A stretch of DNA of 15,592 nucleotides. Origin: Gemmatimonadota bacterium. GTDB lineage: Bacteria; Gemmatimonadota; Gemmatimonadetes; Longimicrobiales; RSA9. The DNA lies in contig JBBDRO010000079.1 of NCBI GenBank assembly GCA_040905425.1, positions 7,757-23,348 on the forward strand, read 5' to 3'. Below are positions 1 to 15,592 of this stretch, one piece after another (the first letter of the stretch is position 1; each line of letters begins with the position of its first letter). The notes beneath the pieces were generated by a model. The model had not been told where the DNA came from and ran no database searches. It saw only the letters and a program-made list of their open reading frames with translations. The position numbers and the translations under genes are program-made.

Positions 1-51
1 ATCTCGTGTGTTCACAAGCGGATACGTCCTTTCTGCAATCCGGAATCATTC

Positions 52-81
52 TTGACAGGAGCGGCTCGCTCCGTCTAACCT
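52..81 (+). promoter_or_regulatory. Putative sigma70 promoter of the Fur/PerR gene
   Basis: TTGACA (52-57), 18-nt spacer, TAACCT (76-81), about 60 nt upstream of the RBS and ATG. Confidence 0.6.
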
Positions 82-143
82 TAATGGTGATCGGATGGAG
101 GGCAGCGGCCCTCCATGCCCCCAAGCGTTGCCGTGGAGCTCTC

Positions 144-590
144 ATGTCGCACGACCAGATGACTCTTGATGCGGAGACCGTCCTGCGCCACGCGCTGGAG
201 GCTGGGGGGCAGCGCTATACCGAGCAGCGGGGCGCGGTGTTCACCTTTGTCCGCTCCACCCGCAGCCACCCCACGGCCGACGAGGTCTTCACGAACGTGC
301 GGCGGGAGATCCCCGACATCTCCCTGGCCACCGTCTACAAGTCGCTCGAGACGCTGGTCGGCTGCGGCCTGGCCGTGAAACTGGCCTACGGGGACGGCTC
401 CGCCCGCTACGACGGGCGCACGGATCCCCACCATCACGCGCGCTGCACCAGGTGCGGCCTGGTACTCGACGTGCCGGGTGATCTGCCCACCGCGCCGCTG
501 CCCGCCGCGGCCGGCGCGGTGGACGGCTTCCAGGTGCGCGGTTACCGTCTCGAACTCCTGGGTCACTGCAGCGTCTGCCAGGCCGACTGA
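144..590 (+). CDS. Fur-family transcriptional regulator, PerR-like (148 aa)
   Basis: Motifs HPTADEV, SLATVYKSL, RYDG..PHHHARCTRCG, VLDV and C-terminal CSVC (two CxxC). The H/D/H/H/D ligand pattern matches PerR. ATG at 144 follows GGAG at 135-138. Confidence 0.9.
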   Translation: MSHDQMTLDAETVLRHALEAGGQRYTEQRGAVFTFVRSTRSHPTADEVFTNVRREIPDISLATVYKSLETLVGCGLAVKLAYGDGSARYDGRTDPHHHARCTRCGLVLDVPGDLPTAPLPAAAGAVDGFQVRGYRLELLGHCSVCQAD

Positions 591-599
591 GCTGGCCGG

Positions 600-2810
600 C
601 TACTTCACGAACAGCATCTCCCGGTAGCGCGGCAGCGGCCAGAGATCGTCGGGCACCACCCTCTCCAGGTCATCCACCACTTCCCGCACCGCCGCCATGG
701 CCGGCTTGATGTTCTCCCGCATGTGCAGCGCCTTGGAATGGACGGTGTCCCCGCCCAGCTCGGCATTCTGCTCCACCAGCGTGGCCAGCGCCTCCGCCAG
801 CCGGTTGATGAGGTCGTTCACGCGGGCCCGGGTGCCGGCCACGCCCGGTGCCTTCGTACCGGCGTCGATCGTCCGGGCCGCACTCAGCGAGTCGGCAGCC
901 TCGTTCAGCTCGTTCAGGTAGCGGACCGCCGCCGGCAGCACCATGGTAGCGGCCAGTTCGGCCGTGGTCTCACCTTCGATGTTGATGGTCTTGAAGTACT
1001 GGTCCGTGGCAATCTCCTCGCGCGAGGCCATCTCCCGGCGCGTGAGCACATCGTACTTCTCGAACAGCGCAACGTTCTTCTCCTCCACCATCCGGGGCAG
1101 GGCGTCCAGTGCACCGGGCAGGTTGAGGAGTCCGCGGCGGGCAGCTTCCTCGTGCCACTCCGCGGAGTAGCCGTCGCCATTGAAGATGATGCGCTTGAAG
1201 TCATGGATCTTCTCGGCCAGCAGTTCGCGCAGCGCATCCTCGAACGTGGTGCCGTTGGACACCGCGTCCTCGAGTTCCGTGGTCATCTCGTCGATGCTCT
1301 CGGCCACGATGGTGTTGAGCACCGTGGCGGGGAAGGAGATGGACTGGGAGGAGCCCACCGCCCGGAATTCGAACTTGTTGCCGGTAAAGGCGAAGGGTGA
1401 CGTACGGTTGCGATCCCCGGCGTGGCGGGGCAGTTGCGGCAGGATGCTGGAGCCCAACCCCAGGAGCCCCCCCTGCTTGCTGGTGGTGGCGCTGCCCGCC
1501 TTTTCGATCTGCTCGAACACATCCGCCAGCTGCTCGCCCAGGAACACGGAAATAATGGCCGGGGGCGCTTCGTTAGCGCCCAGGCGGTGATCGTTGCCCG
1601 CGTGGGCGATCGCGGCCCTGAGCAGATCCTGATGCCGCTCCACGGCGCGCAGCACGCACGCGCAGAAGAAGAGGAACTGCATGTTGTCGTGCGGATTGTC
1701 TCCCGGCTCGAGCAGGTTCTGCGTGGCCGTGCCGAAGGACCAGTTGAGGTGCTTGCCGCTGCCGTTCACCCCGGCGAAGGGCTTTTCATGGAGGAGCGCC
1801 ACCAGCCCGTACTTCCGGGCGGTGCGCCGCAGCACCATCATGAGCAGCTGCTGGTGGTCCGCCGCCAGGTTGGCGTTCTCGTAGATCGGCGCCATCTCGA
1901 ACTGGCCGGGCGCCACCTCGTTGTGCCGCGTCTTGACGGGCACGCCCAGGCGGTACAGCTCCCGCTCCACTTCCATCATGTAGGCCAGCACCCGGTCGGG
2001 GATCTGCCCGAAATAGTGGTCTTCCAGCTCCTGGCCGCGCGGGGGCTTGGCGCCGATCAGCGTACGGCCGGTGGCGATCAGGTCGGGCCGCCGGTAGACG
2101 AATTCCTGATCCACCAGGAAATACTCCTGCTCCGCCCCGAGCGAGACCACCACCTGCTCGGCGGGGCTGTCGAAGAGCTTCAGGGCCCGGCGCGTCTGGG
2201 CCTCCAGCACGTGCATGGAGCGCAGCAGCGGCAGCTTCAGGTCCAGCGCGTCACCGGTCCAGGATGTGAAGACGGTCGGGATGGCCAGGTAGCTGCCGCC
2301 CGGGGCCTCCACGATGAAGGCCGGCGACGTGGGGTCCCAGGCCGTGTAGCCCCGCGCCTCGAAGGTGGCGCGCAGCCCGCCCGAGGGAAACGACGAAGCG
2401 TCCGGCTCCCCCTGCACCAGGTCCTTGCCGCTGAATTCGGCGAACGCGCCACCGCCCCGGTTGGGCGTGATGAACGAATCGTGCTTCTCGGCGGTGGCTC
2501 CCGTCAGCGGCTGGAACCAGTGCGTGAAGTGCGTGGCCCCCTTCTCCAGCGCCCACTCCTTCATGGCAATGGCCATGGCATCGGCCAGGTTGGGATCCAG
2601 GTCGGCGCCCTCATCGATCGTGCGCAGCACGGCCTTGAAGGTCTCCTTGGGCAGGCGCGCCTTCATCTCGGCCAGCCCGAAGGTGTTCTCGCCGAAGATC
2701 TTCTCGATATCCATAGGGGCCGGCCGGTCTTTGCTCCGGCGGCCATCGCCGGGTATCCATCCGGTGATGGCGGCGAGCGAATCGAAGCGGGGGGCGGTGG
2801 CGGTGCGCAT
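600..2810 (-). CDS. glnN: Glutamine synthetase type III (736 aa)
   Basis: GSIII motifs [97 protein letters not shown] and C-terminal [24 protein letters not shown] lies directly upstream of the ATG. Confidence 0.96.
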
Positions 2811-2925
2811 CCTCTCCTCTGGGCTGTGGTGGAGCCGCGGCTATCGTGCCGATGTGATCATGAAACGGGCCACCACCACCCCCCCGATGCGCGCTCTGGC
2901 AGTCGGCGGGGGCCGGTGACGCGCC

Positions 2926-2954
2926 AAGATACCCGCCGCCCGCGCGGTCCGCAA
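2926..2954 (-). promoter_or_regulatory. Putative sigma70 promoter of GS III
   Basis: Minus strand TTGCGG (2954-2949), 17 nt, TATCTT (2931-2926). Predicted TSS is ~2920, giving a ~110-nt leader. Confidence 0.6.
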
Positions 2955-2972
2955 GACTGCTGTACACATGAT

Positions 2973-2988
2973 TTTGATCATACGCACA
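2973..2988. promoter_or_regulatory. CRP/FNR-family-like binding site
   Basis: TTTGA-N6-GCACA is an 8/10 match to TGTGA-N6-TCACA in an AT-rich island, centred ~61 bp upstream of the predicted GS III TSS. Confidence 0.4.
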
Positions 2989-3070
2989 CATTTCACTGTT
3001 CGATACGCATAAATTGGCCGCATTTCGAGCATGACGTACCCAGAACATCCGCAAGCACGGGCGCTTCTAC

Positions 3071-3099
3071 TTGACATATCGTTCGCTCGCCCAGATGAT
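3071..3099 (+). promoter_or_regulatory. Putative sigma70 promoter of glnA
   Basis: TTGACA (3071-3076), 17 nt, GATGAT (3094-3099). Confidence 0.55.
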
Positions 3100-3184
3100 C
3101 AGGCGCCTCGGCTGGGCTCGGCTCGCAGCACGGAACGCCTGTCCCGGGCGCGCAACCGCAGAAATCCCGACCTGGAGAGCGGAC

Positions 3185-4624
3185 ATGATCGGACATGGAA
3201 CGGCAGACCGGGGCCCCAGGGGACCCGCGCACGGCGGGCTGGTGCCCGTTCATCGCGTGGGCGCCACCGCACTGGGGAGCCGGCAGAACCGGCCGCGAGG
3301 CGCGGCGCGCGCAGAGATCGTGCGGCGTCTCGAGGCGGCCAACGTCCGCTTCCTCAGGCTCCAGTTCATCGACGTGCCGGGTGTCATCAAGAACGTGGAA
3401 GTCCCCCGCGGCCAGTTCGAGAAGGCGCTGGAGGGGGACATGATGTTCGACGGCTCCTCCATCGAGGGATTCGTGCGCGTGGAGGAATCGGACATGGTGC
3501 TCCACCCCGACCCCGACACGCTGGTGGTCTTCCCGTGGGGTGATCCGGACAACCGTGTGGCGCGGATCATCTGTGACGTGCGCACGGCCGCCGGCGAACC
3601 CTTCGAGGGCGATCCACGACGGGTTCTCAGGCGGCAGATCGCGGCGGCAGCGGAACTCGGCTTCGAGATGATGGCGGGAGTGGAAGCCGAGTTCTTTCTC
3701 TTCCACAGAGCGGAGGACGGCTCGCCGACCCGGCTCACGCACGACTCGGGCGGGTACTTCGACCTCACGCCGGTGGATCTGGGTGAGGTGGCGCGGCGCG
3801 ACATCGTGAACGTGCTGGACACGCTCGGCTTCGAGGTCGAGGCGGCGCACCACGAGGTAGCGCCGGGTCAGCATGAGATCGACTTTCGCTACACCGACGC
3901 CCTTACCACGGCCGATGACCTGGCCACCTTCAAATTCGTGGTGCGCAACATAGCCCTGCAGCACGGGTTGCACGCCACCTTCATGCCCAAACCCATCTTC
4001 GGGCGCAACGGTTCGGGCATGCACACCCACCAGTCCCTCTTCCGGGACGGTGAGAACGCCTTCTACGACGCCGCCGATCCGGACGGGCTGTCCGATGTGG
4101 CGCGCTGGTACGCGGGCGGACTGCTGAAACACGCACGCGCCCTGTGCGCCGTGACCAACCCGCTCGTGAATAGTTTCAAGCGTCTGGTCCCCGGGTTCGA
4201 GGCACCGGTGAACGTGGCGTGGTCCCACCATAACCGTTCCCCCATGATCCGGGTCCCGGCGCGCCGCGAGAAGGGCACGCGGCTGGAACTGCGCATGCCC
4301 GATCCGTCGGCCAACCCGTATCTGGCCCTGGCCGTCCAGCTGGCCGCCGGGCTGGACGGGGTGCGGCGGCGGATCGAGCCGCCGGAGCCGGTGGACAAGA
4401 ACATCTGGACACTGTCGGTGCGCGACCGTCGACGCTACAAGATCCAGGAACTGCCGCGTGATCTGGGCGAGGCCATTGCGCTGCTGAGGCGGAGTTCATT
4501 CATGAAACGCACCCTGGGGGAGCACGTCTTCGATCATTTCGTGGCGGCGAAGGAGCAGGAGTGGGAGGCCTACATCGCGCAGGTCCACGATTGGGAAATC
4601 GACGCCTACCTGGGCGCCTATTGA
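3185..4624 (+). CDS. glnA: Glutamine synthetase type I (GSI-alpha-like; start uncertain)
   Basis: Motifs VRFLRLQFID, FDGSSIEGF, EESDM, GVEAEFF, GYFD, HHEVAPGQHEI, ATFMPKP, NGSGMH, RLVPGFEAP, NRSPMIR, RLELRMPD. ATG 3185 is preceded by GGAGAG. In-frame GTGs at 3242 and 3257 are alternative starts. Confidence 0.94.
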   Translation: MIGHGTADRGPRGPAHGGLVPVHRVGATALGSRQNRPRGAARAEIVRRLEAANVRFLRLQFIDVPGVIKNVEVPRGQFEKALEGDMMFDGSSIEGFVRVEESDMVLHPDPDTLVVFPWGDPDNRVARIICDVRTAAGEPFEGDPRRVLRRQIAAAAELGFEMMAGVEAEFFLFHRAEDGSPTRLTHDSGGYFDLTPVDLGEVARRDIVNVLDTLGFEVEAAHHEVAPGQHEIDFRYTDALTTADDLATFKFVVRNIALQHGLHATFMPKPIFGRNGSGMHTHQSLFRDGENAFYDAADPDGLSDVARWYAGGLLKHARALCAVTNPLVNSFKRLVPGFEAPVNVAWSHHNRSPMIRVPARREKGTRLELRMPDPSANPYLALAVQLAAGLDGVRRRIEPPEPVDKNIWTLSVRDRRRYKIQELPRDLGEAIALLRRSSFMKRTLGEHVFDHFVAAKEQEWEAYIAQVHDWEIDAYLGAY

Positions 4625-4640
4625 AGCTTGTCCTGGGACG

Positions 4641-5822
4641 TCAGCCCCGGCCTTCCGCGCCGGCGCCCGCCGTGGCCGGGGATTGGCGCTCGCCGCTGCG
4701 GTCTTCGGGGAAGGCCACCACGACCCTGGTGCCGGCCGGCATGGTGTCCCAGCGCACTTTTCCGCCGAGCTCGTTGTGCACCAGCGCCGTGACGATGGAC
4801 ATGCCGCTCCCCGTCACGCTCGGTTCCCGCTCCATGCTGCTTCCCATGCCATCATCCTCGACCACCATGCGTAGTTCATCCGCGTCATGCTCGAAACGTA
4901 GCCCGATGGTGCCCTCCCTGCCGTCCGGGAAGGCATGGCGGAGCGCGTTGGTGAGGAGTTCGTTCAGGATGAGCGCCAGGGCAAAACCGCGCCGCTCGTC
5001 CAGGATCAGGCTGACGCCGCTGATTTCCAGGTCGATGTGCCGCTCCACGTCCCAGGCGTTGCGCAGCCTCTGGGCCAGCTTGTCGGCGATCTCCCGGGCA
5101 GGCACACCGGCGTAGTTCTGCCGGCGCAGAGCCTCGTGCACGAGCAGGAAGGAGCGCAACCGGTGCTCGAGGGAGGCCAACGCTTCGGCAGGCTCCCGTG
5201 GGGGACGCCGATTCCGCTCCATGCCGAGCAGGCCCATGATGACCGAGAGGTTATTGCGCACCCGATGGTCCAGCTCGCGCAGCAGGAGACTGCGCTCCTC
5301 GGCATCGTGGCGGGCCTGTTCGTAGAGCTGGTAATTCTGGTCGGCCAGTTCCTGGAGCTGCGCGTTGGCCGTCTTGAGCGCCAGTTCGGCGCGATGGACC
5401 CGCAGGCGCGACTCGATGCGCGCGGTCAATTCCGCAATGTGGAATGGCTTGGCCACGTAGTCGTCGGCACCTGCCGTGAAGGTACGCACCACGTCATCGG
5501 GTGCCGTTCGAGCGGTCACCATGATGACGGGCAGCAAGGGATCGTGCCGCTCCTTGATGTCCCGGCAGATGCTCCAGCCGTCGCGGCCCGGCAGCATGGC
5601 GTCCAGCAGGACGAGGTCGACCTCGTCCAGGAAGGCGAACGCTTCCTCCCCGCGCGCTACGGAAATCACCTCGTAGTGGTGCGCCTCCAGTAGATCGGTG
5701 AAGGTCTGGCGCGCGAGCGGTTCGTCATCGACCACCAGGACGCGAACCGCGTCTCGGGCACGCACCGGGTCGGCGCCGTTCCGCACGGCATCGGGACGGC
5801 CATCATCCTTGCTGGAGCTCAT
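4641..5822 (-). CDS. Cytoplasmic hybrid histidine kinase: N-terminal receiver, coiled coil, HisKA_2 (PdtaS/EutW-like) and HATPase (393 aa)
   Basis: REC motifs VLVVDDE, LVLLDAMLPG, VTAR, YVAKPF. H-box RELDHRVRNNL, N-box NELLTNALRHAF, G1 DDGMG, G2 GSGMSIV. No hydrophobic TM segment. Starts 12 nt after the ANTAR gene stop. Confidence 0.9.
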   Translation of the reverse strand: MSSSKDDGRPDAVRNGADPVRARDAVRVLVVDDEPLARQTFTDLLEAHHYEVISVARGEEAFAFLDEVDLVLLDAMLPGRDGWSICRDIKERHDPLLPVIMVTARTAPDDVVRTFTAGADDYVAKPFHIAELTARIESRLRVHRAELALKTANAQLQELADQNYQLYEQARHDAEERSLLLRELDHRVRNNLSVIMGLLGMERNRRPPREPAEALASLEHRLRSFLLVHEALRRQNYAGVPAREIADKLAQRLRNAWDVERHIDLEISGVSLILDERRGFALALILNELLTNALRHAFPDGREGTIGLRFEHDADELRMVVEDDGMGSSMEREPSVTGSGMSIVTALVHNELGGKVRWDTMPAGTRVVVAFPEDRSGERQSPATAGAGAEGRG

Positions 5823-5834
5823 GCCCGGCTCGCC

Positions 5835-6425
5835 TCAATCACGCTGTAGCAGGGGGGCGGCGAGCAGGATCTTGCGCGCCAGATCCACCATGGGCGTGTT
5901 CTTGTCCTGGCTGGTCTTCTGCAGGAAGCGGTAGGCGTCCTTCTCCGACAGGCCGCGGGATTCCATGAGCAGGCCCTTGGCGCGTTCCACGATCTTGCGC
6001 TCCTCGAGCCGCATCTCGAGCATGTCACGATCCTTCCGGGCGCTGTGCCATTCGGCGAAGCGGGCGCGTGCCACGGCAATGGCCGGAGCCAGGTCATCCG
6101 GATCCACCGGCTTGACCAGGTAGTGGAAGATCGGTGCCCGCGTGGCTTCCTCGACCGTCCGCGTATCACTGTACGCGGACAGTATGATCATGGGGATGGC
6201 ACGCTCCGCGGCAATCTCATGGGCGGCTTCCGGCCCCGTCATGGTGGGCATACGGATGTCCAGGAAAGCCAGATCCGGCTCGGTCTCACGTGCCAGTTGC
6301 ACCGCCTCCCGCCCGTTGGCCGCGGTGGCCACGACCTCGTGTCCGAGGGTTTCGAGCTGACTCTTCAGCGCGAGGTTGTGCAGGGCCTCGTCATCGGCGA
6401 TGAGCACGCGGAGGGATTCACTCAT
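5835..6425 (-). CDS. REC-ANTAR response regulator (PdtaR/EutV/NasT-like RNA-binding antiterminator, 196 aa)
   Basis: REC motifs VLIADDE, LAFLDIRMP, ILSAY, YLVKP. ANTAR signature LEERKIVERAKGLLMESRGLSEKDAYRFLQKTSQDKNTPMVDLARKIL. RBS AAGGAG upstream. Confidence 0.94.
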   Translation of the reverse strand: MSESLRVLIADDEALHNLALKSQLETLGHEVVATAANGREAVQLARETEPDLAFLDIRMPTMTGPEAAHEIAAERAIPMIILSAYSDTRTVEEATRAPIFHYLVKPVDPDDLAPAIAVARARFAEWHSARKDRDMLEMRLEERKIVERAKGLLMESRGLSEKDAYRFLQKTSQDKNTPMVDLARKILLAAPLLQRD

Positions 6426-6453
6426 GGCGGAGGCTCTCCTTCAAGATAGTAGC

Positions 6454-6489
6454 AACAAAAACGCACCTGCCCCGGTCGGGGAGGCGCGT
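6454..6489 (-). terminator. Intrinsic terminator/attenuator in the 5' leader of the ANTAR gene
   Basis: Minus strand ACGCGCCT-CCCC-GACC-GGGG-C-AGGTGCGT (12 bp, one G:U, one bulge) followed by TTTTGTT. It ends ~30 nt before the ANTAR ATG, and there is no upstream same-strand gene to terminate. Confidence 0.8.
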
Positions 6490-6551
6490 CGTCACCTCGG
6501 TGGCCTGCACTTCCCCGCCTTGCCCGGCGAGCGACATGATCACCTGCAGGA

Positions 6552-6581
6552 ATAGTGGACCCGGCGCAAGTCGCAGCGCAA
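6552..6581 (-). promoter_or_regulatory. Putative sigma70 promoter of the ANTAR-kinase operon
   Basis: Minus strand TTGCGC (6581-6576), 18 nt, CACTAT (6557-6552). Predicted TSS is ~6545. Confidence 0.4.
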
Positions 6582-6660
6582 GTGCGGAGCCCCCCTGGAA
6601 GAGCCGTGCCGCGGGAACCGCCGGCCGGATCGGGCGGTACGGCGTGGGAGGCCGGGCTCC

Positions 6661-6689
6661 TTGCTCACCCGGAGCGCCACGGGTATGCT
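6661..6689 (+). promoter_or_regulatory. Putative sigma70 promoter of dacB
   Basis: TTGCTC (6661-6666), 17 nt, TATGCT (6684-6689). Confidence 0.6.
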
Positions 6690-6789
6690 CGGGCGGCCGC
6701 ACGGGCCGCTCCGCTGGCCCCCGCCTTGCACTTTACTCGAGCGGGCCGCGCTCAGGCGGCCACCCGATCCTCACCGAGACGTGGAGTCC

Positions 6790-8880
6790 ATGCGCGCTGT
6801 TGTCGTTCTGATATTGCTGGCCGCGGTGGCAGGGGCCGCCTGGGGCATCGATCGATGCGCCGCGCCGCCCACCCCTGCGGCCGCGCAGGAGGAACAGCCC
6901 GGCGCCGATCAGCCGGCCCCCGAGACGACCATGAGATCCGCCCGCGCGTCCTCCGCGCCGGAGGGATCCTCGGCGGCCGAGGCCGCCAGTGATCCCCGGG
7001 TAGCGGCTCTGCAGACGGAGCTGGCCAGCGTGCTCGCGCGACCCGGCTGGGGCGGCGAGCAATGGGGCGTGGCAGTGGTCTCGCTGGACCGGGGAGACAC
7101 GCTCTTTGCCATGGGTCCGGACCGGACGCTCACGCCCGCCTCCAACATGAAGCTGTTCAGCTCGGCCGCCGCGCTCCATTTCCTGGGACCGGACTTCCGC
7201 TTCACCACGTTCCTGCTGGCTACCGGTCCGGTGGCCAACGGTGTACTGGAGGGTGACCTCGTGCTGTACGGCACGGGTGACCCCACCCTCTCCTCACGGT
7301 ACGGCAATCTCACATCCGTATGGGCGGCCTTTGCCGATTCGCTGCGGGCGCAGGGTGTCACACGGGTGCGCGGCGACCTGGTGGGGGACGCGTCCTACTT
7401 CACGGGCAACGGCGCGGGCGAGGGATGGAAGGACTCGTACATGAATTCCTCCTACGCGGCGCCTGCCAGCGCACTCTCGTACGCGGAAAATCTGGTCACG
7501 CTGGAGATCGGCCCCGGCCCGCGGTCCGGGTCACCGCCGGAGGTACGCACGGTGCCGGGTGGCAGGAGCCCCGTAGCCGTGCTCATGGAAGCCACGACCG
7601 TGGCGGGCGGCCGAACATCCATCTCGGCGCGCCGCGCGTCCTACGACGGCGGCATCGTGGTGCGCGGGCAGATTGCACGGGGCGCCGCGCCGGTGCGGCG
7701 GGTCGTGCCCCTCGGAGACCCCGAGGCCTACGCCGCCGGAGCGCTTCATGCGGCGCTCGAGGAGGCGGGCATCACGGTGGCGGGAAGCGTCCGTGCGGTG
7801 GACGACGCGGCCAGCTCACCGGTGACAGGCCGCTCCGTCTTCGCGCCCGCCTTCAGTGACAGCCTCCCCCTGCGGGTACTGGCGGTCCACGAAGCGCCGC
7901 CGCTCCTGGACATTCTGGAGGTGGTCAACAAGCGCAGCCACAATCTCATGGCGGAGCAGGTACTCCGGACGGTTGGGCGCGTGGTGGTCGGCGAGGGTAG
8001 CGTGCAGGCCGGCGCGCGCGCCGTGGCCGCACTCCTGGATGATGGACGTGACAGCACCGATCTGGCCATTGCGGATGGCAGCGGATTGTCCGTCATGAAC
8101 CGCGTGTCCGCGCGTGATCTGGTTCATCTGCTGTCCCGCATGCGCTACTCGCCCCTGTGGGAGGCCTACTGGCAGACGCTCCCCGAGGCGGGCCGTCCGG
8201 GCGGACTGCGCCGCATGTCGGGCACCGCCGCCCAGGGCAACCTTAGGGCCAAGACGGGAACCATCGACAGCGTCTCGGCCCTGTCGGGCTACGTGACGGC
8301 GGCCAACGGCGAACTGCTGGCGTTCTCGATCATGGTCAACGGGGTACCGTCGACCTGGCGGGCCAAGCGTGTGGAGGACGAAATCGGGGCGTCGCTAGCA
8401 GCGTTCGACCGCGGCAACGCTCCCGCCAGCAGCGCCGCACCGGAGCCGACGCCTGGGCCCACGCCCACGCCCGATACGCCGGAGACCGCGCCACCGGCCG
8501 CGGCCCCGCCAGACACGGCGCCGCGCACCCATACGATTCGACCGGGGGATACGCTGGAAGGCATCGCGCGCCAGTACAGCACCACCGTTCCCGCGCTCCG
8601 GGCGGCCAACCCCGGTCTGAACCCCCGACGCCTCATGCCGGGCCGGACCGTGCGGCTGCCGAGTGCGAGCACGGCACCCACCACGGCCACGCCGGCGCCC
8701 GAACGACCGGCTACGCCCCCGCCCGCCGCCCGCACCTATACCGTACGTGCAGGGGACACCCTGAGCGCGATCGCCCGGCGCCACGGCGTTACGCTGCAGG
8801 CGCTGGAGGCCGCGAATCCCGACCTGAATCCGCGCCGGCTCATCCCCGGCCGCACCGTGGTGAGGATCCCGGGCGGCTGA
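6790..8880 (+). CDS. dacB: D-Ala-D-Ala carboxypeptidase/endopeptidase (PBP4, peptidase S13) with two C-terminal LysM domains (696 aa)
   Basis: N-terminal hydrophobic signal/anchor MRAVVVLILLAAVAGAAWG. SxxK (PASNMK), GDPTL, SxN (SHN), DGSGLS..NRVS and KTG (AKTGT), then Pro/Thr linkers and two LysM repeats. GGAG precedes ATG 6790. Confidence 0.9.
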   Translation: MRAVVVLILLAAVAGAAWGIDRCAAPPTPAAAQEEQPGADQPAPETTMRSARASSAPEGSSAAEAASDPRVAALQTELASVLARPGWGGEQWGVAVVSLDRGDTLFAMGPDRTLTPASNMKLFSSAAALHFLGPDFRFTTFLLATGPVANGVLEGDLVLYGTGDPTLSSRYGNLTSVWAAFADSLRAQGVTRVRGDLVGDASYFTGNGAGEGWKDSYMNSSYAAPASALSYAENLVTLEIGPGPRSGSPPEVRTVPGGRSPVAVLMEATTVAGGRTSISARRASYDGGIVVRGQIARGAAPVRRVVPLGDPEAYAAGALHAALEEAGITVAGSVRAVDDAASSPVTGRSVFAPAFSDSLPLRVLAVHEAPPLLDILEVVNKRSHNLMAEQVLRTVGRVVVGEGSVQAGARAVAALLDDGRDSTDLAIADGSGLSVMNRVSARDLVHLLSRMRYSPLWEAYWQTLPEAGRPGGLRRMSGTAAQGNLRAKTGTIDSVSALSGYVTAANGELLAFSIMVNGVPSTWRAKRVEDEIGASLAAFDRGNAPASSAAPEPTPGPTPTPDTPETAPPAAAPPDTAPRTHTIRPGDTLEGIARQYSTTVPALRAANPGLNPRRLMPGRTVRLPSASTAPTTATPAPERPATPPPAARTYTVRAGDTLSAIARRHGVTLQALEAANPDLNPRRLIPGRTVVRIPGG
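8527..8871 (+). repeat. Two LysM repeats (8527-8661 and 8734-8871) inside dacB
   Basis: THTIRPGDTLEGIARQYSTTVPALRAANPGLNPRRLMPGRTVRLP versus TYTVRAGDTLSAIARRHGVTLQALEAANPDLNPRRLIPGRTVVRIP. Confidence 0.92.
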
Positions 8881-8906
8881 GGCGGAAGAGCGAGCGGCGA
8901 TTGCGC

Positions 8907-8938
8907 GCGCCCCCGGGAGCCCGAGCTTCCGGGGGCGC
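8907..8938. terminator. Strong hairpin between the convergent dacB and NlpC/P60 genes (probable bidirectional terminator/stabiliser)
   Basis: GCGCCCCCGGGAGC-ccga-GCTTCCGGGGGCGC forms a 14-bp stem with one G:U. No U-tract on either strand. Confidence 0.6.
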
Positions 8939-8958
8939 CGCATTCAGCGGGGACGGCC

Positions 8959-9993
8959 TCAGTCCGGCAGCAGGCGCCGCGCGCCCGTGAAGCGGGGACG
9001 GAGCAGGCGCGCGGCCGGGCTGGATGAGGTCAGGTCGTCGATGGCCACGCAGCCGTTGGTGAGTGAGGCGTGCAGGGTGAGCGCGCCTTCCAGACAGAGG
9101 GTCACGTGCGTGACCCGTGCCTCGTCCTCGGCAAAGAACAGGAGGTCCCCCGGCCGGAGTTCGGCAAAGTCCCCGCCCGGGTCCACCGGTGCGCCCAGCG
9201 CCGCCTGCAGGTCCGCATCACGCGGCAGCGCCACGCCGTGCATCCAGTAGACGGCCTGCACGAAGCCCGAGCAATCCACGCCCGCGGGCGTGACGCCGCC
9301 CCAGAGATAGGGGGCGCCCAGCCAGCGGCGTGCCGTGCGGGTGGCGCTCTCGCCGCGGGGCGGAAAGCGGTCCGCGAGCCGGTCCACATCCACCATCTCA
9401 CCGCTACCCAGCGCCCCGGAAGCACCATCCGGCAGTAAGTAGACCCCACCGGCCCGCAGCAGGCGAGCGCCCCACGGAAGGCGGATCAGGGGGCGCTCCT
9501 CAGGGTCCAGCAGCTCCGCGCCCAGGGACACCACCGGCTCCCCCTCCCTGGCTTCCTCCCACGCCATGGCTTCCGGCGCCGTGGCCAGGCGCAGGTAGCC
9601 CTGGTGCACCCATCCCACATAGCCGTCCTCGGACCGCACACGCAGCCAGCGCTCCCGCCGTTCCAACAGATCGACGCGCATACCTAGCACCAACTGGGTA
9701 ATCTGCGCGGCGGGTAACCGCGCCGCCGCGTACACGGGCGCCACACCGGCCCGCACCACGGCATCGGTCAGCTCCCCGAGCGCGGGGTCGGGCAGCCGCA
9801 CCACATGGTCCTCGACCGTGGCGGGCTTCAGCGCGGCACGCAGCTCCGCGAACAACGTAACCAGGAGCGCGCCGTCCGTGGCGCGCCCCTCCAGCCGCAG
9901 GCTGCCGTCCGGAGCGCTGGCGGAAAGCTCCAGGACCTCCTGGCGCGGGTCGGACGCATGCGCCTCCTGGAACGCCGCCACGAGGCGCTCCAT
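8959..9993 (-). CDS. SH3b-containing NlpC/P60 (C40) peptidase, YkfC/dipeptidyl-peptidase VI-like (344 aa)
   Basis: SH3b-like segment ITQLVLG..WLRVRSEDGYVGWV. NlpC/P60 core GAPYLWGG..GVDCSGFV..LPRDA..PGDLLFF..HV..LHAS with a Cys-His-His triad. No signal peptide, weak RBS. Confidence 0.9.
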   Translation of the reverse strand: MERLVAAFQEAHASDPRQEVLELSASAPDGSLRLEGRATDGALLVTLFAELRAALKPATVEDHVVRLPDPALGELTDAVVRAGVAPVYAAARLPAAQITQLVLGMRVDLLERRERWLRVRSEDGYVGWVHQGYLRLATAPEAMAWEEAREGEPVVSLGAELLDPEERPLIRLPWGARLLRAGGVYLLPDGASGALGSGEMVDVDRLADRFPPRGESATRTARRWLGAPYLWGGVTPAGVDCSGFVQAVYWMHGVALPRDADLQAALGAPVDPGGDFAELRPGDLLFFAEDEARVTHVTLCLEGALTLHASLTNGCVAIDDLTSSSPAARLLRPRFTGARRLLPD

Positions 9994-10020
9994 CCGGCGC
10001 AGATCGGCGCGACTCAGGGC

Positions 10021-10332
10021 TCAGCCGGCGCTGGCGCTGGTGCGCGCCCGCGGTGCCCCGTGGTAATCGCCCTGCGGCCCCGCCTTGGCCGCTTCGCCGC
10101 GCCGCGCCCGCGCCGTGGTGAGGCGGCGGCGCAGTTCGAAGACCGACATGGTACGGAGCGTACGCTCGGCGGTGGGACGGGTCTGCCAGCGCACCTCCCC
10201 TGCGGGATAGACATCGGCCCCATCGCCCGCGGGGTGAAAGACCATGTGCCACCGGCCATGGTGCCGCGGCGTCTCCTCCTCCACGGCGGTAGCCACCCAG
10301 GTGCCGCCGGTCGTGTCCTGAAACTCGATCAT
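10021..10332 (-). CDS. Small hypothetical protein (103 aa)
   Basis: MIEFQDTTGGTWVATAVEEETPRHHGRWHMVFHP... has globular-like composition and GC3-biased codons. AAGGA RBS precedes ATG 10332. Confidence 0.75.
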   Translation of the reverse strand: MIEFQDTTGGTWVATAVEEETPRHHGRWHMVFHPAGDGADVYPAGEVRWQTRPTAERTLRTMSVFELRRRLTTARARRGEAAKAGPQGDYHGAPRARTSASAG

Positions 10333-10486
10333 GGCTTCATCCTTCGTATGGTGTTGTAACATCCCGCATGGTTTTCATGCCGCCCGCCCTTGCGCCGTTT
10401 CCCGGCGCTCGCCAGCCTTGGCGGCATGCGTCGGCGTTCGCTGCGTTCCCTCACCCGTCCGACGCTTACCCGGGAGGCCAGTACCA

Positions 10487-11254
10487 ATGCAGGATGCACT
10501 GTGGGTCCGTGTCGAAGAAGGCATGCTCCAGCTGGCGGCGCTCGTGCCACGTCTCCTACTGGCGCTCGGCCTGCTCATGGTGGGCTTTGCCGTTGCCAAG
10601 ATGGTGGAGCACGGCACGGATCGGGGGCTGCGCCGCGTGGGCTTCGACCGCTGGATGGGTGAAGGGGGCGTCTCGGAGGCGCTGGAGCGGGCGGGCACGG
10701 ACCTTGAGCCTTCCACCGTGCTGGCCAAGCTGATGTTCTGGATCGTCATGCTGGCCGCCATCCTCCTGGGCGCCGATTTCCTCGGGCTCTCCACCGTCAG
10801 CCTGTTCGGCGAGCTGGTGGCATACGTACCCAACGTGATCGCCGCCGTGGTGGTGCTCGTCATCGGCATCGTGCTGGGCGAATTCGTGAAGGACCTGGTG
10901 CTCGCCTCGGCCGGCGCCCTCCACGCCGCGCCCACGCTGGCCCGCGCCGCCAAAGGCGCCATCATCCTGCTCTCCATCTTCATGGCGCTGGAGCAGCTGG
11001 ACATTGCCCAGGACATCGTGCTGGTGTCCTTCGTGGCGGTCGTGGGCGCCGCCGCCCTGGCGGCTGGCATAGCTTTCGGACTGGGCGGTCGGGAGGTGGC
11101 AGCCGAGATCACCCGCGACTGGTACGAGCGCAGCAAGCGCGCCCGGGCCCGCGCGGGCCAGCATCGGGGGACCGCGGGACGCCGCCCGCCGGAACAACCG
11201 CCCGCGGCCCCGCCGCCCTTCCCCTCCCCTCCCCCGGGTGACACCCGGGAGTGA
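10487..11254 (+). CDS. Membrane protein with MscS-type TM-helix repeats (CmpX-like, 255 aa)
   Basis: Repeated 'VPRLLLALGLLMVG' and 'YVPNVIAAVVVLVIG' helices, ALEQLDIA, and a GIAFGLGGRE end motif. No MscS beta-domain. GGGAGG RBS upstream of ATG 10487. Confidence 0.8.
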   Translation: MQDALWVRVEEGMLQLAALVPRLLLALGLLMVGFAVAKMVEHGTDRGLRRVGFDRWMGEGGVSEALERAGTDLEPSTVLAKLMFWIVMLAAILLGADFLGLSTVSLFGELVAYVPNVIAAVVVLVIGIVLGEFVKDLVLASAGALHAAPTLARAAKGAIILLSIFMALEQLDIAQDIVLVSFVAVVGAAALAAGIAFGLGGREVAAEITRDWYERSKRARARAGQHRGTAGRRPPEQPPAAPPPFPSPPPGDTRE

Positions 11255-11279
11255 GGCCGACGTAGCGTCGGCGACTCAC
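11251..11279. terminator. Hairpin at the convergent junction of the MscS-like gene and fabI
   Basis: GTGAG-GCCGACG-tag-CGTCGGC-ga-CTCAC. The stem includes both stop codons. No U-tract. Confidence 0.45.
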
Positions 11280-12049
11280 GCCATGATGCTGTAGCCACTG
11301 TCCACGTAGAGGACCTGGCCCGTGACCCCGCTGCCGAGGTGGCTGCACAGAAAAAGGGCGGAGCGCCCCACCTCCTCCTGCGTGACCGTGCGGCCCAGCG
11401 GGGCCTTGGCTTCGAAGGCGGCCATGAGGCCACGAAAGTTCTTGACTCCCGAGGCGGCCAGCGTCTTGATGGGTCCCGCGCTTATGGCGTTGACGCGCAC
11501 GCCTTCTGCGCCCAGATCCGCGGCCAGGTAGCGCACGGACGCTTCCAGCGCCGCCTTGGCCACGCCCATCACGTTGTAGTTGGGCACCACCTTGCGGGCC
11601 CCGTAGTACGTCATGGTGACCACGTTGCCCCGGGACTCGATGAGCATGGGCGCGGCCGCGCGCGTCAGGTGGACCAGTGAGTAGGCACTGATATCCAACG
11701 CGGTGCGGAAGCCCTCGCGGGAGGTACGCAGGAACTGCCCGTCGAGCTCCTCGCGGTTTGCGTAGGCAATGGAGTGTACGAGCACGTCCAGCCCGCCCCA
11801 CTGCTCGCGGACCCGCTCGAACACGCCGTCCACCTGCGCATCGTCGGTGACGTCACACTGCACCACCAGGTCGGAGCCCAGGCTCTCCGCCAGCGGACGC
11901 ACCCGCTTCTCCAGCACCTCACCGGCGTAGGTGAAGCCCAGGCGGGCACCCTGGGCGGCCATGGCCTCGGCCACGCCCCAGGCAATGCTCCGCTCGTTGG
12001 CCACCCCGAACACGAGGACCCGCTTTCCTGCCATGAGCCCGCTGCTCAT
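11276..12049 (-). CDS. fabI: Enoyl-[acyl-carrier-protein] reductase (257 aa)
   Basis: Motifs [44 protein letters not shown] (YxxxxxxK), [22 protein letters not shown] precedes ATG 12049. Confidence 0.95.
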
Positions 12050-12068
12050 CCCGTCTCCTCCCACCGCG

Positions 12069-12344
12069 TCATTCAAACATGTCGTAGGCGCGGTCCAGGT
12101 CTTCCTTGGAATAGACCCGGAAGGATACGAGCGTGGTCGTCCGCTCGATCCCCTCCACCTGCGCCAGCCCCTCGGTCACCGTATCCGCGATCTGCTCGAA
12201 CTCGGGCACCCGAACGATGGCCACGAGGTCCCACTCCCCGGTGACGGAGTAGACCTCGGCCACCCCATCGATGGCCGCCACCTCGCGCGCCACGCGGGCA
12301 ATGCCGTCCCGAGCTGATCGAATGAGCACCACGGCCGCCACCAT
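12069..12344 (-). CDS. Stand-alone Lrp/AsnC ligand-binding (RAM) domain protein, no HTH (91 aa)
   Basis: [62 protein letters not shown] precedes ATG 12344. Confidence 0.88.
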
Positions 12345-12456
12345 ACGTCCTCCCGGTTGCCCCGTCTGACCAGGCACCGCGCTCGCAGACCCCCCGGCAC
12401 CCGTGACCCGCGCGAAGGTAGCCGGCGGAGAAACGCAGGCGCAAGCGGAACCGCCC

Positions 12457-12485
12457 TTGCCGCGCACGGACCACGGACGGATCTT
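12457..12485 (+). promoter_or_regulatory. Putative sigma70 promoter giving a leaderless EamA mRNA
   Basis: TTGCCG (12457-12462), 17 nt, GATCTT (12480-12485), then 7 nt to ATG 12493. No SD. Confidence 0.45.
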
Positions 12486-12492
12486 CGCGGCC

Positions 12493-13413
12493 ATGACGAA
12501 CCCGGATCCCGCGCACCGACCGCCGCCCGCCGGCGGAGGCGCTACCTACCTGCTGCTCGTGGCGCTGGTCGTGATCTGGGCGGTGAACTTCACGGTGGCC
12601 AAGGCCGCCATGGCCCACCTCACCCCGCTGGCCTTCAACGCGCTCCGCTTTCCGCTCGCCGGCCTGGTGGTCTTTGCGTTCCTGGCGGCACGCGGGCGCC
12701 TGCCCCATCCGGCTCCGGGGGATCGCGTGCGGCTCGTGCTCCTGGGCGTGCTCGGCAACGTGGTCTACCAGCTCCTGTTCATCTACGGTCTGGCCAACAC
12801 GCGCGCCGGCACGGCCAGCATCGTGCTCGCCGGCACCCCCATGCTCACCGCGCTACTGTCCGCCGCCGTGGGTCACGAGCGCGTGGACCGACGCGTCTGG
12901 ATCGGCGTGCTCTCCACCATGGTCGGGATTGCCCTGGTGGTGGTGGCGGGAGGCCAGGAGGTGACCACGGGAGAGGAGACCCTGGTGGGCGACCTCCTCA
13001 TGGTGGGCGCCAGCTTTGCCTGGGCCGGCTACACGGTGGGGAGCAGGAACTATATCCACAGGTACGGACCCGTGGCGCTCACGGGCTGGACGCTCTGGGT
13101 GGGCGGCGCTGGCCTGGTGGTCCTGGGCATACCCGACCTGGTTGCCACCGACTGGGCGGGCGTGCACGCCGCCACCTGGGCCGCCGTGATCTACTCCGGC
13201 GCCTTCAGTATCGGCGCCGCCTATCTGATCTGGTATACGGCGGTACGGAGCATTGGCAATACCCGCACGGCCACCTTCACCAACCTGGTCCCGGCCGTGG
13301 CGCTGGCCGTGGCGTGGCTCGGCCTGGGTGAGGTGCCCACGCTGGGACAGCTGACGGGTGCCGGCATCATCATCGCGGGCGTGACGCTGGCGCAGATCCG
13401 CTCCCGGGCGTAG
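12493..13413 (+). CDS. EamA/DMT-family transporter (306 aa)
   Basis: About 10 hydrophobic helices in two repeats. Motifs IWAVNFTVAK, NALRF, GLANTRAGTASIV, GHE, GDLL, AYLIW, GEVPT..QLTG. Confidence 0.9.
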   Translation: MTNPDPAHRPPPAGGGATYLLLVALVVIWAVNFTVAKAAMAHLTPLAFNALRFPLAGLVVFAFLAARGRLPHPAPGDRVRLVLLGVLGNVVYQLLFIYGLANTRAGTASIVLAGTPMLTALLSAAVGHERVDRRVWIGVLSTMVGIALVVVAGGQEVTTGEETLVGDLLMVGASFAWAGYTVGSRNYIHRYGPVALTGWTLWVGGAGLVVLGIPDLVATDWAGVHAATWAAVIYSGAFSIGAAYLIWYTAVRSIGNTRTATFTNLVPAVALAVAWLGLGEVPTLGQLTGAGIIIAGVTLAQIRSRA

Positions 13414-13467
13414 CGTGCGCACGTCCCGCACGGCGTCACCGTGCCCGTCTCACGGCCCCGCTCGCCC

Positions 13468-14589
13468 ATGAGTCAGCCGCAGCCGCCACACGATCCCCCG
13501 CCGGGCGCGCCACCTCCGCCTCTGCGACAGGTGGACCGCCTGGATCCGGCCATTTTCCAGTTGCCCGTCGAGCGCATGCGCAGCGGGTACTACAGTGATA
13601 AGTACTTCCTCTATGCCCGTGAGGTGCTGCGCAGCGACGGCCGGGATCCGAGCGTCACCATGCAGGTCTTCCAGAAGCGGCAAGCGTGGCTGGGCGGGAT
13701 GGACGAGGCCATCGCCATCCTGAAGCTCTGCCTGTCCGAGGGGTACGAGTGGAAGGACCTGGAGGTGTGGGCGCTGCACGACGGGGACGCCGTGGAGCCC
13801 TGGGAAAGCGTGTTGCACATCACGGGACCCTACGCGGCATTCGCGCACCTCGAAACGCTATACGTGGGCGTGCTGGCGCGGCGGACCAGCGTGGCCACCA
13901 ATACGCGCAGGGTCGTGGAGGCCGCCTGGCCCAAGCCGGTGATGTTCTTTCCCGCCCGCCATGATCACTGGCTGGTGCAGACGGGCGATGGCTACGCGGC
14001 GCACGTGGCAGGGGCCATCGGCGTCTCCACCGACGCGCAGGCATCGTGGTGGGGCTCGCGCGGCATCGGCACCGTGCCCCACGCGCTCATCGCCGCCTAC
14101 GGGGGAGACACGGTGGCGGCCACCACGGCCTTTGCCCGGCATGTGCCGGCGGACGTCCGGCTGGTCAGCCTGGTGGACTTCGAGAATGACTCCGTGGCCA
14201 CTTCGCTGGCCGTGGCCCGGGCGCTCGGGGAGCGCCTGTACGGGGTGCGCCTGGACACGTCCGAGACCATGGTGGACCGTGCCATCCTGCCGCGCATGGG
14301 CAGCTTCAGGGCCACCGGCGTCAATCCGGAGCTGGTGCGGTGCGTGCGGGACGCCCTGGACCGGGACGGCCACGGCCATGTCCGCATCGTGGTATCGGGG
14401 GGCTTCAACGAGGACAAGATCCGCCGCTTCGAAAGCCTGGCAGCCCCGGTGGACTCCTACGGCGTGGGCTCCGTGCTCTTCGGCGAGCGGTACGACTTCA
14501 CGGCAGACGTGGTGCGGGTGGACGGCGAGCCGTGCGCCAAGGCCGGCCGGACATGGCGGCCCAATCCACGCCTGGAACGCGTCACGTAA
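13468..14589 (+). CDS. Nicotinate phosphoribosyltransferase-like protein (short NAPRTase/QPRTase-fold type, 373 aa)
   Basis: Motifs YSDKYF, GTVPHALI (His phospho-acceptor motif), LVDFEND, GVRLDTS, IVVSGGF, DSYGVGS and FTADVV..AKAGR. Start may be GTG 13441 or ATG 13468. Confidence 0.85.
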   Translation: MSQPQPPHDPPPGAPPPPLRQVDRLDPAIFQLPVERMRSGYYSDKYFLYAREVLRSDGRDPSVTMQVFQKRQAWLGGMDEAIAILKLCLSEGYEWKDLEVWALHDGDAVEPWESVLHITGPYAAFAHLETLYVGVLARRTSVATNTRRVVEAAWPKPVMFFPARHDHWLVQTGDGYAAHVAGAIGVSTDAQASWWGSRGIGTVPHALIAAYGGDTVAATTAFARHVPADVRLVSLVDFENDSVATSLAVARALGERLYGVRLDTSETMVDRAILPRMGSFRATGVNPELVRCVRDALDRDGHGHVRIVVSGGFNEDKIRRFESLAAPVDSYGVGSVLFGERYDFTADVVRVDGEPCAKAGRTWRPNPRLERVT

Positions 14590-14601
14590 CTACCGGGTAT
14601 A

Positions 14602-14630
14602 TTGACGCAAGCTTTTATCGGATCGAGGCT
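14602..14630 (+). promoter_or_regulatory. Putative sigma70 promoter of the phosphodiesterase gene
   Basis: TTGACG (14602-14607), 17 nt, GAGGCT (14625-14630), in an AT-richer patch. Confidence 0.35.
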
Positions 14631-14736
14631 TACGACACACCTCAGACAGATCTTGACCCCCGCCGGCGGCTGCGCAGGCCCGCTGGCGCCCCGGCCCCGC
14701 TGCCGAAGCCTGCTTCCTTCCGCCAGGAGTGGCGCC

Positions 14737-15592
14737 GTGCGCGCGATACCGACTTCCCTTGCCGTGGGCACCCTGCTCGCGGCCATGAGCCTGGCCGCCC
14801 CCGCGGCGGGCCAGCGCGAGCCCGTCCCCACGCGGCACGTGGTCCTCATCTCGGTGGACGGACTCCGTCCGGACGCCATCGCGGAGGCTGGTGCGCGCCA
14901 TATGACACGCCTGCAGGCGGAGGGCGCGTGGTCCCACACGGCCCGGACCATCATGCCCAGCAAGACCCTGCCCTCGCACACGTCCATGGTCACGGGTGTG
15001 GAGCCCGCCGTGCACGGCATCACCTGGAACTCGGATCGGACAGGCGAGACGGGCCCGGTGGGCGTGGCGACCATCTTCGAGCTGGCCCGTGAACGGGGGA
15101 TGACCACCGCCGGCTTCTTCGGCAAGGCCAAGTTCAACCACCTGGATCGGCCCGGCACGATAGATCACTTTCAGGCGCCACGCGGCTCGGACACCTGGGC
15201 GGCCACGCGCACGGTGGGTGACGTGGTCAACTACCTGCGCCACGAACGGCCGAACCTCCTGATGGTGCATATCGGCGAACCGGACTTCGCGGGCCATATT
15301 CTGGGGTGGGGCAGCATGGTCTACAACTGGGGGGTGCGCCGTGCGGACGGCGCGGTGGGCCGCATCCTGGAGGCGGCGGACGAGGCGTTCGGAGAGGGGG
15401 GCTACACGGTCATCCTGACGGCGGACCATGGGGGGCACGGGCGCTCGCACGGCAGCGATCACACGGATGAGACCACGATTCCGTGGATCGCCTGGGGCCA
15501 GGGCGTGCAGCCCGGCGCGCTGGCGGACGGCATCGTGACCACCGACACCGCCGCCACGATCCTGTGGCTGCTGGGTGTGCCCGCCCCGGAAG
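14737..15592 (+). CDS. Secreted alkaline-phosphatase-superfamily nucleotide pyrophosphatase/phosphodiesterase (3' truncated by the window; not in the ORF track)
   Basis: Hand translation gives MRAIPTSLAVGTLLAAMSLAAPAAG|QREPVPTRHVVLISVDGLRPD..SKTLPSHTSMVTG..HGI..HIGEPDFAGH..TADHGGH..H..IPW. AGGAG at 14725-14729 lies 7 nt before GTG 14737. No stop before the window end. Confidence 0.9.
   Translation, partial: MRAIPTSLAVGTLLAAMSLAAPAAGQREPVPTRHVVLISVDGLRPDAIAEAGARHMTRLQAEGAWSHTARTIMPSKTLPSHTSMVTGVEPAVHGITWNSDRTGETGPVGVATIFELARERGMTTAGFFGKAKFNHLDRPGTIDHFQAPRGSDTWAATRTVGDVVNYLRHERPNLLMVHIGEPDFAGHILGWGSMVYNWGVRRADGAVGRILEAADEAFGEGGYTVILTADHGGHGRSHGSDHTDETTIPWIAWGQGVQPGALADGIVTTDTAATILWLLGVPAPE

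Follow-up and report, generated by a model that had tools for sequence, protein, structure and literature searches.

A conserved terminator-overlapping hairpin ahead of a Longimicrobiales REC-ANTAR operon as a candidate single-site antitermination switch

Published searches for the RNA targets of ANTAR regulators, as far as the available text of these papers goes, demand two hexaloops (PMC3369931, PMC8164766), and the loops of known sites read C[AAHGRM]G in 17 of the 18 cases of Fig. S1 of PMC3369931, eutA P1 being left out. Sites in the leader of the regulator itself are among those published, namely in the eutS and L. monocytogenes eutV leaders and in the rows for Desulfotomaculum and Desulforudis (PMC3369931). 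EutV and NasT are described as needing both hairpins and the spacing between them (PMC8934654, PMC10783516). The EutV structure paper also proposes one loop as the minimal site and suggests Met172, whose loss to Ala abolishes binding, as a determinant of loop size; the accessible part of that paper names no natural single-hairpin terminator switch (PMC8934654). A single 18-nt hairpin is bound at 3.5 nM by NmPAL of Nakamurella multipartita, according to the available text (PMC10966536). Within the open-access literature, a single ANTAR hexaloop with a terminator was found only in the EutV paper and its preprint, and neither an ANTAR pentaloop nor ANTAR antitermination in Gemmatimonadota was found.

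The window, that is, the whole stretch of DNA analysed here (15,592 nt from the genome of a Gemmatimonadota bacterium, hereafter the source genome), carries a REC-ANTAR gene followed by a kinase gene, and a first-pass annotation had read the leader of this operon as an autoregulatory attenuator with divergent twin hexaloops. The features concerned are as follows, numbered from the first letter of the window.

6576 to 6581, minus strand: predicted -35 box TTGCGC of the operon promoter (sequence and ortholog conservation)
6552 to 6557, minus strand: predicted -10 box CACTAT (sequence and conservation), with a predicted start at about 6545
6514 to 6531, minus strand: hairpin A, 6 bp, loop GGGCAA; it folds, shows no conservation and is probably incidental
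6513 to 6499, minus strand: 15-nt linker between hairpins A and B
6481 to 6498, minus strand: hairpin B, the conserved 18-nt element, 6 bp, loop ACGACG; predicted antiterminator and predicted protein site
6490, minus strand: near-invariant loop G (G9) of the 18-nt element
6460 to 6490, minus strand: terminator-like stem-loop, 13 bp, one bulged C, loop GACC (folding and compensatory changes)
6452 to 6459, minus strand: U-rich tail after the terminator-like stem (sequence), ending at about 6452
6436 to 6441, minus strand: Shine-Dalgarno-like AAGGAG, outside the terminator stem (sequence)
5835 to 6425, minus strand: REC-ANTAR response regulator, 196 aa (Pfam PF00072 and PF03861)
4641 to 5822, minus strand: REC-HisKA_2-HATPase kinase (family match), the presumed cognate kinase
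3248 to 4624, plus strand: glnA (type I glutamine synthetase), included as context; it converges on the kinase gene, 16 nt away

Both hairpins and the linker lie exactly where the annotation had placed them, and the terminator, which it had drawn from 6489 to 6454, is present with its stem and U-rich tail, except that the stem starts one base earlier, at 6490. The 5' arm of this stem is made of the loop and the 3' arm of hairpin B, and the overlap of the second hairpin with the terminator, which had likewise been proposed, is conserved in orthologs. The evaluated energies are -11.0 kcal/mol for hairpin A, -8.7 kcal/mol for hairpin B and -23.1 kcal/mol for the terminator. The terminator thus exceeds hairpin B in stability by about 14 kcal/mol, and it dominates every full-length fold. 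In prefix folding, hairpin B has a probability of 0.96 with the transcript ending at 6481 and of 0.0 once it has reached 6460, where the terminator has a probability of 1.0; since one structure is swapped for the other between these positions, the two are mutually exclusive, as the annotation had supposed. Compared with shuffled sequences, the segment 6440-6500 folds with z = -3.7 (0/200 shuffles as good), and the whole of 6426-6545 with only z = -0.93. A competing 5-bp hairpin accompanies only 8 of the 66 terminator-like leader hairpins of the source genome. Across 56 leaders, the post-stem fraction of U per position is 0.41-0.64, vs 0.17 further downstream, the tails being modest, mostly with 3-5 U in 8 nt and with at most 2 U in 5/56. 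The leader site is absent from the list produced by a simple terminator scan, and an Rfam 15 covariance-model search at 6426-6545 gave zero matches up to E = 10. Upstream of the motif, a TTGC...~18 nt...CACTAT-like pair is present in 40/41 motif-bearing leaders. The leader further contains a match to the elemental pause (G-10, Y-1, G+1), presumably to be expected by chance given the GC content. Just past the U tail, at 6454-6446 on the minus strand, TG-N-TACTAT resembles an extended -10 box, from which, in the source genome, transcription might begin beyond the terminator.

The comparison of ortholog leaders, which the annotation had proposed as a check for conserved and covarying hairpins, yielded conservation for hairpin B and the terminator, covariation for the terminator, and neither for hairpin A. 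When a weight matrix was refined iteratively on 56 distinct ortholog leaders, 43 sites reached at least 10 bits; L031 and L018 were dropped, their best site lying away from the terminator, so that the 18-nt element scores in 41/56 leaders. With the matrix frozen, 15 of 24 new, held-out metagenome leaders scored, vs 0/24 reversed controls (29 leaders had been given, of which 3 duplicates and 2 that were too short were removed). The consensus of the 56 pooled motif-bearing leaders is GAGGU-CAYGR(C)-GCGCCUC. Pairs were counted in this anchored set in preference to the MAFFT alignment A1, where the terminator pair counts are weak and those of hairpin B better, and to alignment A3, which was fitted to the model and in which a few of the rows are antisense. 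The pairs G3-C16 and G4-C15 are each found in 56/56 leaders, positions 5 and 14 are paired in 54/56 (U.G 44, C-G 10), and the outer pairs 2-17 and 1-18 in 48/56 and 37/56, respectively; G9 is present in 55/56. The terminator pair at motif position 10 is G-C in 28 leaders, A-U in 19 and C-G in 6, and on a tree of 53 coding sequences of motif-bearing loci this position and its terminator partner change 11 times each, all 11/11 jointly. On the same tree, G9 changes once and its terminator partner 16 times, C16 never and C15 once, vs 6 changes for each of their terminator partners. Because the terminator partners drift while G9, C15 and C16 hold, a second structure and a base-specific reading are indicated. 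Motif positions 1-9 have a mean pairwise identity of 0.76, compared with 0.27-0.28 for the upstream flank and 0.52 for third codon positions. These comparisons point to a genuine terminator stem, to a competing hairpin whose conservation does not depend on the terminator, and to a G9 kept for its base identity.

At E up to 0.05, a covariance model built from 25 leaders and searched in 73 family genomes matched directly upstream of the ortholog in 46/67 genomes, a count assembled by hand that includes the training genomes; all 27 matches with E < 1e-4 lie in ortholog leaders. Fifteen of the 21 missing leaders were fetched; 4 of them score at least 10 bits, and several hold degenerate forms. In about 10/67 genomes the REC-ANTAR protein is intact and no recognisable element is found, which implies that the protein also does something other than act on this leader. 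The spacer from the -10 box to the motif varies from 9 to 56 nt and the register of the motif to the terminator is fixed; a DNA operator was rejected for this reason, and a leader peptide was rejected as no start codon is conserved after GAGGU.

The annotation had recognised that the loops depart from the A1/G4 consensus, and they do so throughout the motif-bearing leaders, where the near-invariant G stands third, after an A (A in 47/56), and is followed by G in 29, A in 20 and C in 7. The pair G6-C13, which would close a hexaloop, is found in only 5/56, with C.C in 50. In 51/56, C6-G12 pairing is possible, leaving a loop AYGRC with C13 bulged, and a one-base-shorter variant in 14/56, with 7 changes on the tree, leaves a four-base loop. 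The consensus gives -4.9 kcal/mol for an open 8-nt loop, -3.8 kcal/mol for the C6-G12 form and +0.8 to +1.1 kcal/mol for the U5-G12 hexaloop register. This shifted register, in which G9 would take the place of 'G4', is attractive by sequence and was rejected, being about 6 kcal/mol worse than the open loop; it is retained only as a possible protein-induced form.

The claim that twin hexaloops form the site of the regulator had to be abandoned, since hairpin A is unconserved and hairpin B so seldom closes a hexaloop. Between the predicted start and the motif, 8/40 leaders have a hexaloop on a 4-bp stem vs 8.5 shuffled, 21/40 have one on a 3-bp stem vs 20.4 shuffled, and 0/40 have one with A1/G4; ortholog leaders show no excess of loop-like words ahead of the motif. 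In leader L023, the motif begins 9 nt after the predicted -10 box, leaving about 4 nt and therefore no room for a first hairpin. A hexaloop hairpin of at least 6 bp is held by 928 of the 7366 48-nt leader windows of the source genome (12.6%), so that hairpin A, taken by itself, is within chance expectation. A tandem pair of stem-loops with 3 bp or more is found in the source genome only, orthologs being at chance level; no six-base loop is maintained on the terminator-overlapping hairpin across the 56 motif-bearing leaders, nor do these carry the A1/G4 loop of ANTAR dual-hexaloop RNA. As these three defining features were tested and are lacking, the element falls outside the dual-hexaloop family, and hairpin A is probably incidental, with no conserved part in the switch.

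The REC-ANTAR gene is the only ANTAR match in the source genome, and the kinase the only HisKA_2 match. Orthologs with 73-88% identity are present in 67/73 family genomes, the source genome counted, and the named records among them are Longimicrobiales or unclassified Gemmatimonadota. Asp56, the predicted phosphorylation site, is found in 55/55 orthologs, with receiver and ANTAR domains present (Pfam), and the residues by which EutV reads G4 (R142, K149, E160 and Y164) are kept in 55/55 full-length orthologs. The position of EutV Met172, which is Met in the alignments of EutV, PdtaR, NasR and AmiR, is Gln in 55/55 orthologs (Gln173 in the source protein). Gln is also found in 17/17 ANTAR domains from other families of Gemmatimonadota and in 15/20 weaker REC/ANTAR matches in the order, and the element is absent from the leaders of these Gln-bearing genes; therefore, Gln is no predictor of the element. 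Among 141 genomes sampled across the phylum, the model matched strongly in none but the two family genomes; three weak matches lie in genomes without an ANTAR match. A second REC-ANTAR paralog, 51-63% identical and in most cases also with Gln in place of Met172, is present in many family genomes (L168-L181); its leader is short and does not contain the element. In another family of the class, REC-ANTAR genes occur in 13/31 genomes (L275-L287), most of them directly behind another receiver-domain gene and without a leader containing the 18-nt element.

The kinase lies directly downstream of REC-ANTAR in 44/44 ortholog loci; no sensor domain was detected in it, only its own receiver, and we take EutW and PdtaS to be of the same HisKA_2 kinase family. 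A convergent glnA follows the kinase in 35/44 loci, and 4 of the 9 misses end at or soon after the kinase. In the window, the two genes meet head-on at 4625-4640, 16 nt apart, with no room for a terminator. The kinase-glnA gap is -83 to +18 nt in 14/35 loci, one value of -384 being set aside, and the remaining gaps have room for hairpins; this arrangement suggests overlapping 3' ends of the kinase and glnA. Of 32 glnA leaders examined, 27 have a TTGACA box, and in 12 of these a WGCAH word stands upstream of it, mostly by 12-13 nt (for example in L092, L095 and L098, and at about 3049-3076 of the window), vs 1 WGCAH in the control window; this word may be where a DNA-binding regulator of glnA binds. 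TGATCA occurs 6 times in the window, at 2855, 2975, 3096, 6185, 6537 and 13962 (2.3 expected; 6 reached by 6/200 shuffles). Three of these copies surround the divergent promoters of GSIII and glnA, and the ANTAR leader has one.

Further targets were sought with several tools. In the source genome, the covariance model gave one strong match, the next having E 0.19 (150 of 9822 candidates scored), and 20 weaker off-leader matches in the family genomes and 7 in the source genome, read by eye, are ordinary GC-rich stems with no shared downstream gene. A pattern search of the 73 family genomes gave 18 off-leader matches vs 27 in the control, a weight-matrix scan of 2226 leaders of the source genome gave 10 sites of at least 12 bits vs 5 antisense and 12 reversed, and canonical dual A1/G4 hairpins were counted 61 times in leaders vs 79 and 78 in controls. 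A looser terminator-plus-hairpin list for the source genome contains no nitrogen cluster, and no conserved element was found in the glnA, GSIII and paralog leaders, those of glnA and GSIII being short, or in the ANTAR-kinase gap; off-target matches overall are at control level (10 vs 11). Since the 2226 leaders come from rough gene calls and the filters pass only some of the candidates on for scoring, these searches can overlook targets that are weak or of another shape; with no second target above control, the circuit is without evident output. In the genome of L126, the ANTAR leader is without the element and a motif-like copy (15.6 bits) is present in the ANTAR-kinase gap, at L126:6590-6607 on the plus strand, just past the ANTAR stop codon; this copy, a single case, overlaps a hairpin that would cover the kinase ribosome-binding site.

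Because a conserved terminator-like hairpin and a conserved competing hairpin stand in the leader of the only ANTAR gene, an attenuator, probably an autoregulatory one, is the best reading of this locus, and we assign a probability of roughly 0.6 to a single-site, positive autoregulatory ANTAR attenuator in the REC-ANTAR/kinase leader. The annotation's autoregulatory attenuator of the ANTAR-kinase operon is retained in its conserved terminator and competing hairpin, and is stripped of its twin-hexaloop motif. Transcription would start near 6545 and, by default, stop near 6455. The co-encoded kinase would phosphorylate Asp56, and the activated ANTAR dimer would capture hairpin B as it emerges and read a flipped-out G9, the loop being closed by C6-G12 (five or four bases, with C13 bulged) or open at 7-8 bases. 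The bound dimer would occlude the 5' arm of the terminator, allowing read-through, which would raise the regulator and the kinase in a positive feedback. The family loop C[AYGRC]G corresponds to the published C[AACGGC]G or C[AAUGGC]G minus one A, and the element sits where the second hairpin (P2) of published ANTAR sites does; this likeness of loop and position, together with the kept guanine-reading residues, supports the ANTAR protein as operator. The glutamine synthetase neighbours hint at a nitrogen signal, and antisense read-through into the convergent glnA may, speculatively, be an output of the operon. Against the single-site attenuator stand the need of EutV and NasT for both hairpins and their spacing and the loss of EutV binding in M172A, both as described in the available text of those studies, the lack of a second target in the source genome or, by pattern, in 73 genomes, the about 10/67 genomes that keep the protein without the element, the modest U tails, and a hairpin B some 14 kcal/mol weaker than the terminator.

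Among the alternatives, the one that survives best, which we regard as unlikely, holds that the attenuator is real but run by another factor, be it a small RNA, a different RNA-binding protein or polymerase pausing in which a NusG-family factor takes part, the ANTAR protein acting on other RNAs or partners. A motif that fails the twin-hexaloop definition, orthologs that have lost Met172 and genomes that keep the protein without the element would suit such an operator, but a trans factor would usually be expected to have several targets, the element is found only in the REC-ANTAR leader in the searches described above, and its loop matches published ANTAR loops. The source genome does have a second NusG-family gene, but this paralog belongs to a sugar-modification operon, and no such motif is found in its 500 nt upstream. 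The gene lies at G000:C24:31385-31888 on the minus strand, near the head of a nucleotide-sugar/polysaccharide-type operon.

It is improbable that the ANTAR protein binds hairpin B with the short terminated leader (about 90 nt) serving as a decoy or buffer in the manner of EutX/Rli55 and PPE1-5'. Once the RNA has terminated, the bases of the loop are taken up in the pairing of the terminator stem, so that the decoy site would be hidden; the length from promoter to motif (9-56 nt) and its sequence vary freely. These points weigh against the great excess in stability of the terminator over hairpin B, the proposal, in the accessible text of PMC8934654, that a single hexaloop is enough for sequestration without polymerase timing, and the description of such RNAs for PdtaR in the portion available. 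Little probability is likewise left for a constitutive leaky terminator, or a processing or stability hairpin, that dampens expression and whose 5' extension is no switch: the conservation of motif positions 1-9, mostly outside the stem, at 0.76 against 0.27-0.28 for the flank and 0.52 for third codon positions, and the holding of C15 and C16 by G4 and G3 rather than by their terminator partner, speak against it, even if the terminator dominates every full-length fold and stems of the GGCGCGCC type are common across this GC-rich Longimicrobiales family (weak matches). Very improbable, finally, is a divergent twin-hexaloop ANTAR site formed by hairpins A and B, which do both fold in the source genome with a 15-nt linker within the 2-25 nt given as used in the available text of PMC8164766, but which face upstream hexaloops at 8/40 vs 8.5 shuffled, A1/G4 at 0/40, unenriched loop-like words, L023 without room, and hexaloop closure of hairpin B in 5/56.

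The leader switch is real, conserved and undescribed, and is a single-hairpin variant of a known mechanism, with predicted protein binding. The element provides a natural, well-conserved candidate for a single-hairpin terminator switch that combines one hairpin, an altered loop and a Gln protein family; if the ANTAR protein is not the binder, it would still be an undescribed attenuator-like RNA of Longimicrobiales. As a tentative generalisation, there may be a Gln-plug class of ANTAR proteins that antiterminates via a single hairpin whose loop is short (penta- or tetraloop, C bulged) and not via two hexaloops, in which case the residue at the Met172 position would set the loop size, and many ANTAR proteins now without targets would have targets invisible to dual-hexaloop searches; at the present locus, the sole output in view would be the operon.

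Of the described systems, compared here as far as the available text of the cited papers portrays them, EutV/EutW (E. faecalis eutP, eutG, eutS and eutA, and L. monocytogenes eutV leaders; PMC3369931, PMC8934654) also pairs a REC-ANTAR protein with a co-encoded kinase, has a small hairpin that overlaps the 5' arm of the terminator and a site ahead of the regulator's own genes, and shares the loop bases A-Y-G-R-C followed by G as well as the guanine-reading residues. The Longimicrobiales leader differs in having no conserved first hairpin and a loop that departs from the A1/G4 hexaloop, comprising four or five bases next to a bulge or else standing open at 7-8 nt, and its protein has Gln for Met172, with only one site per genome found. 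NasR/nasF, AmiR/amiE and NasT/NalA likewise antiterminate through an ANTAR protein at a leader terminator, but all use two hexaloops (PMC3369931, PMC10783516). The D-K-N residues after the Met position in NasR match those found here, whereas NasR and AmiR have Met at the 172 position itself, in contrast to Gln in the present family. PdtaR (Rv1626)/PdtaS of M. tuberculosis provides the closest solved structure by sequence (E 1.9e-40), with the same REC-ANTAR layout and Gln at the Arg168 position. PdtaR, however, keeps Met and is reported, in the text available, to act on dual stem-loops that cover ribosome-binding sites, as well as on a decoy RNA (PMC8131098, bioRxiv 10.1101/660928). The terminator with which the present element overlaps, by contrast, stands well ahead of the ribosome-binding site, and where PdtaS has GAF/PAS, the kinase here has a receiver domain. 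NmPAL is unlike the present system in being a light sensor with selected or mined ligands, a different loop sequence and no terminator link in the available description, but it resembles it as an ANTAR protein without the Met plug, having Ser there, that acts on a single hairpin with a non-A1/G4 loop (PMC10966536); the binding of this hairpin by a protein with Ser therefore indicates that a Met-less ANTAR can bind RNA.
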